This document shows, piece after piece, positions 1 to 64,000 of a DNA stretch of 64,000 nt. The stretch is from the NCBI GenBank assembly GCA_017615615.1, contig JAFZZW010000088.1, positions 395-64,394 of the forward strand. The letters run 5' to 3'. Position 1 is the stretch's first letter. Every line of letters begins with the position of its first letter. The notes beneath the pieces are model-generated. The model worked only from the letters and a program-made list of their open reading frames with translations. It ran no database searches and was not told the DNA's origin. This DNA is from Bacteroidales bacterium (lineage in GTDB: Bacteria; Bacteroidota; Bacteroidia; Bacteroidales; UBA932). A program made the translations under genes and the position numbers.

Positions 1-1
1 C

Positions 2-328
2 CACCGTATCCTGCGGCGCAACTGGCGCGCCGGCCACCTCGAACTTGATGTCATCACCGTCTGCAGCGGCACCCTCCACATAGTGGAAGTTAAAACCCGT
101 ACGGAAGGCGCTCCTGTGCCCCCGGAATTCAACGTAGGGGCCGACAAGCGACGCCATATGGTACGTGCCGCTCAGGAATTCCTTCATTCGGACAATGCTC
201 CTCCGGGTATAGAAGAGGTGCAATTCGACGTCCTCAGCGTGATTTTCAGCGAATGCGGCCCGGTTATTGAATACTATCCCGCTGCCTTCGTGCCTGTATA
301 TACCGGAGGCGCCGTCAACTTTAGATAA
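2..328 (+). CDS. yraN: YraN/UPF0102 family nuclease (5' truncated by window)
   Basis: Frame open from base 2: HRILRRNWRAGHLELDV...IVEVKTR...V..DKRRHMVRAAQEFL...FDV, the YraN pattern. Confidence 0.85.
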   Translation, partial: HRILRRNWRAGHLELDVITVCSGTLHIVEVKTRTEGAPVPPEFNVGADKRRHMVRAAQEFLHSDNAPPGIEEVQFDVLSVIFSECGPVIEYYPAAFVPVYTGGAVNFR

Positions 329-353
329 CAATGGCTAATTCGCAATTAATTAG

Positions 354-361
354 TATATTTG
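354..361 (+). promoter_or_regulatory. Bacteroidetes -7 promoter element TATATTTG
   Basis: Matches TAnnTTTG just upstream of the M23 gene. Confidence 0.5.
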
Positions 362-365
362 CAGC

Positions 366-1304
366 GTGAAACGAATCCTTTGGGTCATACGTTTCCTGCT
401 TATGGCAGCAGGTTCAGTCGCAGTGGTGGGCGGGGTGTACTGGTTCTATTTCGCATATCTTGGCAAGGACCTTCCCAAAACCGCCATCCTACGCAGGCAG
501 AATGACGCCTGGCAGTCCAGAATGGGCGTCATACGCCACAAGCTCGATGTATATGAGTCCATGCTGAGTGACGTAGAGGCCCGTAATGATTTGGTTTACA
601 GGTCAATCTTCGCCCTGGACCCCATTCCGGATTCCATCTATGCCGATTCGTCCCGCAGCGAGATGCAGGCTCTGGACCACCGGCTCGACGAGGTCGCCGA
701 CCGCATCGGCATCCAGATTTCATCGCTCGGTGAGGTTGCCCTGGTCGCCAAGGAAGCGGGGAACATCGTGTCGCATATACCGGCCGTTCCGCCCCTGCTG
801 CCCAAGAAGGGTTCCTATCACCTTTCCAGCCCCTTCGGTACGAGGATCGACCCGGTTTTCGGCGGTACGGCGCGTCATATGGGACAGGACTTCGCATCCC
901 ACGTAGGCAATCCGGTGTACGCCACAGGCGACGGCATAGTCGAGAAGGTCGACTTCAAGTACAACGGCTACGGCAACGAGGTCGTCATCAACCACGGCTT
1001 CGGCTACAAGACCCGTTACGCTCACCTGAACACTGTCGACGTCGGCGTCGGCCAGGCTCTGCTGCGCGGCGACAAGATAGGCGAGGTGGGCAAGTCCGGC
1101 AAGGCTACCGGGCCGCATCTGCATTACGAGGTGCTTTTCAAGGGCAACCAGATCAACCCAATGAGTTTCATGGACATGGGAATGCCGGTGGAAGAATACC
1201 GGGCCATGATAGGCAAGCGCAATTCCGATATACTTTCGGGCCCGCCGACCACGGCGACGCTCGGGGAAAGACAGAAAAAACAGGGGACCAATGGCAGAAA
1301 GTAG
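366..1304 (+). CDS. M23 family metallopeptidase (murein hydrolase-like)
   Basis: N-terminal TM segment, coiled coil, HMGQD and GPHLHYEV zinc motifs. Confidence 0.9.
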   Translation: MKRILWVIRFLLMAAGSVAVVGGVYWFYFAYLGKDLPKTAILRRQNDAWQSRMGVIRHKLDVYESMLSDVEARNDLVYRSIFALDPIPDSIYADSSRSEMQALDHRLDEVADRIGIQISSLGEVALVAKEAGNIVSHIPAVPPLLPKKGSYHLSSPFGTRIDPVFGGTARHMGQDFASHVGNPVYATGDGIVEKVDFKYNGYGNEVVINHGFGYKTRYAHLNTVDVGVGQALLRGDKIGEVGKSGKATGPHLHYEVLFKGNQINPMSFMDMGMPVEEYRAMIGKRNSDILSGPPTTATLGERQKKQGTNGRK

Positions 1305-2220
1305 AAAGAGCAGCGGGGAACTGGGTTTCATTGCAAGGACCCTTTGGACGATAGTCAAATTCGTCCTTACCGTCGTATCCCTTACGGTCGTGGGCTATGC
1401 AGTTTTCGCGCTCCTGTACAGCACGCCGGAGGAAAAGCGCCTGAAGGCTGAAAACGAGGCTTACGAAGCCCTGTATCCGGAACTCGTCCCCAAGCTGGAG
1501 CTGGTCGGAGCCGACATCGAGCGCCTCGTGCGCAAGGACGATATAATCTACAAGGATATCTTCCATGCGGAACCTCCGCAGCAGGATCCGGTATCTTCCA
1601 TGGACATCTTCTTCGGCAGCGACTCCATCCCCGACGCCAAGCTGGTTTTTTATACGGCAGGCAAGGCGGACCGCCTTCTCGGCGAGGCAGCTGCGGTTGA
1701 CAGCCTCTTCCGCAGCATAGCGGATGCGCTGAGGAATCCGGACCTGGTCATGCCTCCCATGCGCCTGCCGCTGGATTCGCTGAGTTATACCCAGGTGGGC
1801 GCAGGAACGGGAGTCAAGACCAATCCGTTCTACACCACCGACGCCCGTCACAACGGAGTGGATTTCATCGTTTCTCAAGGGGCTCCCGTCTATGCTTCGG
1901 CAAAGGGTATAGTGAGCGTCGTGCAGCACTCCCGCCGCGGCGAGGGCAACACCGTATCCATAAAGCACCCCGGAGGATATGTCTCCCGTTATTCCCACCT
2001 GCGCGAGATTTCCGTCCAGCAGGGGCAGAGCATCAAAGAAGGGGCCGTCCTGGGCACCGCAGGCATGTCGGGCAATTCCTACGCCCCTCACCTGCATTAT
2101 GAGGTCCGCAGGGATTCGCTCGTGCTGGATCCTCTGAACTACATATTCGCTTCCGTAACCCCGGAGGAGTATTCAAACATGGTCTATATGGCCGCACATA
2201 CGCGTCAATCAATGGATTAA
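1291..2220 (+). CDS. M23 family metallopeptidase, tandem paralog
   Basis: HNGVDF and APHLHYEV motifs, N-terminal TM segment. Confidence 0.9.
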   Translation: MAESRKSSGELGFIARTLWTIVKFVLTVVSLTVVGYAVFALLYSTPEEKRLKAENEAYEALYPELVPKLELVGADIERLVRKDDIIYKDIFHAEPPQQDPVSSMDIFFGSDSIPDAKLVFYTAGKADRLLGEAAAVDSLFRSIADALRNPDLVMPPMRLPLDSLSYTQVGAGTGVKTNPFYTTDARHNGVDFIVSQGAPVYASAKGIVSVVQHSRRGEGNTVSIKHPGGYVSRYSHLREISVQQGQSIKEGAVLGTAGMSGNSYAPHLHYEVRRDSLVLDPLNYIFASVTPEEYSNMVYMAAHTRQSMD

Positions 2221-2228
2221 CAATCAAT

Positions 2229-2546
2229 ATGGAAAAACTGTTCTACTCAATCAGCGAAGCGGCGGAATCCATCGGTGAATCCGTTTCCCTGGTCCGCTTC
2301 TGGTCCAATTCTTTTCCCAGACTCCTCAAGCCCCGCCGCAACGCCAAGGGCAACCGCCAGTTTACTGCTGAGGATATCGAAGTCCTCAAGCAGATCCATT
2401 TCCTGGTGAAAGAAAAAGGGCTCACCCTGGAAGGCGCCGAGCGCGCCATGCAGGCGGAGAAAGCCTCCGTGAGCAAGTCTGTCAAGGCACTGGAATCGTT
2501 AAAGGAAATCCGTGCCCAACTTATGGAAATCAAGAATTCCATTTAA
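2229..2546 (+). CDS. MerR family transcriptional regulator
   Basis: YSISEAA...SLVRFW...RRNAKGNRQFT MerR HTH. Confidence 0.9.
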   Translation: MEKLFYSISEAAESIGESVSLVRFWSNSFPRLLKPRRNAKGNRQFTAEDIEVLKQIHFLVKEKGLTLEGAERAMQAEKASVSKSVKALESLKEIRAQLMEIKNSI

Positions 2547-2596
2547 GCGAAAAAATACCTATCTTTGTCGTTCTTGAAAATCGATTATTTAATTAT

Positions 2597-3415
2597 ATGG
2601 CCACTACCAAGAAACCCAAGAAGATCGGGACGCCGATCGACCAGCGTGAAACTTTCGTCTCCCTGCAGAAGAATTTTGCAGATTCCGAGTCCAACACCGA
2701 AGAGAAACTCCGCACCCTTTACGATCTCCAGAAAGCCGACAACGACATCGACCAGCTCGTCCAGCTCCGTGGAGAACTCCCCGCCGAGGTGGCGGATCTC
2801 GAGGCACAGGTGGCATCCTGCAACGCCCGCATCGAGTCCCTCGAGCAGATAATAGCCCAGTACAACGACAACATCGCCTCCATGAACGACGACATAGTCT
2901 CCCTGGACGGCGAAATCGAGCGCTACCGCTCCCAGCTGGAAAAGATATCCAATTCCCGTGAGTTCGACTCCATCAACAAGGAGCTCGAGAACCTGGGGAT
3001 CCTCCGCAAGATCGACGAAAAGAAGATCGCCGAAAGCCGCGACGCCATCTCCGAGAACAAGGCGGCCATAGAAAACGTCAAGACCAAGCTCGATGTCCTC
3101 GCCATCGACCTCGAGGCCAAGAATGAAGAGCTTGCCGCCATAGTGGAGTCCACCGCAAAGGAGGAAAAGGCTCTCGTGCAGGTACGTGACGGTCTCGCCG
3201 CCAAGCTCGACGAGCGCACCCTCAGCGCCTACAACCGCATCCGCGCCAGCGTTCACAACCACCTGGCAGTCGTCACCGTCTTCAACGGCGACTCCTGCGG
3301 CGGTTGCTTCAACACCGTCACTCCCCAGCGTCTCATCGATGTCGCATCAGGCAAGAAACTCGTCATCTGCGAGCACTGCGGACGCATCATCGTAGCCAAT
3401 CCTTCGGCAGAATAA
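2597..3415 (+). CDS. Coiled-coil protein with C4-type zinc ribbon (CT398-like)
   Basis: Long coiled coil followed by CGGC...CEHCGRI; TATCTTTG promoter element at 2560-2567. Confidence 0.9.
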   Translation: MATTKKPKKIGTPIDQRETFVSLQKNFADSESNTEEKLRTLYDLQKADNDIDQLVQLRGELPAEVADLEAQVASCNARIESLEQIIAQYNDNIASMNDDIVSLDGEIERYRSQLEKISNSREFDSINKELENLGILRKIDEKKIAESRDAISENKAAIENVKTKLDVLAIDLEAKNEELAAIVESTAKEEKALVQVRDGLAAKLDERTLSAYNRIRASVHNHLAVVTVFNGDSCGGCFNTVTPQRLIDVASGKKLVICEHCGRIIVANPSAE

Positions 3416-3421
3416 CTCTCC

Positions 3422-4921
3422 ATGCCCGAGTCCAAATCACCCCGGAAAAAGCCTCAGGCGGCCAATCTGGACGCCTTGGGCCTTGAGATGGGCAACAAGC
3501 CCCCCCAGGCCCTTGACGTCGAGGAAGCCGTCCTCGGCGCCATGCTTCTCGAGGCCTCCTGCGTAGACCTTGCAATGGAGGAACTCACTCCATCCTGTTT
3601 CTACGACCAGAGGCACCGGATGATCTTCGAGGCGATGGGCTCGCTGGTGATAGACCACATTTCGGTCGATATCATCACCGTCAGCAACCGCCTCCAGGAG
3701 AAAGGCAACCTCGAGACCGTCGGCGGCCCGGCCATGCTTGCCGGCCTGTCGGAGAAGGTGGGCAGCGCCGCCCACATGGAGTATTACGTCAAGATACTTA
3801 AGCAGAAGAGCATCCAGAGGGACCTCATCACCGCCTCTTACGATATCCTGCGTGACGCCTACGATGAGTCCGTCAATGTGGACGACCTCATCGACAAGGC
3901 CCAGACCAAGGTTTACGATGCCATCCAGAGCAACGTCCGCAAGGAAGTCCAGGATATCAGCAGCATCATAAACGAGGCCATGAGCGACATCCAGGAGCAG
4001 CAGGGCAGCGAAGGCATCAGCGGCGTGCCGTCCGGATTCGTCAGCATCGACCGCATCACCAACGGCTGGCAGCGCTCGGACCTCATAATCCTCGCCGCCC
4101 GTCCTTCCGTCGGTAAAACCGCGTTCGCCCTCAATCTCGCCCGCAACGCCGCCGTGGACCACCACATCCCCGTTGCGGTCTTCTCCCTGGAAATGTCCAG
4201 CAAGCAGCTCGTCAAGCGTCTCATGACCAGCGAGTCCGGCCTCCCGGCCGACAAGATCAAGGGCAGCATCAAGATGGAACCTTACGAGTGGGAGCAGCTG
4301 GAATTCAAGCTCCGCGGCCTCTCCAAGGCGCCTTTCTACATCGACGACACTCCGGGAATGCAGATTATGGAGTTCCGCACCAAGGCCAAGAACCTCGTGA
4401 AGAACAAGGGCGTCCGCCTCATCGTGGTGGACTACCTGCAGCTCATGCAGGGCCCGGTGGAACTCAAAGCCGTCCGCGAGCAGGAAGTCGCCGCCATCTC
4501 CCGTACCCTCAAGGCAACCGCCAAGGAACTGGACATACCCATCATCGCCCTTTCGCAGCTGTCGCGCCAGGCTGTCACCCGTGCGGGAGCCGCCGGCAAA
4601 CCCCTGCTCAGCGACCTGCGTGAGTCCGGCTCCATCGAGCAGGACGCTGATATGGTCATCTTCATCCACAGACCGGATTATGTCGGTCTCAGCGAGAACA
4701 TAGAGGACCGCGAGAAGACCCAGATAATCATAGCCAAGCATCGCAACGGAGAAACCCGCGACATCGACATGATCTTCAAGAGCGAGCAGATCCGCTTCAT
4801 GGAGATGGACGAGGCCCTGGACCGCCTCGCGGACCGCAGCGTCCCGTCCGGCATGAACGCAGACGATAATCCCTATTCCGCATCCGCTTACGGCGGGTTC
4901 GGCCCCAGCCCGGAATTCTGA
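3422..4921 (+). CDS. dnaB: Replicative DNA helicase
   Basis: PPQALDVEEAVLG, AARPSVGKT, VDYLQL, LSDLRESGSIEQDAD, IAKHRNG. Confidence 0.98.
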   Translation: MPESKSPRKKPQAANLDALGLEMGNKPPQALDVEEAVLGAMLLEASCVDLAMEELTPSCFYDQRHRMIFEAMGSLVIDHISVDIITVSNRLQEKGNLETVGGPAMLAGLSEKVGSAAHMEYYVKILKQKSIQRDLITASYDILRDAYDESVNVDDLIDKAQTKVYDAIQSNVRKEVQDISSIINEAMSDIQEQQGSEGISGVPSGFVSIDRITNGWQRSDLIILAARPSVGKTAFALNLARNAAVDHHIPVAVFSLEMSSKQLVKRLMTSESGLPADKIKGSIKMEPYEWEQLEFKLRGLSKAPFYIDDTPGMQIMEFRTKAKNLVKNKGVRLIVVDYLQLMQGPVELKAVREQEVAAISRTLKATAKELDIPIIALSQLSRQAVTRAGAAGKPLLSDLRESGSIEQDADMVIFIHRPDYVGLSENIEDREKTQIIIAKHRNGETRDIDMIFKSEQIRFMEMDEALDRLADRSVPSGMNADDNPYSASAYGGFGPSPEF

Positions 4922-5328
4922 TGGAAGAAATAACCCACAAAGGCAGGATAACTGCCATCGACCCCGAGGTCACGACTATAGAAATAATCTCGGAGGCCGC
5001 CTGTTCCTCCTGCCACGCCAAAGGCCTGTGCAGCCTGGGCGAGGCCAAGGTCAAGGAGGTGCAGGTACGTACAAGCGCCTGGACTCCCCGCCAGGTTGGC
5101 GACGAGGTGGAAGTAGCGCTCCGCAAGGCCATGGGCTATAAGGCCGTCTTCATAGCATACGGCCTTCCGCTGGTGGTGCTGTTTGCAGCTCTCATGATAC
5201 TCAACGCCATAGGAGTAGGGGAGCTCTATGCAGGCCTCGGAGCCATAGGAGCCGTTCTCCTGTGCTACCTTGTCATCTTTCTATTCCGCCACAAATTAAG
5301 CAAAGAATATACATTTTACCTGAAATGA
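4921..5328 (+). CDS. rseC: RseC/SoxR-reducing system family protein
   Basis: ACSSCHAKGLC motif, two TM helices, first gene of the rnf cluster. Confidence 0.9.
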   Translation: MEEITHKGRITAIDPEVTTIEIISEAACSSCHAKGLCSLGEAKVKEVQVRTSAWTPRQVGDEVEVALRKAMGYKAVFIAYGLPLVVLFAALMILNAIGVGELYAGLGAIGAVLLCYLVIFLFRHKLSKEYTFYLK

Positions 5329-6245
5329 CCAACACCATCATCTGGACCGTCGTCATTCTGACCGCGCTTGGCCTTGTGCTGTCCCTGGTGCTTTACTGGA
5401 TTGCCAGGAAGTTCAAGGTCGAGGAGGACCCGAGGATCGACGACATTGAAAAGACACTTCCCGGCGCCAATTGCGGCGGCTGCGGATTCGCCGGATGCCG
5501 TGCTTTCGCCGACGCCGCCGTCAAGGCCGGCAACCTGGACGCCAACTACTGTCCCGTAGGCGGCGCCGAGGTGATGAAGAAAGTGGCCGTCATCCTCGGA
5601 TGCGAAGTCAAGGAGGCCGCCCCCATGGTGGCGGTAGTCCGCTGCAACGGCACTTGCGACGCCCGCCCCCGCATCAACACCTACGAGGGTGAGCGCAGCT
5701 GCAAGGTCAAGGCCGCCCTGTACGGAGGCGACACCGGCTGCCTCTTCGGCTGCCTGGGTTGCGGCGACTGCGTTGCAGCCTGCCAGTTCGGAGCGCTGTC
5801 CATGAACCCTGCGACCGGGCTCCCTTCCGTTGACGAGTCCAAATGCACCGCCTGCGGAAAGTGCGTGGCAGCCTGCCCCAAGTGCATCATCGAACTCCGC
5901 TCCAAGGGCCCCCGCGGCATGCGCGAATACGTCTCCTGCACCAACAAGGACAAAGGCCCTGTTGCAAGGAAATCCTGCTCTTCCGCCTGCATCGGATGCG
6001 GTATCTGCGAGAAGACCTGCCAGCACGGAGCCATCACTGTTGCGGACAACGTGGCTTACATCGACTTCACCAAGTGCAAGCTCTGCCGCGAATGCGAGGC
6101 CGTATGCCCTACCGGAGCCATCCACGGCGTCAATTTCCCCAAGGAACTCGACAAGGAGGCCGTCAAGAAGCGCATAGCCGACCGCAAGGCCAAGGCCGCC
6201 GCTACAGTTCAACCCGAAGCAAAAAAGGAGGCCGAAAATGTCTAA
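5325..6245 (+). CDS. rnfB: Rnf electron transport complex subunit B
   Basis: LPGANCGGCG and multiple 4Fe-4S CxxCxxCxxxCP motifs; ATGA overlap places the start at 5325. Confidence 0.95.
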   Translation: MTNTIIWTVVILTALGLVLSLVLYWIARKFKVEEDPRIDDIEKTLPGANCGGCGFAGCRAFADAAVKAGNLDANYCPVGGAEVMKKVAVILGCEVKEAAPMVAVVRCNGTCDARPRINTYEGERSCKVKAALYGGDTGCLFGCLGCGDCVAACQFGALSMNPATGLPSVDESKCTACGKCVAACPKCIIELRSKGPRGMREYVSCTNKDKGPVARKSCSSACIGCGICEKTCQHGAITVADNVAYIDFTKCKLCRECEAVCPTGAIHGVNFPKELDKEAVKKRIADRKAKAAATVQPEAKKEAENV

Positions 6246-7587
6246 GCTTACGTTTTCCATAGGCGGCATCCATCCCGCCGACAGCAAGATTGCCCGCGAG
6301 CGCAAGATAGAGGTCCTGCCCCTGCCAGACAGGGTGTATGTCTCGATGTTCCAGCACCTTGGAGCGATGGCCAAGCCGGTCGTAGCCGTAGGCGACGCCG
6401 TCAAGGCCGGCCAGATAATTGCCGAACCCGGCGGATTCATCTCCGCCTACATCCATTCCCCCGTCAGCGGCACCGTCCGCAGCATAGGCCCGCGCAAGGA
6501 CCTTGCAGGCTTCATGCAGATGCACATAGAGATTGAAGTCCAGGGCGACGAGTGGGCCGAGGGCATCGACCTCACCACCGATCTCGTCACTTCCGTTCCC
6601 GAGGACCGTGATTTCATCCTCGACCGCATCAAGATGAACGGCGTCGTAGGTCTGGGAGGCGCAACCTTCCCCACGCACGTCAAACTCAATCCGCCGCCCG
6701 GAAAAGTGGCCGAATGCCTGATACTCAACGGCGCCGAGTGCGAGCCGTATCTCACCAGCGACTACCGCATACTGCTTGAAAGGACCGACGAGATAGTAGT
6801 CGGCGCCGCCATCATGCAGAAGGTCCTGGGAGGATGCCGCTGCGTAATCGGAATCGAAGAGAACAAGCCGGAGGCAATTGCCGCCGTGCGTGCTTCGGTG
6901 GCGCGTCTGGGCTATCCTTCGATGGAGGTTGCAGTCTTGAAGAAACGCTACCCGCAGGGCGGAGAGAAGCAGCTGATCGACGCCGTCATGCACCGTCAGG
7001 TCAAGTCCGGCGGACTGCCCATCGACGTTGGAGCCGTGGTGCAGAATGTCGCCACTTCGCTCGCCGTCTACGAGGCCGTCCAGAAGAACAAGCCTCTGGT
7101 AACCAACGTGCTGACCGTCACCGGCGACGTCCTGGCTCCCGACCGGCAGCACAATTATCTCTTCCGCATCGGCGTGCCCCTGTCATTCATCGCACAATAT
7201 GCCGGCGGAGTGCCGGAAGATGCCGTCAAGATAGTCAGCGGCGGCCCCATGATGGGCAAGGCCATAGCCAATCTTGACGCCACTACCGTAAAGGGATCTT
7301 CTTCGATTCTCTATCTCGGCGGCAAGACTTCCAGGAAGGAGGAAGGCCCCTGCATCCGCTGCGGCCGTTGCGCCGACGCCTGCCCCATGGGCCTCGAGCC
7401 TTTCCTTCTCAAGAGCCTCTACAGGGCGGGAGACGTCCCCGCGCTGGAGCAGAACGCCGCCCAGGACTGCATCGAGTGCGGCTGCTGCCAGTACAGCTGT
7501 CCTTCCTACATTCCCCTGCTGGACAACATCCGCATGGCCAAGGGCCAGGTGATGGCGGTCATCAGGGCCAGAAACGCAAAAAAATAA
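6238..7587 (+). CDS. rnfC: Rnf complex subunit C
   Basis: GGIHP, GLGGATFPTHVK, NGAECEPYLT, GGPMMG, two ferredoxin motifs. Confidence 0.97.
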   Translation: MSKLTFSIGGIHPADSKIARERKIEVLPLPDRVYVSMFQHLGAMAKPVVAVGDAVKAGQIIAEPGGFISAYIHSPVSGTVRSIGPRKDLAGFMQMHIEIEVQGDEWAEGIDLTTDLVTSVPEDRDFILDRIKMNGVVGLGGATFPTHVKLNPPPGKVAECLILNGAECEPYLTSDYRILLERTDEIVVGAAIMQKVLGGCRCVIGIEENKPEAIAAVRASVARLGYPSMEVAVLKKRYPQGGEKQLIDAVMHRQVKSGGLPIDVGAVVQNVATSLAVYEAVQKNKPLVTNVLTVTGDVLAPDRQHNYLFRIGVPLSFIAQYAGGVPEDAVKIVSGGPMMGKAIANLDATTVKGSSSILYLGGKTSRKEEGPCIRCGRCADACPMGLEPFLLKSLYRAGDVPALEQNAAQDCIECGCCQYSCPSYIPLLDNIRMAKGQVMAVIRARNAKK

Positions 7588-7596
7588 CCGTGTCCT

Positions 7597-8580
7597 ATGG
7601 ATAAAGTTATAGTTTCCCCTTCGCCGCACGTCCATTCTCCTGCCTCCACCGACAGGATAATGATCGACGTGATCATCGCCCTCTTGCCGGCGTTGCTCGT
7701 ATCGTTCTTCTTTTACGGCTGGTCGCAGCTTCTGGTTCTCGCCGTCAGCTGCGTCAGCTGCGTGGGCCTGGAGTGGCTTATCGCCCGCTTCCTGTTCAAG
7801 CGCCCCGCGGTCTTCAGCTGCACATCGGCGCTGGTCACGGGTGTCCTGCTCGCCATGAACCTGCCCTGCACCACACCCTGGTGGATAGTGCTCATCGGCG
7901 CCCTGGTGGCGATAGGCATCGCCAAGATGTCTTTCGGCGGCCTCGGACAGAATATATTCAACCCCGCCATCACGGGACGCGTGTTCCTGCTGGTGTCGTT
8001 CCCCGTACAGATGACCAACTGGACCATGCCGGCAAATTCGTTCGTTTCCGTTGACGCCGTTACCGGAGCCACGCCCCTCGGCCTTATCAAGGAAGGCCTC
8101 AAGGCCGGGCAGAGCATCGGTGATATCCTTGCAGCCAACGGCCTCGAGATGTCCGGCCTCCTGCGCGACATCGGCGGTTCCTCCGGTGAGGTTTCCGCCA
8201 TCGCGCTGCTCGTCGGTTTCTGCTACCTTCTGGTACGCAAGGTCGTCAAGCCCTGGATACCTCTCAGCATCGTCGCTACCATTGCGCTTATCGCCGGAGT
8301 TTTCCACGGTATCGACCCGGCTCACTTCACCGGCATCGGGTTCAACCTCCTCACCGGCGGCGTCATGCTCGGCGCCCTCTTCATGGCCACGGACTATGTC
8401 ACATCTCCCATGAGCAACTGGGGAGGCGTCATCTACGGCGTCGGCATCGGTCTCATAGTGATGATGATACGCTACTTCGGTTCGTATCCCGAGGGTATGT
8501 CGTTCGCCATTCTCATCATGAACTGCTTCGTTCCCCTTATCAACAGGGCGTTCCACCAGAAAAAGTACGGGAGGGCATAG
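7597..8580 (+). CDS. rnfD: Rnf complex subunit D
   Basis: SPHVH, FGGLGQNIFNPA, DAVTGATPL (FMN site), FMATD. Confidence 0.97.
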   Translation: MDKVIVSPSPHVHSPASTDRIMIDVIIALLPALLVSFFFYGWSQLLVLAVSCVSCVGLEWLIARFLFKRPAVFSCTSALVTGVLLAMNLPCTTPWWIVLIGALVAIGIAKMSFGGLGQNIFNPAITGRVFLLVSFPVQMTNWTMPANSFVSVDAVTGATPLGLIKEGLKAGQSIGDILAANGLEMSGLLRDIGGSSGEVSAIALLVGFCYLLVRKVVKPWIPLSIVATIALIAGVFHGIDPAHFTGIGFNLLTGGVMLGALFMATDYVTSPMSNWGGVIYGVGIGLIVMMIRYFGSYPEGMSFAILIMNCFVPLINRAFHQKKYGRA

Positions 8581-8583
8581 ATT

Positions 8584-9138
8584 ATGGCAGCAAAATCCAA
8601 TCTGTTGAATATGGCTCTGAGCCTCACCGCCGTGTGCCTCGTCTGCTCGGCCCTGCTGGGTGGAGTGTACGCCATGACAAGCGGTCCCATTGCCGAGGCT
8701 CAGGCAGCCAAGACGGCGGCTTCCATTGCCCGCGTTCTTCCCGAGTTCTCCGTTCAGCCGGAGCTCAAGACGGTTTCCGTGGACGGAGTCGATTACAGCT
8801 ATTACGACGTTCCCGGCTCCGGCATCGCGGTGGTTTCCACCGTCGGCGGCTTCGGCGGTCCCCTCAGCCTCATGGTGGGCATCGACGGTGACGGGCTGAT
8901 TGTCAATACCGTGGTCCTTTCTCACAGCGAGACCCCCGGTCTCGGCGCCAAGTGCGCGACGGAGACCTCTTTCATCGACCAGTTCAAGGGCTGGGACCCT
9001 TCGTCGCGCGTGCTTGCCGTACGCAAGGACGGGGGAGAGGTGGACGCCATTACGGCTTCCACAATCACTTCCAGGGCCTACAGCGCCGCTATAGCTCAAG
9101 CTTATAACGTTTATCTTAACCTGAAGGGCAATGAGTAA
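8584..9138 (+). CDS. rnfG: Rnf complex subunit G
   Basis: ETPGLG and VDAITASTITS FMN-binding motifs. Confidence 0.95.
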   Translation: MAAKSNLLNMALSLTAVCLVCSALLGGVYAMTSGPIAEAQAAKTAASIARVLPEFSVQPELKTVSVDGVDYSYYDVPGSGIAVVSTVGGFGGPLSLMVGIDGDGLIVNTVVLSHSETPGLGAKCATETSFIDQFKGWDPSSRVLAVRKDGGEVDAITASTITSRAYSAAIAQAYNVYLNLKGNE

Positions 9139-9712
9139 GTTTGGATTGATTACCAAGGGCTTTCTCAAGGAAAACCCTACGTTTGTGCTCGTGCTCGGCA
9201 TGTGTCCGACGCTTGCCACCACCACATCGGCCATGAACGGTCTTGAGATGGGCCTTGCGACCATGTTCGTGCTCATTCTCAGCAATATCGTCATCTCGCT
9301 CATCGCCCCTGTGGTTCCGGACAAGGTGCATATTCCGGTGTACATCGTGGTCATCGCCACTTTCGTTACGCTTCTGCAACTTCTCATGCAGGCTTACGTG
9401 CCCGAGGTTTACGAGACGCTCGGCCTGTTTATTCCCCTTATCGTGGTCAACTGTATCGTCCTGGGGCGCGCCGAGGCCTTCGCCAGCAAGAATTCCGTCT
9501 GGGATTCGACGCTCGACGGCATCGGCATCGGCCTTGGATTCACCGTCACCCTCGTCGTCATCGGCATCGTCCGCGAGGTCCTCGGCAGCGGTTCCGTATT
9601 CGGCTGGAAGTTCCTCGCCGGCGACGGAATCCTGGCCTTCGTGATGGCGCCAGGCGCATTCCTTGTGCTGGGGTATCTTATGGTTTTGTTCAACAAGTTA
9701 GCCAAGAGGTAG
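9131..9712 (+). CDS. rnfE: Rnf complex subunit E
   Basis: ENPTFVLVLGMCPTLA, FIPLIVVNCIVLGRAEAFA. Confidence 0.97.
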   Translation: MSKFGLITKGFLKENPTFVLVLGMCPTLATTTSAMNGLEMGLATMFVLILSNIVISLIAPVVPDKVHIPVYIVVIATFVTLLQLLMQAYVPEVYETLGLFIPLIVVNCIVLGRAEAFASKNSVWDSTLDGIGIGLGFTVTLVVIGIVREVLGSGSVFGWKFLAGDGILAFVMAPGAFLVLGYLMVLFNKLAKR

Positions 9713-9714
9713 TC

Positions 9715-10314
9715 ATGGAGTTTCTGCTTATAATAGTTTCCGCGATATTCGTCAACAATATCGTCCTGGCTCAGTTCCTCGGCATTTGCCCGTTCATGGG
9801 AGTTTCCAACAAGCTCTCCACCGCAACGGGAATGTCGGGCGCAGTGTGTTTCGTAATCACGCTGGCAACGGTCGTGACCTATCTCATCAACAAGTTCCTG
9901 CTGGAGACTTTTCATCTGGAGTTCCTTCAGACCATAGCGTTTATCCTGGTCATCGCGGCCCTTGTGCAGATGGTGGAGATAATCCTCAAGAAGATCAGCC
10001 CTTCGCTGTATCAGGCCCTGGGTATCTTCCTGCCTCTCATTACCACCAACTGCGCCGTGCTCGGCGTGGCTATCACCGTGGTTACCAAGCAGTTTACCTT
10101 CGGTGGCGCGCCCCATATGCTGGGGCTTGCGCAGGCGACCGTCTACGCTCTCGCGACTTCCCTCGGTTACGGACTTGCAATGGTGCTGTTTGCGGGCTTG
10201 CGTGAACAGCTTTCCCGCAGCAACGTTCCCGAGGCGTTCAAGGGGCTGCCAATAGCTTTCATTACCGTTGGCATCATGGCTTTGGCTTTCCTCGGTTTTT
10301 CCGGAATCGTATAA
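9715..10314 (+). CDS. rnfA: Rnf complex subunit A
   Basis: NNIVLAQFLGICPF, LGIFLPLITTNCAVLG. Confidence 0.97.
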   Translation: MEFLLIIVSAIFVNNIVLAQFLGICPFMGVSNKLSTATGMSGAVCFVITLATVVTYLINKFLLETFHLEFLQTIAFILVIAALVQMVEIILKKISPSLYQALGIFLPLITTNCAVLGVAITVVTKQFTFGGAPHMLGLAQATVYALATSLGYGLAMVLFAGLREQLSRSNVPEAFKGLPIAFITVGIMALAFLGFSGIV

Positions 10315-10354
10315 GTTTTTTCATTTTGAACTAAGGCGTGATCGGGTTTGCCCC

Positions 10355-10395
10355 TGTCATTTCGAGCGAAGGCGAAGCCGGAGTCGAGAAATCTC
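10355..10395 (+). repeat. REP-like palindrome family 1 (TGTCATTTCGAGCG...GAGAAATCT)
   Basis: Related copies at 18734-18760, 44009-44128 (three) and 52301-52329. Confidence 0.85.
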
Positions 10396-10408
10396 AAAAC
10401 AATAACTT

Positions 10409-10888
10409 ATGCCATTCAGAATAGGTCAAGGATATGACGTTCACCGGCTGTCCGAAGGTCTGCCGATGTGGCTGTGCGGCCTGCGCATCCCGTCCTCCGT
10501 GGGCTTCGTAGCCCACTCGGACGGTGACGTCGCCATCCACGCGCTCTGCGACGCCCTTCTGGGCGCGCTTGCGCTGGGGGATATCGGCCACCTTTTCCCG
10601 GATACTTCGTCCGAATTCGCCGGTATTGACAGCAAGATCCTTCTTTCGCGCGTGCTCACTCTCGTCCGCGCGGAAGGCTGGGATCTGGTCAACGCCGACA
10701 TCACCATAGCCCTGCAGGCTCCCAAGATAGCCCCGTACGTCGAGGAAATGCGCCGGATTCTCGCAGGAGTTTGCGGCGTGGCGTCCGACGCCGTGAGCGT
10801 CAAAGCCACCACCACCGAGCGTCTGGGCTTCGTCGGACGCGGCGAGGGCTGTGAAGTTTGGGCCGTTGTGTTGATTGAACAAAAATAA
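10409..10888 (+). CDS. ispF: 2-C-methyl-D-erythritol 2,4-cyclodiphosphate synthase
   Basis: RIGQGYDVH, HSDGDV, DIGHLFPD, KATTTERLG. Confidence 0.98.
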   Translation: MPFRIGQGYDVHRLSEGLPMWLCGLRIPSSVGFVAHSDGDVAIHALCDALLGALALGDIGHLFPDTSSEFAGIDSKILLSRVLTLVRAEGWDLVNADITIALQAPKIAPYVEEMRRILAGVCGVASDAVSVKATTTERLGFVGRGEGCEVWAVVLIEQK

Positions 10889-10889
10889 T

Positions 10890-10920
10890 TTTGCAATTAA
10901 TCAAAAGAGTTGTATCTTTG
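10890..10920 (+). promoter_or_regulatory. Bacteroidetes sigma-A promoter of tRNA-Gln (-33 TTTG, -7 TATCTTTG)
   Basis: TTTG 10890-10893, 19-nt spacer, TATCTTTG 10913-10920. Confidence 0.8.
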
Positions 10921-10932
10921 CGGTCCCAACAT

Positions 10933-11003
10933 TGAGATATGGTGTAATGGTAGCACTACAGATTCTGGCTCTGTCAGTGAGGGTTCGAGTCCTTCTATCT
11001 CAA
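10933..11003 (+). tRNA. tRNA-Gln(CTG)
   Basis: Acceptor TGAGATA/TATCTCA, anticodon arm ACAGA-TTCTGGC-TCTGT, T arm GGTTCGAGTCC; CCA not encoded. Confidence 0.95.
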
Positions 11004-11007
11004 CACG

Positions 11008-11037
11008 AAGCCGCCCATTCGGGCGGTTTTTTTGTTT
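11008..11037 (+). terminator. Intrinsic terminator after tRNA-Gln
   Basis: AAGCCGCCC-ATTC-GGGCGGTTT followed by a T run. Confidence 0.85.
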
Positions 11038-11056
11038 AGATAGAAGGACTGATTTG

Positions 11057-11170
11057 ATCCCCCTGCGCCCCCAGGGGCATGCGGCTGATTGCTGCGCAAC
11101 AGCCGGCAGCTTCGCTACTCGATTCTTCCAGAATCTCGCTACCGCTCCGCTGCGGCGCCCAAAAGCGCCC
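11057..11170. repeat. Multi-hairpin palindromic cluster between the tRNA terminator and array A
   Basis: Successive hairpins (CGGCTG..CAGCCG, GATTCT-TCC-AGAATC, GGCGC-CCAAAA-GCGCC); ATCCCCCTGCGCCCCCAGGG resembles 53519-53539. Confidence 0.55.
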
Positions 11171-11200
11171 TGTTACACTATAGTCCAGCCACGTCTCTCC

Positions 11201-11522
11201 CGAAGACAACGTGGCGCCCTCCACATCGTCCTCGCGTACGGAATTCCTTCTTAAGTTCGGCAAAACAAGCAGCGAAGACAACGTGGTGCCTCCCACATCG
11301 TCCTCGCGTACGGAATTCCTTCTCATGTTCGGCAAAACAAGCAGCGAAGACAACGTGGCGCCTTCCACATCGTCCTCGCGTACGGAATTCCTTCTCATGT
11401 TCGGCAAAACATACAGCGAAGACAACGTGGCGCCCTCCACATCGTCCTCGCGTACGGAATTCCTTCTTAAGTTCGGCAAAACAAGTAACGAAGACGATGT
11501 AGAGTGCTCTACATCGTCTTCG
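11201..11522. repeat. Array A: five 34-bp hairpin repeats, 72-bp period
   Basis: CGAAGACAACGT-N10-ACATCGTCYTCG at 11201, 11273, 11345, 11417 and 11489 (the last is a perfect-palindrome variant); 38-bp near-identical linkers. Confidence 0.95.
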
Positions 11523-11562
11523 CGCAAACGGTGGCTGCGCCGGGCTACTTCTCCCTGCCTTA

Positions 11563-11736
11563 TTATTTGCTGGCCCCGGCTTTGCGTCCGGCGCGGCGGA
11601 GGGCGTCGTTGATTATCCACTGGAGCTGACCGTTGATGCTGCGGAACTCGTCCGCAGCCCAACGTTCCAGAGCGTCCATCGTTTCCGGATCGACCCGGAG
11701 GACGAAGCTCTTGACAGCTTCTTTTTCCTTGGACAT
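11563..11736 (-). CDS. Arc/ribbon-helix-helix small DNA-binding protein (57 aa, not in ORF track)
   Basis: MSKEKEAVKSFVLRVDPETMDALERWAADEFRSINGQLQWIINDALRRAGRKAGASK, directly downstream of the SPFH gene. Confidence 0.85.
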   Translation of the reverse strand: MSKEKEAVKSFVLRVDPETMDALERWAADEFRSINGQLQWIINDALRRAGRKAGASK

Positions 11737-11737
11737 A

Positions 11738-12676
11738 TTAGTAGAGCGATCCTGAATTGACCACAGGCTGCGCAGGTTCGTCTCCGCAGAGGACTACCAG
11801 CAGGTTGCTGACCATAGCTGCTTTTCTCTCTTCGTCAAGATCGACCACGCCTTCGGATTTGAGTTTGTCGAGCGCCATCTTGACCATGCTCACGGCACCG
11901 TCGACAATCTTTTCGCGGGCGGCGATGATGGCGTCGGCCTGCTGGCGGCGGAGCATGACCGCTGCAATTTCGGGAGCGTATGCCAGATAGTTGATACGGG
12001 CCTCGATTACGTGGATGCCGGCCATGGAGAGGCGCTCGTTGAGAGTGGTTACCAACTGCTCGTTAATCACTTCTGCATTGCTGCGAAGAGTGAGTTCGTC
12101 GGCGGAATCGGCATTGTCGTAGGCGTAGCAGCCCGCAACCTGGCGAAGGGCGGCGTCGCTCTGGACGCGCACGAAGTTCTCGAATGCCTGCGACAGCATG
12201 CGGGCGGAACTGCGGCCGGTGGCATTGGACACGGGGGCGGCCAGCGACTGGCTGTCAATTTCGAACAGGGCCTTGTATGTGTCGGCCAGCTTCCAGACCA
12301 GCACCATGCCGATCATTACCGGATTGCCTGCCTTGTCATTGACCTTGATGGGCTCCGGGTTGAGGTTGCGTGCGCGGAGGCTGACGCCTTTCTTATTCAG
12401 AAGCGGATTGACCCAGTAGAAGCCCGTGCGGGTGAAGGTTCCGCTGTATTTGCCGAAGAATACCAGCACTCTGGCCTCGTTGGGCTCGAGCTTGATGAAG
12501 CCGTTCATGCAAAGGGCGAAAAGCAGCATCCCGATGCCGCCGAACACGGCGAAGACGCTGTTGGTGTCGGCCATTATAAAGAGGTAGATGATAGCTGCAA
12601 ACAGTACGATAACCAACAGCAAAGCCAGAAAACCATTCAGGCAAATGCCTTTGTAAGAGAATTCGTTCGTTTTCAT
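11738..12676 (-). CDS. SPFH/band 7 domain membrane protein
   Basis: Two TM helices, KVND..GNP, LAYAPEIAAVMLRRQQA, DEERKAAMVSNLLVVLC; promoter element on minus strand at 12698-12705. Confidence 0.92.
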   Translation of the reverse strand: MKTNEFSYKGICLNGFLALLLVIVLFAAIIYLFIMADTNSVFAVFGGIGMLLFALCMNGFIKLEPNEARVLVFFGKYSGTFTRTGFYWVNPLLNKKGVSLRARNLNPEPIKVNDKAGNPVMIGMVLVWKLADTYKALFEIDSQSLAAPVSNATGRSSARMLSQAFENFVRVQSDAALRQVAGCYAYDNADSADELTLRSNAEVINEQLVTTLNERLSMAGIHVIEARINYLAYAPEIAAVMLRRQQADAIIAAREKIVDGAVSMVKMALDKLKSEGVVDLDEERKAAMVSNLLVVLCGDEPAQPVVNSGSLY

Positions 12677-12787
12677 AATAGTATCATTTTGATATCGCAA
12701 AGATACTGCTATTTTTGGTAATTCCAATAGGTGGCAGCAATATATTAAAGAAAAAAGAGTATATTGCAGGACAAAAGAGCCAAAACG

Positions 12788-13468
12788 ATGAAAAAGCTAG
12801 TTTATATTCTCCTTGCAGCGTCGCTGCTTTCTCTCGCCGCCTGCGGCAACCAGGGCAATAAACAGAACTCCAAGGCCGGAGAGGGCGAGCAGACAGACTC
12901 CCTTGAACTCAAAATCGAATCAGTAGAAATGAAGCAACTGGAAACCATTTCGGAAGAGCCCGTATTCGACATCGTTACCACCCTCGGAACGATTCGGGTA
13001 AAACTCTATTCAGACACCCCTAAACACAGGGACAACTTTGTGAAACTTGCAACGAGCGGTTTTTACAATGGCCTGTTGTTCCACCGTATCATCAAGAACT
13101 TCATGATCCAAGGAGGAGATCCCCTCACCAAGGATGCGGCCAATGTGGCAAAATACGGTACCGGCGGCCCCGGCTACCAGATTGAGGCCGAAATCCTTCC
13201 CAATCATCACCACAAGAAAGGTGCACTCGCAGCCGCCCGTAAGGGCGACATCGCCAATCCCATGAAGGAATCCAGCGGCTCCCAGTTCTACATCGTTCAG
13301 AGCGAGGCCGGCTGTAGCCACCTCGACGGAGAATACACAATCTTCGGCGAAACAATCGACGGCTTTGATGTTATTGACAAGATTGCTGCCCTCCCCACCG
13401 ACGCCCGCGGCCTCACAGAAATGCCCGTCCGCATAGTTTCCGTCAAATTGGTCCCCGAGGTCCAATAG
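12788..13468 (+). CDS. Cyclophilin-type peptidyl-prolyl isomerase, lipoprotein
   Basis: LAAC lipobox; FHRIIKNFMIQGGDP, SGSQFYI, HLDGEYTIFG. Confidence 0.93.
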   Translation: MKKLVYILLAASLLSLAACGNQGNKQNSKAGEGEQTDSLELKIESVEMKQLETISEEPVFDIVTTLGTIRVKLYSDTPKHRDNFVKLATSGFYNGLLFHRIIKNFMIQGGDPLTKDAANVAKYGTGGPGYQIEAEILPNHHHKKGALAAARKGDIANPMKESSGSQFYIVQSEAGCSHLDGEYTIFGETIDGFDVIDKIAALPTDARGLTEMPVRIVSVKLVPEVQ

Positions 13469-13470
13469 TT

Positions 13471-13486
13471 TGGCACACCCTTTGCA
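13471..13486 (+). promoter_or_regulatory. Sigma54 (-24/-12) promoter
   Basis: TGGCAC-ACCCT-TTGCA with exact GG-N10-GC spacing. Confidence 0.7.
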
Positions 13487-13496
13487 ATTTACCTTA

Positions 13497-13575
13497 ACCG
13501 AATAGTTTTTTCATAGGTTAAATTTTAGGTTAGAATTGCAAATCGCCCGCGCTGTGAAGCGCGGGCGATGTTGTA
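13497..13575 (+). ncRNA. Candidate sigma54-driven small RNA
   Basis: U-rich leader (TTTTTTCATAGGTTAAATTTTAGGTTAG), then 11-bp hairpin ATCGCCCGCGC-TGTGAA-GCGCGGGCGAT; no plus-strand ORF follows. Confidence 0.55.
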
Positions 13576-13853
13576 TCACTTGTCATCGTAATGACCATAT
13601 GAAGATAAGACATATACCTTGACAACAGTATCTTGTATTTCATAAACCATCCTATGCCTGTAATTGATCCTGCGGGACCATTGTCCGGAACGGTATCCAG
13701 ACAAAGGCTCAGGTTTTCCTTTACCAATCCTGGGGTGTTCGCTCAATTCGTCAATAAGGTCTAACGCTTTCTCACATAGGCCTTAGGCTCGTTTCTGCGC
13801 AGCTTGGCCAAGTCATCGATAGCATCCGGAGATATTGTGACTGAGTATTTCAC
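13576..13853 (-). pseudogene. yoeB: Txe/YoeB family toxin, frameshifted by a 2-nt insertion
   Basis: GTG start overlaps the antitoxin stop; MKYSVTISPDAIDDLAKLRRNEPKAY/EKALDLIDELSEHPRIGKGKPEPL..GQWSRRINYRHRMVY..GHYDDK; length 278 = 276+2. Confidence 0.88.
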
Positions 13854-14107
13854 AGTGAAGCAAGAAACTTATCAAGTTCTTCTCTTGACTTTACCGTATA
13901 ACCTTTTCTGTCCTTGATATCCTGGATACCTTTGTCGATTTTGCGGAAGAACTCTTCCTTGCTCATAAGGGTATCGTCATCAGTCACCGGCGTAATCTTG
14001 AAAGAACCAAGACTGCGAGTTTTGAGGATGATGCCTTTGCCCTTGGCCGCCATCCCAAGATATTTACTCTGGTTTGAACGGAAATCTCTGGTGCTTATTA
14101 CTTCCAT
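13850..14107 (-). CDS. Phd/YefM family antitoxin
   Basis: MEVISTRDFRSNQSKYLGMA Phd-type N terminus; upstream of the toxin; promoter element on minus strand at 14127-14134. Confidence 0.85.
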   Translation of the reverse strand: MEVISTRDFRSNQSKYLGMAAKGKGIILKTRSLGSFKITPVTDDDTLMSKEEFFRKIDKGIQDIKDRKGYTVKSREELDKFLASL

Positions 14108-14224
14108 GTTATATTTTAGTTTGTCGCAAATATAACAAGAATAAATTTGGTTACCAAATTGGATGCCAAAAAGATTGCAAACGACCAGTGGCCGAGTGCA
14201 TCCTCGATGGGGAAAGACTCCATC

Positions 14225-14469
14225 CGGTTTCCTTCACTCTGAACTGCCGAGAAATACTCGGTAGTTGCCTCTTTTGAAAGCTCAGCTGATTCGTATATAT
14301 TCTTAAGGTGCAGACTAATACTGTCTGGAGAGCAACCAAACAGAGCCGCCATAGCTTTCTGCGTGGCCCAAATACTTTCGTCCTTTAATACTACATCCAC
14401 CTTTACATCCTCTGTGGTCGCATTGGGTGGCGGGGCTTCCCCTTCGGGGGCAGTATACAGGAGGTTCAA
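14225..14469 (-). pseudogene. N-terminal fragment of a RhuM-like protein
   Basis: LLYTAPEG...DVKVDVVLKDESIWATQKAMAALFG....ISLHLKNIYESAEL..EATTEYF..VQSEGNR, after which the resemblance ends. Confidence 0.65.
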
Positions 14470-14979
14470 GTCCTACCCATGCCAGAAATAGGATAGTGTT
14501 ACGCTTCGGGCGGCTCGGACCACTCCTCACCCTTGCTTCGGCGAGGGTGTTGGATAATCTCATTTTGGTGCGGTGACGTGACTCGGGGAGGTTCTAGAAT
14601 AACGTCATCGGCAGTTTTAGGCTATTTCTTCCGAAAAACCGCCAGTGACGTGACCAAATGGGGTGCGGGAATCACTTCACTACTCGAATAGTTGTGCCGC
14701 TGCATAGATTTCTGCTTCTGGGACGAGTGGAGCCTCTGATACTGCGCTACCATATCATCCCAGGACCAAGGCGCTTCGGACCAGGAGAGGACCTCCCGAC
14801 TCAAGTCCTCGCTGAAACGACGGATAAGGTCGAAGTTTATTTAATGCAGTTCAGGCATCTTGTATCACGATGATTGTCTTTTCTGCCTGCAGTTATACAA
14901 CAATCCTATGAATTAAGCAAAATTGCGAAGCCTGTGCAGAATTGCAAGAGCCCCGCGAGCAGAGTGCGGGGCGTGTTGT

Positions 14980-15729
14980 CTAATTGATTTCTGTGAGGCC
15001 GTCGAGGCTGACGATGAGGCCTTCGTAGGTGGGGTTGTCGGAGAAGTAGGTCACTTCGAAGACCTTGCCCTCGGTGGTTACCTTGCCGTTGGTCTTGATG
15101 ATGGCCCATTTGTAGTAAGGAAGGCCGTTTTCCTTGTCGATATGCGTGATGGACTTGCCCCATACCTCCACTACGGAGGTCTTCTGCAAGCTTTCTTTGG
15201 TGATTACGTATGCAGGGCGGCCGAAGATAGTCGTGTCTTTGCAAGTGGTTCCCTCTTCGCCCTTTTTGACGTTCTTGCCGAAAACCGTCTCGCTCATCTG
15301 GCCCTTCAGATATTGGTAAATGGCATCGTCGACGCTGCTGAAGCCCGATTTCTCGCGCACTTTGCCGTACTGCATCTTCTCGTTGCCCACCAGATATTCG
15401 GTGCGGGTGGAATCTGTGCATACAAAGAGGGTGGTGGATTTGCTGCCTGGAGTGGTGCCTATTACGACATTTCCCTTTCGGGCGTACGTCCTGGAGATAC
15501 TTGCAGGGCCGACATACATGTTCTCGGTGATGACGAAATCCTTCTCGTACCATTTCTTGGGTTCGGCCTTCTTTTCTTTCTTCTCTACAATGACCTCGGG
15601 CTCGGGCTCTTGGTTTGCGGCAACCTGTTCTGAGTCACCTTCTTTGTTGCCTTTGCTGCCATTGTTTCCTCCGCAAGCCGCAGCCAGCAACAGGGCCGCG
15701 ACAAGCACAAACGATGTAATCTTTTTCAT
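14980..15729 (-). CDS. Hypothetical lipoprotein
   Basis: MKKITSFVLVAALLLAAAC lipobox; hairpin GCCCCGC..GCGGGGC downstream at 14950-14972. Confidence 0.8.
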   Translation of the reverse strand: MKKITSFVLVAALLLAAACGGNNGSKGNKEGDSEQVAANQEPEPEVIVEKKEKKAEPKKWYEKDFVITENMYVGPASISRTYARKGNVVIGTTPGSKSTTLFVCTDSTRTEYLVGNEKMQYGKVREKSGFSSVDDAIYQYLKGQMSETVFGKNVKKGEEGTTCKDTTIFGRPAYVITKESLQKTSVVEVWGKSITHIDKENGLPYYKWAIIKTNGKVTTEGKVFEVTYFSDNPTYEGLIVSLDGLTEIN

Positions 15730-15816
15730 TTGGGTGATTCTTATAAACTGTCAAGCACAAATGTACATAAAAATCGCAGGATTATATGTAAATTTGAAAA
15801 CCAAAGTTCAAGTATT

Positions 15817-16278
15817 ATGCTTTCAATCGGAGATAAGATCCCGTCATTCGAGGTTATCGACCAGGACGGGAACACGGTCAAGTCGGAGGACTTCATCGGC
15901 AAGGGCCGCAAAACCGTAGTCTATTTCTATCCCAAGGACAATACCTCCGGCTGTACGGCCGAGGCCTGCTCCTTCCGGGACAACTATGCCAAACTCGCGG
16001 AAGCCGGCTACAATGTGGTGGGAGTCAGTAAAGACAGCGCCAGGTCGCACGCCGGATTCCGTGCCAAATACGGGCTGCCGTTCCGTCTGCTCGCAGACAC
16101 CGGCCTCCAGATGCTTCAGAGCTTCGGCGCCTGGGGCGAAAAGAAAATGTATGGCAAATCAACCCTCGGCACCCTGCGGCATACGTTTATTTTTGATGAA
16201 AACGGCATCCTGGAGCGCATAATCGAGAAAGTTGACACCAAAAACGCTGCATACCAGATACTCGACGTCCAGAAATAG
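15817..16278 (+). CDS. bcp: Thioredoxin-dependent thiol peroxidase (BCP)
   Basis: YFYPKDNTSGCTAEACSFRD. Confidence 0.95.
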   Translation: MLSIGDKIPSFEVIDQDGNTVKSEDFIGKGRKTVVYFYPKDNTSGCTAEACSFRDNYAKLAEAGYNVVGVSKDSARSHAGFRAKYGLPFRLLADTGLQMLQSFGAWGEKKMYGKSTLGTLRHTFIFDENGILERIIEKVDTKNAAYQILDVQK

Positions 16279-16337
16279 AGTGCTCTCGACGCAAGATTTC
16301 CCGTTTAGAGGCATTTAAGGAAAAAACTATTCTTGAT

Positions 16338-16970
16338 ATGCACCGTATTACTGTCATGCTTGCAGCGCTGCTCGTCTGCGCATCTGCTTATGCCCAGCAT
16401 TTCGACCCGGCCCACAGACACTCAGTCGAGGTTTCCACGGGTGTTCCGCCGCTTCAGACCAGCGTTTTCGGCTCCAGCCTTTCAGCCAGGATGGGGAGGG
16501 GTTTTACTGAAGACAAAATCTTCTGTCCCACGTTCAACATCGCCTACACCTTTGCAATGGGCGAGCGCTGGGACTTGAATGTCATAGTTAACGGTTGCGG
16601 CGCGTTCGTCCGCAGGAGCTATTATCCGTACACGACGGTCACGGGTGTTACGGATGACGGTTACGAGTACAGCTACAAGGAGTTCAACTTCAAAGCCGAT
16701 CCCGAATCCACCGAAACCACCTATTCCGGCACCATGTACACGCCTATGGTGGCCTTTCGCTGGAAATGGCTGCGCCGCGACAATATGCGTCTGTATTCGT
16801 CTTTCGGCCTGGGATGCCTCGTGCTCGGCAATTTCGGCCTGTTCATCCCCACGCCCTACCTCACTCCCGTCGGCATCAACTTCGGTGCCGGGCATTTCTA
16901 CGGCCTGGCCGAGCTGAACCTCAGCTGCGCTTCCACCGGACTCCTTGCCGGCGTTGGCTATCGTTTCTGA
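16338..16970 (+). CDS. Small outer-membrane beta-barrel protein
   Basis: Signal peptide, amphipathic beta strands, C-terminal GVGYRF. Confidence 0.75.
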   Translation: MHRITVMLAALLVCASAYAQHFDPAHRHSVEVSTGVPPLQTSVFGSSLSARMGRGFTEDKIFCPTFNIAYTFAMGERWDLNVIVNGCGAFVRRSYYPYTTVTGVTDDGYEYSYKEFNFKADPESTETTYSGTMYTPMVAFRWKWLRRDNMRLYSSFGLGCLVLGNFGLFIPTPYLTPVGINFGAGHFYGLAELNLSCASTGLLAGVGYRF

Positions 16971-16971
16971 G

Positions 16972-17886
16972 ATGAATAAAGATTCACGCAAGAACCGGAC
17001 GGTATACAGCGACGGGCGATACACACTGGGCAAGGAAGACGGTCTCCCGTACATCATAATCAACGGAAGCAGGTACAGACTGACATGCCATCCGTACGAG
17101 CCCTGTTTGTATATCACCGATGAACTGGAAGTCCTTACGGCCGTCCACAATGCCTTCGACCCTGACAGCGTGCTGAGGGAGTTCGCAGGCGGCCGCACCG
17201 TGACATCCATTACCGGCCGCGAGTACGATGCCGCCGATTTCTGCCGGATGGTTGAATATGCCTCCGGCATGGTTGATATCCAGATAGATTATGCGGAGAA
17301 GGTCTTCGGCGACCGGCCCAAAAAGAAGAACCCGCAGCCGGAAAAGAAAAAGAAAGACTCTTTCGATGGCAAGGAATGCCGTCCGGAGTCCGGTCGCGTC
17401 ATCGAAAACGATCCCGCTTACGACGTAATTGCCAGGTATCCCGATAGCGTTGTCGATTATTGTATCGTCCAATCCGACCCCGGCTGCCATGGACGCAACG
17501 AGCACTGGACGGCTCTCGTGTGGGCCAGCGTGAAGCTCTTTATAGATGTTGACGATGAGGTCATCTGGCATTACGATGCCGCAAAGGCCGACGCCAGGCA
17601 GATAAGCGTCCGGGAACTGTTTGCTCCCGTATCGGAAGAGGGGATGAACTACCGCAAGGCGTTCCTCCGCCCTCCGTACCCCAACGGCTATACCGATGCC
17701 GACTTCGACTGTGTCAATGCCGCCCTTTTCCCGAATGGCACGGAAGGATTAGAGGTTTTCGAGTGGACTACAGGTTGGTCAGAATACTTCGATGAAGGTC
17801 ACGAATGGTGGGGCACGCTCTGTTTGACCGTTCTCGACAAAACTCTTGACCGGATAGTTGTAATCATGGCTTCGGCCACCGACTGA
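16972..17886 (+). CDS. Hypothetical protein (two-domain)
   Basis: Long ORF directly after the previous stop; C-terminal W..YFDEGHEWWG...ASATD. Confidence 0.7.
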   Translation: MNKDSRKNRTVYSDGRYTLGKEDGLPYIIINGSRYRLTCHPYEPCLYITDELEVLTAVHNAFDPDSVLREFAGGRTVTSITGREYDAADFCRMVEYASGMVDIQIDYAEKVFGDRPKKKNPQPEKKKKDSFDGKECRPESGRVIENDPAYDVIARYPDSVVDYCIVQSDPGCHGRNEHWTALVWASVKLFIDVDDEVIWHYDAAKADARQISVRELFAPVSEEGMNYRKAFLRPPYPNGYTDADFDCVNAALFPNGTEGLEVFEWTTGWSEYFDEGHEWWGTLCLTVLDKTLDRIVVIMASATD

Positions 17887-17904
17887 TGGCCTCTCGTCTA
17901 TAGG

Positions 17905-17993
17905 TGCTTTCAGGGGTGCCTGTCTTGGTACCCCTGACGACGAATCAAGGCGTTTTTGCTTTCAGGGGTGCATGGCTTGGTACCCCTGACGAC
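17905..17993. repeat. Palindrome doublet TCAGGGGTGC-N7-GTACCCCTGA
   Basis: Two 37-bp direct copies (17905-17941, 17957-17993) between convergent genes. Confidence 0.85.
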
Positions 17994-17998
17994 AGTAT

Positions 17999-18721
17999 CT
18001 ATTTAATAACCGGGCGGATGGGGAGGCCGATGTTGCGCGAGAGGTTGCCGTAGCTTGAATTATCAGGGGTGATATCCCAGCAGTCGGCGAAATAGTTCTG
18101 GCCTTCCAGGAGATTGGAAGTCCAGTACTTGCCGTAGTCGGTATAATCCGGATTCCTGCCGTCGTAGATCTGGGTGCTGAAGCGGTGGCCTACTGCGGGG
18201 AGGAAGATGCTTTTCCCGGTGATCTTGTTTGCCACGAGGTAACCGGTCGAGCCTCCCTGGCTGGTCCATGTCCAGGAGCAGTTGTCGCGGAGCTCCTGCC
18301 ATTCCTTGACGGTCGGCATGCGCCATTTGCCGCCCCAGTTGGCGTGGGCGGCGTCGTCGGCGGGTTCGAGGACGGACTTGTTGTCCACAGTTCCGTACTT
18401 GCCGTCGGTGACGTACTTATGGAAAACGTTCCCCTTGTTGTCGCTCCAGCGGTAGGATTCCCAGTTGTAGCCGGCACCTTTTCCGGCTTTCCATATGGCA
18501 TCCTCGACCAGGGCATACCCGTCCTTGTAGTAGGTCTCCGCCTCGCCCCAGGCGAAGTAGTCGCCTGCCTCTTCCGGCTTTGCGGCCCCCACGTTGCAGG
18601 TGGCCCATTTAACACTGAGGCCAAGGTCTACATATTCATGTCCCTGATGCTCGGGATTGGTCTTGTTGCAGGCAATTGCCAGCAGGGCGGTGAGGCCTAA
18701 AAGGATGAATCGTGGTTTCAT
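17999..18721 (-). CDS. Lipoprotein with 'HEYVDLGLSVKWATCNVGA' domain (Fib_succ_major/Lcl-like)
   Basis: LAIAC lipobox; GDYFAWGE, DDAAHANWGGKWRMPT..EW.EL, SIFLPA.G, YWTS, IRPV. Confidence 0.82.
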   Translation of the reverse strand: MKPRFILLGLTALLAIACNKTNPEHQGHEYVDLGLSVKWATCNVGAAKPEEAGDYFAWGEAETYYKDGYALVEDAIWKAGKGAGYNWESYRWSDNKGNVFHKYVTDGKYGTVDNKSVLEPADDAAHANWGGKWRMPTVKEWQELRDNCSWTWTSQGGSTGYLVANKITGKSIFLPAVGHRFSTQIYDGRNPDYTDYGKYWTSNLLEGQNYFADCWDITPDNSSYGNLSRNIGLPIRPVIK

Positions 18722-18733
18722 ATTGGTCGATTT

Positions 18734-18760
18734 AGATTCTTCGCTTCGCTCAGAATGACA
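18734..18760 (-). repeat. REP-like palindrome family 1 variant
   Basis: Minus strand reads TGTCATTCTGAGCGAAGCGAAGAATCT. Confidence 0.8.
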
Positions 18761-18765
18761 GGGGG

Positions 18766-21057
18766 TTATTCAACTACAGCGAAACAACCGATGGGATTCT
18801 CGTTCGCAGAGAGCATATACATGCTGCCGTTCTTGTAGATGTGATAGGTTGATGCAAAGTAGACATCTCCGGAGGTGGTGACTTGAATAGGATGCTCGCA
18901 GTTGAACCAATCGTCATCCAGCGTATAGAGGACAGTGCCGTCACGCAGAATGGTAGTTTTATCGTTATTATTATCTGCAATGGCAACATAGATATGCCCG
19001 CCGGAGATGCTGAGTGCTATCTGTGAATTAAAGGAACCTTCCGGATTAATGAGAGTAAATACCTCTCCGTTCTTATAAAGCACATAATTATGCCCGTCAT
19101 CATTATCCTTATCCAAGATATAGATATCACCTTCTTCAGAAATGTCGATAACAGAATGGTGCGCAGTGTTTTTCTTCTTCATCAGCGTTTCCTTCAGGCT
19201 GCCGTCGGGGGCATATTGGTACAGGGCGAGATAATAGTCTCCGAATGAGTTGGTGATATTGGCGGTAATATGAATACTGCCGTCAGGTGCTATTGCCGCC
19301 CTGAAACTATAAGGACTGTTTTTGAAACTACCTGTCAGGTTGCAAGTTGTACTTGTTCCATCGGGCATTGTCCTAATGATGTAGTACGTGTCATTCAGGG
19401 AACTTCTTACAACCAGGGCGACGGTACCGTTTCGTTCCGTCATGCAAATAGCATCATCATAGCGAGGACTGGAGAAGGGCATCTCGCAAACGGGCCTGCG
19501 GTTCTTGCACAGATAATCTTTATAGTACGGACCATTCTGGTACACTTCTACTGTGTATAAATCAGGGCCTTCCGAATATATGCAGCTCACCTGAATACAA
19601 CGGAACTTATACCACTGCTCAAGATACTCGTCAAATGTTCCTGAGAGCGGATCCAGCTCGCCATTGACATAAAGCAAAGGAAAGCTGCTATTGAATGAAT
19701 AATACACTTTGGTGCCCTCTTCTTTGCTCACCGTCACGGTACAGCTGGCAGTGTAGCCGCCCTCCTCGGAGGTGGCGGTGACGGTGGTGGTGCCTTCCGT
19801 CAGGGCCATAATCTTGCCTTCGGCCGATACGGTGGCCACATCCTCATTGCTGGAAGTCCAGCTGACGTTTTTGTTGGCCGCATACTCCGGGTTGTAAACC
19901 ACGCTGAGGGTATATGTCTGCCCCACGGTGAGCTGAAGTTCCGTCATATCGAAGGAGATGCCCACCAGAGTGGGATCCTGAATTACGGTAACTTCGCACC
20001 AGCCCTGTATGTCGGGATACTCCTTGGAGCGGGCCACGATCCTCACATTCCCCTTTTTCACGCCCGTCACGAGACCATTTTCATCGACTGTGGCAACGTC
20101 CGAGTTATTGGAACCCCATTCAACCGTCTGGGTGGCGCCGGCAGGAGAGACGGTGGCTGTGAGCTGCATGGTCCGGCCTTCGGGAACCTCCACTGATGCG
20201 GGTGTGACGGTGACCCCTTCCGCGACAGCCCGTACGTTGACGGTGCATTCGTCCGTAAAGCCTCCGTCGTTGGTGGTGATGGTGACTGTGGCGTTGCCAT
20301 AATCGACGCCCATAACCTTGCCGTCGGCGCTTACCGTAACGGCCTGGGTGTTGCTGCTGGTGAACTTCACTCCCGTGTCGGTGGCGGATTGGGGCTCAAA
20401 GCGCCACTGGAGCTGGGCTGACTCTCCCTTCTGGACGGCAACGTCCTTGGTCTGGAACGATATGCCTGTGACGGGGATTACGAATTTTGCGACGGTGACT
20501 TCGCATTTTGCGGTGAATCCGCCGTCCTCCGTCCTGACGGTGATGGTGGCCTTACCCTCGTTGTGCGCCCGGACGTAACCGAGATTATCCACGCTCGCCA
20601 CCTCATCATTGCTGCTGGACCAGCTGACGGCGATGTTGGTGGCATTCGCCGGTTCCACGGTGGCGGAGAGCTGGTAGACATCGCCTTCTGTCATCTCATA
20701 GCTGGTCTTGTCCAGCTTGACGCCGGTGACAGGGACGGGCTTGCTGGTGACCATGATGATGCAGGCATCTGTGAGGCCGCCTGCGAGTGTGGTAACTGTA
20801 ATGCTGGCCATGCCTTCGGCGAAAGCTGTTACCTTGCCGTCCTTGTCAACATCTGCAACGCTGGGCTTTGAGCTGCTCCAGTTGACAGCGGTGTTGGTGG
20901 CGTTGGACGGGGCGATGGTAGCTGCCAGCGTGACGGCCTCTCCCACGGCAATGGTGAGTTCGTGCTTGTCCAGAACGACCGAGGTGGGGTCAATTTCTTT
21001 TGTGCATCCTGCGGCGAGGGTAAGCAGCGCCGCGAGCGCGAAGAAGATTCGTTTCAT
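18766..21057 (-). CDS. Lipoprotein with five Ig-like (Big_2) repeats and a C-terminal beta-rich domain
   Basis: AAGC lipobox; repeated L.ATV.P.NATN..V.WSSS...VA.V...G.V.....G...ITVTT.DGG....C.V.V. Confidence 0.9.
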   Translation of the reverse strand: MKRIFFALAALLTLAAGCTKEIDPTSVVLDKHELTIAVGEAVTLAATIAPSNATNTAVNWSSSKPSVADVDKDGKVTAFAEGMASITVTTLAGGLTDACIIMVTSKPVPVTGVKLDKTSYEMTEGDVYQLSATVEPANATNIAVSWSSSNDEVASVDNLGYVRAHNEGKATITVRTEDGGFTAKCEVTVAKFVIPVTGISFQTKDVAVQKGESAQLQWRFEPQSATDTGVKFTSSNTQAVTVSADGKVMGVDYGNATVTITTNDGGFTDECTVNVRAVAEGVTVTPASVEVPEGRTMQLTATVSPAGATQTVEWGSNNSDVATVDENGLVTGVKKGNVRIVARSKEYPDIQGWCEVTVIQDPTLVGISFDMTELQLTVGQTYTLSVVYNPEYAANKNVSWTSSNEDVATVSAEGKIMALTEGTTTVTATSEEGGYTASCTVTVSKEEGTKVYYSFNSSFPLLYVNGELDPLSGTFDEYLEQWYKFRCIQVSCIYSEGPDLYTVEVYQNGPYYKDYLCKNRRPVCEMPFSSPRYDDAICMTERNGTVALVVRSSLNDTYYIIRTMPDGTSTTCNLTGSFKNSPYSFRAAIAPDGSIHITANITNSFGDYYLALYQYAPDGSLKETLMKKKNTAHHSVIDISEEGDIYILDKDNDDGHNYVLYKNGEVFTLINPEGSFNSQIALSISGGHIYVAIADNNNDKTTILRDGTVLYTLDDDWFNCEHPIQVTTSGDVYFASTYHIYKNGSMYMLSANENPIGCFAVVE

Positions 21058-21126
21058 TACGGGACGATGTTAATCGGTATCTTGTAGACCGTCAAATATA
21101 AGCATCATCAAGCAGAAACGCAAATG

Positions 21127-21214
21127 CCCGGTGTGCAAAAAGGGCCTGATTTGCACACGGGAGGGTGGAAAACAATGATGCCGTGTGCAAATCCTGGGCG
21201 TTTTGCACACGGCA
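21127..21214. repeat. Inverted palindrome doublet GTGTGCAAA-N-TTTGCACAC (REPIN-like)
   Basis: Copies at about 21127-21161 and 21179-21214 in opposite orientation. Confidence 0.8.
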
Positions 21215-21343
21215 TTGGAGTACAGGCTGATACCCGAGCGCTGGCCGGAGGTGCGCAGAAAAGACTGGCTGCTGCCGTGGGATGGGAACGACACCCACAG
21301 CCGGAAGTACACCGACCAGTTTGACAAGATACTCAAGTAGTCC

Positions 21344-22453
21344 CTATACTTTCAGGAACCATTTGCGCCGGTACATGATCAGCAGGATGAAAAAGAGTAT
21401 GAGGGCGTTGACAAGCGCAATCATGACGGGGTAAACCGCGGTGCCCTCCAAAGCGGGCAACAGGGAAGCGGAGACGGAGTCGAACATCACGGCCTCGCCC
21501 AGGCAGTATGCCGTAATGGCGTTCATTCCGTAGATTTTGAGCCACGAGAGGCCTTTGCGCCAACCCCTGACATCAACGATGTAATAGGTCAATGCGGTAA
21601 GCAGGAAACAGATCCCGCCGGAATACAGCGTCATCGTACTGCTCCAGATTTTCTTGATAATGGGGAACACGGGGCTCAATGCAAGGCCCGCGGCGACAAG
21701 GATGACGCCAATCCCGGCTACAATACCGGCCCTGGCCGCGGGAGAGCGCTTCCCGCTCTTGAGCACCTGCCCGGCAAAGCAGCCCAGCAGCACCGTTACG
21801 GCAAAATTGAGGCTGGACAGGATCCAAGTGTACTTATAACGCTTCATGAAGCGCCAGCCGCCGTCTGCAGCCCATTCGACGCCGTCGCGATGGGAGCCCA
21901 GTACGGCCTTGTCCACCGTCATTGCTACGTTGTCCTGCGGGTCGAGATTCATTCCCGTGCAGCAGAAGGCAATCCAGTACGCGGCAAAAAGCAGGACCGC
22001 GGCCGATATCTGCCATTTGGTGTCCGTATGGACAAACAGCAAAGCCGCCACAACATAGCCTACAGCAATGGCCTGGAGGGTGTTTGCATAAGGATGGAAC
22101 TGCTTCCAGTCCAGCAGCAGGAGATTGCCCTGGACTATCCATCCCAGAAGGAACAGCAGGCAGAAACGCTTGAGCAGCTTAAGGTAAAACTTCCCGTCCG
22201 GCTTGACTCCTTCCTTGTACTTTGCCATGGAGAAAGGAATGGTGATGCCGGAAAGGAACAGGAACAGCGGCATTATTATGTCCCAGGTGGCAAAGCCCTC
22301 CCAGTTTACGTGCTGAAGCTGATGCGAAAGCCATGCAGTACCATCGGGGAACAGTTTGCACACACTCTTAAGGACGGGTCCTATGAACAGCAGCAGAAAC
22401 ATGTCCGCCCCGCGAAGGACATCCAGAGACTCAAGCCTGTCTTTTCTTTCCAT
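21344..22453 (-). CDS. HGSNAT-like/DUF5009 membrane acyltransferase
   Basis: RLESLDVLRG, H..WEG...WD.IMPLFLF.SG, PIIKKIWSS, YGMNAI. Confidence 0.88.
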   Translation of the reverse strand: MERKDRLESLDVLRGADMFLLLFIGPVLKSVCKLFPDGTAWLSHQLQHVNWEGFATWDIIMPLFLFLSGITIPFSMAKYKEGVKPDGKFYLKLLKRFCLLFLLGWIVQGNLLLLDWKQFHPYANTLQAIAVGYVVAALLFVHTDTKWQISAAVLLFAAYWIAFCCTGMNLDPQDNVAMTVDKAVLGSHRDGVEWAADGGWRFMKRYKYTWILSSLNFAVTVLLGCFAGQVLKSGKRSPAARAGIVAGIGVILVAAGLALSPVFPIIKKIWSSTMTLYSGGICFLLTALTYYIVDVRGWRKGLSWLKIYGMNAITAYCLGEAVMFDSVSASLLPALEGTAVYPVMIALVNALILFFILLIMYRRKWFLKV

Positions 22454-22471
22454 GGGTGCAAAGATAAAAGA

Positions 22472-23179
22472 TTAATCGATGATTTCCACCTTGCTGCGTG
22501 TAACCTTGAGCGTAACCTTTCCGCTTATGTGCTCCCGGACTTCTTCCATCGAAGGGAAAAACACATTGTATGCGGAAGAAGTGGGGAAGCGGTTGAACCA
22601 GGGGTCGTCCTCGATGTAATATTCGATTCCGGCTACACCGGGGTTGCCTCCGACCACACGGTGATAGGCCGTGATACGCTGGGCGATGCGGGGAAGGAGC
22701 TTGAGCCCCTGCCGGCCGTCCCTGAAGCTGACGATCGCAACAACATGCACCCTGGGACGCTTGTCGATGAGCGCCTCCCGCTGCTCCTGCGTTGAACGGT
22801 GGGATATGGTGATGTGCCGGCCGAACTTGCTGTTTATGTCGTTCATCATCTGCCGGAAGACCTTCCCGTGGGCCGATGTGTCACTGATCCCGTTAAGCTT
22901 GATGTAATAATGTATCATCTCGTGGATGACGGTGTCTTCCAACTCGGGCTCCGGCAGGTCGAAGCGGGTGCTGAAGCGCAGCTTGAAGTCATAATACTCC
23001 CTCTTGCGCAGCAGTCTCCTGCGGGTCTTGAACGTGCATTGGCCAACGTACGAAGCCGCCCGCCCCAGAACAATCGGGACCTTCGGCAGCGAGCCTCCGA
23101 ACATCAGCGCGTTGAACTCGTCGAACCTGGACTCTATGTATGGAACGGCAGGAATCATACGGACCGGCAAATTTACCAT
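22472..23179 (-). CDS. SprT-like zinc metalloprotease
   Basis: FDEFNALMFGG.LP, TVIHEMIH, HGKVF; true start may be 23158. Confidence 0.88.
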   Translation of the reverse strand: MVNLPVRMIPAVPYIESRFDEFNALMFGGSLPKVPIVLGRAASYVGQCTFKTRRRLLRKREYYDFKLRFSTRFDLPEPELEDTVIHEMIHYYIKLNGISDTSAHGKVFRQMMNDINSKFGRHITISHRSTQEQREALIDKRPRVHVVAIVSFRDGRQGLKLLPRIAQRITAYHRVVGGNPGVAGIEYYIEDDPWFNRFPTSSAYNVFFPSMEEVREHISGKVTLKVTRSKVEIID

Positions 23180-23233
23180 TTTTTTTCTGCCCGAAAAAGC
23201 GTACCTTTACGGCATAACCATTTTCTTTTCGCG

Positions 23234-25534
23234 ATGAAATTCAGATTATTCGCTGCCGCGTTGCTTGCTTGCGTATTGTCAAGCTCCTGCGTGGAAACGC
23301 CGGCCGAGGTTGCAGTTACAGGAGTACAGCTTTCGGACAATGAAATCGAACTGATTGTAGGACAGACACATAATCTGTCTGTCTCCGTCCTCCCGGATAA
23401 CGCCACGAACAAGAATGTCAAATGGAGCTCGGGCGTGCCGAGCGTGGCAACCGTAAGCGACGACGGCATTGTCGTCGCAATAGCTATGGGCGCGTCCACC
23501 GTAACAGTCACCACCGAGGACGGCGGCTTCAAGGCAAGCTGCGCCGTTATCGTGAAGAAAAGGGTCATCCCGGTAGAATCGGTATCCCTCAACCACAGTG
23601 AATTCGCAATGGACGAAGGCGGCGACCTGTACCTCTCCGCTTCTGTCCTCCCCAAGGATGCCACAGACCCTACTGTCATCTGGACTGCCAGCCCGGAAAG
23701 CGTCCTCTCGGTAAATGAATCCGGCAAAGTGCACGCAGAGGGCCCGGGGGAGGGCGATGTGACCGTGACCACTGTGGACGGCGGCTTCAAGGCCAGCTGC
23801 CACATCTCGGTGATAGCCAAGACCGTCAATGCGGAAAGCGTAACTCTTGACAAGGAATCCCTGGAGCTTACGGTAGGTGAAACTGCAACGCTGACCGCTA
23901 CTGTCAGCCCGGAGAATACCACAAACAAGACAATCGACTGGAGAAGTGCCGACACTTCGATTGCGACCGTCGACCAGAACGGAACAGTCACTGCCGTGGC
24001 CCCCGGCAAAGTTAATATCAGGGCTGTCTGCGGCGCCGTGGAGGGCATCTGCCAGGTAACGGTCAAGGCGATTCATGCCACGGGCATTACAGTCGAGCCT
24101 CAAACCGCAACCCTGATGGAAGGGGAAACCTTACAGCTCAAGGCAACTGTGTACCCTGCATCCGCAGACCAGACGGTAGAATGGGCGTCCAATGACACCA
24201 AAGTGGCAAAGGTCGATGCCAACGGCCTTGTGACCGCAACCGGAGCGGGCAAGACACAAATCTACGCCCGTTCCAAGGCATTCAATGATGTCAAGTCCTA
24301 TTGTGAACTGACCGTCAACCAGGACACGTCTCTCAAGGGAATCGCGCTGAGCTCCACAATAATGACCATCAAGGCCGGCGAGTCCCGTACCCTTACCGTA
24401 ACGTTCACCCCCTCCTATGCCGCCAATAAAAACATCAAATGGACGTCCAGCAACAATGGGGTGGCGGCGGTGAGCCAGGAAGGCACGGTTACAGGCATGT
24501 CCGAGGGCGAGGCCATCATTACCGCCACGGCCGAGGACGGCGGCCATACCGCAAGCTGCAAGGTGACGGTTTCCGGAAGCTCCGGGCCGGTTGTTTACTA
24601 TTGGAACAATTCCGTATGTTACATGAACGGGGTCCCTGATCCCCGCAACGGCGCTTTCGATGCCGAAAAGTTCACTGCACAGCCCGACGCCGCCAAAGGC
24701 GCTGACTGTGTGGGGAAGACCTTATATACGATAGAGTCTTATAAAGACCACGGCGTCTCCTGCCTGTATTTGTGCAAGGACAGGGAGCCGGTCTGGAAAC
24801 TGCCCGATGCTCTCAAGCATGGAACGATAAGCGGCTTCTGTGCCACGGAAAACTATTATGCACTGCTCTTCAAGAACAGCAAATCGGACTACTCCGTTTG
24901 GAAGGGCAAGTATGGTGAAGATCCTGTAGAAGTTCATATAACCGGCACGTTCAAGGAGTTTGAGCATCCCAAAATCGCGGCTCTGAACGATGGCCGGATA
25001 ATTGTGGCCGTCAGGATAACGGATTCCTTCAACGACAGGTTCCTGGCCAGGTACGTAATCAATAACGACAATAAAGTCGATGAATACAACATCCATCCTC
25101 ATTGGAGCTTGGATCCGGCCATTGCCGTCACAGAAAGCGGAGATGATTATATATTTGGAGTTGATATAGACTCGGACGATGTGAATTATTACAAGGGCTA
25201 CCTGTACAAGAATGGAGAATTCGTTTCAGCTTATGATAAACTGAGATATACCTGCTTCGGGGCGATCGCCTTGCATAACGGTGATGTTTATACGGCTGTA
25301 TATGACCAGGAACAGGTGCAAACCCGGGTCCGCAAGGGCGACAACGTAATCTATACCATTTACGACAAAAGGTTCGTTTCGCCTGAAAACAATCGTCCCA
25401 TGTACATTACAAAGTCCGGAGATGTATATCTGGCGGGGTCATATACAAGCGAGGGAAGCGCCCTGTTTTTGAACGGGGAACTGTTGTATTCCGGTGACTA
25501 CAGGGCTTTTGAGTGTTATTGTATAGCAGAATGA
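23234..25534 (+). CDS. Lipoprotein with five Big_2 repeats, paralog of 18766-21057
   Basis: Signal peptide ending SSC; same repeat architecture; shared QD..L.GI...P.YAANKN and SGDVY motifs. Confidence 0.9.
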   Translation: MKFRLFAAALLACVLSSSCVETPAEVAVTGVQLSDNEIELIVGQTHNLSVSVLPDNATNKNVKWSSGVPSVATVSDDGIVVAIAMGASTVTVTTEDGGFKASCAVIVKKRVIPVESVSLNHSEFAMDEGGDLYLSASVLPKDATDPTVIWTASPESVLSVNESGKVHAEGPGEGDVTVTTVDGGFKASCHISVIAKTVNAESVTLDKESLELTVGETATLTATVSPENTTNKTIDWRSADTSIATVDQNGTVTAVAPGKVNIRAVCGAVEGICQVTVKAIHATGITVEPQTATLMEGETLQLKATVYPASADQTVEWASNDTKVAKVDANGLVTATGAGKTQIYARSKAFNDVKSYCELTVNQDTSLKGIALSSTIMTIKAGESRTLTVTFTPSYAANKNIKWTSSNNGVAAVSQEGTVTGMSEGEAIITATAEDGGHTASCKVTVSGSSGPVVYYWNNSVCYMNGVPDPRNGAFDAEKFTAQPDAAKGADCVGKTLYTIESYKDHGVSCLYLCKDREPVWKLPDALKHGTISGFCATENYYALLFKNSKSDYSVWKGKYGEDPVEVHITGTFKEFEHPKIAALNDGRIIVAVRITDSFNDRFLARYVINNDNKVDEYNIHPHWSLDPAIAVTESGDDYIFGVDIDSDDVNYYKGYLYKNGEFVSAYDKLRYTCFGAIALHNGDVYTAVYDQEQVQTRVRKGDNVIYTIYDKRFVSPENNRPMYITKSGDVYLAGSYTSEGSALFLNGELLYSGDYRAFECYCIAE

Positions 25535-26034
25535 AATTCATAGTATTGGCGACAATGTTACTGTCACTGTTCGGCTGCGGAAAAAGCGGCGACGATTTTG
25601 AAAACGGCAAGAAGCCGGAGGGCGCTTTCAAGTATTACGAATACAGGTCAACCACCATGCGGGAATACCCACGCGAGTATTACCGTCTGGAGAACACGGA
25701 GGATAAGGGCCTGACCCTTTCCTGGGCCAAGTCCAATTCTCCCGTTACCGTCCTCAGGGTTCCTGAAGAGTCCGTGGAGAAGCTTACCTCCCTTATCAAC
25801 CAGTACAAGCTTTATAAGATGAAGGACAGGTACACCCCGCCGTTCGATGTCAGGGACGGCATCATGTGGCATGTGTACTTCAGGTATGAGGGCTCAAGTA
25901 CCAGCACCAGCGCCGACAACGCCTGGCCGCCCGAGCCGATGAAAAAGGGCATAGAAGAAATAAATGCATATTTCGGCCGCCTTATCGAAGCTTCCTCTCA
26001 GGAAGACATAATCGAAGTAAAGAGCGCTGAATGA
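25531..26034 (+). CDS. Hypothetical lipoprotein
   Basis: MKFIVLATMLLSLFGC lipobox; ATGA overlap with previous gene. Confidence 0.8.
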   Translation: MKFIVLATMLLSLFGCGKSGDDFENGKKPEGAFKYYEYRSTTMREYPREYYRLENTEDKGLTLSWAKSNSPVTVLRVPEESVEKLTSLINQYKLYKMKDRYTPPFDVRDGIMWHVYFRYEGSSTSTSADNAWPPEPMKKGIEEINAYFGRLIEASSQEDIIEVKSAE

Positions 26035-26047
26035 TTTAACAAATTGT

Positions 26048-28144
26048 ATGATGAAAAAGATATTGATCTTTACCGCCATGTGTGCACTTACCGCAGCTTC
26101 ATGTGCTCCCCAGCTTCCGCAGGCCCGCAAAGACGGGACCGTTGACAATTACTTCGGAGTCGATGTCCCCGACCCGTACCGCTGGCTGGAGGACGACCGC
26201 TCCGAAGAGACCGCCGCATGGGTGGCGGCGGAAAACAAAGTCACCTCTCACTACCTTGGCAAGATCCCTTTCCGGGGCAAGCTCCTCGCCCGCCTCACCG
26301 AGGTCGCCAATTACGAAAAGGTCGGCACTCCGTCCCTCAAACGTAACGGCAAATGGTATTTCTACAAGAACGACGGCCTGCAGAACCAGAGCGTCCTGTA
26401 CGAGATGGACTCCCTGGACGGCGAACCCCGCGTGCTGCTCGACCCCAACACCTTGAGCGAAGATGGAACAGTGGCCCTCAAAGGGGTTTATTTCAGCAAC
26501 GACAGCCGCTATATGGCTTATACCATTTCCCGTAGCGGAAGCGACTGGGAGGAAATATATGTGCTTGATCTGCCGTCCAAAGAATTGCTGGAAGACCACA
26601 TCGTATGGGCCAAGTTCACCGGCGCCGCATGGCGCGGGGATGGCTTCTACTACAGCGCGTACGATGCCCCGGACGGCTCCGAGTTTTCCGGCAAGAACGA
26701 GGTCCACAAGATTTATTACCACAAGATAGGCACACCCCAGAGCGAGGACGAGCTCTTCTTCTCCAATCCCGACGAGCCCCTCCGTTTCTATACCCTCAGC
26801 ATCAACGAAGAGGAGACCATGGCCTTCCTGTCCGAGGACGGCGCCGACATAGGCAACAACCTCTATGTCAAGGACCTGGTGCGCGGCGGTGACTTTGTCC
26901 TCATGACCCCGGACATGAAGCACGCCTGCTATCCCGTCGAGACCGACGGCGACCGCATCTTCATCTTCACCAATGCCGGCGCCCCCATGAACAGGCTTAT
27001 GGTTGCCGATGTCCGCAAGCCTTTCCAGACCAACTGGAAGGAGTTGATTCCCGAGAGCGACTGCGTGCTGGACGGCGTCTCATTCGTGGCCGACAAGATC
27101 ATCCTCACCTATTCCCAGGATGCTTCCACGCATGCATATATCTGCGGACTTGACGGTTCCGGGCGCACGGAGATCCAGCTTCCGGGCGTAGGAAGCGCAG
27201 GCTTCAACTGCCGCAAGGGAGAGCCCTGGTGCTTCTACTCATATTCGTCCTTTACCTCTCCCGGCACCATTTACACCTTTAATCCTGAATCGCTTGAAAG
27301 CGAGCTGTACCGCCAGCCCGCCATGGCGTTCGACCCTTCGATCCTCGAGAGCCGCCAGGTGTTCTTCCCTTCAAAGGACGGCACTATGATTCCCATGTTC
27401 CTCACTTACCGCAAGGACATAAAGCTCGACGGCAACAACCCGGTCTATCTGTATGGATACGGCGGATTCGACATCTCCCTTCCTCCATCCTTCTCTGCAA
27501 GCCGCATCCCCTGGCTCGAGAGGGGCGGCGTCTATGCTCAGGTCAACCTGCGCGGTGGCGGAGAATATGGCGAGGCATGGCACCTGGCCGGCACAAAGAT
27601 GCAGAAGCAGAATGTATTTGATGATTTCATCGGCGCAGCGGAGTGGCTGATCGCCCAGGGCTGGACCAACAGCTCCCGCCTCGCCATAGTCGGCGGCTCA
27701 AACGGCGGCCTTCTGGTTGGCGCATGCATGACGCAGCGTCCGGAACTGTTTGCCGTGGCAATCCCCCAGGTGGGCGTGATGGATATGCTCCGCTACCACA
27801 AGTTCACCATCGGCTGGAACTGGGCATCCGATTACGGCACCAGCGAGGATTCTCCGGAGATGTTCCGGTATCTCCTGGGATACTCGCCGCTTCATAACCT
27901 GAAGCCCGGGGTGTCGTATCCCGCCACGCTGGTAACCACAGCAGACCATGACGACCGCGTGGTTCCCGCCCATTCCTTCAAGTTCGCAGCCACTCTTCAG
28001 GAGTGCAACGCAGGCCCTGCGCCGGCTCTCATCCGCATCGACACCAAGGCCGGGCACGGCGGCGGCAAGCCCCTTGCAAAAGTGCTCGAGGAGCAGGCGG
28101 ATATCTATTCGTTCATAATGAAGAACGTCGGCATGGAGTGGTAG
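26048..28144 (+). CDS. Prolyl oligopeptidase (S9A), lipoprotein
   Basis: DPYRWLED, GGSNGGLL, DHDDRVVP, AGHG catalytic motifs. Confidence 0.96.
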   Translation: MMKKILIFTAMCALTAASCAPQLPQARKDGTVDNYFGVDVPDPYRWLEDDRSEETAAWVAAENKVTSHYLGKIPFRGKLLARLTEVANYEKVGTPSLKRNGKWYFYKNDGLQNQSVLYEMDSLDGEPRVLLDPNTLSEDGTVALKGVYFSNDSRYMAYTISRSGSDWEEIYVLDLPSKELLEDHIVWAKFTGAAWRGDGFYYSAYDAPDGSEFSGKNEVHKIYYHKIGTPQSEDELFFSNPDEPLRFYTLSINEEETMAFLSEDGADIGNNLYVKDLVRGGDFVLMTPDMKHACYPVETDGDRIFIFTNAGAPMNRLMVADVRKPFQTNWKELIPESDCVLDGVSFVADKIILTYSQDASTHAYICGLDGSGRTEIQLPGVGSAGFNCRKGEPWCFYSYSSFTSPGTIYTFNPESLESELYRQPAMAFDPSILESRQVFFPSKDGTMIPMFLTYRKDIKLDGNNPVYLYGYGGFDISLPPSFSASRIPWLERGGVYAQVNLRGGGEYGEAWHLAGTKMQKQNVFDDFIGAAEWLIAQGWTNSSRLAIVGGSNGGLLVGACMTQRPELFAVAIPQVGVMDMLRYHKFTIGWNWASDYGTSEDSPEMFRYLLGYSPLHNLKPGVSYPATLVTTADHDDRVVPAHSFKFAATLQECNAGPAPALIRIDTKAGHGGGKPLAKVLEEQADIYSFIMKNVGMEW

Positions 28145-28154
28145 CCGGAAAGCG

Positions 28155-29582
28155 TTATTTCACGCTCTCCGACAACCTGCAGACGCCCGAATAATCAACA
28201 GCTTCCTTACCGTCCAGATAATCGATGATCATCTGGGAGGTGAGGTAGTTCATTGCGCGGCCCTGGTCTTTGCGGGGCGATACGCTTACCGCTGCGGCGT
28301 AGCTGTTGGTGACTACCTTGTATGTCTTCTTGAGGCAGAACTTGCTGCCGTCGGGATGGGTTATCTTTATGTCCTTGAGCATCCCGGGATCCTTCTTGTC
28401 GCGGATGAGTTCGCACTTGATGCCGCTCACCTTGGGGAAGCCGTAGCCGTCGGCTGCGTTGCAGGCCATGAGCATCTGCTTGAGTTCTTCACCGGTGAGT
28501 TCCAGCATCACGGCGTCGTTGCCGAACGGGTCCAGGCGCAGGACGTCCGCAACGGTGAAGGGACCGGCCTCGTGGCTGCCGTAGCGTATGCCGCCTGCGT
28601 TGACGAAGCCTACGTCTGCCTTGCCGCTGGCGCAGAAGGCGTCGGCCATGAGGCAACCGAGCTCCTCATACGAGGTGATGGGAGCCGACAGCCGGCAGAG
28701 GGTGCGCTGGAATTCGGGATTGTTGCTGAAGAATTTGAGAAGCTGGGCGGTGGCGGCGTTCTCCTTGGGATAGGTGCCGACCTCGATGTTCTCCGCCCTC
28801 TTGTCCACCACTTTGCCGTTCTCGAGCGTGAGGGTGATGTGGGTGCATCTTGCCAGACGGTTGACGTTCTGGGTAATCAGAAGGCCGTTGTGGATCTCGC
28901 CGCCCTCGAGCTGGGTGTGGGAGTGTCCGCCGACGATAAGGTCCGCCCACGGGACGTCCTTGGAAAGCTCTACATCCTCTTCATAGCCGATGTGGGTCAG
29001 AAGGAGCACCACGTTGCACTTGTCGCGCAGCCAGGAATACTGCTGGAGAGTTTCGGGGGCGGGCTTGAATTCCAGGCCTTTGCAATTGTCGGGGTGGGAA
29101 TCGGGGATGCCGGCAGGGCCTACCTCCACAACTCCGATGACGGCCACGCTGATTCCGTTGACGTCGAAAATCTGGTACGGACGCAGGTGGATGCCCCATT
29201 TGGAGTCGGGAAAGACGTTGGCGCAGATGTGGGGGAAATTGGCAAGATCGATGAGCTTGGCAAGGCCTGCGGGGCCGGAGTCGAATTCGTGGTTGCCGAG
29301 GGTTGTGGCGTCGAAGCCGATCTGGTTCATGAGGGCCACCATAGGATAAGCCGGAATCTCGTTCATGTCGTTGAGGGGCTCGCCGGTGCGGTTGTCTCCG
29401 GCGGAAAGCACCAGCAGGCCGGGATATTCGGCGCGGAGGCTGTCGACAATGGCGCTCAGGCGGGGCATGTTTTCGATCTTGGCGTGCACGTCGTTGACGG
29501 AGACTATGTGCACCTCGGAGCGTTGGGCAAGGGCGCAAAGGCTCAGCAACGCAAAGCAAAAGACTGCGGTTATCCTTTTCAT
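28155..29582 (-). CDS. Bifunctional 5'-nucleotidase/UDP-sugar hydrolase
   Basis: NDVH, AGD, LGNHEFD, THIG, GGHSH, NAGGIR, PFGN; signal peptide. Confidence 0.93.
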   Translation of the reverse strand: MKRITAVFCFALLSLCALAQRSEVHIVSVNDVHAKIENMPRLSAIVDSLRAEYPGLLVLSAGDNRTGEPLNDMNEIPAYPMVALMNQIGFDATTLGNHEFDSGPAGLAKLIDLANFPHICANVFPDSKWGIHLRPYQIFDVNGISVAVIGVVEVGPAGIPDSHPDNCKGLEFKPAPETLQQYSWLRDKCNVVLLLTHIGYEEDVELSKDVPWADLIVGGHSHTQLEGGEIHNGLLITQNVNRLARCTHITLTLENGKVVDKRAENIEVGTYPKENAATAQLLKFFSNNPEFQRTLCRLSAPITSYEELGCLMADAFCASGKADVGFVNAGGIRYGSHEAGPFTVADVLRLDPFGNDAVMLELTGEELKQMLMACNAADGYGFPKVSGIKCELIRDKKDPGMLKDIKITHPDGSKFCLKKTYKVVTNSYAAAVSVSPRKDQGRAMNYLTSQMIIDYLDGKEAVDYSGVCRLSESVK

Positions 29583-29779
29583 ATATTCTTGACTTTTATT
29601 GTCTGACCATCTTTGAGTGGGGCGTCGGAGCCGATGGAGTGGCCGGCGGCGTCCTGACACTCAGCAGTTTCTATGAGTTTGACATCCATTTTGCGCAGCA
29701 CCAGATAGCGGAGGACTGCGTCGCGGACCCTGGCTCCATCGAAGATATCCACGGTACGCCTGTTGACTTTGACTTTCAT
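29579..29779 (-). CDS. Small hypothetical protein (beta-grasp/ThiS-like appearance)
   Basis: MKVKVN...IFDGARVRDAV...DAPLKDGQTIKVK; overlaps nucleotidase start. Confidence 0.65.
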   Translation of the reverse strand: MKVKVNRRTVDIFDGARVRDAVLRYLVLRKMDVKLIETAECQDAAGHSIGSDAPLKDGQTIKVKNI

Positions 29780-29849
29780 GCCCTGTGGTTGTTGGTTTCG
29801 GCAAATGTACGAAACTTCGGTCTCAAACGCAACAGGGGAGGGGATGGAT

Positions 29850-30926
29850 TCACTTCCAAAGAGGTATGCCCTCGCCGCGCCTCAGGGAACGGATAAGGCC
29901 TGTCCAGTCATAGAAAACGCTGTAGGAATGGATGAACAGCACAAGCAGCGCGGCGGCGGCCCACCAGGGCAGGAGCAGGAAAAACACCACCGCCCAAATG
30001 ATGAGGAACAACGGCGTTCCAATCATCTTGACGCCGAAGCGGGCCGTGTTCTGGAATGCCGGATCCTTTATCTTCCAGCGGCACAGGCACTCTGCGGGCA
30101 CCCACATGGGAAGGGACAGGACGGCGCATATGGCGAACAGGGGAAATCCGATTATGGCCTGCAGGATCCTCCAGAACTTGGGACGGAGCATTTTAGCGGC
30201 CGTTACCTCGGCCAGGCGGTCTTCATACTTGTCGTCATCCGGGAGGAAGAAGATCAACTCCGACAGTTTATCGTACAGCAGCTGCTGCAGGCAGGCGTCG
30301 CGGGCGCTTTCTGCGGTGCGGCCGTCGGTGTCGATCTCTCCTGCGGCGATGGATTCCGCCAGGGCATTTACATCTATGAGGGGGCCGTACCATACGCGGA
30401 CGACGCCCCTGTAGTGGAACCAGTCGCTGTAATCAAGGCCTACGGGCATGATGGCTGTAGGCCGCTGTGCAGCGCTGCGGAAAGCTATGCCGGCGACGCC
30501 CCTTCGCATCGGCTGCAGGGAATGCATGGTGCGATGACGGCCTTCGGGGAACAGACAGAACGGAATACCGTGCGCCAGGGCCTTGTCAATCTCTCCGAAT
30601 GTCTGGACGTTGCGTGCAACTTCCTCCGGCAGCTCGCGCTCGCGCCTGGCGAGAGGGACCATCTTGATGTTGTGGAAGAATCGCGCGAGGCCGGGACGGC
30701 GGAACACGTCTGCCCTCGCCCCGAAGACTATGCCGTCGGGGAACGGGAGCATTATCACCAGCGGGTCCATAAGGGTGTTGGTATGGTTGCTGGCGATGAC
30801 GACCGCCCCGTCGAAAGCCGGCGGAGGCCCCACAGTCTCTATCTTGCGGAAACTGAAACGAGTGCAGAAATCGATGTAGGGCCGGAATATCTTATAGACC
30901 CGGCTTTTCTCCCAAAGCTCAACCAT
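29850..30926 (-). CDS. PlsC-family glycerolipid acyltransferase
   Basis: NHTNTLMD (HX4D), FPEG, IMPVGL; C-terminal TM helices. Confidence 0.9.
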   Translation of the reverse strand: MVELWEKSRVYKIFRPYIDFCTRFSFRKIETVGPPPAFDGAVVIASNHTNTLMDPLVIMLPFPDGIVFGARADVFRRPGLARFFHNIKMVPLARRERELPEEVARNVQTFGEIDKALAHGIPFCLFPEGRHRTMHSLQPMRRGVAGIAFRSAAQRPTAIMPVGLDYSDWFHYRGVVRVWYGPLIDVNALAESIAAGEIDTDGRTAESARDACLQQLLYDKLSELIFFLPDDDKYEDRLAEVTAAKMLRPKFWRILQAIIGFPLFAICAVLSLPMWVPAECLCRWKIKDPAFQNTARFGVKMIGTPLFLIIWAVVFFLLLPWWAAAALLVLFIHSYSVFYDWTGLIRSLRRGEGIPLWK

Positions 30927-31581
30927 TGAACCAGCCGAGGCTCTTGCGGCAGAGGTCCGCGATGGCGTCCCAGTCGCCGCTGGCTATAAGTTCCTTGGGG
31001 AACAGTTTGGAACCCATGCCTACAGCGACCACGCCGCTTTTGGCCCATGCGCGGAGGTTGTCTTCCGTAGGCTCCACGGCGCCGGTGCACATTATCATGG
31101 CCCAGGGGAGAGGACCGAGAACGTTCTTGACGAACGAGGGGCCTCCTACGTTGCCGGCGGGAAAGACCTTTACCAGGTCACAGCCGAGCTCCTGTGCATG
31201 GACTATTTCGCTGACGGTGCCGCAGCCGGGCGAGTAGGGGATGCCGCGGCGGTTGGCGAGGCGGACGACTTCCTCCACCATGCAGGGGGAGACGAGGAAG
31301 TCGGCTCCCATCTGGATGTAGAGGGATGCAGTGCCGGCGTCGAGGATGGTGCCGGCGCCGAGGGCCATCTCAGGGCACTCCTTGCGCACGTAGGCGACAA
31401 GCTGCTCGAACACTTTGTGGGCACCGTCTCCGCGGTTGGTGAACTCGAAGGCGCGGATGCCTCCGTCGTAGCAGGCCTTGACGACCTTCTTGGAGAGCTC
31501 GACGTCGGCGTTGTAGAACACCGGAACTATTCCGGTCTTCCGGATGATACAGATCGTATCTATCTTGTTGAACTTGGACAT
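30919..31581 (-). CDS. eda: KDPG/KHG aldolase
   Basis: FEFTNR, GAGTILD, PGC.T.SE, VKVFPA; follows kdgK. Confidence 0.95.
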   Translation of the reverse strand: MSKFNKIDTICIIRKTGIVPVFYNADVELSKKVVKACYDGGIRAFEFTNRGDGAHKVFEQLVAYVRKECPEMALGAGTILDAGTASLYIQMGADFLVSPCMVEEVVRLANRRGIPYSPGCGTVSEIVHAQELGCDLVKVFPAGNVGGPSFVKNVLGPLPWAMIMCTGAVEPTEDNLRAWAKSGVVAVGMGSKLFPKELIASGDWDAIADLCRKSLGWFNG

Positions 31582-31584
31582 ATC

Positions 31585-32622
31585 CTACCTTGATACCCTG
31601 CCGCTGCCGCCGCCCTTCATGAGGGCCTCGACCTCGGCTGTCGTTACACGGTTGTAATCGCCGATGATGGTGTGCTTGAGCGCGGATGCCGCCGCGGCGA
31701 ATTCGATGGCCTCCTGGTCCGTGCCGTAGGTGAGCAGACCGTAGAGGAGCCCTCCCATGAAGGAGTCGCCGCCGCCTACGCGGTCCACTATGTGGGTAAT
31801 GTCGTAACGGCGGCTCTGCCAGAGTGTTTTGCCGTCGAACAGTACGCCGCCCCAGGTGTTGTGGTTGGCGTTGATGGAGCCGCGGAGGGTGATGGCCACC
31901 TTCTTGCAGCGGGGGAAGCGCTCCATGAGCTGGCGGCAGACGCTTTCGAAGCGGGTCTGGTCGATCTCTCCGCCGGTTTTCTCAGCGTCGAAGCCCTCGG
32001 GCTTGATGCCGAATTCCTTCTCGGCGTCTTCCTCGTTGCCGAGGATGAGGTCGCAGCCTTCCACGAGGGCCGGCATGACCTCGGCGGCGGTTTTGCCGTA
32101 TTGCCAGAGTTTCTTGCGGTAGTTGAGGTCGCAGCTGACCTTGACGCCCATCTCGTTGGCAGTCTTTATTGCCTCCAGGCATGCGTCTGCTGCACCCTGG
32201 GACAGGGCCGGCGTAATGCCTGTCCAGTGGAACCAGTCGGCGCCGTCAAGCACCTTTTTCCAGTCGACCATGCCGGGCTTGATGTCCGATACGGCAGAAT
32301 GGGCGCGGTCGTAAACCACTTTGCTCCCGCGTGCTACTGCACCGGTCTCCAGGTAATAGATGCCGATGCGCTCGCCGCCGTAAACTATGCCGGAAGTATC
32401 GACTCCGAGGCCGCGGAGTTCGGATATGCACATCTGTGCGATGTCATTCTTGGGGAGGCGGGTGACGAAGTGGGCGTCCACTCCGTAATTGGCGAGGGAT
32501 ACGGCAACGTTGGCCTCGCCGCCGCCGAATGTGGCGTCGAACTGGCGGGCCTGCGCGAAGCGGAGGTAGCCAGGGGTTGACAGGCGAAGCATCACTTCGC
32601 CGAAGGTTACTACTTTAGCCAT
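31585..32622 (-). CDS. kdgK: 2-keto-3-deoxygluconate kinase (PfkB family)
   Basis: FGEVMLRLS, GGGEANVA, DLNYR.KLW, DRVGGGDSF. Confidence 0.95.
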   Translation of the reverse strand: MAKVVTFGEVMLRLSTPGYLRFAQARQFDATFGGGEANVAVSLANYGVDAHFVTRLPKNDIAQMCISELRGLGVDTSGIVYGGERIGIYYLETGAVARGSKVVYDRAHSAVSDIKPGMVDWKKVLDGADWFHWTGITPALSQGAADACLEAIKTANEMGVKVSCDLNYRKKLWQYGKTAAEVMPALVEGCDLILGNEEDAEKEFGIKPEGFDAEKTGGEIDQTRFESVCRQLMERFPRCKKVAITLRGSINANHNTWGGVLFDGKTLWQSRRYDITHIVDRVGGGDSFMGGLLYGLLTYGTDQEAIEFAAAASALKHTIIGDYNRVTTAEVEALMKGGGSGRVSR

Positions 32623-33602
32623 ATGTTGTTACGGTTTGATGATTGTCTGATGTGGAGTTCCATCGGGATTACGGTGACGCCTTCCCGGCTCTCCAGGAAG
32701 GCGATGGCGGCTTCGCGACCCATGTCGTACGGACGCTGGCCGACGGAGCTGATGGAAGGGTTGGTAAGTTCGGTGAAGAACTCGTTCGCGGTGCCCACGA
32801 GGCCGAAGTCATCGGGAACGCTGATCCGGTGCTCGCGCAGTGCGTCAAGTGAACCGAGCGCGGCGTAGTCTCCTGCGCAGTACAGGGCGTCGCAGCCGGC
32901 GTCGATGGCCATGTGGCATGAGGCGTAGCCGGTCTCCCGGAAGATGGAATCGGGGAAGACGAGAGACTGGTCGTACGGGATGCCGTTGTCTTCCAGTGCC
33001 TTGCGGTATCCGCGGAGACGATCTGAATACACCTCGGTGTGAAGGTATCCGGCAAGGGTACCTATCCGTTTGTATCCGGAAAGGATGAGGTGGGTGGTGG
33101 CTTCATAAGCGCCCTCGAAGTTGGCGCCCACTATCTTGGCACCGGGGAGGTCGCGGAAGACGCGGTCGAACTGCACAAGGGGTATGCGCCCGAGGGCCGG
33201 CAGCACGTGACTGCTGTCCGTGGCCTCGATGCAGTGGGAGAAGAAAACTCCGGCGACGCGGTGCAGCCTCAGGGTGTGCAGGGCCTTGATTTCGGTGTCC
33301 AGTTCTTCATGCGTCTGGCAGATGATGGCGCGGTAGCCGGCCTGGCCGAGTATGGACTCGGCGCCGCTGATGAGGTTGGAGAAGAACTCCCGGTTGATAC
33401 GGGGGACTACGATGCCTACGATGTCCGACTTGCCGCGGCGCAGGTTGGATGCCAGCACGTTGCGCTCGTATCCCATGCGCTCTGCGGCCTCGAGAACCGC
33501 CTGGCGGGTTTCTTCCCTTACCCTGGGATTGCCGGCAAGGGCGCGGGACACGGTGGAAGGGGTGATGCCGAGGGCTTCTGCGATGTCTGTGATAGTCACC
33601 AT
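32610..33602 (-). CDS. LacI family regulator (probable hexuronate/KDG regulator)
   Basis: MVTITDIAEALGITPSTVSRAL HTH plus sugar-binding domain; divergent from kduD. Confidence 0.93.
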   Translation of the reverse strand: MVTITDIAEALGITPSTVSRALAGNPRVREETRQAVLEAAERMGYERNVLASNLRRGKSDIVGIVVPRINREFFSNLISGAESILGQAGYRAIICQTHEELDTEIKALHTLRLHRVAGVFFSHCIEATDSSHVLPALGRIPLVQFDRVFRDLPGAKIVGANFEGAYEATTHLILSGYKRIGTLAGYLHTEVYSDRLRGYRKALEDNGIPYDQSLVFPDSIFRETGYASCHMAIDAGCDALYCAGDYAALGSLDALREHRISVPDDFGLVGTANEFFTELTNPSISSVGQRPYDMGREAAIAFLESREGVTVIPMELHIRQSSNRNNIWLK

Positions 33603-33636
33603 AGGTATTCGCAAAGATAAAAAAAAATGAGAACCG

Positions 33637-33652
33637 ATGCAAACGTTTGCAT
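33637..33652. promoter_or_regulatory. LacI-type operator ATGCAAACGTTTGCAT
   Basis: Perfect 16-bp palindrome with central CG, between divergent TATCTTTG elements (about 33612-33619 minus; 33675-33682 plus). Confidence 0.8.
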
Positions 33653-33702
33653 GATATTTTTTCCGGATTTTTTTTATCTTTGTAAAACTTATCTTTTTAA
33701 CC

Positions 33703-34512
33703 ATGGAATCACACAATCCTTTTTCCCTTGAAGGCAAAAACGCCTGGATTACCGGAGCTTCTTACGGCATCGGTTTCAACATCGCCAAGGCTTTCGTAGC
33801 GGCCGGCGCCAAGAACATCATCTTCAACGACATCAATGAGGCCGCTCTCCAGCGCGGTCTGGACAATTACAAGGAGGCCGGAATCAAGAACGTTTACGGC
33901 TATGTCTGCGACGTTACCGACGAGGTCGCCGTCAAGGCTTTGGTTGATACCATCCACAAAGAGGTCGGCCAGATCGACATCCTGGTCAACAACGCCGGCA
34001 TAATCAAGCGCATCCCCATGCATGAGATGGAGCGCAGGGAGTTCCAGCAGGTGATTGACGTAGACCTTGTGGCTCCGTTCATCTGCTCCAGCGCAGTGCT
34101 TCCCGAGATGATGGAGCGCCGCGAGGGCAAGATCATCAATATCTGCTCCATGATGAGCGAACTCGGCCGCGAGACCGTGAGCGCCTATGCCGCTGCCAAG
34201 GGCGGCCTCAAGATGCTCACCCGCAACATCTGCTCCGAGTACGGCGAATACAACATCCAGTGCAACGGCATCGGCCCCGGCTACATCGCCACTCCCCAGA
34301 CGGCTCCGCTCCGCGAGCGTCAGCCCGACGGCAGCAGGCACCCGTTCGACAGCTTCATCTGCGCCAAGACCCCTGCAGGCCGCTGGCTTGATCCCAGCGA
34401 GCTCGGCGGCCCCGCCGTCTTCCTCGCCTCGCATGCATCTGACGCGGTGAACGGCCACATCCTCTACGTCGACGGCGGCATTCTCGCCTACATCGGCAAA
34501 CAGCCTAAATAG
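33703..34512 (+). CDS. kduD: Gluconate 5-dehydrogenase-family SDR, probable 2-dehydro-3-deoxy-D-gluconate 5-dehydrogenase
   Basis: TGASYGIG, NNAGII.R, YAAAKGG, NGIGPGY; context with kduI and kdgK. Confidence 0.85.
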   Translation: MESHNPFSLEGKNAWITGASYGIGFNIAKAFVAAGAKNIIFNDINEAALQRGLDNYKEAGIKNVYGYVCDVTDEVAVKALVDTIHKEVGQIDILVNNAGIIKRIPMHEMERREFQQVIDVDLVAPFICSSAVLPEMMERREGKIINICSMMSELGRETVSAYAAAKGGLKMLTRNICSEYGEYNIQCNGIGPGYIATPQTAPLRERQPDGSRHPFDSFICAKTPAGRWLDPSELGGPAVFLASHASDAVNGHILYVDGGILAYIGKQPK

Positions 34513-34522
34513 TTTATGTCGA

Positions 34523-34648
34523 TTCAGTTTTCAGGATACTGTTTCCGGAAACCCTACGCTTCGCTCCGCCCCTCCCACTTCGTGGGCCCCTCCCGTTCAT
34601 GGCCACGGGCGGCCAAAGGTTTCCGGAAACAGTATCCTGAAAATTGAA
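34523..34648 (+). repeat. Long-arm inverted-repeat element, copy 1
   Basis: 31-bp arms (34523-34553 / 34618-34648, one mismatch) around core CCCTCCCGTTCATGGCCACGGGCGGCC. Confidence 0.85.
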
Positions 34649-34659
34649 ACGGAAGAGTT

Positions 34660-36069
34660 ATGGAACAAGTATTCAGCTATATAATCGGTCTTGGTGCCGC
34701 GGTGATGATGCCGATCCTCTTTACGATCCTCGGCGTCTGTATAGGCATCAAGTTCGGAAAGGCCCTCAAGAGCGGCCTGCTTGTGGGCGTCGGATTCGTC
34801 GGCCTCAGCGTCGTTACGGCCCTGCTGACATCCAGCATGGGAGCTCCCCTTAAGACGATGACGGAGATCTACGACCTCCACCTCGGCATCTTCGACATGG
34901 GGTGGCCCGCAGCGGCTTCGGTCGCCTACAATACCACCGTCGGCGCTTTCATCATCCCCGTCTGCCTCGGCATCAACATCCTTCTGCTGCTTGTCAAGGC
35001 CACCAACACCATCAACATCGACCTCTGGAACTACTGGCATTACGCCTTCATCGGCGCCGTCGTGTTCTATGCCACCGACAGCATCTGGTACGGCTTCTTT
35101 GCCGCCGTCATCTGCTTTGTCATCACCCTCGTGATGGCCGACCTCACCACCCGCAAGTTCCAGCAGTATTACAAGGATCTGGACGGCATCAGCATACCCC
35201 AGCCTTTCTGCCAGAGCTTCGTGCCGTTCGCGGAGGGTCTCAACTGGTGCATGGACCGCATTCCCGGTTTCAACAAGCTCGATATCGACGCCGACGGCCT
35301 CAAGAAGAAGTTCGGCGTTCTCGGCGAGCCCCTGTTCCTTGGAGTCATAGTCGGCATCCTCATAGGCTGCCTGAGCTGCGGCAGCTGGGGCGAGCTCGTG
35401 CAGAATATTCCCATGATCCTCGGCCTCGGTATCAAGATGGGTGCCGTAATGGAACTCATCCCGCGTATCACCGGCCTCTTCATCGAGGGCCTCAAGCCCA
35501 TAGCGGAAGCCACCAAGGATCTGGTAAGCCGCAAGTTCAAGAACTCCGCCGGCATCAACATCGGCATGAGCCCCGCGCTCGTAATCGGGCATCCCACCAC
35601 GCTTGTGGTCAGCCTGCTGCTCATCCCCGTCACCATCCTGCTTGCGGTGGTGCTTCCCGGCAACCAGTTCCTGCCTCTCGCGTCGCTCGCCGGCATGTTC
35701 TACGTGTTCCCGGCAGTGCTTCCCGTCACCAAGGGCAATGTCGTCAAGACCTTCATCATCGGGCTCGTGGCTTTGGTGGTCGGCCTGTACTTCGTAACAG
35801 ACCTCGCGCCCTGGTTCACCCAGGCGGCGCAGGACGTTTACGCCCGCACAGGGGACGCAGCCGTCGCCATTCCGGAGGGCTTCCAGGGCGGTTCGCTGGA
35901 CTTCGCCTCCAGCATCTTCTCCTGGGTTATCTTCCACCTTGTCCATGACTTCAAGATCATCGGCAGCGCGGTGCTGGTCATCGGCACGACGGTTCTCGCC
36001 ATTTTCAACCGTCGCAGAATAATCAAGGCCGGCGTTGCTTCAGGAGATATCCAGACAAGCACGAAATGA
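34660..36069 (+). CDS. GatC-like (PTS galactitol EIIC family) permease, no EIIA/EIIB nearby
   Basis: [52 protein letters not shown]. Confidence 0.88.
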
Positions 36070-36076
36070 TAAGATT

Positions 36077-36997
36077 ATGAAAAGAATAATAACCATTGCA
36101 GCATTGTTGCTAAGCACTATCGCTATGAGCGCACAGACCAAGTACACCGTTCAGACGGCCTGCCATCCCGAGGACGTCAAGCATTACGACACAGAAACCA
36201 TCCGTGCCCGTTTCATGATGCCTGAGGTAATGGTGGCCGACCAGATCACCCTTACCTATTCACTTTACGACCGTTTCATCTTCGGAGGCGCAGTGCCTGC
36301 ATCCAAGCCCCTCAAGCTGGAGACCATCGATCCACTTAAGGCTTCATACTTCCTTGAGCGCCGCGAACTCGGCGTCATCAACGTAGGCGGCGAGGGCATA
36401 GTCAAAGTCGGATGCAAGGATTATGTCCTCAAATTCAAGGATGCGTTGTACGTCGGCCGCGGCAACGAAGACGTCGTCTTCATCAGCAAGGACCCGGCAA
36501 ATCCGGCCAAATTTTACATCAACTCCGCAACGGCCCACAAAGCATACAAGACACAGCTCGTCACCATCGATGGACGCAAGGGCTCGATCAAGGCAAATTC
36601 CTTTGCAGCAGGCAAAATGGAAGATTCCAACGACCGCGTCATCAACCAGCTCATAGTCAATAACGTGCTGGAAGAGGGCCCCTGCCAGCTGCAGATGGGC
36701 CTTACCGAGCTCAAGCCCGGCAGCGTCTGGAACACCATGCCTGCGCATACTCATGCCCGCCGTATCGAGGCTTATTTCTATTTCAACGTCACTCCCGGCA
36801 ACATGATCTGCCATTTCATGGGTGAGCCCCGGCAGGAAAGGATTGTATGGCTCGCCAACGAGCAGGCCATAATGAGCCCCGAGTGGAGCATCCACGCCGC
36901 CGCCGGCACCTCCAACTACATGTTCATCTGGGGCATGGCAGGGGAGAACCTCGACTACGGCGACATGGACAAGATAGCATACACCGAGATGCGATGA
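36077..36997 (+). CDS. kduI: 5-dehydro-4-deoxy-D-glucuronate isomerase with N-terminal signal peptide
   Basis: [52 protein letters not shown]; starts [20 protein letters not shown]. Confidence 0.95.
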
Positions 36998-38358
36998 AAC
37001 TGCGGCTGACGGTATTCGCCGCCGCTTTGCTTGCCGCCGGTGCGGTTTCCGCCCAGCCGTACGATACGTACCGCGAGATCTATTCCCGGTCGGAACTTGC
37101 AAGCGGAGTGCATACGATGTATCCCACGGACCAGCCGGCCCCCAGGTCGGCTCCCGCGGGGTACAAGCCGTTTTATATCAGCCATATCGGAAGGCACGGC
37201 GCCAGATATCCCCTTGGCGAGACGGTTTATGAAGATATCCTCGAGGTATTTACCGATGCCGCTGCCCGGGGCCTCCTTACAGCTAAAGGAGAGGAGTTCC
37301 TCAAGGTTTATTCTGAGTTTTATCCTCTCGTGGCGCACCGGGAGGGAGAATTGACTTTCAAGGGGCAGGAGCAGCACCGGTATATTGTCCGCCGGATGTA
37401 TCGGGATTATCCCGGGGTGTTCGAGGGGCCCACTCGTGCCTGTGCAGTGGCTACTCATATCCACCGGGTCATTGCCAGCATGTACAGTTTTCTGGGCGAG
37501 GCCCGCGAATTGGATCCGGATTTCACATATACTGCAGATTACGGCATCTCATATCTGCCTGTATTGCTGCCCTCCGCCTCCGAATGCCCCGGCTTCGAGC
37601 CCCTTGGACCGTTCCCTGAGGATGTCCTGAAGATGTACGGAGAGTACTGCGGGAAGCTTGTGGACGTGCCGGGCATTCTTGGCCTCTGGTTCAAGGAAAC
37701 GGAGTCATTGGGCGTTGAACCGTATGACCTCCTTGCGGATCTGAATACCGTTTATTCTACATTCACCAACCTTGATGCAGAGGTCCCCGGGGCGCTGTGG
37801 GCGATGTTCTCTTTCGACGACCGCTACAGGCTCTGGGAATACGACAACTGCCGCTGGTATCTCATGTTCGGCCGTGCGCCCGGGGTGAAGAATTACACTT
37901 CGTACATGGGGAGCGTTGTGGGCGATGTCATCGGCAAGGCCTCTTCCGACTGGCAGGAGGGCATCGCATTGCGCCTGCGCTTTACTCACGACAGCACCAT
38001 AGCCTCGCTTCTCACGTATCTTGACGTGGATGGCATGGGAGCCGAGGTCTCCGATCCCGGACAAGTCAGGGATTACTGGCGCAATTTCGAAATCCCCATG
38101 GCCGCCAACCTCCAGTTCGTGTTCTTCCGGAGAGGCGACGGTCCGGCGGGTGACGGTATGGCGGTCGACGGTTCTGTGAACGGCAGTCTGGCGGGCGACG
38201 GTATGGCGGTCGACGGTTCTGCGAACGGCAGTCTGGCGGGCGACGCCGACGTTCTGCTCCAGGTCCTTCACAACGGCTTCGAGGCCACCCTCCCCCTGCC
38301 CGAAGCCAGTTCCGGCTTCTACCGCTGGAGCGACTTCGTCGACCGATATTCCCGGTAG
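36994..38358 (+). CDS. Histidine acid phosphatase family protein, exported
   Basis: [11 protein letters not shown] and FTHDS motifs; signal peptide ending AVSA-Q. Confidence 0.88.
38145..38245 (+). repeat. In-frame 45-bp tandem duplication in the phosphatase
   Basis: [10 protein letters not shown](V/A)NGSL x2 plus a partial third copy. Confidence 0.9.
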
Positions 38359-38414
38359 GAGCTTCGCTGCTGCCGTACTTCAACCTTTCTTCTTTGTTTT
38401 CTTCTTTCCAACCG

Positions 38415-38808
38415 CGAAGACAACGTGAGACCTTCCACATCGTCTTCGCGAACGGTTTTGCCGCCGTTCCGCTCCTTTTCCGCATGCGAAGACAACGTGA
38501 GACCTTCCACATCGTCTTCGCGAACGGTTTTGCCGCCGTTCCGCTCCTTTTCCGCATGCGAAGACAACGTGGCGCTCCCCACATCGTCCTCGCGAAGGGT
38601 TTTGCTGCCGTTCCGCTCCTTTTCTGCGCACGAAGACAACGTGAGACTCGCCACATCGTCCTCGCGAGCAGTTTTGCCACCGTTCCGCTCCTTTTCTGCG
38701 TGCGAAGACAACGTGAGACCTTCCACATCGTCCTCGCGAAGGGTTTTGCCGCCGTTCCGCTCCTTTTCTGCGCACGAAGACAACGTGGGCCCCTCCACAT
38801 CGTCCTCG
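38415..38808. repeat. Array B: six 34-bp hairpin repeats, 72-bp period
   Basis: Repeats at 38415, 38487, 38559, 38631, 38703, 38775; 38-bp linkers unrelated to those of array A. Confidence 0.95.
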
Positions 38809-39002
38809 GGCAAAGGTGGAAAAACAGTTAGCTTTTTTCAACTTTGATAATGTAATAAACGCCCTCCCACAGCAGCCAGAGGGCTTTTCTGCACTTAAGT
38901 GTTTCTTTTCAGGAGGAAACGGATAATAATACCTACCTTGCAACCTGAATCAGTTGCCTGAAACTGACCTGTAATTACAATTATTATTTAACCAAAACTG
39001 CT

Positions 39003-39392
39003 ATGGCCTACAACCGTACAACCTGTTTTCTTCCGATGGAAGAATACAACCGTATCAAAAGCCAGTACTCAAAGTTCAACGAACCCTGGCAATCTTCCGA
39101 AGTTGATGAACTGAAAACAATGGCTGCCGACAATGTCCCGGTAGGGGACATCGCAATGCAGCTTCAACGCACTCCCAACTCCGTTAAAATGAAACTGAAA
39201 TCTCTTGGGCTGTACACCGCCAAGCCGGCGTCAAAGCCCTGGAGCAATGACGACGAAGCTAAGCTTGTCCAACTGTACAACAACGACGTCCCGTTTGAGG
39301 ATATGGCGCAGGAGTTCGGCCGGAGCGTTGGCGCAATCATCTCCCGCCTTGTTCAACTCAGAGTCAAACTATTCAATCAGCAGCAACAATGA
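39003..39392 (+). CDS. Small protein with two Myb/HTH-like repeats
   Basis: PWQSSEVDELK...IAMQLQRTPNSVKMKL and PWSNDDEAKL...MAQEFGRSVGAIISRL. Confidence 0.8.
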   Translation: MAYNRTTCFLPMEEYNRIKSQYSKFNEPWQSSEVDELKTMAADNVPVGDIAMQLQRTPNSVKMKLKSLGLYTAKPASKPWSNDDEAKLVQLYNNDVPFEDMAQEFGRSVGAIISRLVQLRVKLFNQQQQ

Positions 39393-39518
39393 AGAGAGTA
39401 CTCGAGGTTCTCGACTATGGAGAAGGCGATCATCAGATCCCTCATCGTTGCCAATCTGGCCATATCCAACAACCGGAAGGAAATGATCTGGATGCTTGAC
39501 GAGGAAACCAGGTTCCTG

Positions 39519-40748
39519 CTATTTGCCGTTGTATCGGCCGGCGAACAGGATTGCGCCAGAGCTGTTTTCCGTGATAAAATAAAGGAACGGATGGTCTGCG
39601 TGGAAGATCACGGTGCCCTCGGGATCGAAGCCGACAGATGTATTTTTGATGACGCCAATCGATACGGCAGCAGCCTCGGAACCTTCTTCATCGACCTTGA
39701 TGATGGCTTTCTGCTTAATCATATCGATGCAGACGAATTCCTTCGTCATAGCGGAGAAGTCAGCTATCGGTCCGAAGGCGGTCGGCATTCCGAGTTTGGA
39801 GAGCATTTCGGTCAGATCGGCCTCGAACTTGCTTTCGAACTTTGGAAGCCACAGCTGGACCTGACGGCTCGACATGGAACCGGCCAGACTCTTCCACCCG
39901 GTTTTGTTGAGCGAAGCAATAACGTCGGAGACGGTGTTTCCTTCTTGAGGAAGGGCGACGATCATGGAGAATGAACCGTTACCGTATGGCAGACGGACTG
40001 CACGGAATACGTTATTCGAAGCGTAGGCGAACTGTTCTTCCTTCTTCATCATCTTCTGCTTGATCTTTTCTCCTGGTTTGCTGATGAACGGTTCCTCGGC
40101 TGTGGCTGCCTTGTCGAAAGTCTTTACCCATTTGCTCTTGAAATACAAGGCGTTCATCAGGACCGCATAGGTCTGGGGGGAAAGGTCGTCGAGTATTTTG
40201 GGGATGAGTCCGTTGGTGTTCCTGTTGCACCAGCCGTTGATTTTGCTGAGAGCAAGAGAGGTGTTGGAGAAATCAACGCTCTCCACATATGCTTCATAAT
40301 AGTTGGCGACGGTATTCTTGTAGCTGGCAAGTAAGTCTCCTCTTTTGGCGACCATGATTGCGTTGGCAATCTTAAGCGTGGTCTTGTCGTCCAGTTTGGG
40401 GAGCTGGGTAAGCATGGATTTGCAGTACTCGTTGACGGAACCGGTCTCGCCGGCACCGTAACCGAGGACCTCGCAGATTTCGTCCGCCGTCTGGCCTTTT
40501 GCGCCGTTGAGAATCATCCCGAGAAGATACTGAAGGCTTAGAGGGGAAATGACGTAGCTGCCTTCTTCCGCCTCGTTTATCTTCTCCATGAAACTAAGGG
40601 AGAAGTCGTTTCCCTTTTGGATGTATTCTGCAGCTTTCGTGCTGAGTCTCAATTCTTTGAAGTTGTCGTCACCGCCGTCTATCACAGCCGGATTACAACC
40701 GGCGACAATCATCGCCGCGGCAGCAAAAAGAAGGATGTATCTACGCAT
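39519..40748 (-). CDS. Serpin (serine protease inhibitor), lipoprotein
   Basis: VAGC lipobox; ISPLSL, INGWC.RNT.G.I, NALYFK..W, LPKF, EEGSEAAAV hinge, FHADHPFLY.I. Confidence 0.95.
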   Translation of the reverse strand: MRRYILLFAAAAMIVAGCNPAVIDGGDDNFKELRLSTKAAEYIQKGNDFSLSFMEKINEAEEGSYVISPLSLQYLLGMILNGAKGQTADEICEVLGYGAGETGSVNEYCKSMLTQLPKLDDKTTLKIANAIMVAKRGDLLASYKNTVANYYEAYVESVDFSNTSLALSKINGWCNRNTNGLIPKILDDLSPQTYAVLMNALYFKSKWVKTFDKAATAEEPFISKPGEKIKQKMMKKEEQFAYASNNVFRAVRLPYGNGSFSMIVALPQEGNTVSDVIASLNKTGWKSLAGSMSSRQVQLWLPKFESKFEADLTEMLSKLGMPTAFGPIADFSAMTKEFVCIDMIKQKAIIKVDEEGSEAAAVSIGVIKNTSVGFDPEGTVIFHADHPFLYFITENSSGAILFAGRYNGK

Positions 40749-40815
40749 TTTTTTATTTGTTAAAGACAGTTGGAGGTCCAATCTTGCATATACAAGTTGT
40801 AAATATAGAAATAAA

Positions 40816-41793
40816 ATGAGACAAACTAATCATCTGTGCCTCTCGTCGCATGACGAAGTCATGTACCGGAATGAAGAGGACCTGATAATGGGTTTCAACA
40901 GCCTTGCTCTTGCTGTTATTGAAACCGAGTCCCGATTGTTGGCTGAGGCATTCATGCCTACTCATAACCACAAGGTCATTCAGTCAGATTGTCCGGAGGA
41001 TCTATTCAGGAAAGAGCGGTATACTTATACAAGGTACTTCAATGCCAAATACCATCGACGGGGCAGATTAGGCGAAAGGCATTGCTTTCAGTTGACCGTA
41101 GAGGGAGTTCATCATACTCAAACCTTGCTGAATTATGTCATCCGGCAAGGCATTCATCACGGTCTGGTATCCACTCCGTTTGAATACAAGCATTGTTCCG
41201 CCAATTGCTTCTTCAAAAAAGAGCTTGGGAGACTGGCCGATTCAGCCCTGATCAAGGAGGAGTTGGAGTATAAATATCTCCCGGAGCACAAGAAAATCCC
41301 CCTCGGATATCATATGGGCGCTGATGGATTATTATTACGGGACGATGTGGTGGATTCGAAATATGTTCAGGAAATATATATCACAGCGAGGAACTTTCTG
41401 TTTCAGATGAACAAATTGACAGACGAAAAAGCAGTGCAGATTCAGCAGGAAGAGAATGAGAGTCCGCCAGTAACGCTGGATATGTTGGAACGCGGAGTGC
41501 AAGAATACGATTATCAAAAGGCCCTGGTTAACGAGCAAGGGCGCGTCAACAACAACATCCTGACAGATCTTGAGATGTGTCATGTCATTGATGAAAAAAT
41601 ACTGCCGAGGTATTTCAAGGATAATGAAGAGCGTTCAATATACAGTCTTCCTGAGTCGAAAAGGGCCGAAATTGGGAATGCCCTGTGGCTGGAATCACGA
41701 GATTCGTTTGGACGGCACGGAAAGAACATTCTCTGCAACAAGAAAACCAGCCCTGCCCAAATTCGGAGATGCCTAGCTCTCAACAATCGATAG
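40816..41793 (+). CDS. RAYT/TnpA(REP)-like Y1 HUH nuclease with long C-terminal extension
   Basis: FMPTHNH (HUH), YTRYFNAKYHRRGRLG, NYVIRQGIHHGLVSTPFEYKHCS (variant of YI..NP...GL...P.DY.WSS). Confidence 0.82.
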   Translation: MRQTNHLCLSSHDEVMYRNEEDLIMGFNSLALAVIETESRLLAEAFMPTHNHKVIQSDCPEDLFRKERYTYTRYFNAKYHRRGRLGERHCFQLTVEGVHHTQTLLNYVIRQGIHHGLVSTPFEYKHCSANCFFKKELGRLADSALIKEELEYKYLPEHKKIPLGYHMGADGLLLRDDVVDSKYVQEIYITARNFLFQMNKLTDEKAVQIQQEENESPPVTLDMLERGVQEYDYQKALVNEQGRVNNNILTDLEMCHVIDEKILPRYFKDNEERSIYSLPESKRAEIGNALWLESRDSFGRHGKNILCNKKTSPAQIRRCLALNNR

Positions 41794-41803
41794 GACTGAT
41801 TCG

Positions 41804-42213
41804 CGAGGACGATGTGGAAGGTCTCACGTTGTCTTCGCACGCAGAAAAGGAGCGGAACGGTGGCAAAACTGCTCGCGAAGACGATGTGGAAGGGCCCACG
41901 TTGTCTTCGTGCGCAAGGAGCGGGAGCAGGGAGATGTTCGCCAAAACTGTGGCCGCCCATGGCCGCATGAATGGGAGGGATGGAGCGAAGCGGAAGTTTT
42001 GCGAACATCTTCCTGCGGCAGCGACAGAACAATCGCGAGGACGATGTGGAAGGTCTCACGTTGTCTTCGCATGCGGAAAAGGAGCGGAACGGCGGCAAAA
42101 CTGCTCGCGAGGACGATGTGGCGAGTCTCACGTTGTCTTCGTGCGCAGAAAAGGAGCGGAATGGCGGCAAAACCGTTCCCGAAGACGATGTGGGGAGCGC
42201 CACGTTGTCTTCG
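41804..42213. repeat. Array C: five hairpin repeats, inverted relative to B, with one linker replaced by an insertion
   Basis: CGARGACGATGT-N10-ACGTTGTCTTCG at 41804, 41876, 42036, 42108, 42180. Confidence 0.95.
41926..42016 (-). repeat. Long-arm inverted-repeat element, copy 2 (nested in array C)
   Basis: Arms 41926-41948 / 41995-42016; its reverse complement shares CCCTCCCATTCATGCGGCCATGGGCGGCCACAGTTTT with copy 3. Confidence 0.85.
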
Positions 42214-42270
42214 CGCAAAGGTGGAAGGAGTTTGGCGGGGAAAAGAATCTCGGAGGAACGAGGAAGAACC

Positions 42271-43998
42271 TTACCAGCCGAGGACGGCCTGGCGGGAGGA
42301 GTAGGGGGCGGCTTCGGCGGAGGTGAGGACCTTGCCGAAGGCGTTACGGCCGGAGGTGGCGTCGGTGCCGGAGGACGTTACGCTGCCGTACTCTTTCCAG
42401 CCGGAGCCGGCGGTGGGGGAGGATGGATTCGGGGCCGGCGAGGCTTTCCACCCCACCGGGGCGATAACCGGTGCCATAGTACAGCCGATGTATGTGACGT
42501 TGTCCCAGCATTCGGACTGACCGGAGGAACGGGCGAGGTACATCGAGCCGTCCTTTACCCCGTCTTCGGCGGTAAGCCTGCAGTTGAGGAAAACGAACCC
42601 CTTGTCGGAGGCGGACTGCACGCGGGCCTGGACGATATAACCTGCGTCGCGTGAGCGGATTTCGCAATCCTCGAACAGGCAGGCCTTGGGGTAGCCCCAG
42701 ATGAAGTCGCAGTGCCCCGCGATGAGGGAGTTATGCACCCACACCACCCCCTTGCAAAGGAATGTGTCCTGATACGACAGCAGCGAGCAGTTTTCCACGG
42801 TTAGCCGGTGCGAATTGCTTCCGGAGTTGAAGTAGATGGCTTCCGCCTGTCCTTTCAGCTCGCCGAAGCTGTTTTCCAGCGTGAGGTCCTGCAGCGTGAG
42901 GTTGTCGCAGTTCTCCACCAGGAATACGCCGCGGCCGCCGCTGGCACCGAGCTTCGAGCCCAAAGCCGGACGCGCTGAAGTATGGGAGCCGGAGCCGTTC
43001 TCGTAGGACTCGTTGTTGGGGTAGGAAATGCGTACGCCCTCCCGGGATTCGCCCTTGAGCGTCAGGCCGGTCTTGTCCCGGGCGTACAGAAGCTCATGAT
43101 ACGTTCCGTTCGCAATGGAAATGACGGCTCCGCTCTTGGCCGCAAAGTCGATGGCCCGCTGGATGGTGCAGAAGTCCCCGCTGCCGTCGGCCGCGACCCT
43201 GAGGGACGAAGCGTCCGAAGGTGCGCCGGCGGTGGTAAACTTCCACTCTCCTTCGCCTATTCCGTCATGCCCCTCGATTACCCCGGCATCGACTGTGACA
43301 TAATATTCGGTGTCGAAGTCCAGAACGCCGCTGTGCGGCCTTACGATCAGGGATTTGCCATCAACGGAAATGGGAGTGCAGTGTACCGGACGCCAGTTGC
43401 CGTCGCAGGGCAGCGCATCCAGGAAAGTGTGGAACTTGCTGTCGGATGTCAGCTGCTCTGCGGGCACGGTGAAGCCGTCGTCGCGGCGTTTCATCATGGC
43501 CATGTCGGCAAGGTCGATGCGGTCCGCCTCGGTACCGCCGCTTGTGAAGATTCTGATGATTCCTGCCGCGCCAAGCACGGGAACGGCGTCCAGCTCAAGC
43601 ACGAGAGCTGCGTCTACGCAGATCCTGTCGGAGCCTGGTTCCGGGGCCGTCCCTTCGGTCCTGGCCTCGATCGGTTCGCTCCAGGGGGAGTAACGCTGCC
43701 CTTCGCCTGCGCATACCGAGAAAAAGTACGTGGTACCTTTTCTCAGATCGGGGATGCTGACGTTGCGAGTGCCGGAGGTGCCCTGGGCCACGGCGTTGCC
43801 GTCGAGGGTCAGTTTCCAGACGTAAAAGCCCGCGCCCTCGACCGCCTTCCACTGAAAGGTCAGGCTGGTTTCCGTGGCGCTGTGCAGGACAACGTTCTGC
43901 GGCACGCCAAGTTCAGTCATCGGCTCCGGGTCGACAGGCTTCTCCTTGCAACCCGTCAGGGCCGCCATCAGCGCGGCAAGCATCAGAATCTTTTTCAT
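42271..43998 (-). CDS. Pectin methylesterase (CE8) lipoprotein with FN3 and Ig-like domains
   Basis: LTGC lipobox; VAADGSGDF.TIQ.AI, GTY.E, QAEA, YQDT, DFIWG, YLAR. Confidence 0.92.
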   Translation of the reverse strand: MKKILMLAALMAALTGCKEKPVDPEPMTELGVPQNVVLHSATETSLTFQWKAVEGAGFYVWKLTLDGNAVAQGTSGTRNVSIPDLRKGTTYFFSVCAGEGQRYSPWSEPIEARTEGTAPEPGSDRICVDAALVLELDAVPVLGAAGIIRIFTSGGTEADRIDLADMAMMKRRDDGFTVPAEQLTSDSKFHTFLDALPCDGNWRPVHCTPISVDGKSLIVRPHSGVLDFDTEYYVTVDAGVIEGHDGIGEGEWKFTTAGAPSDASSLRVAADGSGDFCTIQRAIDFAAKSGAVISIANGTYHELLYARDKTGLTLKGESREGVRISYPNNESYENGSGSHTSARPALGSKLGASGGRGVFLVENCDNLTLQDLTLENSFGELKGQAEAIYFNSGSNSHRLTVENCSLLSYQDTFLCKGVVWVHNSLIAGHCDFIWGYPKACLFEDCEIRSRDAGYIVQARVQSASDKGFVFLNCRLTAEDGVKDGSMYLARSSGQSECWDNVTYIGCTMAPVIAPVGWKASPAPNPSSPTAGSGWKEYGSVTSSGTDATSGRNAFGKVLTSAEAAPYSSRQAVLGW

Positions 43999-44008
43999 AA
44001 ATCGATGG

Positions 44009-44128
44009 GATTTCTCGACTTCGCTCGAAATGACAGGAGTTTTCAAGATTTCTCGACTCCGCTCGAAATGACAGGCGGAGCCCCCCCTTATTTGTCATTT
44101 CGACCGAGCGAAGCGAGTGGAGAAATCT
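44009..44128. repeat. Cluster of three family-1 REP copies
   Basis: 44009-44035 (-), 44046-44073 (-), 44093-44128 (+). Confidence 0.88.
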
Positions 44129-45578
44129 AATCTTCTACCGGTTTGTACTTCGGTACGAGCGACTTCATGATGGTCCAGGCAATCAGGTACGCAAGGCCGC
44201 AGAAGCAGAACATGATGAAGTATCCGGCGGGCTTGCCCTCAAACCCGAGGAAACGGAACGCGGTGCCCTGGGCTTCGGCGTAGGTGAAGAGGTTTCCGGC
44301 GACTTTCTGGATAATCATCGATCCGAGACCTCCCGCCATGGCTCCGATACCCGTAATGGTGGCGACTGTGCTCTTGGGGAACATGTCACCGGTGGTGGAG
44401 AAGAGGTTGGCGCTCCATGCCTGATGCCCGGCGCCTGCCAGACCTATGAGGATGGCGGGCCACCAGGGAGAGTTGAAGTGGACTCCGAGAGGCTGTGCGA
44501 GCAGCGCGGCCAGCGGAAAGAAAGCGAAGATGAGCATCGAGAGCATACGTCCGGCATAAGGATGCATACCCTTCTTGTCCACGAATACCTTGGGCAGATA
44601 GCCCCCGCCGATGGAAATCACCGTCACGATGAGATACAGGGTGAAGATGAGCCATTGTCCCAGGGGGGACGTGGCTGGCGCGTGGAACTGGTTGCTGAAG
44701 TAGGAGGGCGCCCAGAACAGGAAGAACCACCATACGCCGTCGGTGAAGAATTTGCCGGCGATGAAGCTCCATGTCTGCTTGTACTTGAAGCACTTCAGGA
44801 ACGGGATCGATTTCTCTTCTGCGGCGGCAGCTTTGGCTGCAGCTTCTTCGGCGTCGTCCTGATGGATGTATTCCAGCTCGGCTTCGTTGACCCTCTTGCT
44901 CTTCTCGGGCTTGTCGTACATGAAGGCCCAGAAGAACATCCAGATGAATCCGAGTCCGCCGATGATGACGAAGGCCATTTCCCAGCCGAACCTGACGGCC
45001 AGCGGCGGTATCAGAAGCGGTGCCGCGAGTGCTCCCACGGAAGCTCCGGCGTTGAATATCGAAGTGGCGAACGCCCTGTCCTTTTTGGGGAAGTATTCTG
45101 CGGTGACCTTGATGGCGGCGGGGAAGTTGCCGGCCTCGCCGAGTGCAAGGATGCCGCGGCACAGGAGGAACAGGTAGACCGATGTGGTCGATATCGCCAG
45201 GGCTGCGTTGGAGCCGGCTTCCACGGCCCGCATGGCGGCGACGCTGTCGAGCCCGGCGATGTGGGCGGTAGCCCAACCGCAGGCTGCGTGGAGGCACGCG
45301 CCGGCGGACCATACGCCGATGGCGATGAGATAGCCTTTCTTTGTGCCCATCCAGTCCACGAATTTGCCTGCAAAGAGGCAGCAGATGGCGTAGAAGATGG
45401 AGAAGAAGCTGGTGATGGTGCCGTAGTTGGCATCGGTCCAGTGGAACTCAGGCTTGATGAACTCTTCGTAAGTAAGCGAGAGCACCTGCCTGTCAAGGTA
45501 GTTGACGGTAGTGGCTACAAAAAGCAGGCTGCACAGCCACCAGCGCCAGTTTGTCATCAATTTCGTTTGCGTACTCAT
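44127..45578 (-). CDS. exuT: MFS hexuronate transporter
   Basis: RWW.C.LLF.ATTVNYLDRQ, GEAGNFPAAIK..AEYFPKKDRA, GKFFTDGVWWFFLFW, HQAWSAN. Confidence 0.92.
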   Translation of the reverse strand: MSTQTKLMTNWRWWLCSLLFVATTVNYLDRQVLSLTYEEFIKPEFHWTDANYGTITSFFSIFYAICCLFAGKFVDWMGTKKGYLIAIGVWSAGACLHAACGWATAHIAGLDSVAAMRAVEAGSNAALAISTTSVYLFLLCRGILALGEAGNFPAAIKVTAEYFPKKDRAFATSIFNAGASVGALAAPLLIPPLAVRFGWEMAFVIIGGLGFIWMFFWAFMYDKPEKSKRVNEAELEYIHQDDAEEAAAKAAAAEEKSIPFLKCFKYKQTWSFIAGKFFTDGVWWFFLFWAPSYFSNQFHAPATSPLGQWLIFTLYLIVTVISIGGGYLPKVFVDKKGMHPYAGRMLSMLIFAFFPLAALLAQPLGVHFNSPWWPAILIGLAGAGHQAWSANLFSTTGDMFPKSTVATITGIGAMAGGLGSMIIQKVAGNLFTYAEAQGTAFRFLGFEGKPAGYFIMFCFCGLAYLIAWTIMKSLVPKYKPVED

Positions 45579-45594
45579 AACAATGATACTGTAC

Positions 45595-45716
45595 GCAGAA
45601 GCGGAGTGCCCTGAAAAACCTTCGGACTCTGCGAGTCCTCGTCCCTCCCGCAAGCGGGCCCCTCCCATTCATGCGGCCATGGGCGGCCACAGTTTTTCAG
45701 GACACTCCGCTTCTGC
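45595..45716 (+). repeat. Long-arm inverted-repeat element, copy 3
   Basis: 25-bp arms (45595-45619 / 45692-45716, one mismatch) around the same core. Confidence 0.85.
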
Positions 45717-47159
45717 TTAATCTACTATCGCTTCGACTGCCGCTCTCATTCCTTCCATCCGGATGAGTGCGAGGGCCTTGGTGAGGAGGCGCTCAAGGCC
45801 GGGGACGGCCCGGAGGTCTTCGCCCCAGATGAACTCGGCGCTGAGCACTCCGGAGGCCACCTTGGCAACGTCGCCGGTAGCCCAGAGCTCTTTCAGCAGG
45901 CCGGTTATCTTTTCGTCATCCTGGGGAACGATTTCGTCTTCGCCCCTCTTGCCTCCCTTGTAGTAGGTGCAGATGGCGGCGAGGCCGAGTACAAGGCCTG
46001 TGGGAAGTTCGCCCTTGCGCCCAAGATAGGTCTTGAGGCCGGGGAGGTCGCGGGTCTTGAACTTGGGGAAGGAGTTGAGCATGATGGATGTCACAAAGTG
46101 CTTGACGAACGGGTTGCGGAAGCGCTCCATGACGTCGGAGGCAAACTTCTCGAGCTCTTCCTTGGGAAGGTTGAGTGTGGGGAGGAGCTCCTCGAACATC
46201 ACCTTGTGAACGAATTTCCCGATGAGAGGGTCCTCGCAGCATTCCTTGACGGTGTTGAGGCCGCTGAGGTATCCTACGGGGCTCAGTACGGTGTGCGGAC
46301 CGTTGAGGAGCGTGACTTTCCTCTCGTGGTAAGGGGCCTCGCTGGGAACGAAGAGCACGTTGAGGCCTGCCTTGTCGGCGGGGAACTCCTCGGCTACGCA
46401 TGCCGGCGCCTCGATTACCCAGAGATGGAAAATCTCGGCCTTGTCCAGCAGACGGTCGTCGTAACCAGCCCTCTCGCAGAGTTGCGCGGCATTGTCGCGG
46501 GGATATCCGGGGACGATGCGGTCGACAAGGGTGCTGTACACGCCGCAGCTCTGTTCGAACCATTTCGCAAAGCCCTCGGGGAGCTTCCAAAGGTCGATGT
46601 ACTGGCGGATGCACTCCTTGAGGTGCTTGCCGTTCTCGAAAATAAGTTCGCAGGGGAAGATGATAAGGCCCTTCGCAGGGTCGCCCTTGAAGTGCTCCCA
46701 GCGGTGATACAGCAATTGGGTGAGTTTGCCGGGGTAGGAAGAACAGGGGGCGTCGTCAATCTTGCATGCGGGGTCGAATGCTATACCGGCCTCCGTGGTG
46801 TTGGAGATCACGAAACGCATCTCCGGCTGCTCTGCGAGCTTGAGATATGCGGTGAAATCGGTGTAGGGATTGATTCCGCGGGAAATGACGTCGATCAGGT
46901 CGACGCTGTCTACAGGCTGTCCGTTCTGCAAGCCCTGCAGGTTGAGGTGGTACAGGCCGTCCTGCTCGTTGAGCCATTCCACCATACCCTTTTCAATGGG
47001 CTGTACGACGACGACGCTGCCGCCGAAGTCTGTTTTCTGGTTGGTCTTCCAGATTATCCATTCGATGAACGCACGGAGGAAGTTGCCTTCTCCGAACTGG
47101 ATGACCTTCTCTGTGTACTGTTTGGCCTGAGGGGCCGATTTGCGGTTAAGTCTTTCCAT
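45717..47159 (-). CDS. uxaB: Tagaturonate reductase (altronate oxidoreductase)
   Basis: QFGEGNFLRAF, SNTTEAGI, PCELI, TLVDRIVPG, RKV.LLNG.H, RFRNPF. Confidence 0.97.
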   Translation of the reverse strand: MERLNRKSAPQAKQYTEKVIQFGEGNFLRAFIEWIIWKTNQKTDFGGSVVVVQPIEKGMVEWLNEQDGLYHLNLQGLQNGQPVDSVDLIDVISRGINPYTDFTAYLKLAEQPEMRFVISNTTEAGIAFDPACKIDDAPCSSYPGKLTQLLYHRWEHFKGDPAKGLIIFPCELIFENGKHLKECIRQYIDLWKLPEGFAKWFEQSCGVYSTLVDRIVPGYPRDNAAQLCERAGYDDRLLDKAEIFHLWVIEAPACVAEEFPADKAGLNVLFVPSEAPYHERKVTLLNGPHTVLSPVGYLSGLNTVKECCEDPLIGKFVHKVMFEELLPTLNLPKEELEKFASDVMERFRNPFVKHFVTSIMLNSFPKFKTRDLPGLKTYLGRKGELPTGLVLGLAAICTYYKGGKRGEDEIVPQDDEKITGLLKELWATGDVAKVASGVLSAEFIWGEDLRAVPGLERLLTKALALIRMEGMRAAVEAIVD

Positions 47160-47172
47160 TTTTTCTATGTGT

Positions 47173-50100
47173 TTATTCTGTTTCTTTAACGATTACCAGA
47201 AGCAGGGCCTGCTCTGCACTTTTCTGCTTGATTGTGTATCCTTTGCCCTTTTCGAGCGTCAGTTCCCCGGAGTCTCCTACAGTGTCGTACGGCGTCGGGA
47301 ATTCCAGTGCGGTGCCGCCGTCGGGAACGATCTGGATCTTTGCCGTATCGGCGGTGCTCGACCTGCGGATGAACCAGAACCGGACTGTGGAGGCAAAGGT
47401 AGCGGATGTGGTGAATGAAAGCGACCCCGAACTGTTCAGCTTGACGCCCTTGGTCGAGGTGTAGTCCCCGATGGTCCATGGATTGAAGTTCTGGGAGTAA
47501 TCCTTGCTGAGGTCGGTCTTGGCGCTTGCCGTGAAATAGCTTCCCTGCGCTCCGTCGGTGAGGTTCCGAGCCACGCTTGATGAGTCGTAGTAGAACACGT
47601 GGGTATGCGCCCTGCCGTCACCTCCCCCGGATCCTGAAGGATCGTCGGGATCGTCCGGGTCGGGCTCGGTGGGATCGTCGCCGGAACCGTTGAACTCGGT
47701 GATGCCGCCGTTGTTGACGGCAACGGGCGCTTCGGCCCAGCCGAGCTTGCCGTAGCCGGCGCCGTCCTTGACCACTGAAGGTACGTCTTCTGCAGGCGTT
47801 ACCACGTAGTCGTACGACGGCTTGAAGTCGTCATAGGTGAGCGGTGTAATTGTGCTGCCGTTGTATGCGGTGTACATCACATTGCTCAGCGGATACGGGT
47901 CTTTGGCTTTTGCAGGGCGGTTGACGTATACGTTCTGCGTCGGATAAAGATAACCTGCAACCGAACCGGTAAGGTTGGATTCGTTGCTCTCCTTGGCGGG
48001 ATAAGTGCAGATATCGGTGGGAAGCTGTACGCCGTCGAAGTAGTTGAACTCCACCAGCACTTTGGCTCCGTATGCCGAACCTACTCCGTAGGTGGTGCAT
48101 CCGTCGTACAGGTTGTTGTAGACGTGTGCCCTGCCGAAGCGCACCCTGGGGTGCCGGCTGCTGGAACCGTCGAACCAGTTGTGGTGGAAGGTCGCCGTTA
48201 TAGCAACGTCCGCGGAAGCGCTGTTGGAGTGCCCCACGAGGCAGCTCTTCTGCGTCTTGATGTAGCGGCACCAGCTGACGGTGACGTTCTTGCTCTCGTG
48301 CGTGATGTCCGTGCTGCCGTCCTCGTAGTCCTTGGTCTGGTTGAGGGATGTGAAGGTGCAGTGGTCGACCCATACGCCGTCGCATTCCTGCATCGAGACA
48401 GCATCAGCGCCATTGTTGGCCTTCGGCTGCTGGAAATTGATGTTGCGGATGATGACGTTCTTCGCACGAACGCAGAAGAAACCTATCCTGTCCATTACGA
48501 AGCCGTCGGTGCCGAGGAAACTGAGGTTGCTGACGTCTTTCACGTCGAACCAGGGGTGCGCCTCGCTGAAGTCGCGTCCGTCAGAGGGCCCGAATGTGCC
48601 GCTGAGCCAGATTGTAACAGGGCTGTGGTCTCCGTTCTTCTCGCTCTTGGTGCGGGCAAGCAGCCATGTCTGGAGGGCCTTGCCGTTGTCGAAGTGGAGG
48701 GTGTTTGCAGATGTCGCTCCTGCGCCTCCCGAAACTCCCTCGGCATAGCCGTAGAGCGCCGTGGGATCGACCGTGGCCTGAGTGGGTGGATCAGTGCATT
48801 CCAGCTCGGCGGACTCGGAAGGTTCGTCGGGTTCATCCGGATTCTCGTTGCCGCTTCCTCCGGCGCTCGCACCGGGCGTGAATTCAAGCTTGTAAATCCT
48901 CAGAGGGCCGCCGGTGCAGTAGACATAGACGTCGCCTGCGCTCACGTTGAACTTGCATTCCGCCTTGGCGCCGTTGGAAGGTACGCCGGCGCTTTGCGAA
49001 CTCTCGGAGCCTCCGGCGAGGACGGCTACGCTTCGGTCCGCCGCGGTGCTGGAACCGGTGTTGGTGGCACATACTGTAAGCCGCCCGGCCCTGTCTGCGT
49101 TGAACTTGAAGTAGCTGTCTTCACTCGAACCGGCATTCGCCATCTGGAAGCAGTCGGTGCGGAATTTGCCCTTTACGGTGACGATGGACAGGCCTTGGAA
49201 CGAGATGCTTACGTTCTCCATCCAGGTGTCGTTGGAGCCGTATTTCTTGAATTCCGTCTGCCAGTCCTGCGTGGAGAAGTCCCAGGTGAAGGTCTGTCCG
49301 ATCTGGGAGGCGTCGGTGATGTCTTCGTCGGAGATTTCGAACTTAAGCGTGTTGACGGTGCCGACATCCAGCGTGATGTCCCTGGAAACGGTGGCGGTGC
49401 GGCTGATAATCAGGCCCGTATCGTCCGTTTCTACGTCAAGCGTAACCTTTGACCCGCCGCTCAGCGTGACTGGATTGTGGATGATGAAGACGCCGGCGGA
49501 GCCGTCCGCCGTCCAGTCGCTGCCGTCGTATGTCGCTCCTACGTAATTGTACTGCTGCTTGCTCTCCCAACCGTCTATGGCCGAAGTGGTTACGTCAACG
49601 CGGACGCATCCGCTCAGCGTGGCGGCGGAAGAAGAAAGTTTGACGCTCTTTATCTTTTTGCCTGAGAGTTTGCCTCCGGTGGTGGCGTCTGCGACTACAA
49701 TCCTGGAGACGGCCAGGATGCGGTTGAAATGGAGTTTGCCTGCCGCCTGCGCCTTGCCGTCACTTACGTTGACCGTGAGGGCGTCGGAGACAAGCACGTC
49801 GCTTGATGTGTCGAAAGTGGAGAGGTCGCTGATTGTCTGGACCTGGGCGACGTCGAACTTGAAGATGTTTCCGGCGCGCCCGGCCTTTTTGGGGCGGTGG
49901 GCGTAGATCACGGTCTGCCCTTCCGCTGCCTCGATGGAGCCGGAGAAGCTGCCCGTCCTGCCGGCGCCGGACTGGTTGACGAACTTGTACTGCTTGGCGT
50001 AGTCGCCGTCAATCAACGGATTGATATAGATGGAGTCGGCATCGTTCCACATGGGCTGCCAGTCGTCACCGGACTGCACGATATATGTGCGCGTGCCCGG

Positions 50101-50226
50101 CTCTCCGGCCTCGACGGTAAGCGGAATCAAAGAAGGGGAGGATGTGCCCTCGGGCGCCGCCTCGGGCTGGCAGGATGCCAGCAGGGCGCTTATGCCAAAT
50201 AACAAGGAGAAAAATGTCTTTTTCAT
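47173..50226 (-). CDS. Lipoprotein: fimbrillin-like domain + beta-sandwich + PL1 pectate lyase + CBM77-like C terminus
   Basis: LASC lipobox, TRTY...W...DSI; PL1 motifs VWVDHC, DGSTDI, RHPRVRFG; P/D-rich linkers. Confidence 0.9.
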   Translation of the reverse strand: MKKTFFSLLFGISALLASCQPEAAPEGTSSPSLIPLTVEAGEPGTRTYIVQSGDDWQPMWNDADSIYINPLIDGDYAKQYKFVNQSGAGRTGSFSGSIEAAEGQTVIYAHRPKKAGRAGNIFKFDVAQVQTISDLSTFDTSSDVLVSDALTVNVSDGKAQAAGKLHFNRILAVSRIVVADATTGGKLSGKKIKSVKLSSSAATLSGCVRVDVTTSAIDGWESKQQYNYVGATYDGSDWTADGSAGVFIIHNPVTLSGGSKVTLDVETDDTGLIISRTATVSRDITLDVGTVNTLKFEISDEDITDASQIGQTFTWDFSTQDWQTEFKKYGSNDTWMENVSISFQGLSIVTVKGKFRTDCFQMANAGSSEDSYFKFNADRAGRLTVCATNTGSSTAADRSVAVLAGGSESSQSAGVPSNGAKAECKFNVSAGDVYVYCTGGPLRIYKLEFTPGASAGGSGNENPDEPDEPSESAELECTDPPTQATVDPTALYGYAEGVSGGAGATSANTLHFDNGKALQTWLLARTKSEKNGDHSPVTIWLSGTFGPSDGRDFSEAHPWFDVKDVSNLSFLGTDGFVMDRIGFFCVRAKNVIIRNINFQQPKANNGADAVSMQECDGVWVDHCTFTSLNQTKDYEDGSTDITHESKNVTVSWCRYIKTQKSCLVGHSNSASADVAITATFHHNWFDGSSSRHPRVRFGRAHVYNNLYDGCTTYGVGSAYGAKVLVEFNYFDGVQLPTDICTYPAKESNESNLTGSVAGYLYPTQNVYVNRPAKAKDPYPLSNVMYTAYNGSTITPLTYDDFKPSYDYVVTPAEDVPSVVKDGAGYGKLGWAEAPVAVNNGGITEFNGSGDDPTEPDPDDPDDPSGSGGGDGRAHTHVFYYDSSSVARNLTDGAQGSYFTASAKTDLSKDYSQNFNPWTIGDYTSTKGVKLNSSGSLSFTTSATFASTVRFWFIRRSSTADTAKIQIVPDGGTALEFPTPYDTVGDSGELTLEKGKGYTIKQKSAEQALLLVIVKETE

Positions 50227-50238
50227 GTTTCGTACTGT

Positions 50239-50391
50239 TTAAAAGACAAATTCTTCCCCCCCGGTGAGGGCGTCCCCCGGCCCCTCATCAGAGAGGTCGC
50301 TCTCTCCCAGGAGCGCCTCCCTGACGTTCAGCCTTTCGTATTCGCACCGTGGTGGTGCATATCTAACTGCCTTAATCACAATTGTTTGCAT
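50239..50391 (-). CDS. 50-aa YxxP-type micro-peptide (not in ORF track)
   Basis: MQTIVIKAVRYAPPRCEYERLNVREALLGESDLSDEGPGDALTGGEEFVF; stop 12 nt before the next ATG. Confidence 0.65.
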   Translation of the reverse strand: MQTIVIKAVRYAPPRCEYERLNVREALLGESDLSDEGPGDALTGGEEFVF

Positions 50392-50441
50392 TGCGACCTC
50401 TGGGAAAATCTCCCAGAGGTCGAGAGGTAAGTGGGTGAGAA

Positions 50442-52091
50442 TTAGCTCTCTACGAATTTAATTGCAAAGATCCAGGGGCTGTTGGCGCCGGAAACTTTCA
50501 CTATCTGGATCTTCTGCGGATTGCCGGTAGTGTTGGTTATGGTCCAGGAATACTCCATTGCTCCAAGGCCGTTGGCGCTTGCATCATAGCAACTCAGGTC
50601 AACATTTGTGCCGTAAGAAAGCCCGTCGACAAGAATGCCGAGTTTGCAGTCGCCGCCATCAGTTGCCGGCTTGCCTACAGCGGCCGTGACATACAGGGTG
50701 CCGCTCTTGTTTGTATTGAAGAACAGGTAGGCTGCACTGCCGCCGTAGGAAAGGGGATAATAATAGATCTTGTCGGAAGAAGACTGCTTCTTGTTGGTCT
50801 TGATAGCCTTCTTGTTGGGTGACAGATAAAGGACGTTATTCTCGGTCCAGGTGGTTACGGCGCTTATAGCCCCGCTGGTGTATTTGTACGTTGATTCGTC
50901 GGAAACGTTGATGTCGGATTTGTGATCGGTCGTGAAGTTCCAGACATACTCGGTACTTGCGGAGGTGGCGCGCTTCTTCTGGCTTACGGTAATCTTCTGT
51001 ACCTCTTCTCCTGCGAGGTTAAGGCCGATCCATCCTTCGCGGGCTTCGCCAGTATTCTCCGAAACACTGTAAGTGACGGTCCCTGATGCAATGGATGCTG
51101 CAGTAACTGTCGTGCCGTCATAAGTCACGGTCACATCGGCATCCGCACAGTTCTTGATGGTATAGGCACCGGAGATGGTGAGACCTGTAGCGGCATCCGC
51201 TTCTACCTGGACCATGGACTTGTTTAAAGTAAGTTTGGGGGCGGTGGAGAAGTCGAATACAGGAGTGCCGATATTATAAATTTTGCCGGCTTGAGGAATC
51301 AGCGACGAGAAACTGTGGGTAAGTTCGGCTTCGACATCATTGGTGTCCGTTGCCAGAAGCGTGATGCTTCCCAGGCTGTTGTTGGGCTTGATGGTGATGG
51401 GAACCAGGTAGAATGAATCTTTGACAAATGTGCCGGTTTTGGGTGCGAGGTTGATGAAATTGGTGGATGAAGAGGCTCCGTTGCATGCAGTAGGTGCACC
51501 TGATTCTATTGATACCTGGACGCGTCCGAAAATCCTGGCTCCGCCTGACGAAGAAATCTTGATGGATTTGATATTGTCGTTCCCGATGGTCAGCTTAAGG
51601 TAGGCTACGGCGTGCCTGAAGGCAAAGTTGCCGTTGTCCAGGACAGCTGTCATGATTCCAATATGGGGATCGAATCCGTTTTCTACTGCCAAAGCCGGCT
51701 GGTTGACGCTGGCATAGGCCTTTTTAAGCTCCAGTGTGGTTGCCGACGCCGTAAGTGCGGTGTACAGCTTGATGTTGGGGTATACCGCATAGAACTCGGT
51801 TTCTTCTGCATCGGCCTGATCGATGCTTCCGGAGAATGTCGCGGTTTTGGTCCCTTCTCCGCTCGAGAGCAAGAATTCATACTGGTTTCCGGATCCCTTG
51901 GCAATTACGTTGAGCGTATCCGTATCGGACCACAGAACATCCAGTCCGCTGAGTTCTGTCTTTGTGGTCTCGGGAGCGATTACGGTGAAGGTCTTCTTTA
52001 CGAGCCTGTTGCTCTGGGGTGTTGTTTCTTTGGTGCAGGAGACTGCAAGCAGTGTAAGTGCTGCGATGGTAAAAGCGATGATCTTTTTCAT
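50442..52091 (-). CDS. Fimbrillin-like lipoprotein with BACON-like and C-terminal beta-sandwich domains
   Basis: AVSC-TKE lipobox, TKTEL...W.D.D.L.V, FYAVYP, F.HAVAYLKL; VSENTGEAREG.I...ITVSQ. Confidence 0.85.
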   Translation of the reverse strand: MKKIIAFTIAALTLLAVSCTKETTPQSNRLVKKTFTVIAPETTKTELSGLDVLWSDTDTLNVIAKGSGNQYEFLLSSGEGTKTATFSGSIDQADAEETEFYAVYPNIKLYTALTASATTLELKKAYASVNQPALAVENGFDPHIGIMTAVLDNGNFAFRHAVAYLKLTIGNDNIKSIKISSSGGARIFGRVQVSIESGAPTACNGASSSTNFINLAPKTGTFVKDSFYLVPITIKPNNSLGSITLLATDTNDVEAELTHSFSSLIPQAGKIYNIGTPVFDFSTAPKLTLNKSMVQVEADAATGLTISGAYTIKNCADADVTVTYDGTTVTAASIASGTVTYSVSENTGEAREGWIGLNLAGEEVQKITVSQKKRATSASTEYVWNFTTDHKSDINVSDESTYKYTSGAISAVTTWTENNVLYLSPNKKAIKTNKKQSSSDKIYYYPLSYGGSAAYLFFNTNKSGTLYVTAAVGKPATDGGDCKLGILVDGLSYGTNVDLSCYDASANGLGAMEYSWTITNTTGNPQKIQIVKVSGANSPWIFAIKFVES

Positions 52092-52109
52092 TGTTCTGTC
52101 CTCCTGTCG

Positions 52110-52247
52110 TTACCAGTTAATGGTGCTGTATGTGTCATCTTCCTCCAGGGAAGGGATTGTTCCGCCGAGACTCTCTTGAAGGAAGCAGCCGGCGTTTACC
52201 GCTTCCAGCCATTCTGCCTGCGGGGCAGAGTAGTACTTCTTTGTCAT
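52110..52247 (-). CDS. 45-aa YxxP-type micro-peptide (not in ORF track)
   Basis: MTKKYYSAPQAEWLEAVNAGCFLQESLGGTIPSLEEDDTYSTINW, immediately upstream of the fimbrillin-like gene. Confidence 0.75.
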   Translation of the reverse strand: MTKKYYSAPQAEWLEAVNAGCFLQESLGGTIPSLEEDDTYSTINW

Positions 52248-52300
52248 ACTAAAATGTATCAATATTGTTGTTGTCTATATCATTTCGAGCTATCATTCTC

Positions 52301-52329
52301 TGTCATTTCGAGCGTAGTCGAGAAATCTC
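52301..52329 (+). repeat. REP-like palindrome family 1
   Basis: TGTCATTTCGAGCGTAGTCGAGAAATCTC right after the uxaA stop; partial copy at 52278-52290. Confidence 0.85.
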
Positions 52330-52330
52330 C

Positions 52331-53863
52331 TTACAGTGTCACTCCGCTCTTGAATATCGCGATTTCCCTGTAACCGTTGCGCTCTGCCTGAACCGGCTCC
52401 CCGCTGGCGGCTGCAAGGACGGCGTCGATGAAGCGGGACGCCACCTCTGACATAGGCTCGTCCTGCGCCAGCACCCCGGCGTTGAAGTCTATCCAGCCGG
52501 GTTTGCCTTCGTACAGGGGTGTGTTGGTCGATATTTTCATTGTGGGCACGAAGCTCCCGAAAGGGGTGCCACGGCCGGTGGTGAACAGAACGATCTGGCA
52601 GCCCGAGGCACCCAGGGCCGTGCTGGCCACAAGGTCGTTGCCCGGGGCGCTGAGAAGGTTCAGCCCCTTGGCCGAAAGCCTCTCGCCATACTTGAGCACG
52701 CCGCGGACGATGCTCTTTCCGCACTTCTGGGTGCATCCGAGCGATTTTTCCTCCAGAGTGCTGATGCCGCCCGCCTTGTTGCCGGGCGACGGGTTCTCGT
52801 ACACGGGCATGCCCTGCTTGATGAAGTATTCCTTGAAGTCGTTGATCAGGCTGACAGTCTTGTCGAAGGTTGCCTTGTCCTGGCAGCGGTTCATAAGGAT
52901 GGTTTCCGCGCCGAACATTTCCGGCACCTCGGTAAGCACCGTGGTGCCTCCCTGGGAGACGATCCAGTCGGAAAAGACTCCCAGAAGGGGATTGGCGGTG
53001 ATTCCGCTGAGGCCGTCGGAGCCGCCGCACTTGAGGCCTACGCGAAGCTCGCTGACGGGGACCTCCGTACGTTCGTCCTTTGAACATACGGCATAAATCT
53101 CACGGAGCTGCTGAAGGCCGTATTCGATTTCGTCGCCGACCTTCTGGGTGGCGAACATGCGCACGCGGGAATCGTCAACGGGGCCGACAAGTTCCCGGAA
53201 CGCGTCGAGCTGGTTGTTCTCGCACCCCAGGCTCACCACCAGCACACCGCCGGCGTTGGGGTGGTGCACCATGTCGGAGAGAACCGTCCGGGTGTTCTCG
53301 TGGTCGGGGCCCAGCTGCGAACACCCGTAGTTATGTGGAAATGCGACAACTGCGTCTATGCTGCCCTCACTTCCGGCAATCTCCTTGCTGAAACGCTCAG
53401 CGAGCTGCTGGCAGATGCCGTTGACGCATCCCACGGTAGGGATAATCCAAATCTGGTTTCGAATGCCCACCTGCCCGTCAGCGCGCCTGAATCCGCGGAA
53501 TACTCCGCGGATTCTATTATCCCCCTGCACCCCCAAGGGACGGGGGGCGTTCCCCCCGAAACCCCCTGATTGTTCCGAACGAACGGAGATAACCGGCTCG
53601 TACTTATACTCCAGCAGTCCCTCGAGATTCGTCTTGATGCACGAATGGTCCACCAGAGACCCTGCAGCCGCATCCCGCGTCACATGACCGATAGGGTACC
53701 CGTACTTGATGACGTCGTCTCCCGCCTTCAAGTCCTTCAGGACCGCTTTGTGGCCCCTTGGCACGTCGCTCACCAGCGTCACGCCTTCCACCGCCTCGCC
53801 CTTCTTCAGGTCCTGCAAGGCCACCGCCACATTGTCCTCCGGATTTATTTTGATATACCTCAT
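52331..53863 (-). CDS. uxaA: Altronate dehydratase
   Basis: SAF domain DNVAVAL..GHK, GIRN, PTVGCVN, H.YGCSQLG, GLGCENN-like motif, KCGGSDG, NPSPGNKAGG. Confidence 0.97.
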   Translation of the reverse strand: MRYIKINPEDNVAVALQDLKKGEAVEGVTLVSDVPRGHKAVLKDLKAGDDVIKYGYPIGHVTRDAAAGSLVDHSCIKTNLEGLLEYKYEPVISVRSEQSGGFGGNAPRPLGVQGDNRIRGVFRGFRRADGQVGIRNQIWIIPTVGCVNGICQQLAERFSKEIAGSEGSIDAVVAFPHNYGCSQLGPDHENTRTVLSDMVHHPNAGGVLVVSLGCENNQLDAFRELVGPVDDSRVRMFATQKVGDEIEYGLQQLREIYAVCSKDERTEVPVSELRVGLKCGGSDGLSGITANPLLGVFSDWIVSQGGTTVLTEVPEMFGAETILMNRCQDKATFDKTVSLINDFKEYFIKQGMPVYENPSPGNKAGGISTLEEKSLGCTQKCGKSIVRGVLKYGERLSAKGLNLLSAPGNDLVASTALGASGCQIVLFTTGRGTPFGSFVPTMKISTNTPLYEGKPGWIDFNAGVLAQDEPMSEVASRFIDAVLAAASGEPVQAERNGYREIAIFKSGVTL

Positions 53864-53864
53864 T

Positions 53865-55280
53865 TTAGAAGTTAAAATAGTTCTTTGCGTTGTTGTAGCA
53901 GATGTCTTCGACCATCCGGCCTATGAAGGGGAGCTCGGAGGCGGGGAGCTTGCCTTCTTCGATATCGCGCCCGAGGACGTCGCAGAGGATGCGGCGGAAG
54001 TACTCGTGACGGGGATAGCTGATGAAGGAACGGCTGTCGGTAAGCATGCCGACGAAGCGGCTCAGCAGGCCGAGGACGCTCAGCGCATCCATCTGCTTGC
54101 GCATGCCGTTCTCCTGGTCCAGGAACCACCAGCCGCTGCCGAACTGCATCTTGCCGGGAACGGTGCCGTCGTTGAATGTATAGGCCATGGTCATCATGAC
54201 CTCGTTATCCTTGGGATTGAGGCAATAGAGAATGGTCTTCGCAAGCTTGTCCTCCCTTGCAAGGCGGTCAAGGAACTTATGCCCTGCGGCGGCGGTGGGA
54301 AGGTCATGTATGGCATCGAATCCCGTATCGGGCCCGACCAGGCGGAACATCTTGCTGTTGTTGTTGCGGATTGCGCCCACGTGGAACTGCTGCGCCCAGC
54401 CGGCCTCGGCGTCCATGACGGCCTGGTCGTACAGGAAAGCGCTGCGGAACTTCTCGATCTCCTTGGGACCGGGAGCGATTCCCATCAGGGCCTTCTTGAA
54501 TATAAGTTCGATCTCGATTTCCTTATAGTCCGCAGCATAGAACGTCTCCAGACCGTGGTCCGAGAGCTTGCAGCCGTTGGCGGCAAAATAATCGTGCCTC
54601 TTCTTAAGGGCCTCCTGCAGGTCGGCGTAAGAGTCGATTTCCATTCCCGCCGCTTCACCGAGCTTCTCCAGATACTCCTTGTAGGACTTGGGATCCTCGA
54701 TGGCCATGGCCTTGTCCGGCCTCCATGCAGGGATGACCTTGGTGCCGAAAGGATTGGCGGCAATCAACTTGTGCCAGCGCAGGTCGTCGGCAGGGTCGTC
54801 CGTGGTGCATACCACCTCGACTCCGAACTTGCGGATCAGGGCCTGACCGCGGAACTCCGGCGTCGCGAGTTTGGCGTTGCACTCATCAAAAATCTCGCGC
54901 GCTGTGGCGGGGCAAAGCAGTTTGTCGATGCCGAAAACGCGGCTGAGCTCCAGGTGAGTCCAATGGTAAAGCGGATTGCGCATCGTATAGGGAACCGTTT
55001 CCGCCCACTTGGCGAAGGTGTCCCAGGAGCTGTATTTGCCACCGGTCAGATAGTCCTCGGAAACGCCGTTAGCCCTCATTGCGCGCCATTTGTAATGGTC
55101 GCCGTAATGGCCGTCCACCAGCCAGAGCTGGGTGATGTCGCGGAACTGGATGTTCTCAGCAATCTGCTGCGGCACCAGATGGCAGTGATAGTCGATAATG
55201 GGCATCTTCGCTGCATGCTCGTGATACAGCCCGGAGGCTGTATCACTTTGCAGCATAAAGTTTTCGTTGATGAAACTCAT
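53865..55280 (-). CDS. uxaC: Uronate isomerase
   Basis: PIIDYHCH, GDHYKWRAMR, NPLYHWTHLEL, CTTDDP, GSGWWFLD, GMLTDSRSF.SYPRHEYFRR. Confidence 0.98.
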   Translation of the reverse strand: MSFINENFMLQSDTASGLYHEHAAKMPIIDYHCHLVPQQIAENIQFRDITQLWLVDGHYGDHYKWRAMRANGVSEDYLTGGKYSSWDTFAKWAETVPYTMRNPLYHWTHLELSRVFGIDKLLCPATAREIFDECNAKLATPEFRGQALIRKFGVEVVCTTDDPADDLRWHKLIAANPFGTKVIPAWRPDKAMAIEDPKSYKEYLEKLGEAAGMEIDSYADLQEALKKRHDYFAANGCKLSDHGLETFYAADYKEIEIELIFKKALMGIAPGPKEIEKFRSAFLYDQAVMDAEAGWAQQFHVGAIRNNNSKMFRLVGPDTGFDAIHDLPTAAAGHKFLDRLAREDKLAKTILYCLNPKDNEVMMTMAYTFNDGTVPGKMQFGSGWWFLDQENGMRKQMDALSVLGLLSRFVGMLTDSRSFISYPRHEYFRRILCDVLGRDIEEGKLPASELPFIGRMVEDICYNNAKNYFNF

Positions 55281-55286
55281 AACGGA

Positions 55287-58200
55287 TTACTTCTTTTTGA
55301 TGTATCTGGCGGAAGAAGAATTCCAGCGGGGATCTCCGATATCCGCAGACTTGAGCGTAGGATTGACGAGCTTGAGCTTGAATTCGGCGGAACCTGCGCA
55401 AGGATCCTCTGTCAGGATGCCGCCGCCGTTCGCGACAGCCGCGTCCTGGCTGATGGCTCCGGTGAAGAACTTCTCGCCGACGTTGTAGAACCAGTTGTCG
55501 CTCATGGCGGGCACCGTGGCGCCGGTCTTGGCAAGCAGGGAATTGTTGCCTATGTTGAGGAAGAGGTTCTTCTTGACGACATACCTGGAGGTGGCGTCAG
55601 CGAGAGAGCGGATCCACAGCAGGCCGTTGCCGGCGTCAACCGAGCATGCGGCGAAGGTGTTGTTCGTAATAGCGATGCTTCCTGCAATCTCCTTGTCGAC
55701 GCGGGCGAAATCGCGGCCGCCGTCATAGAAGGAGTTCTCGGAAATGTCGATTACGTCGTACACGCCCTTGCGGATGTCGATCATGCCCTGGCCGGTGCCG
55801 AAGCCGTGGACAAGGTTCTTGCGGAAGTCGAAGGATCCTACCTTGGAATCGGCTCCGTTGCCGTAGAACAGGCTCTTGTTGTAAGCGTTGAAGTCGCAGT
55901 TGGCGATCAGGATCCTCTCGAGCTGGGTGGCCTCTGCAATCTCGAAGGTATTGCCCAGGGCCTTTTCCGCGCCGTTGAAGCTGATGCCGGACACGACGAA
56001 GTCGGTGACTCCGACTCCGAGCTTGAACCCGCCGATTATTTCGACATGGCCGTTTCCGGTCAGGTAAACGGGAGCGGTCAGGTTGATGACGCCGCTCTCT
56101 GCGAGTTCGCGGAGGTCATAGGTGCCGGCCTTGAGGGTAATGCCCCTTTTGCCGGCGTCGAGAACGGTGGCAAGTTCTGTCACGTTGTTGACTGTAATCT
56201 CGCTGCTCACGGATCCTGCATTGGGGTTCCAGCGGGGAGCTCCGACTTCGGAAGCGATGCACAGGGCGCTTGTGAGCGTGTAGTCGCCGTTTGCGGAATC
56301 CTTTACGGGATCGTCGGCGAGTATGACGCCGCCGCCTGCAAGGGCAGCTTCCTGAGTGATTGCACCGCTCCAGAACTTCTCGGCCGTACAGTTGTAGAAG
56401 AAGTTCCTCGCAACCTCGCCCGGCACGGTGCAGCCGCTCTTGGCGAGCAGGTTGTTGGCGCCGTTCTCGTTGAGGAAGAGGTTGTTCTTGACGACGTAGC
56501 TCTCCGGAGTGGAACGGACATAGAGAACGCCGTTTCCGTTATTCAGGGTGACTCCGTCGAAGGTGTTGTTGGTGATGCTGATGGCAGAGATGACCTTGCC
56601 TGCATCGGCCCGTATGAAGTCACGTCCGCCTACGACCGTATTGCCGGAAACGGACACATATGTATACTCACCCTTGCGGATGTCGATGGTGCCCTGGCCT
56701 CCGCCGAGTCCGGAGAAAACGTTGTTGGAGAAGTATAAGGTCGAGAAGGAAGAACCCTCGCCGTTGCCGTAGAAGACGCTCTTGCCGACATTGTTGATGA
56801 CGCAGTTCCTGACTTGCAGGCGCTTCACCACGGATGCGGCGTTCACTTCGATGAAGTTGTTGGAACCGGCGGTTATGGTAAGGTTCTCGATCACTATGTT
56901 GCCGAGTTCGCCTTCAGCCAGGTTGAACTGGTTGACCTTGATGGCTGCGCCGGGTTCGCCGGTAAGTACCATACCGGCACCGAGGGTGATGACGGCTGCG
57001 GAGAGATCGTACTCGCCGGGGGCAAAGATGATATTGTTCTTGCCGGCATCGATGGCGGCCTGGAACTCATCCGCATTGGTTACGCGGAATCCTCCGGTTG
57101 TTACGATGGTGGAAGCGGGGTTCCACTTGGGAGCGCCGACCTGGGCGGCCATCACGACGCCGTTCGTCACGGTGAAGTCGTTGTTGGCGGCATCCTTGAC
57201 GGGATTGACGCTCAGGATGACGCCTTCGCCGCCGAGTGCGGTTTCCTTGTCCATCAGACCGGTGAAGAACACATCGTCGTTGCAGTCATAATAGTAGTTG
57301 CGGGACATCACGGGAACGCTGGCGCCGGCCTTTCCGATGGTCGTGCCGGAAGTCATGCCGAGCAGGAGGTTCCTCTCAACCCTGTAGATGGAAGGCGTCG
57401 CACGGACGTAGAAGATTCCGTTGCCGTTCTTGCTGGTGTTCAGGTTGTACATGGTGTTGTTCTTCACAATCACGCTGTTGAGTGAACACGTGGCGTCGAT
57501 ACGGAGGAAGTCGCGGCCGCCGGTGAGGGTGGAGTTCGCTATGGAGAACTGCTGGTATTTACCGTTGCGGAGGTCGAACATGCCCTGTCCCGTACCGTGG
57601 TCGTAAACTTCCACGCTGGAGAAAGTGATGTTGTCTATCTGGAACTTGTCCGCAGCGTTGGAAGCGTAGATGACGCTCTTGCTGAAGCCTCTGATCACGG
57701 TGCTGCTTACGGAGATGCTCTCTGCCGTTACGCCTTCGGTGCTGTCCAGGTCGATGAATACGCCCTGTGATGCTGCGTCAACCGTAATTCCCTTGATGGA
57801 GAAGTTACCGACTGCACCGCTGAGCTTGAAGGCACCCTTGACGACTGCTTTCCTGCTTCCCTGGAGTGCGAGCGGGGCGGTGACTGTCAGGAGTCCGCCG
57901 AGATCGTATTCGCCATCGGAGAGGGTGATGGCTTCCTTGCCGGCACCGATTGCGGAAAGCAGGCCGTCGATATCCTTGACGACGAGCTCCCCGGACTCTT
58001 CGCTGCCGCCCTTTGGCAGAACTGCGAAGGCGGCGACGCCGGCCTCGGACTGGGTATTGTAAATGTCGCTGGCAGCAGGGTTGGCGTAAACGGCCACGGT
58101 GTAGCTGCCCGCGTCGAGCATGGAGGTCGTCTTGGCCTCAATCACGTACTGCAGGCCGTCGGCGGCGTAGGTCTTGCCGTTGAATACGACGGAATAGCTG

Positions 58201-60425
58201 CCTGCGTTGTCCACTGCTTCCCAGCTGACGACCACGTCGGTGGCCTCACCTGCGGTGAATGAAGAAGGAGTCGCTACGGGTGCAGGAGCGGGCAGGGCGG
58301 TGTTGACCGCGCTGACGTCGGTGCTCCATGCGAGCTCGGCAAGCGCTACCTCGCCGGATGCATACACATACACCCAGCTGGGCTCGGAGATGTCGGAAAT
58401 GACGACTTTCTGCGCTGCGGGTGCGTCGGCCACGGGGGAGACGCCGCCCTTGACGATGAGATCTCCGCCCGCCAGGGGCTGTGTCGCGATGATCAGGTGT
58501 CCGGTGCCTTCGCCGGCCGCCCTTGCCACTACCGATCCGGGAGCGGCGACCTTGAATGCGATATACCCGTCTGCAGGAACCTGCTTGCGGTCGGTGACGG
58601 TGGCGCCGGCAAAGGCGAGCATCCCGTCAGCGGCCACGATGGGGTTGGCCTCGGATGCGGCTACGAGGAGGCCGTCGCGGACCATCTGCTTCTTGATGGT
58701 GCCGGACCAGTTGCGGGCGTTGCCCAGATCCCATACGTGAGCGCCTGTGATGACGCCCTGCGTAAGGTCTTCAGGCTCCTCCACATAAGGAGTCCACCAC
58801 TTGGGTGCGCCAACAGCCTTGCCTGCAATCTCGGAGTCGGGGTTGATGTTGAAATAGCCGCCCGCGGAGTTGAAGCAGGGATCGGCGGAGAGCATGTTGG
58901 CTCCTGCCTTGGCTGCCGGCCAGCTGTCGGTGAAATAGGTTTCGACTACGTCGTAGAACCAGTTGTTGAATGCGGATACGGACACGTCGTCGGCAGTCTT
59001 GTACTTGGCGTTGGCGCTGCCCAGGACGGCCTTCTCCACCATGTGGAGGAAGAGGTTGTTCTTGAAGGAAACGCTGCCGGGAACGATCTGCAGACCGAAG
59101 ATGCCGGCATTGTTGGTGTTGTCGACGAAGTTGAGGTTGCGGATGGTGTTGTTCTCGATCACGAGGGCTCCGATGGTTCCGGCGTCGATACGCAGGAATG
59201 TACGCATGCCCTGGGTGATGGTGTTGCCCACGAAGCTGAGGGAACCGATGGTCGTGGCCTGGCGGATGTCGAACACGTCGCCGCCTCCGGAGCCGTCGGC
59301 GTTGATCTTGGATATTTCGCAGCTGTCGTAGGTGACCTCGCCCAGAACCATAGCCTTGCCCCATTCGTAGATGATGCCCTTGCTGTAGTTCGTGATGACG
59401 CAGTTCCTGTAGGTGAGGTTGCCGATGTTCTTGTCGGCCACCGTGCCGCCGTTCTTGTTCTGGATTGCGAAACCGAATCCGGAAGGCGCTGCAGCCGTGG
59501 GAGCGCCGTTGAACTCCACCCCTTCGAAGTAGAGGTCGGTGCCTGCCCATGTGTCGGCGATCTGGAGTTCGCCGGCGAGGACGGGTTTGGCGCCGTCGGC
59601 AGTTTCTTCGCCGACGAGGGAGAAGCCTGCGGAGATGTCGAGCGTGCCGATGTCATAGGGAGAACCGGCCTGCATCAGACGGATCTTCGCGCCCTGGGTG
59701 GCCATGGCGTTCTTGAGTGCGTCGAGGGTGGAAACCTCGGTGAATCCCGTAACGTCAGGAGTGGTCCAGGCATCCACCTGACCGCGGCTGGCGCTGAGGT
59801 AATAAAGTGTGAAGGTGTACTCCATGGACGGGGCCAGACCGTCGATTACCGCCGCCGCCGCATCGATTTCCGCGGAGGTGAGCTCATGTTTGGCGGAGCC
59901 GTCGCCTCCGGTCATGCCGTATTCAATCCAGGTTACTTCCTTGTAATCGGAAACGTCCTTGGACCATGCGAGCGAGACGCTGGTGGCCTGCCGGTCGGTG
60001 ACCTTCATGAAAAGGTTGTCCTTTACCGCATAAGTCTTGAAGGACTTCTCGGCCACTGCGACGTGGGAGGGCTCCTTCTTCTCGTTGAAGGCCTGCACCG
60101 TGAACCAGTAGGTCTTGTCGGCGGTGAGTTTCTTCACGATGGGCACGTTCGCGGGCTCCACCCTTTCGGAGAAGTCCTTCTTGGTGCGCGCTTCGTCGGT
60201 GTAAACGGTCAGCTCGTAGTATTCGGCATCCTTGGCTACGTCCCAGGAGAAAGTCACCACGTCACCCAGAGTGCTGTTTACCTTGGCTTCAAGGTTCATG
60301 GGCTCCAGGCAGCGGGTCAGGTTCATCTGGTCCACTATATCGAGTTCGCGCTCGACGCAGGAGGCAAAAGCGACTCCGGCAAGCAGGACACAGACTGCGT
60401 ATTTGATAAGGTTTCTGAGTTTCAT
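55287..60425 (-). CDS. Very large surface glycan-binding lipoprotein (FN3 + four DUF4957/DUF5123-like beta-helix modules)
   Basis: FASC lipobox; repeats of G.G..D.R.G.Y...GGRDF.R.D...NNT ending G(A/D)P(K/R)W; directly downstream of susD. Confidence 0.85.
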   Translation of the reverse strand: MKLRNLIKYAVCVLLAGVAFASCVERELDIVDQMNLTRCLEPMNLEAKVNSTLGDVVTFSWDVAKDAEYYELTVYTDEARTKKDFSERVEPANVPIVKKLTADKTYWFTVQAFNEKKEPSHVAVAEKSFKTYAVKDNLFMKVTDRQATSVSLAWSKDVSDYKEVTWIEYGMTGGDGSAKHELTSAEIDAAAAVIDGLAPSMEYTFTLYYLSASRGQVDAWTTPDVTGFTEVSTLDALKNAMATQGAKIRLMQAGSPYDIGTLDISAGFSLVGEETADGAKPVLAGELQIADTWAGTDLYFEGVEFNGAPTAAAPSGFGFAIQNKNGGTVADKNIGNLTYRNCVITNYSKGIIYEWGKAMVLGEVTYDSCEISKINADGSGGGDVFDIRQATTIGSLSFVGNTITQGMRTFLRIDAGTIGALVIENNTIRNLNFVDNTNNAGIFGLQIVPGSVSFKNNLFLHMVEKAVLGSANAKYKTADDVSVSAFNNWFYDVVETYFTDSWPAAKAGANMLSADPCFNSAGGYFNINPDSEIAGKAVGAPKWWTPYVEEPEDLTQGVITGAHVWDLGNARNWSGTIKKQMVRDGLLVAASEANPIVAADGMLAFAGATVTDRKQVPADGYIAFKVAAPGSVVARAAGEGTGHLIIATQPLAGGDLIVKGGVSPVADAPAAQKVVISDISEPSWVYVYASGEVALAELAWSTDVSAVNTALPAPAPVATPSSFTAGEATDVVVSWEAVDNAGSYSVVFNGKTYAADGLQYVIEAKTTSMLDAGSYTVAVYANPAASDIYNTQSEAGVAAFAVLPKGGSEESGELVVKDIDGLLSAIGAGKEAITLSDGEYDLGGLLTVTAPLALQGSRKAVVKGAFKLSGAVGNFSIKGITVDAASQGVFIDLDSTEGVTAESISVSSTVIRGFSKSVIYASNAADKFQIDNITFSSVEVYDHGTGQGMFDLRNGKYQQFSIANSTLTGGRDFLRIDATCSLNSVIVKNNTMYNLNTSKNGNGIFYVRATPSIYRVERNLLLGMTSGTTIGKAGASVPVMSRNYYYDCNDDVFFTGLMDKETALGGEGVILSVNPVKDAANNDFTVTNGVVMAAQVGAPKWNPASTIVTTGGFRVTNADEFQAAIDAGKNNIIFAPGEYDLSAAVITLGAGMVLTGEPGAAIKVNQFNLAEGELGNIVIENLTITAGSNNFIEVNAASVVKRLQVRNCVINNVGKSVFYGNGEGSSFSTLYFSNNVFSGLGGGQGTIDIRKGEYTYVSVSGNTVVGGRDFIRADAGKVISAISITNNTFDGVTLNNGNGVLYVRSTPESYVVKNNLFLNENGANNLLAKSGCTVPGEVARNFFYNCTAEKFWSGAITQEAALAGGGVILADDPVKDSANGDYTLTSALCIASEVGAPRWNPNAGSVSSEITVNNVTELATVLDAGKRGITLKAGTYDLRELAESGVINLTAPVYLTGNGHVEIIGGFKLGVGVTDFVVSGISFNGAEKALGNTFEIAEATQLERILIANCDFNAYNKSLFYGNGADSKVGSFDFRKNLVHGFGTGQGMIDIRKGVYDVIDISENSFYDGGRDFARVDKEIAGSIAITNNTFAACSVDAGNGLLWIRSLADATSRYVVKKNLFLNIGNNSLLAKTGATVPAMSDNWFYNVGEKFFTGAISQDAAVANGGGILTEDPCAGSAEFKLKLVNPTLKSADIGDPRWNSSSARYIKKK

Positions 60426-60438
60426 AAGTCGTGACGGA

Positions 60439-62259
60439 TTAGAGGTTGTCATAACCGTAATCGTTCTTGATGTTGCCCTGGCTGTTGGTCATCGTGTCGA
60501 GGAAGATGGGCCAGAACATGTTCTGCTCAGGATTGCTGACGGTGTAGATACCGTCGATCCTTTCCGTGTAGAAACCGGTATTCTTGGCGTCGTCGTACTT
60601 GGTGACGTAGCCGGCAGACAACTCGGTGCCCGCAGGAGCCGGTTCTCCGGTTTTCAGGAAGGTGATATTGATGGATTTTCCGTCATCCGCGTAGGCGTAG
60701 CATATGTCGCCGCTCAAGCCGGCATAGGCTCCCTGGAGGTCGCGGAGGGCTTTCATGTCAGCCTTGGCGGCATCGAGCCTGGTCTTGAGGAGGTTCCAGC
60801 GGATAAGGTCTCCCTTGCGGAGGAATTCGCCGCAGAACTCGAGCGCACGCTCGTCCACGATGGCGTTGAAGAAAGCGTCCTTGGTGCCGAGGGTGGCTAC
60901 ATAGGCTTCGGCCGCATCCTCGCCGCATGCGCGGGCGCGGACTTCTTTGAGGTACTGCTTTGCGTCCGCGGGTCCGTTGAGTTCGTTCTCGATCTCGGCT
61001 GCCATGAGGAGGATGTCGGCGTAACGCATCACGACAGGCTTGATACCGTCGTCGTTACCGCCGGTGTAGGGCTGGGCGTCCATCCACTCGAAACGGTATT
61101 TGCCGAAGTACCATTTGCCGATGCCTGCGGGCTCGATGGCGTTTTCCTTCGTCCATTTGTAGTTGACGCAGGTGACGTCGCGCCTCTGGTCTCCGTCGGG
61201 ATACTTGAAGTAGACGGTGGGCACAGGGCCTGCATCGCCTCCGCGGGCTACGCCGTTGGAAATGCTCGCGCCCTCGGAAGCGATGGCGAAGGTGAAGTTC
61301 CAGCGGCCGCGTCCGGCTCCGAACGGAATGACGTACAGAGTCTCGTATGCGGGGCCTGCGGTAAGGTTGTTCATGTTGTTGAGATTGAACCACATCTGCC
61401 TGTAGTTCTGCTCGAGGGAAGCTTTGCCCACGGCGTCTTTCAGATAATCAAGCGCCTTGGGATAAAGGACGCTCTTCTGAAGCTCGGGGTCGTTGGTCAG
61501 GCGTACGGTACCGAGGTCTCCGGTGCCGATGGCGTCATCGTCGGGACGGATCGCATAACCTGAGGCTGCAAGGGCGATACGTGCGTAGAGGCCCTCGGCA
61601 AATACCTTGTTGACGCGGTCGGTGCGGGAAGTGGCGGCTGTGGCGCCGGGGTAAGGCAGGTTGGGTATCGCGTCGTCGAGATCTGCAAGAATCTGCTTGA
61701 AGATCACGTCGCGGCTTGCCTTGGGAGCATAAATGGTAGAGGAAGTGAGGGATTCGAAGCGGGCGGGAACGTCACCCCATGCCTTGATCAGGTCGTAGTA
61801 GATCATCGCCCTGAGTGTGAGAGCTTCTGCCAGCAGGTATGCCATGTCGCTCTTGTTCTGGGTGTCTCCGTACTGGCGGAGTCCTTCGATCACGAGGTTG
61901 GCACGTTCGATACCCATGTACATCGTGGGGAACGGACCGTTGGACAGGTTGAGCTGCGAGTTGTTTGGCTGGCAGTTGTATGCTGCGATGTCGGACTTGC
62001 CGTCGCCGGGCTTATGGGTGTTGTACCACTCTATATCCGTATTGAATCCGTACCAGGGGAGGAAACGTCCGCGGTAGGAGTTCACTTCGCAGAAGGACTC
62101 CGTGATACCGAATATGGTGCCCTCGGCGAGGTCGTAGTTGCTGAAAACGGTCTTTGCGTCGAAAGCCGACGGTGAAGACGAATCCAGGAACTTGTCGCAT
62201 GAAACTGCGGAGAAGCTGATCAGAGCCGCAGCAAGTATATATTTTACAAACTTTTTCAT
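60439..62259 (-). CDS. susD: SusD/RagB family lipoprotein
   Basis: AVSC lipobox; Y.GIERAN, EALTLRA..Y.DL..WGDVP, RYADILLM.AE, ERALEF.GE..RK.DLIRW. Confidence 0.95.
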   Translation of the reverse strand: MKKFVKYILAAALISFSAVSCDKFLDSSSPSAFDAKTVFSNYDLAEGTIFGITESFCEVNSYRGRFLPWYGFNTDIEWYNTHKPGDGKSDIAAYNCQPNNSQLNLSNGPFPTMYMGIERANLVIEGLRQYGDTQNKSDMAYLLAEALTLRAMIYYDLIKAWGDVPARFESLTSSTIYAPKASRDVIFKQILADLDDAIPNLPYPGATAATSRTDRVNKVFAEGLYARIALAASGYAIRPDDDAIGTGDLGTVRLTNDPELQKSVLYPKALDYLKDAVGKASLEQNYRQMWFNLNNMNNLTAGPAYETLYVIPFGAGRGRWNFTFAIASEGASISNGVARGGDAGPVPTVYFKYPDGDQRRDVTCVNYKWTKENAIEPAGIGKWYFGKYRFEWMDAQPYTGGNDDGIKPVVMRYADILLMAAEIENELNGPADAKQYLKEVRARACGEDAAEAYVATLGTKDAFFNAIVDERALEFCGEFLRKGDLIRWNLLKTRLDAAKADMKALRDLQGAYAGLSGDICYAYADDGKSINITFLKTGEPAPAGTELSAGYVTKYDDAKNTGFYTERIDGIYTVSNPEQNMFWPIFLDTMTNSQGNIKNDYGYDNL

Positions 62260-62270
62260 ATGCGTGCTGT

Positions 62271-64000
62271 TTACTTGACGATACATACTGCAACACGGTT
62301 GTTCTCGGGGGATGCGGATGCATCCTTGTCGGAACCTGTGCCGGCGGAAGTGATGCGGTCGGCGCTGATGCCTGCGCTCTGCAGCATGCGGGCGACGGCG
62401 TTTGCACGTTCGTCGGAGAGCGTCTGATTGATTTCGGCGGTTCCGGTCGCACTGTCGGCGTAACCCTTGATGACGATCCTGGCGTCGGGGTTGTCCTTGA
62501 GGATCTGGGCGATACGGCCAAGCTTGAAGGCCTCGTCGGGACGGAGCTCGGACTTGCCGATGAGGAAGAAGAGGTCTTCCTCGTATTCACCCTTCAGGGT
62601 GCTGACGGGTACTTCCACGCGCTTCTCGACGACTTTCTCGACGACTTTCTCGACGACCTTTTCAACTTCGACGACTTTCTCCACGACCTTCTCCTTCACA
62701 ACCTCCTTGGCGGCTTCCTTGGCGGCATTGGCCATGGCCGCCGTTGCGACGGTGGCTGCCGCTGCGGGTGCGGAAGCGGAAGTGCGCTTGCCGAAGCTGA
62801 GATTGAGTCCGGCTACGAAGCCGATGCTCTTGGGATATGCTGAATAATCCACGCCCGGGGTGAGGGGAGTGGCGCGGCGGGTATCGACCTCGGGGTCGTA
62901 ACCGCTGTACTTGGTGAGGCACAGCAGGTTGGTGCCGGTCACGTAGAAGCGGACCCGGCTCAGATTGACCTTTTCCGTAAGGTCTGCGGGCAGGGTGTAA
63001 CCGATGGTAGCGCTCTGCAGGCGGAGGAAAGAAGCGTCCTCGACGGCCCAGTCGCTGAAGATTGCCTGGCCGACGAGAGGAGACCACATGGTCTTGCCCT
63101 GGTTGACCTGCCTGAGGACCTCGGGATCGGTGATGAGCTCGCCGGTCTCCCAGTCTATGTTGGTCCAGCGCTTGTCGACATCCATCGCGTCGACCAGGTT
63201 GCGGTTGTAGAACTTGCGGGAGGATGTGAACTCGATCTTGTTGGCGTTGTAAACCTGGTTGCCTATCATGAAGTTGAAGTTGGCGCTGAAGTCGAGGCCC
63301 TTCCAGTAGCCGCTGAGGCCGAAGCCGCCGGTGAAATCGGGACTTGCATTGCCTATTATGGTGCGGTCGGCTACGGTGACCTTGCCGTCGGTGGTCCAGA
63401 CTTCGTTGCCTTCCTCGTCAACAGTCTTGACGTTCTTGGCGATGTCCTTGTACTTGGGTGCGCCCGGCATCATGTACTGCGCGCCGACGATGGCCGAGCA
63501 GTCGACGACACCGTCCTTGAGAACCCACTTGGAGCCGTTCCAGTCGAAATCGTCGACGGTGTACATGCCGTCCGAGATGAATCCGTACATGTTGCCGAGG
63601 GGCTGTCCGACTTCCACTATGTAGTCGTCTCCGATTTCAGTGGAGGCCCAGTATGACTGGGCTGTGATGCTGGGAAGGCCGCCCAGGTCGGTCACGCGGT
63701 TCTGGTTGTACGCGATGTTGCCGTTCAGGCTGAGGGAGAAGTCCTTCTTCTGGACGATGGGGGCGTTGAGCGTGAGCTCGACACCGCGGTTGCGTGTTGA
63801 ACCGAGGTTGCGGTATTGGCTGTCGTAGCCGGAGCCCGTGATGGGGAAGTTGATCAGGAGGTCCCTGGTGTCGTTCTGATAGACTTCGACGCTACCGCTG
63901 AGCCTTGACTGCCAGAGGCTGAAGTCGAGGCCGATGTTGTGGGTGTAGGAAGTTTCCCAGGTGAGGTCGGGATTGTTCATGATCTTGCCTGCCATCCAGT
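62271..64000 (-). CDS. susC: SusC TonB-dependent transporter (5' end outside window) fused to a C-terminal OmpA-like domain
   Basis: NPDLTWET, N.GVEL, VEDASFLRLQ...GYT, YSGYDPE, YP...GLNLSF; reads on for 173 aa including GYAD...N..LS..RA.AV and NRVA. Confidence 0.93.
   Translation of the reverse strand, partial: WMAGKIMNNPDLTWETSYTHNIGLDFSLWQSRLSGSVEVYQNDTRDLLINFPITGSGYDSQYRNLGSTRNRGVELTLNAPIVQKKDFSLSLNGNIAYNQNRVTDLGGLPSITAQSYWASTEIGDDYIVEVGQPLGNMYGFISDGMYTVDDFDWNGSKWVLKDGVVDCSAIVGAQYMMPGAPKYKDIAKNVKTVDEEGNEVWTTDGKVTVADRTIIGNASPDFTGGFGLSGYWKGLDFSANFNFMIGNQVYNANKIEFTSSRKFYNRNLVDAMDVDKRWTNIDWETGELITDPEVLRQVNQGKTMWSPLVGQAIFSDWAVEDASFLRLQSATIGYTLPADLTEKVNLSRVRFYVTGTNLLCLTKYSGYDPEVDTRRATPLTPGVDYSAYPKSIGFVAGLNLSFGKRTSASAPAAAATVATAAMANAAKEAAKEVVKEKVVEKVVEVEKVVEKVVEKVVEKRVEVPVSTLKGEYEEDLFFLIGKSELRPDEAFKLGRIAQILKDNPDARIVIKGYADSATGTAEINQTLSDERANAVARMLQSAGISADRITSAGTGSDKDASASPENNRVAVCIVK

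Follow-up and report, generated by a model that had tools for sequence, protein, structure and literature searches.

The three tandem arrays A, B and C, found in a 64,000-nt stretch of Bacteroidales DNA (the window), belong to one family of repetitive extragenic palindromes, F1, that is likely to work like REP/BIME clusters, the 34-nt hairpin probably being the recognition element of a RAYT-like Y1 transposase encoded at a REPtron-like locus between arrays B and C. The source genome (G000) comprises 1.93 Mb in 92 contigs and is 72% complete, and the contigs related to the window come from rumen Bacteroidales MAGs.

Tandem Repeats Finder returned a period of 72 at 11201-11524, with 4.5 copies, 90% matches and 0 indels (array A), and also picked up array B at 38414-38808 and array C, in inverted orientation, at 42033-42214. 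The array unit consists of a 34-nt hairpin followed by a 38-nt linker. Array A (11201-11522, + strand) contains five F1 hairpins (11201-11234, 11273-11306, 11345-11378, 11417-11450 and 11489-11522) with an exact 72-bp period; the four linkers between them, 38 nt each, are reversed in polarity, and the fifth hairpin forms a perfect 16-bp palindrome with a left arm of the C type. Array B (38415-38808, + strand) carries six F1 hairpins and five standard 38-nt linkers and begins 56 bp past the stop of a histidine-phosphatase gene. Array C lies on the - strand and is interrupted by a small inverted-repeat element of 126 nt (41910-42035), which takes the place of one linker. Beyond this insert are two extra units (41804-41909), the first of which begins 10 bp past the stop codon of the Y1 gene and whose G.T-wobble strand is the coding strand of that gene, while the three further units (42036-42213) begin 57 bp past the stop codon of a pectinesterase gene, itself on the - strand. 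Copies of the small element at 41910-42035, 34523-34648 and 45595-45716 have a common core (...CCCTCCCATTCATGCGGCCATGGGCGGCC...) and long inverted arms that differ from copy to copy.

Some features were recorded beside the arrays. The histidine-phosphatase ORF (36847-38358) bears 15- and 45-bp tandem repeats in its 3' part (38134-38245), and its TAG stop shares its reading frame with one of the open frames of array B, an agreement expected by chance in one case out of three. Beside array A, a 57-aa ORF (11563-11736, - strand) with weak ribbon-helix-helix/Arc matches is located directly upstream of a Band-7/SPFH gene (11738-12727). The tail CGCAAACGGTGG (11523-11534, + strand) follows directly 3' of array A. 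The earlier note on this DNA had reported that all three arrays end on the + strand with a similar GCAAA(C)GGTGG motif even though C is inverted, and this was confirmed: three of the seven exact genomic occurrences stand directly behind A, B and C on the + strand, and a genome scan found the tail absent from the other 15 arrays. The common tail GCAAAGGTGG may be a decayed piece of linker.

In the F1 hairpin a 13-bp stem encloses an 8-nt loop (columns 14-21). This loop is the most variable part of the hairpin, as previously stated, the 10 nt then assigned to it having included the closing G-C pair. Loops are mostly uniform inside an array and different from array to array, which is the pattern expected from local tandem duplication, and nothing points to the guides or barcodes that had been proposed for them. 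Three stem positions are not Watson-Crick pairs: they are A.C on the strand reading CGAAGAC and, therefore, G.T on the opposite strand. A single hairpin of the G.T strand folded as ssDNA with -7.7 kcal/mol (z -3.0) versus -3.4 kcal/mol (z -0.5) for the A.C strand, and array B folded as RNA gave -217.7 versus -144.8 kcal/mol, so that the strand-specific folding attributed to these wobbles holds for both nucleic acids. A covariation analysis of the stem, which had been suggested as a check, was run and provided the observed pair types; these do not by themselves prove selection on the G.T strand, since any single transition from an A.C ancestor yields a Watson-Crick pair. A small hairpin within the standard linker (GAACGG/CCGTTC) was also considered and rejected, as it lacked covariation and its paired fraction was 0.564 observed versus 0.565 shuffled. 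The sequences flanking the foot of the F1 hairpin are ...G and CGAACGG on one strand and CCGTTCG on the opposite one; a GTAG/GTGG tag is absent, and CGTC falls within the stem.

A loose scan of the source genome returned 69 hairpin matches, about 68 of which are true F1 copies, distributed over about 18 intergenic arrays of 1-6 units each, many located at contig ends. The hairpins of any one array all share the same polarity, and the scan showed no inverted REP pairs. At least nine arrays begin within 75 bp of a stop codon, with mixed orientation relative to the neighbouring genes. This position, together with the strongly strand-specific RNA fold produced by the wobble pattern and the reported role of E. 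coli REPs as mRNA stabilisers (PMC3333891, PMC3733652), would fit an RNA-level function selected first, in which 3' UTR arrays serve as mRNA stabilisers, terminators or sources of processed small RNAs and 72 nt is an RNA unit. We regard this reading as unlikely, because the mRNA sense is the poorly folding A.C strand in at least six arrays and the G.T strand in others, no U-tract stands directly behind the hairpin on either strand, no Rfam family matches the arrays (the Rfam scan of the window returned tRNA-Gln only) and ssDNA hairpins tolerate G.T pairs as well. An RNA-level side effect on neighbouring mRNAs, as for classical REPs, could coexist with a REP-like role of F1.

The linkers were compared across the family. 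One diverged linker family is common to all arrays but A, and the same is true of a related genome (G020, RUG12551), of RGIG7893 and of a few contigs from rumen metagenomes. In 73 units pooled from several genomes the hairpin measures 34 nt without exception and the linker 38 nt in 71 units, the remaining two having 37 and 39 nt; in another species linkers of 38 and 39 nt are both present. The period is 72 throughout the source genome except for three intervals of 71, 73 and 160, the last spanning an insertion. The minimum spanning tree of the 64 distinct 38-nt linkers requires at least 367 substitutions, and indels occur in a handful of linkers only. In unconstrained bacterial DNA about one indel is expected per ten to twenty substitutions, so the linker length looks constrained. 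The genome-wide tally of linker lengths, which had been indicated as a check on the earlier note, thus agreed with its expectation that the length does not vary freely. A metagenome scan with a gapped two-arm pattern, most of whose hits were chance matches from GC-rich soil contigs, yielded seven real F1 loci, all carrying standard 38-nt linkers and none an A-type linker.

The same comparison bears on the CRISPR-sized architecture that had been suggested, in which loops or linkers hold target information and an acquisition machine measures spacer length. The 72-nt period (34 + 38) does resemble a CRISPR repeat plus interval of about 36 + 36 nt, the repeat is partly palindromic in both cases and the F1 loops differ between arrays. 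In CRISPR arrays, however, the interval is not one repeated sequence family, whereas the F1 linkers are repeated within arrays, between arrays and between species, and the variable part of F1 is the hairpin loop, mostly identical inside an array. Moreover, a search for Cas1 (PF01867) gave 0 matches in the 72%-complete genome, cas genes were not found, and the neighbours are ordinary housekeeping genes plus the Y1 transposase. We therefore hold a guide array to be highly improbable.

A period of 72 also equals 24 codons, and 24-residue protein repeats would account for the absence of indels. Five of the six frames are open and every third position is somewhat more variable (mean entropy by phase 0.88, 0.71 and 0.56). 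Nevertheless, the codon-usage score is at most 0.10 in all frames versus 0.19 for long ORFs, and no ORF overlapping any F1 array has a coding score above 0.12. The arrays sit behind stop codons in both orientations, some linkers inside arrays measure 37 or 39 nt, conservation is highest in the columns of the two complementary arms, whatever the codon position, and the A linker is reversed. A coding origin of the period is thus scarcely credible.

Array A required a separate analysis. The earlier note had described its hairpin and 72-bp period as shared with B and C and its linker as different but equal in length, which is correct, as the A and B/C linkers are identical at 14/38 positions in direct register. 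Against the F1 linkers in forward register the best score was 15/38 and the mean 11.9, not significant with respect to shuffles. The reverse complement of the A linker instead aligns ungapped and in register, with 20/38 identities to the consensus and 23/38 to one natural linker; its mean identity of 17.1 was reached by 0/5000 shuffles, and a PWM test gave p of about 0.0014. Judged by this alignment, the A and standard linkers are homologous, A having the reverse-complement polarity, and the description of the two as unrelated has to be abandoned. On the + strand, the linkers of array A run as in the inverted array C, whose tail it also has, and its hairpins run as in array B; array A is a polarity variant of the ordinary F1 unit.

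The simplest account of array A is an inversion by recombination or template switching. The hairpin would have been inverted relative to the linker, either through an inversion between the inverted arms or through a template switch in the quasi-palindrome, with the length kept at exactly 38 nt, and the new unit would then have been tandemly amplified. The fifth hairpin, a palindrome with a C-type left arm, looks like an intermediate. The linker of a sister hairpin family, F2, is quasi-palindromic, and its forward strand agrees with the A linker at 20/38 positions. This match opens an alternative to inversion, namely that an ancestral palindromic linker left one of its halves in A and the other in the standard form. 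In either case the common length of 38 nt is inherited, the A linker being homologous in register, and array A on its own shows length inheritance, not measurement.

Returning to the locus between arrays B and C, the gene at 40817-41793 (+ strand) encodes a 325-aa protein with an HUH motif (THNH) and a Tyr motif (YVIRQGIHH), whose residues H50, H52 and Y107 are invariant across 11 homologues. Its AlphaFold model (pLDDT 71.7) gave the RAYT-REP complex 4er8 of E. coli as best structural match (Z 11.9, rmsd 2.9, 144 residues aligned), followed by IS608 TnpA (Z 9.2). The comparison with 4er8 was run independently of Foldseek, where the top 30 matches were all IS200/IS608/ISDra2 TnpA or RAYT. Pfam returned no match for the protein at E up to 1, while 2/11 homologues matched at 5e-4 and homologues at 37-43% identity pass the Y1_Tnp (PF01797) cut-off in genome scans. 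Since the protein itself falls under every Pfam threshold, it is assigned through its fold, its motifs and transitive homology, and by its predicted structure the product is a RAYT-like Y1 HUH transposase. A PDB sequence-profile search with the family gave nothing significant, the relation being visible by structure comparison only.

With E values up to 1e-5, the family counts at least 825 members. Of the 120 members listed, the few with names are annotated as hypothetical and none shows a Pfam domain. The family profile found strong matches (E up to 1e-30) in two of 301 genomes of the order, both from the same genus, and this order-wide search added no loci from other genera to the survey of hairpin spacing described below. 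The interval between arrays B and C also contains a small ORF with weak helix-turn-helix matches (39003-39392, + strand) and a serpin gene (39519-40781, - strand; PF00079, E 3.5e-99).

The distribution of hairpin and enzyme was then compared. Among 77 genomes of the genus, F1 hairpins are present in number only in G000 and G020, and Y1 orthologues with at least 75% identity were found in the same two genomes, the next best reaching 51-53%. The G020 locus is syntenic and presents, in order, a hairpin, the HTH gene, the serpin gene, the Y1 gene and an inverted array 25 bp past its stop. In GCA_016285995, a 74% orthologue is surrounded by different neighbouring genes and is associated with F1 hairpins 11 bp past its stop and three more upstream. 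Orthologues with at least 74% identity and the F1 hairpin thus occur together in three genomes, one of them non-syntenic. This count is small and the genomes are related, not independent, which weighs against the REP/RAYT reading, as does the presence of two unrelated genes between array B and the Y1 gene.

The source genome contains four Y1 paralogues, each flanked by its own dispersed hairpin family. The paralogue on contig C41 (53% identity) is flanked by F2, the one on C29 (23%) by F5 and the one on C62 by F8; the hairpins beside the C62 and C29 genes were missed by the strict scan and found once wobble pairs were tolerated. F5 (CAGGGGTGCC...GGCACCCCTG) is represented in the window at 17911-17999 by pairs 52 bp apart and occurs on both sides of the C29 gene (C29:32391-33451). 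F8 (GACCTCTGGGA...TCCCAGAGGTC, 50396 region of the window) has 19 genomic copies, all single, and stands on both sides of the C62 gene. A further hairpin family (CGTGTGCAAAA...TTTTGCACACG, window 21128-21215), with about 39 genomic copies, forms pairs exactly 52 bp apart, and its copies adjoin F1 arrays on contigs C5 and C26. According to the literature, RAYTs typically occur as one gene per REP type flanked by its own REPs, TnpA-REP requires the non-complementary bases of the REP stem and cleaves within linkers, and strains differ in their number of tandem BIMEs (PMC3333891, PMC6006769). The enzyme-hairpin pattern in G000 and its relatives matches the one published for RAYTs and REPs.

The spacing of the hairpins was examined across families. 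About 13 unrelated hairpin families located beside Y1 homologues show distances of 71-73 nt from centre to centre, with one of 83: the value is 72 nt for F1, F2, L164, L153, L193 and L159, 73 nt for L174 and L188 (two pairs each, on both sides), L191 and L192, 71 nt for L178 and 83 nt for L166/L167. The hairpins at these loci are unrelated in sequence and 28 to 46 nt long. The F2 bipartite element of the window (14574-14679, + strand) consists of a pair of 34-nt hairpins (core GACGTGAYTC) at a distance of exactly 72 nt, joined by a linker of 38 nt, and the architecture 34 + 38 + 34 nt is found in 7/7 copies, with linkers that are unlike at roughly half of the positions. F2 is also present on contigs C21, C41, C48 and C62; the loop of its second hairpin (AAAAYGGGGTGC) and its left flank (ATCCCATTTTT) are conserved. 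Just upstream of the F2 element, at about 14440-14483, a tRNA-like 3' end (GGTTCAAGTCC...CCA) was noticed, which is uncalled by ARAGORN and Rfam.

Fixed periods of a different size, 51-52, are seen in families that belong to distant paralogues or lack a known enzyme. As hairpin length varies while spacing stays, and other families keep 51-52, the conserved quantity is the centre-to-centre distance and not the linker. The recurrence of 71-73 nt across unrelated hairpin families indicates that a real length constraint exists, while the single period of 83 and the 39-nt linkers of one species show that the spacing is not absolute. The constraint is probably set by the Y1 enzyme. The enzyme-imposed ruler formulated in the earlier note thus stands in part: the length is constrained, both in the linkers and in the spacing beside Y1 homologues, whereas array A, on which the proposal was based, shows inheritance. 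An enzyme-linked ruler is plausible, with the 325-aa Y1 protein as the candidate.

A variant of array A offers a view of how the arrays change. The sequencing runs listed as containing the region are three DNA runs, all from one study, with no RNA run among them, and a contig from an independent sample (run X3) joins position 11200 to 11417, thus lacking exactly three units (216 bp) of array A. Arrays therefore change size by whole units. Recombination suffices for such whole-unit differences between samples and for the near-identical units within an array, and direct tandem order is typical of minisatellites. In a plain minisatellite, replication slippage and unequal recombination would be the sole means of spreading and of changing size, with the Y1 gene incidental and the period independent of any enzyme. 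Slippage leaves unexplained, however, the dispersal to about 18 unlinked sites, the joint occurrence of the hairpin family and one Y1 orthologue in three genomes, including a non-syntenic one, the flanking of 4/4 Y1 paralogues by their own hairpin family, and the return of the 71-73 spacing in unrelated hairpin families. On these grounds a plain minisatellite appears quite unlikely.

In the REP/RAYT reading that we prefer, the enzyme would bind the single-stranded F1 hairpin on the strand where the mismatches are G.T wobbles and would cut in the linker flanking it. Arrays would grow and shrink by whole 72-nt units, through enzyme-mediated strand transfer or ordinary unequal recombination. The spacing of 72-73 nt between centres would be a general substrate trait of the enzyme family, most likely reflecting the engagement of two neighbouring hairpins and their cleavage sites. 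In IS608 the cleavage sites lie at set distances from each hairpin; we infer that such distances, put in tandem, would fix the hairpin interval. More tentatively, and with less than even confidence, we suggest that this Bacteroidales Y1 family might act as a true molecular ruler on a two-hairpin substrate, demanding about 72-73 nt between the centres of adjacent hairpins of any sequence or stem length, that arrays might grow by enzyme-added unit-length ssDNA and that the C-terminal extension of about 200 aa could be the measuring part.

Most work on REP elements and their domesticated transposases concerns Proteobacteria, in which they are well studied; their mode of multiplication is still unsettled, and to our knowledge they are little described for Bacteroidota. 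F1 shares several traits with REP/BIME elements and their RAYTs (the REPtron and E. coli BIME-2; PMC3333891, PMC3479197, PMC6006769): an imperfect palindrome of 20-40 nt whose stem has conserved non-complementary positions, numerous intergenic copies (about 68 in 1.93 Mb), most of them behind genes, tandem clusters with copies alike per locus and numbers differing between strains, a Y1 HUH gene present in one copy with its own repeats on its flanks, a separate repeat family for each paralogue and an enzyme whose best structural match is a RAYT-REP complex. Unlike REPs, the F1 foot has no GTAG, GTGG or CGTC tag and the hairpins stand in direct tandem instead of inverted REP/iREP pairs, and the fixed spacing differs from BIME-2, whose linkers are reported as variable in length and sequence. 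The enzyme also departs from classical RAYTs, as it is twice as long, with its C-terminal extension, has an HUH motif of the THxH type and a Tyr motif Y...Q/N..HH instead of Y...NP, is not recognised by Pfam and is annotated as hypothetical only.

Comparison was extended to IS200/IS605 elements and their miniature derivatives (IS608, ISDra2 and palindrome-associated elements), which have the same Y1 HUH fold and, like the F2 bipartite element, a pair of subterminal hairpins arranged in direct order on one strand. In contrast to these whole-element copies, each type of Y1 gene in G000 is single-copy, the paralogues are 23-53% identical with no near-identical copies (the Y1 genes stand at 100, 53 and 23% and have different flanking hairpins), tnpB is missing and the multiplied part is the hairpin unit and not the gene. 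Within the same phylum, the survey of Quentin et al. (2018) defined a Y1 subclass 1.2 with the Tyr signature Y---Q--HH, a specific C-terminal domain and low copy number (PMC6006769), and the motif YVIRQGIHH fits this signature. Compared by description, the Bacteroidetes proteins of subclasses 1.2 and 2.6 differ from the F1 enzyme in their average length (148 and 179 aa) and their motifs (DH[IV]H or NH[LIV]H); according to the survey, members of subclass 1.2 generally lack IS200-type terminal structures, and fixed-period hairpin arrays do not appear in the descriptions of the two subclasses (PMC6006769). With respect to the classical REP/BIME-RAYT system, the novelty lies in the direct tandem hairpins, the lack of a GTAG tag, the 72-73-nt spacing and the divergent, longer and unannotated Y1 enzyme.

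These results have consequences for the study of such elements. F1 arrays break metagenome assemblies, as seen from the many located at contig ends, and can pass for CRISPR arrays. A large protein family can be read as RAYT-like, each enzyme having its own hairpin family. Finally, the 72-73-nt spacing outlasts the complete turnover of hairpin sequence and provides a testable handle on how Y1 enzymes engage two hairpins and on how clusters are amplified; if the ruler proved true, REPs would have a way of propagating that has not been described for classical RAYTs.

Follow-up and report, generated by a model that had tools for sequence, protein, structure and literature searches.

A SusC/RagA-family transporter extended by an OmpA-type tail in rumen Bacteroidales, with a predicted role in tethering to the cell wall

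The central route of glycan import in Bacteroidota is the SusC-SusD complex, which structural work has examined closely; Bacteroides structures reveal a dimeric SusC2D2 organisation. Both ends of a TonB-dependent barrel face the periplasm, and to our knowledge all described SusC-SusD examples end at the barrel. The stretch of DNA analysed here (the window, 64,000 nucleotides at positions 395-64,394 of contig JAFZZW010000088.1 from a Bacteroidales bacterium) holds a SusC gene that reads past this point into a domain resembling the one at OmpA's C terminus (OmpA_C). Domains of this kind bind peptidoglycan non-covalently. The locus therefore raises the question of whether the fusion is genuine and, if so, what a tail of this type may do for a glycan importer.

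The fused gene and its tail-less orthologs

A single minus-strand frame is open across positions 62271-63998 and runs off the end of the window, which cuts the SusC gene and leaves its last 575 codons inside; the complete gene on the contig (L004:2666-6433, minus strand) encodes 1255 amino acids. The preliminary description of this DNA, made by reading the letters alone, had proposed that the barrel ends in its normal final strand without a stop codon, and this is what we found: the strand GFVAGLNLSF closes on Phe1082 (62793-62795), no stop codon stands behind it, and a further 173 codons (62274-62792) precede the TAA. The linker and OmpA_C-like domain claimed for this extension were likewise recovered, with Pfam family PF00691 (OmpA) matched at residues 1157-1247 (E 3.2e-18, 66.3 bits versus a gathering cut-off of 27.2). 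The arrangement is given in Table 1.

Table 1. Features of the fused gene and its neighbours, in window positions
Feature	Position	Strand	Basis
SusC/RagA barrel, C-terminal part, residues about 681-1082 of 1255	62793..64000	-	TIGR04056, Pfam, same-genus orthologs
Ala-rich spacer, residues 1083-1111, GKRTSASAPAAAAT...	62706..62792	-	translation
(EKVV)n repeat linker, residues 1112-1143	62610..62705	-	translation; 12-bp tandem repeat
OmpA_C-like peptidoglycan-binding domain (predicted), residues about 1152-1255	62274..62585	-	PF00691, AlphaFold, Foldseek
Asp1195	62454-62456	-	tail D113, GYAD motif
Arg1211	62406-62408	-	tail R129, LSxxRA motif
TAA stop of the fused gene	62271..62273	-	same TAA directly after the Phe codon in tail-less orthologs
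SusD-like lipoprotein gene, start ATGAAAAAG at 62257-62259	60439..62259	-	PF07980 (E 1.1e-26), PF14322
Surface protein gene, 1721 aa, fn3 + DUF4957 x4 + DUF5123 x4	55287..60452	-	Pfam, ORF list

The membrane part of the protein is a typical member of its family. Residues 26-1082 cover positions 2-981 of the 981 in the NCBIfam SusC/RagA model TIGR04056 (807.9 bits; cut-off 368.25), residues 198-228 match the SusC signature model TIGR04057 (59.2 bits versus 46.2), and Pfam matches the plug (PF07715, E 8.4e-18) together with CarbopepD_reg_2 and TonB_dep_Rec_b-barrel. The protein thus shares with canonical SusC/RagA transporters, such as the SusC of B. thetaiotaomicron and those of SusC2D2 utilisomes, the CarboxypepD_reg-like N-terminal extension, the plug, the 22-strand barrel, the SusC signature and, as next gene downstream, one for a SusD lipoprotein. 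In canonical SusC proteins, including the closest orthologs in the same genus, the last strand closes with an aromatic residue, the terminal Phe, and the chain stops there, whereas here that Phe is internal and 173 periplasmic residues lie beyond it. These residues are a point of difference and no ground for excluding the barrel from the SusC/RagA family. The protein does not qualify as a Pal lipoprotein: it scores 46.5 bits against the Pal equivalog TIGR02802, under its cut-off of 125.35, and its OmpA_C-like domain lies inside a barrel protein and lacks a lipobox. Pfam finds no classic OmpA barrel (PF13505) in the fused protein. At the DNA level, the linker is a tandem repeat of period 12 with 5-7 copies at 62614-62694 (Tandem Repeats Finder).

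Downstream, the SusD gene begins 11 nt past the SusC stop, as had been described, and both this start and its spacing are conserved among orthologs. The longest SusD open reading frame opens with an in-frame ATG further upstream (62284-62286), which overlaps the end of SusC; the orthologs support the later start. The surface protein gene that follows had been given 1712 amino acids, and this length needs correction to the value in Table 1.

A search of 80 species of the same genus with residues 700-1255 of the fused protein recovered about 25 orthologs, 60-80% identical, in which the match stops at the barrel end with a TAA. In ten of these same-genus orthologs, which are 78-85% identical to the fused SusC over the last 82 barrel residues, the sequence reads ...NL(S/T)F, TAA, 11-13 nt and then ATGAA(A/C)AA(G/A), the SusD start. 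The fused gene has 519 nt between the Phe codon and the same TAA, followed by the 11-nt spacing. Since the tail-less orthologs read directly from Phe through TAA and spacer to SusD, the tail is a precise insertion, in frame, that separates the Phe codon from the stop.

The fusion could in principle be artefactual, created by a lost stop, a frameshift or a chimeric assembly that joined SusC to a separate OmpA gene, and the source genome, a metagenome-assembled genome (MAG) that is only 72% complete and lies in 92 contigs, invites such caution. However, the same junction occurs in more than 100 independent assemblies from different projects, so that the fusion survives the objection of misassembly, and its recurrence and in-frame conservation rule out an assembly or frameshift error. 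A separate OmpA gene that lost the stop preceding it is rejected as well: the same-genus DNA comparison found no OmpA gene between SusC and SusD in the orthologs, and the translated tail has no lipobox or signal peptide of its own. The tail also resembles the barrel in GC content (0.607 versus 0.584) and in third-position GC (0.751 versus 0.805). We consider an artefact extremely improbable, and this reading effectively refuted already. The SusC-OmpA_C fusion is genuine and in frame, within an intact operon of SusC, SusD and surface protein genes.

Fold, ligand residues and predicted pairing of the tail

Structure prediction, one of the checks proposed at the outset, indicates that the tail folds confidently as a Pal/OmpA-like domain. 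AlphaFold2, run on an alignment of 45 tails, modelled tail residues 65-173 with pLDDT values above 90, while those of the linker, modelled as a monomer, stayed below 50. The predicted structure has the beta-alpha-beta-alpha-beta-beta order of the Pal/OmpA C-terminal domain, and Foldseek assigned probability 1.00 to its matches with entries 5u1h, 9uu2, 2hqs, 3td3 and 5wtp. Their TM-scores, normalised to target length, run from 0.71 to 0.90, with 0.75-0.90 for the C domains of OprF, Pal and OmpA. The structural relatives are domains that bind peptidoglycan, from OprF, Pal, A. baumannii OmpA, PorE and Capnocytophaga OmpA. By sequence, the top solved relative is 9uu2, annotated 'Major outer membrane protein' (E 3.9e-21).

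The residues expected to contact the ligand are among the most conserved of the tail. Twenty-four columns are invariant in the 45 tails, including D113 (Asp1195) and R129 (Arg1211), which lie in the GYAD...LSxxRA motif. In alignments the two residues fall on the TD...RA motif of YiaD and also line up with 9uu2. In A. baumannii OmpA, Asp271 and Arg286 bind diaminopimelate (PMC5974059), and Asp1195 and Arg1211 map onto this pair by motif alignment only.

Modelling of two tail copies points to a dimer. The two-copy model scored 0.75 and the best of three controls 0.00; of the proteins used for calibration, 20 of 30 solved as one-chain pairs attain this mark, as does one of 23 solved as single chains, a comparison that holds roughly here, given the custom alignment and a pass that may partly reflect likeness to solved OmpA_C dimers. 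The two-copy runs share at least 86% of their contacts, with partner pLDDT values of at least 81. The predicted interface combines the repeat stalk (tail residues 32-65) with the domain's first helix (82-100), and the helix bears the invariant residues E87, A88, K90, G92 and I94 and the signature motif E-A-F-K-L-G. A dimer interface at this position would explain the strong conservation of the motif. The models thus suggest that stalk and first helix probably join the tails in pairs, and such dimerisation would fit the two barrels of a SusC2D2 complex.

A shared tail, its likely donor and its gain and loss

The preliminary description treated the gene as a single oddity, and here it proved too narrow: the tail is a recurrent module carried by many SusC families and often gained or lost. 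When the junction and tail were searched against 5.8 billion proteins, at least 1966 of the 8000 candidates scored gave matches at E 1e-3 or better. All of the best 120 protein clusters contain PF00691 together with SusC domains or membership of TIGR04056; shorter matches in which Pfam reports OmpA alone are TIGR04056 members that lack the N-terminal extension. The few matches among these 120 that carry a name from their source are labelled solely 'SusC/RagA'. In orthologs whose barrels share 57-82% identity with the query barrel, the OmpA domain shares 54-79% with that of the query, and barrels only 23-31% identical to the query barrel carry tails or OmpA domains that are still 63-79% identical.

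A scan of one genome per species yielded 107 loci, and the best 80 of these, from 46 MAGs, were kept. All of these MAGs are uncultured Bacteroidales; the animals whose rumen or gut they come from are cattle, goats, sheep, buffalo and deer, and a single MAG has as many as six tailed loci among these 80. The tail terminates a frame of at least 1050 amino acids in 75 of the 80 kept loci, and among the loci recovered it is confined to SusC-type TonB-dependent transporters. Pairwise comparison of the loci (2775 pairs) gives mean identities of about 26-28% for the barrels and 66-70% for the tails, and the tails are 55-79% identical to one another. When 190 barrels were clustered at 50% identity or more, 23 clusters carried the tail, which places it in at least 23 SusC families. 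Strong homogenisation of tails within genomes was considered as well and is weak at best, since the tails of paralogous barrels are 69% identical within genomes versus 66% between genomes.

The same combination of SusC and OmpA, for which an architecture search had been proposed, thus recurs, and it does so in one rumen genus. In 400 species of the genus, 37 genomes in addition to the source genome matched the tail at E 1e-25 or better. About 30 of these genomes, or about 8% of the 400 species, have the tail in SusC-length frames, with at least one to eight matches per genome, as eight candidates per genome were scored and true counts may be higher. About 92% of the species are without the tail, and tail-less forms are the majority among SusC proteins, both in the carrier genomes and in the genus. 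At E 1e-30, a search for this particular tail type in 400 genomes, spread over 148 other families of the order, found no carrier. A second class of tail, with an Ala-rich helical linker and 38-44% identity, occurs in SusC-length frames solely inside the genus; none was found in such frames in the 400 genomes from 148 other families. A full-text literature search found no description of a SusC-OmpA fusion. Both families are well known; their combination is undescribed, and it is conserved and mobile.

A likely donor can be named. The tail was searched against 1.84 billion representatives of clusters at 50% identity, which returned mostly short fragments and classic OmpA rather than full-length fusions and says little on architecture. 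Besides the fragments, the matches include classic Bacteroidales OmpA proteins of about 350-400 amino acids, roughly 35-50% identical to the tail, and several of these matches begin inside the repeat linker. Two such proteins (P0135 and P0145) consist of an 8-strand barrel (PF13505) ending in F, followed by G-x-K-K, an Ala-rich segment, (EKVV)n and OmpA_C. They share with the SusC tail the C-terminal ending ...NRVAxC(I/V)xK, and P0135 is 50% identical to it over the OmpA domain. The F-G-x-K-K junction and the Ala-rich spacer are common to classic OmpA and the tail, and every tail, like classic OmpA, preserves the (EKVV)n repeat. Because junction, spacer, repeat and ending are all shared, the SusC tail appears to be the entire periplasmic part of a classic OmpA moved to a large barrel, and the likely donor is the whole periplasmic part of a classic Bacteroidales OmpA. 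The membrane part of classic OmpA is an 8-strand barrel, whereas here it is a 22-strand SusC transporter, and the SusC tails form a tighter group of their own.

It was conceivable that the tail replaces a classic OmpA that its carriers lack, and none was found in the source genome or in two other carriers (G482 and G614), which are 72-84% complete. This idea is not supported: two carriers that are 95% (G650) and 92% (G007) complete retain the classic barrel OmpA, and the tail therefore fills no missing function.

To trace the history of the tail, a tree of the final 383 barrel residues was built with FastTree from 33 tailed genes, 23 tail-less genes and one with an alternative tail, rooted on two paralogs as outgroup. 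Within the ortholog group, genes with and without the tail are intermixed, three small mixed clades are supported at 0.95 or more, and Fitch parsimony requires at least nine changes in tail presence. These changes, together with the large share of species in the genus that are without the tail, indicate that it is dispensable. Gain and loss at the same two boundaries would be explained most simply if alleles or paralogs with and without the tail underwent homologous recombination, the barrel end and the SusD start serving as flanks. The alternative tail belongs to an ortholog in another species (G051, L098:14-3796) that is 78% identical to the fused SusC over the last 82 barrel residues and carries 193 extra residues at the same site. 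This second tail consists of a heptad-like coiled coil and a divergent domain of the OmpA family (Pfam E 3.1e-12). As two unrelated OmpA tails have arrived at one site, it can be argued that anchoring of this transporter has been selected and is not accidental.

Such mobility could also mean that the tail is a nearly neutral passenger, a cassette prone to recombination with the help of its 12-bp repeat and conserved flanks, spreading among SusC genes with little harm. The repeated gains or losses inside one ortholog group would fit this account, as would the patchy occurrence within one genus and a linker that is itself a DNA tandem repeat. However, the tails keep an identity of about 66% on carrier barrels of about 26%, the invariant columns include the ligand-binding Asp and Arg and positions of the predicted interface helix, no frame-broken tails are found in 75 of the 80 loci, and a second, unrelated OmpA tail has been acquired at the same site. 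With this, we regard neutral spread as quite improbable.

A proposed tether between transporter and wall

The reading we favour, and hold to be fairly likely, is that the gene encodes a predicted SusC/RagA glycan importer whose OmpA-type tail tethers the SusC-SusD complex to the wall, the tails probably being paired. A genuine fusion, a Pal/OmpA-like fold and the invariant Asp and Arg together make a wall-anchored utilisome the natural inference. The preliminary description had arrived at the same proposal; its premises of fusion and fold stand and are joined by the invariant residues, and the anchoring to peptidoglycan is what we infer from them. From sequence and models, peptidoglycan tethering would be the best-supported function of the tail.

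The tether may be pictured as follows. With the barrel inserted in the outer membrane, the tail would reach the cell wall and bind it non-covalently, so that each SusC-SusD complex would serve as a tether from outer membrane to wall and be fixed in place. Two tails would pair via the stalk and the first helix, matching the two barrels of SusC2D2. The transporter would then stay on the cell rather than on shed vesicles and its lateral movement would be limited, while the extra tethers might hold the membrane together where transporters crowd it. The tail itself would be an optional cassette that SusC genes exchange, recombination taking place where the barrel ends and where SusD starts.

Two known systems resemble parts of this arrangement. 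The OmpA_C protein RmpM of Neisseria (class 4 protein) forms complexes with the TonB-dependent transporters LbpA, TbpA and FrpB, and in that system an OmpA_C domain links TonB-dependent transporters to peptidoglycan (PMC8497027); the RmpM structure 1r1m is among the sequence matches of the tail. RmpM is a separate protein that acts in trans in Proteobacteria, whereas here OmpA_C is covalently fused to its transporter, in Bacteroidota. The OmpM of diderm Firmicutes is described as a porin barrel with a stalk and an SLH domain, and so combines a nutrient channel and a tether from outer membrane to wall in one polypeptide (PMC10628300), as the tail of SusC is predicted to do. OmpM differs in its barrel family, in an N-terminal SLH domain rather than a C-terminal OmpA_C, and in passive diffusion rather than TonB-driven import.

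The comparison with RmpM also lends itself to another account, in which the tail aids energy coupling: fixing the transporter to the wall, or holding it at wall gaps where TonB-ExbBD can reach it, would improve the pull by TonB. Loss of RmpM in Neisseria is reported to lower both transporter complexes and lactoferrin-dependent growth (PMC8497027), and the restriction of the tail to SusC-type TonB-dependent transporters among the loci recovered points the same way. However, no sequence feature separates energy coupling from simple tethering, and the majority of SusC proteins, in the carrier genomes and across the genus, work without a tail. We therefore think a role in energy coupling unlikely, though somewhat less so than neutral spread, and retain wall tethering as the preferred function.

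A covalent wall anchor would alter the mobility of the transporter, its partition between cell and vesicle, and possibly its resistance to TonB force. The close orthologs with and without a tail offer a natural contrast suited to testing the tethering of a TonB-dependent transporter, and the automatic annotation 'SusC/RagA family' hides this distinct architecture in rumen genomes. More speculatively, and in our view doubtful although worth stating, the OmpA tail may be an exchangeable anchoring cassette that, locus by locus, fixes the importer as a wall-bound dimer or leaves it free. If true, fixed importers would be kept on the cell, perhaps positioned for TonB, and untailed ones would diffuse and leave on vesicles. 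The cassette would then represent a previously unrecognised control over whether the machinery of polysaccharide utilisation is shared or privately kept.

Alternative tails on SusC within the genus

In a SusC ortholog from another species of the genus, a 193-aa tail unlike the studied one is positioned exactly at the same site. This alternative tail comprises a coiled coil and a divergent domain of the OmpA family (Pfam E 3.1e-12), whose binding motif seems to be missing its usual Asp. SusC-OmpA tails of a second class, 38–44% identical to the studied tail, are carried within the same genus by SusC frames of 1258–1410 aa, and their linker is Ala-rich and helical in place of (EKVV)n. When the source genome (72% complete) was examined for a classic barrel OmpA, none was found. 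Apart from the studied SusC, the only gene in this genome with a strong OmpA domain codes for a weak Laminin_G_3-like region together with OmpA_C.

Features beyond the studied SusC gene
Feature	Location	Remarks
Orthologous SusC with a different tail	L098:14-3796 (genome G051, contig C48); tail at about L098:3215-3796	Another species of the genus
Second-class SusC-OmpA tails	Protein P0151; genome:contig G021:C31, G021:C41, G650:C47, G650:C35, G665:C2, G516:C6	Same genus
Only other strong OmpA-domain gene of the source genome	L097:502-1587 (G000:C42)	361-aa exported protein
Lipoprotein-like protein gene	L004:6445-8322(-)	~625 aa; just upstream of SusC, beyond the window

Linker repeat and tails in short frames

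At the DNA level, the (EKVV)n linker corresponds to a 12-bp tandem repeat of 5–7 copies (window 62614-62694), and slippage at this repeat could change linker length. Whole tails range from 153 to 176 residues among nine proteins with both domain calls. Conserved tails also occur in a 319-aa frame (L047, from RUG528) and a 683-aa frame (L066, from Red_deer_1_mag_29), both of which lie wholly inside their contigs; they may represent copies that were broken or rearranged.

Genes flanking SusC

The longest SusD ORF opens at an in-frame ATG (62284-62286) and overlaps the end of SusC; the real start is probably the conserved ATGAAAAAG at 62257-62259, which is followed by a lipoprotein signal and to which orthologs point. 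The product of the lipoprotein-like gene upstream of SusC contains an fn3 domain, and its large C-terminal part has no Pfam match at E 0.01. Judged by eye, this part looks like a pectate-lyase-type beta-helix, which, if so, would suit the pectin or uronate genes found in other parts of the window.
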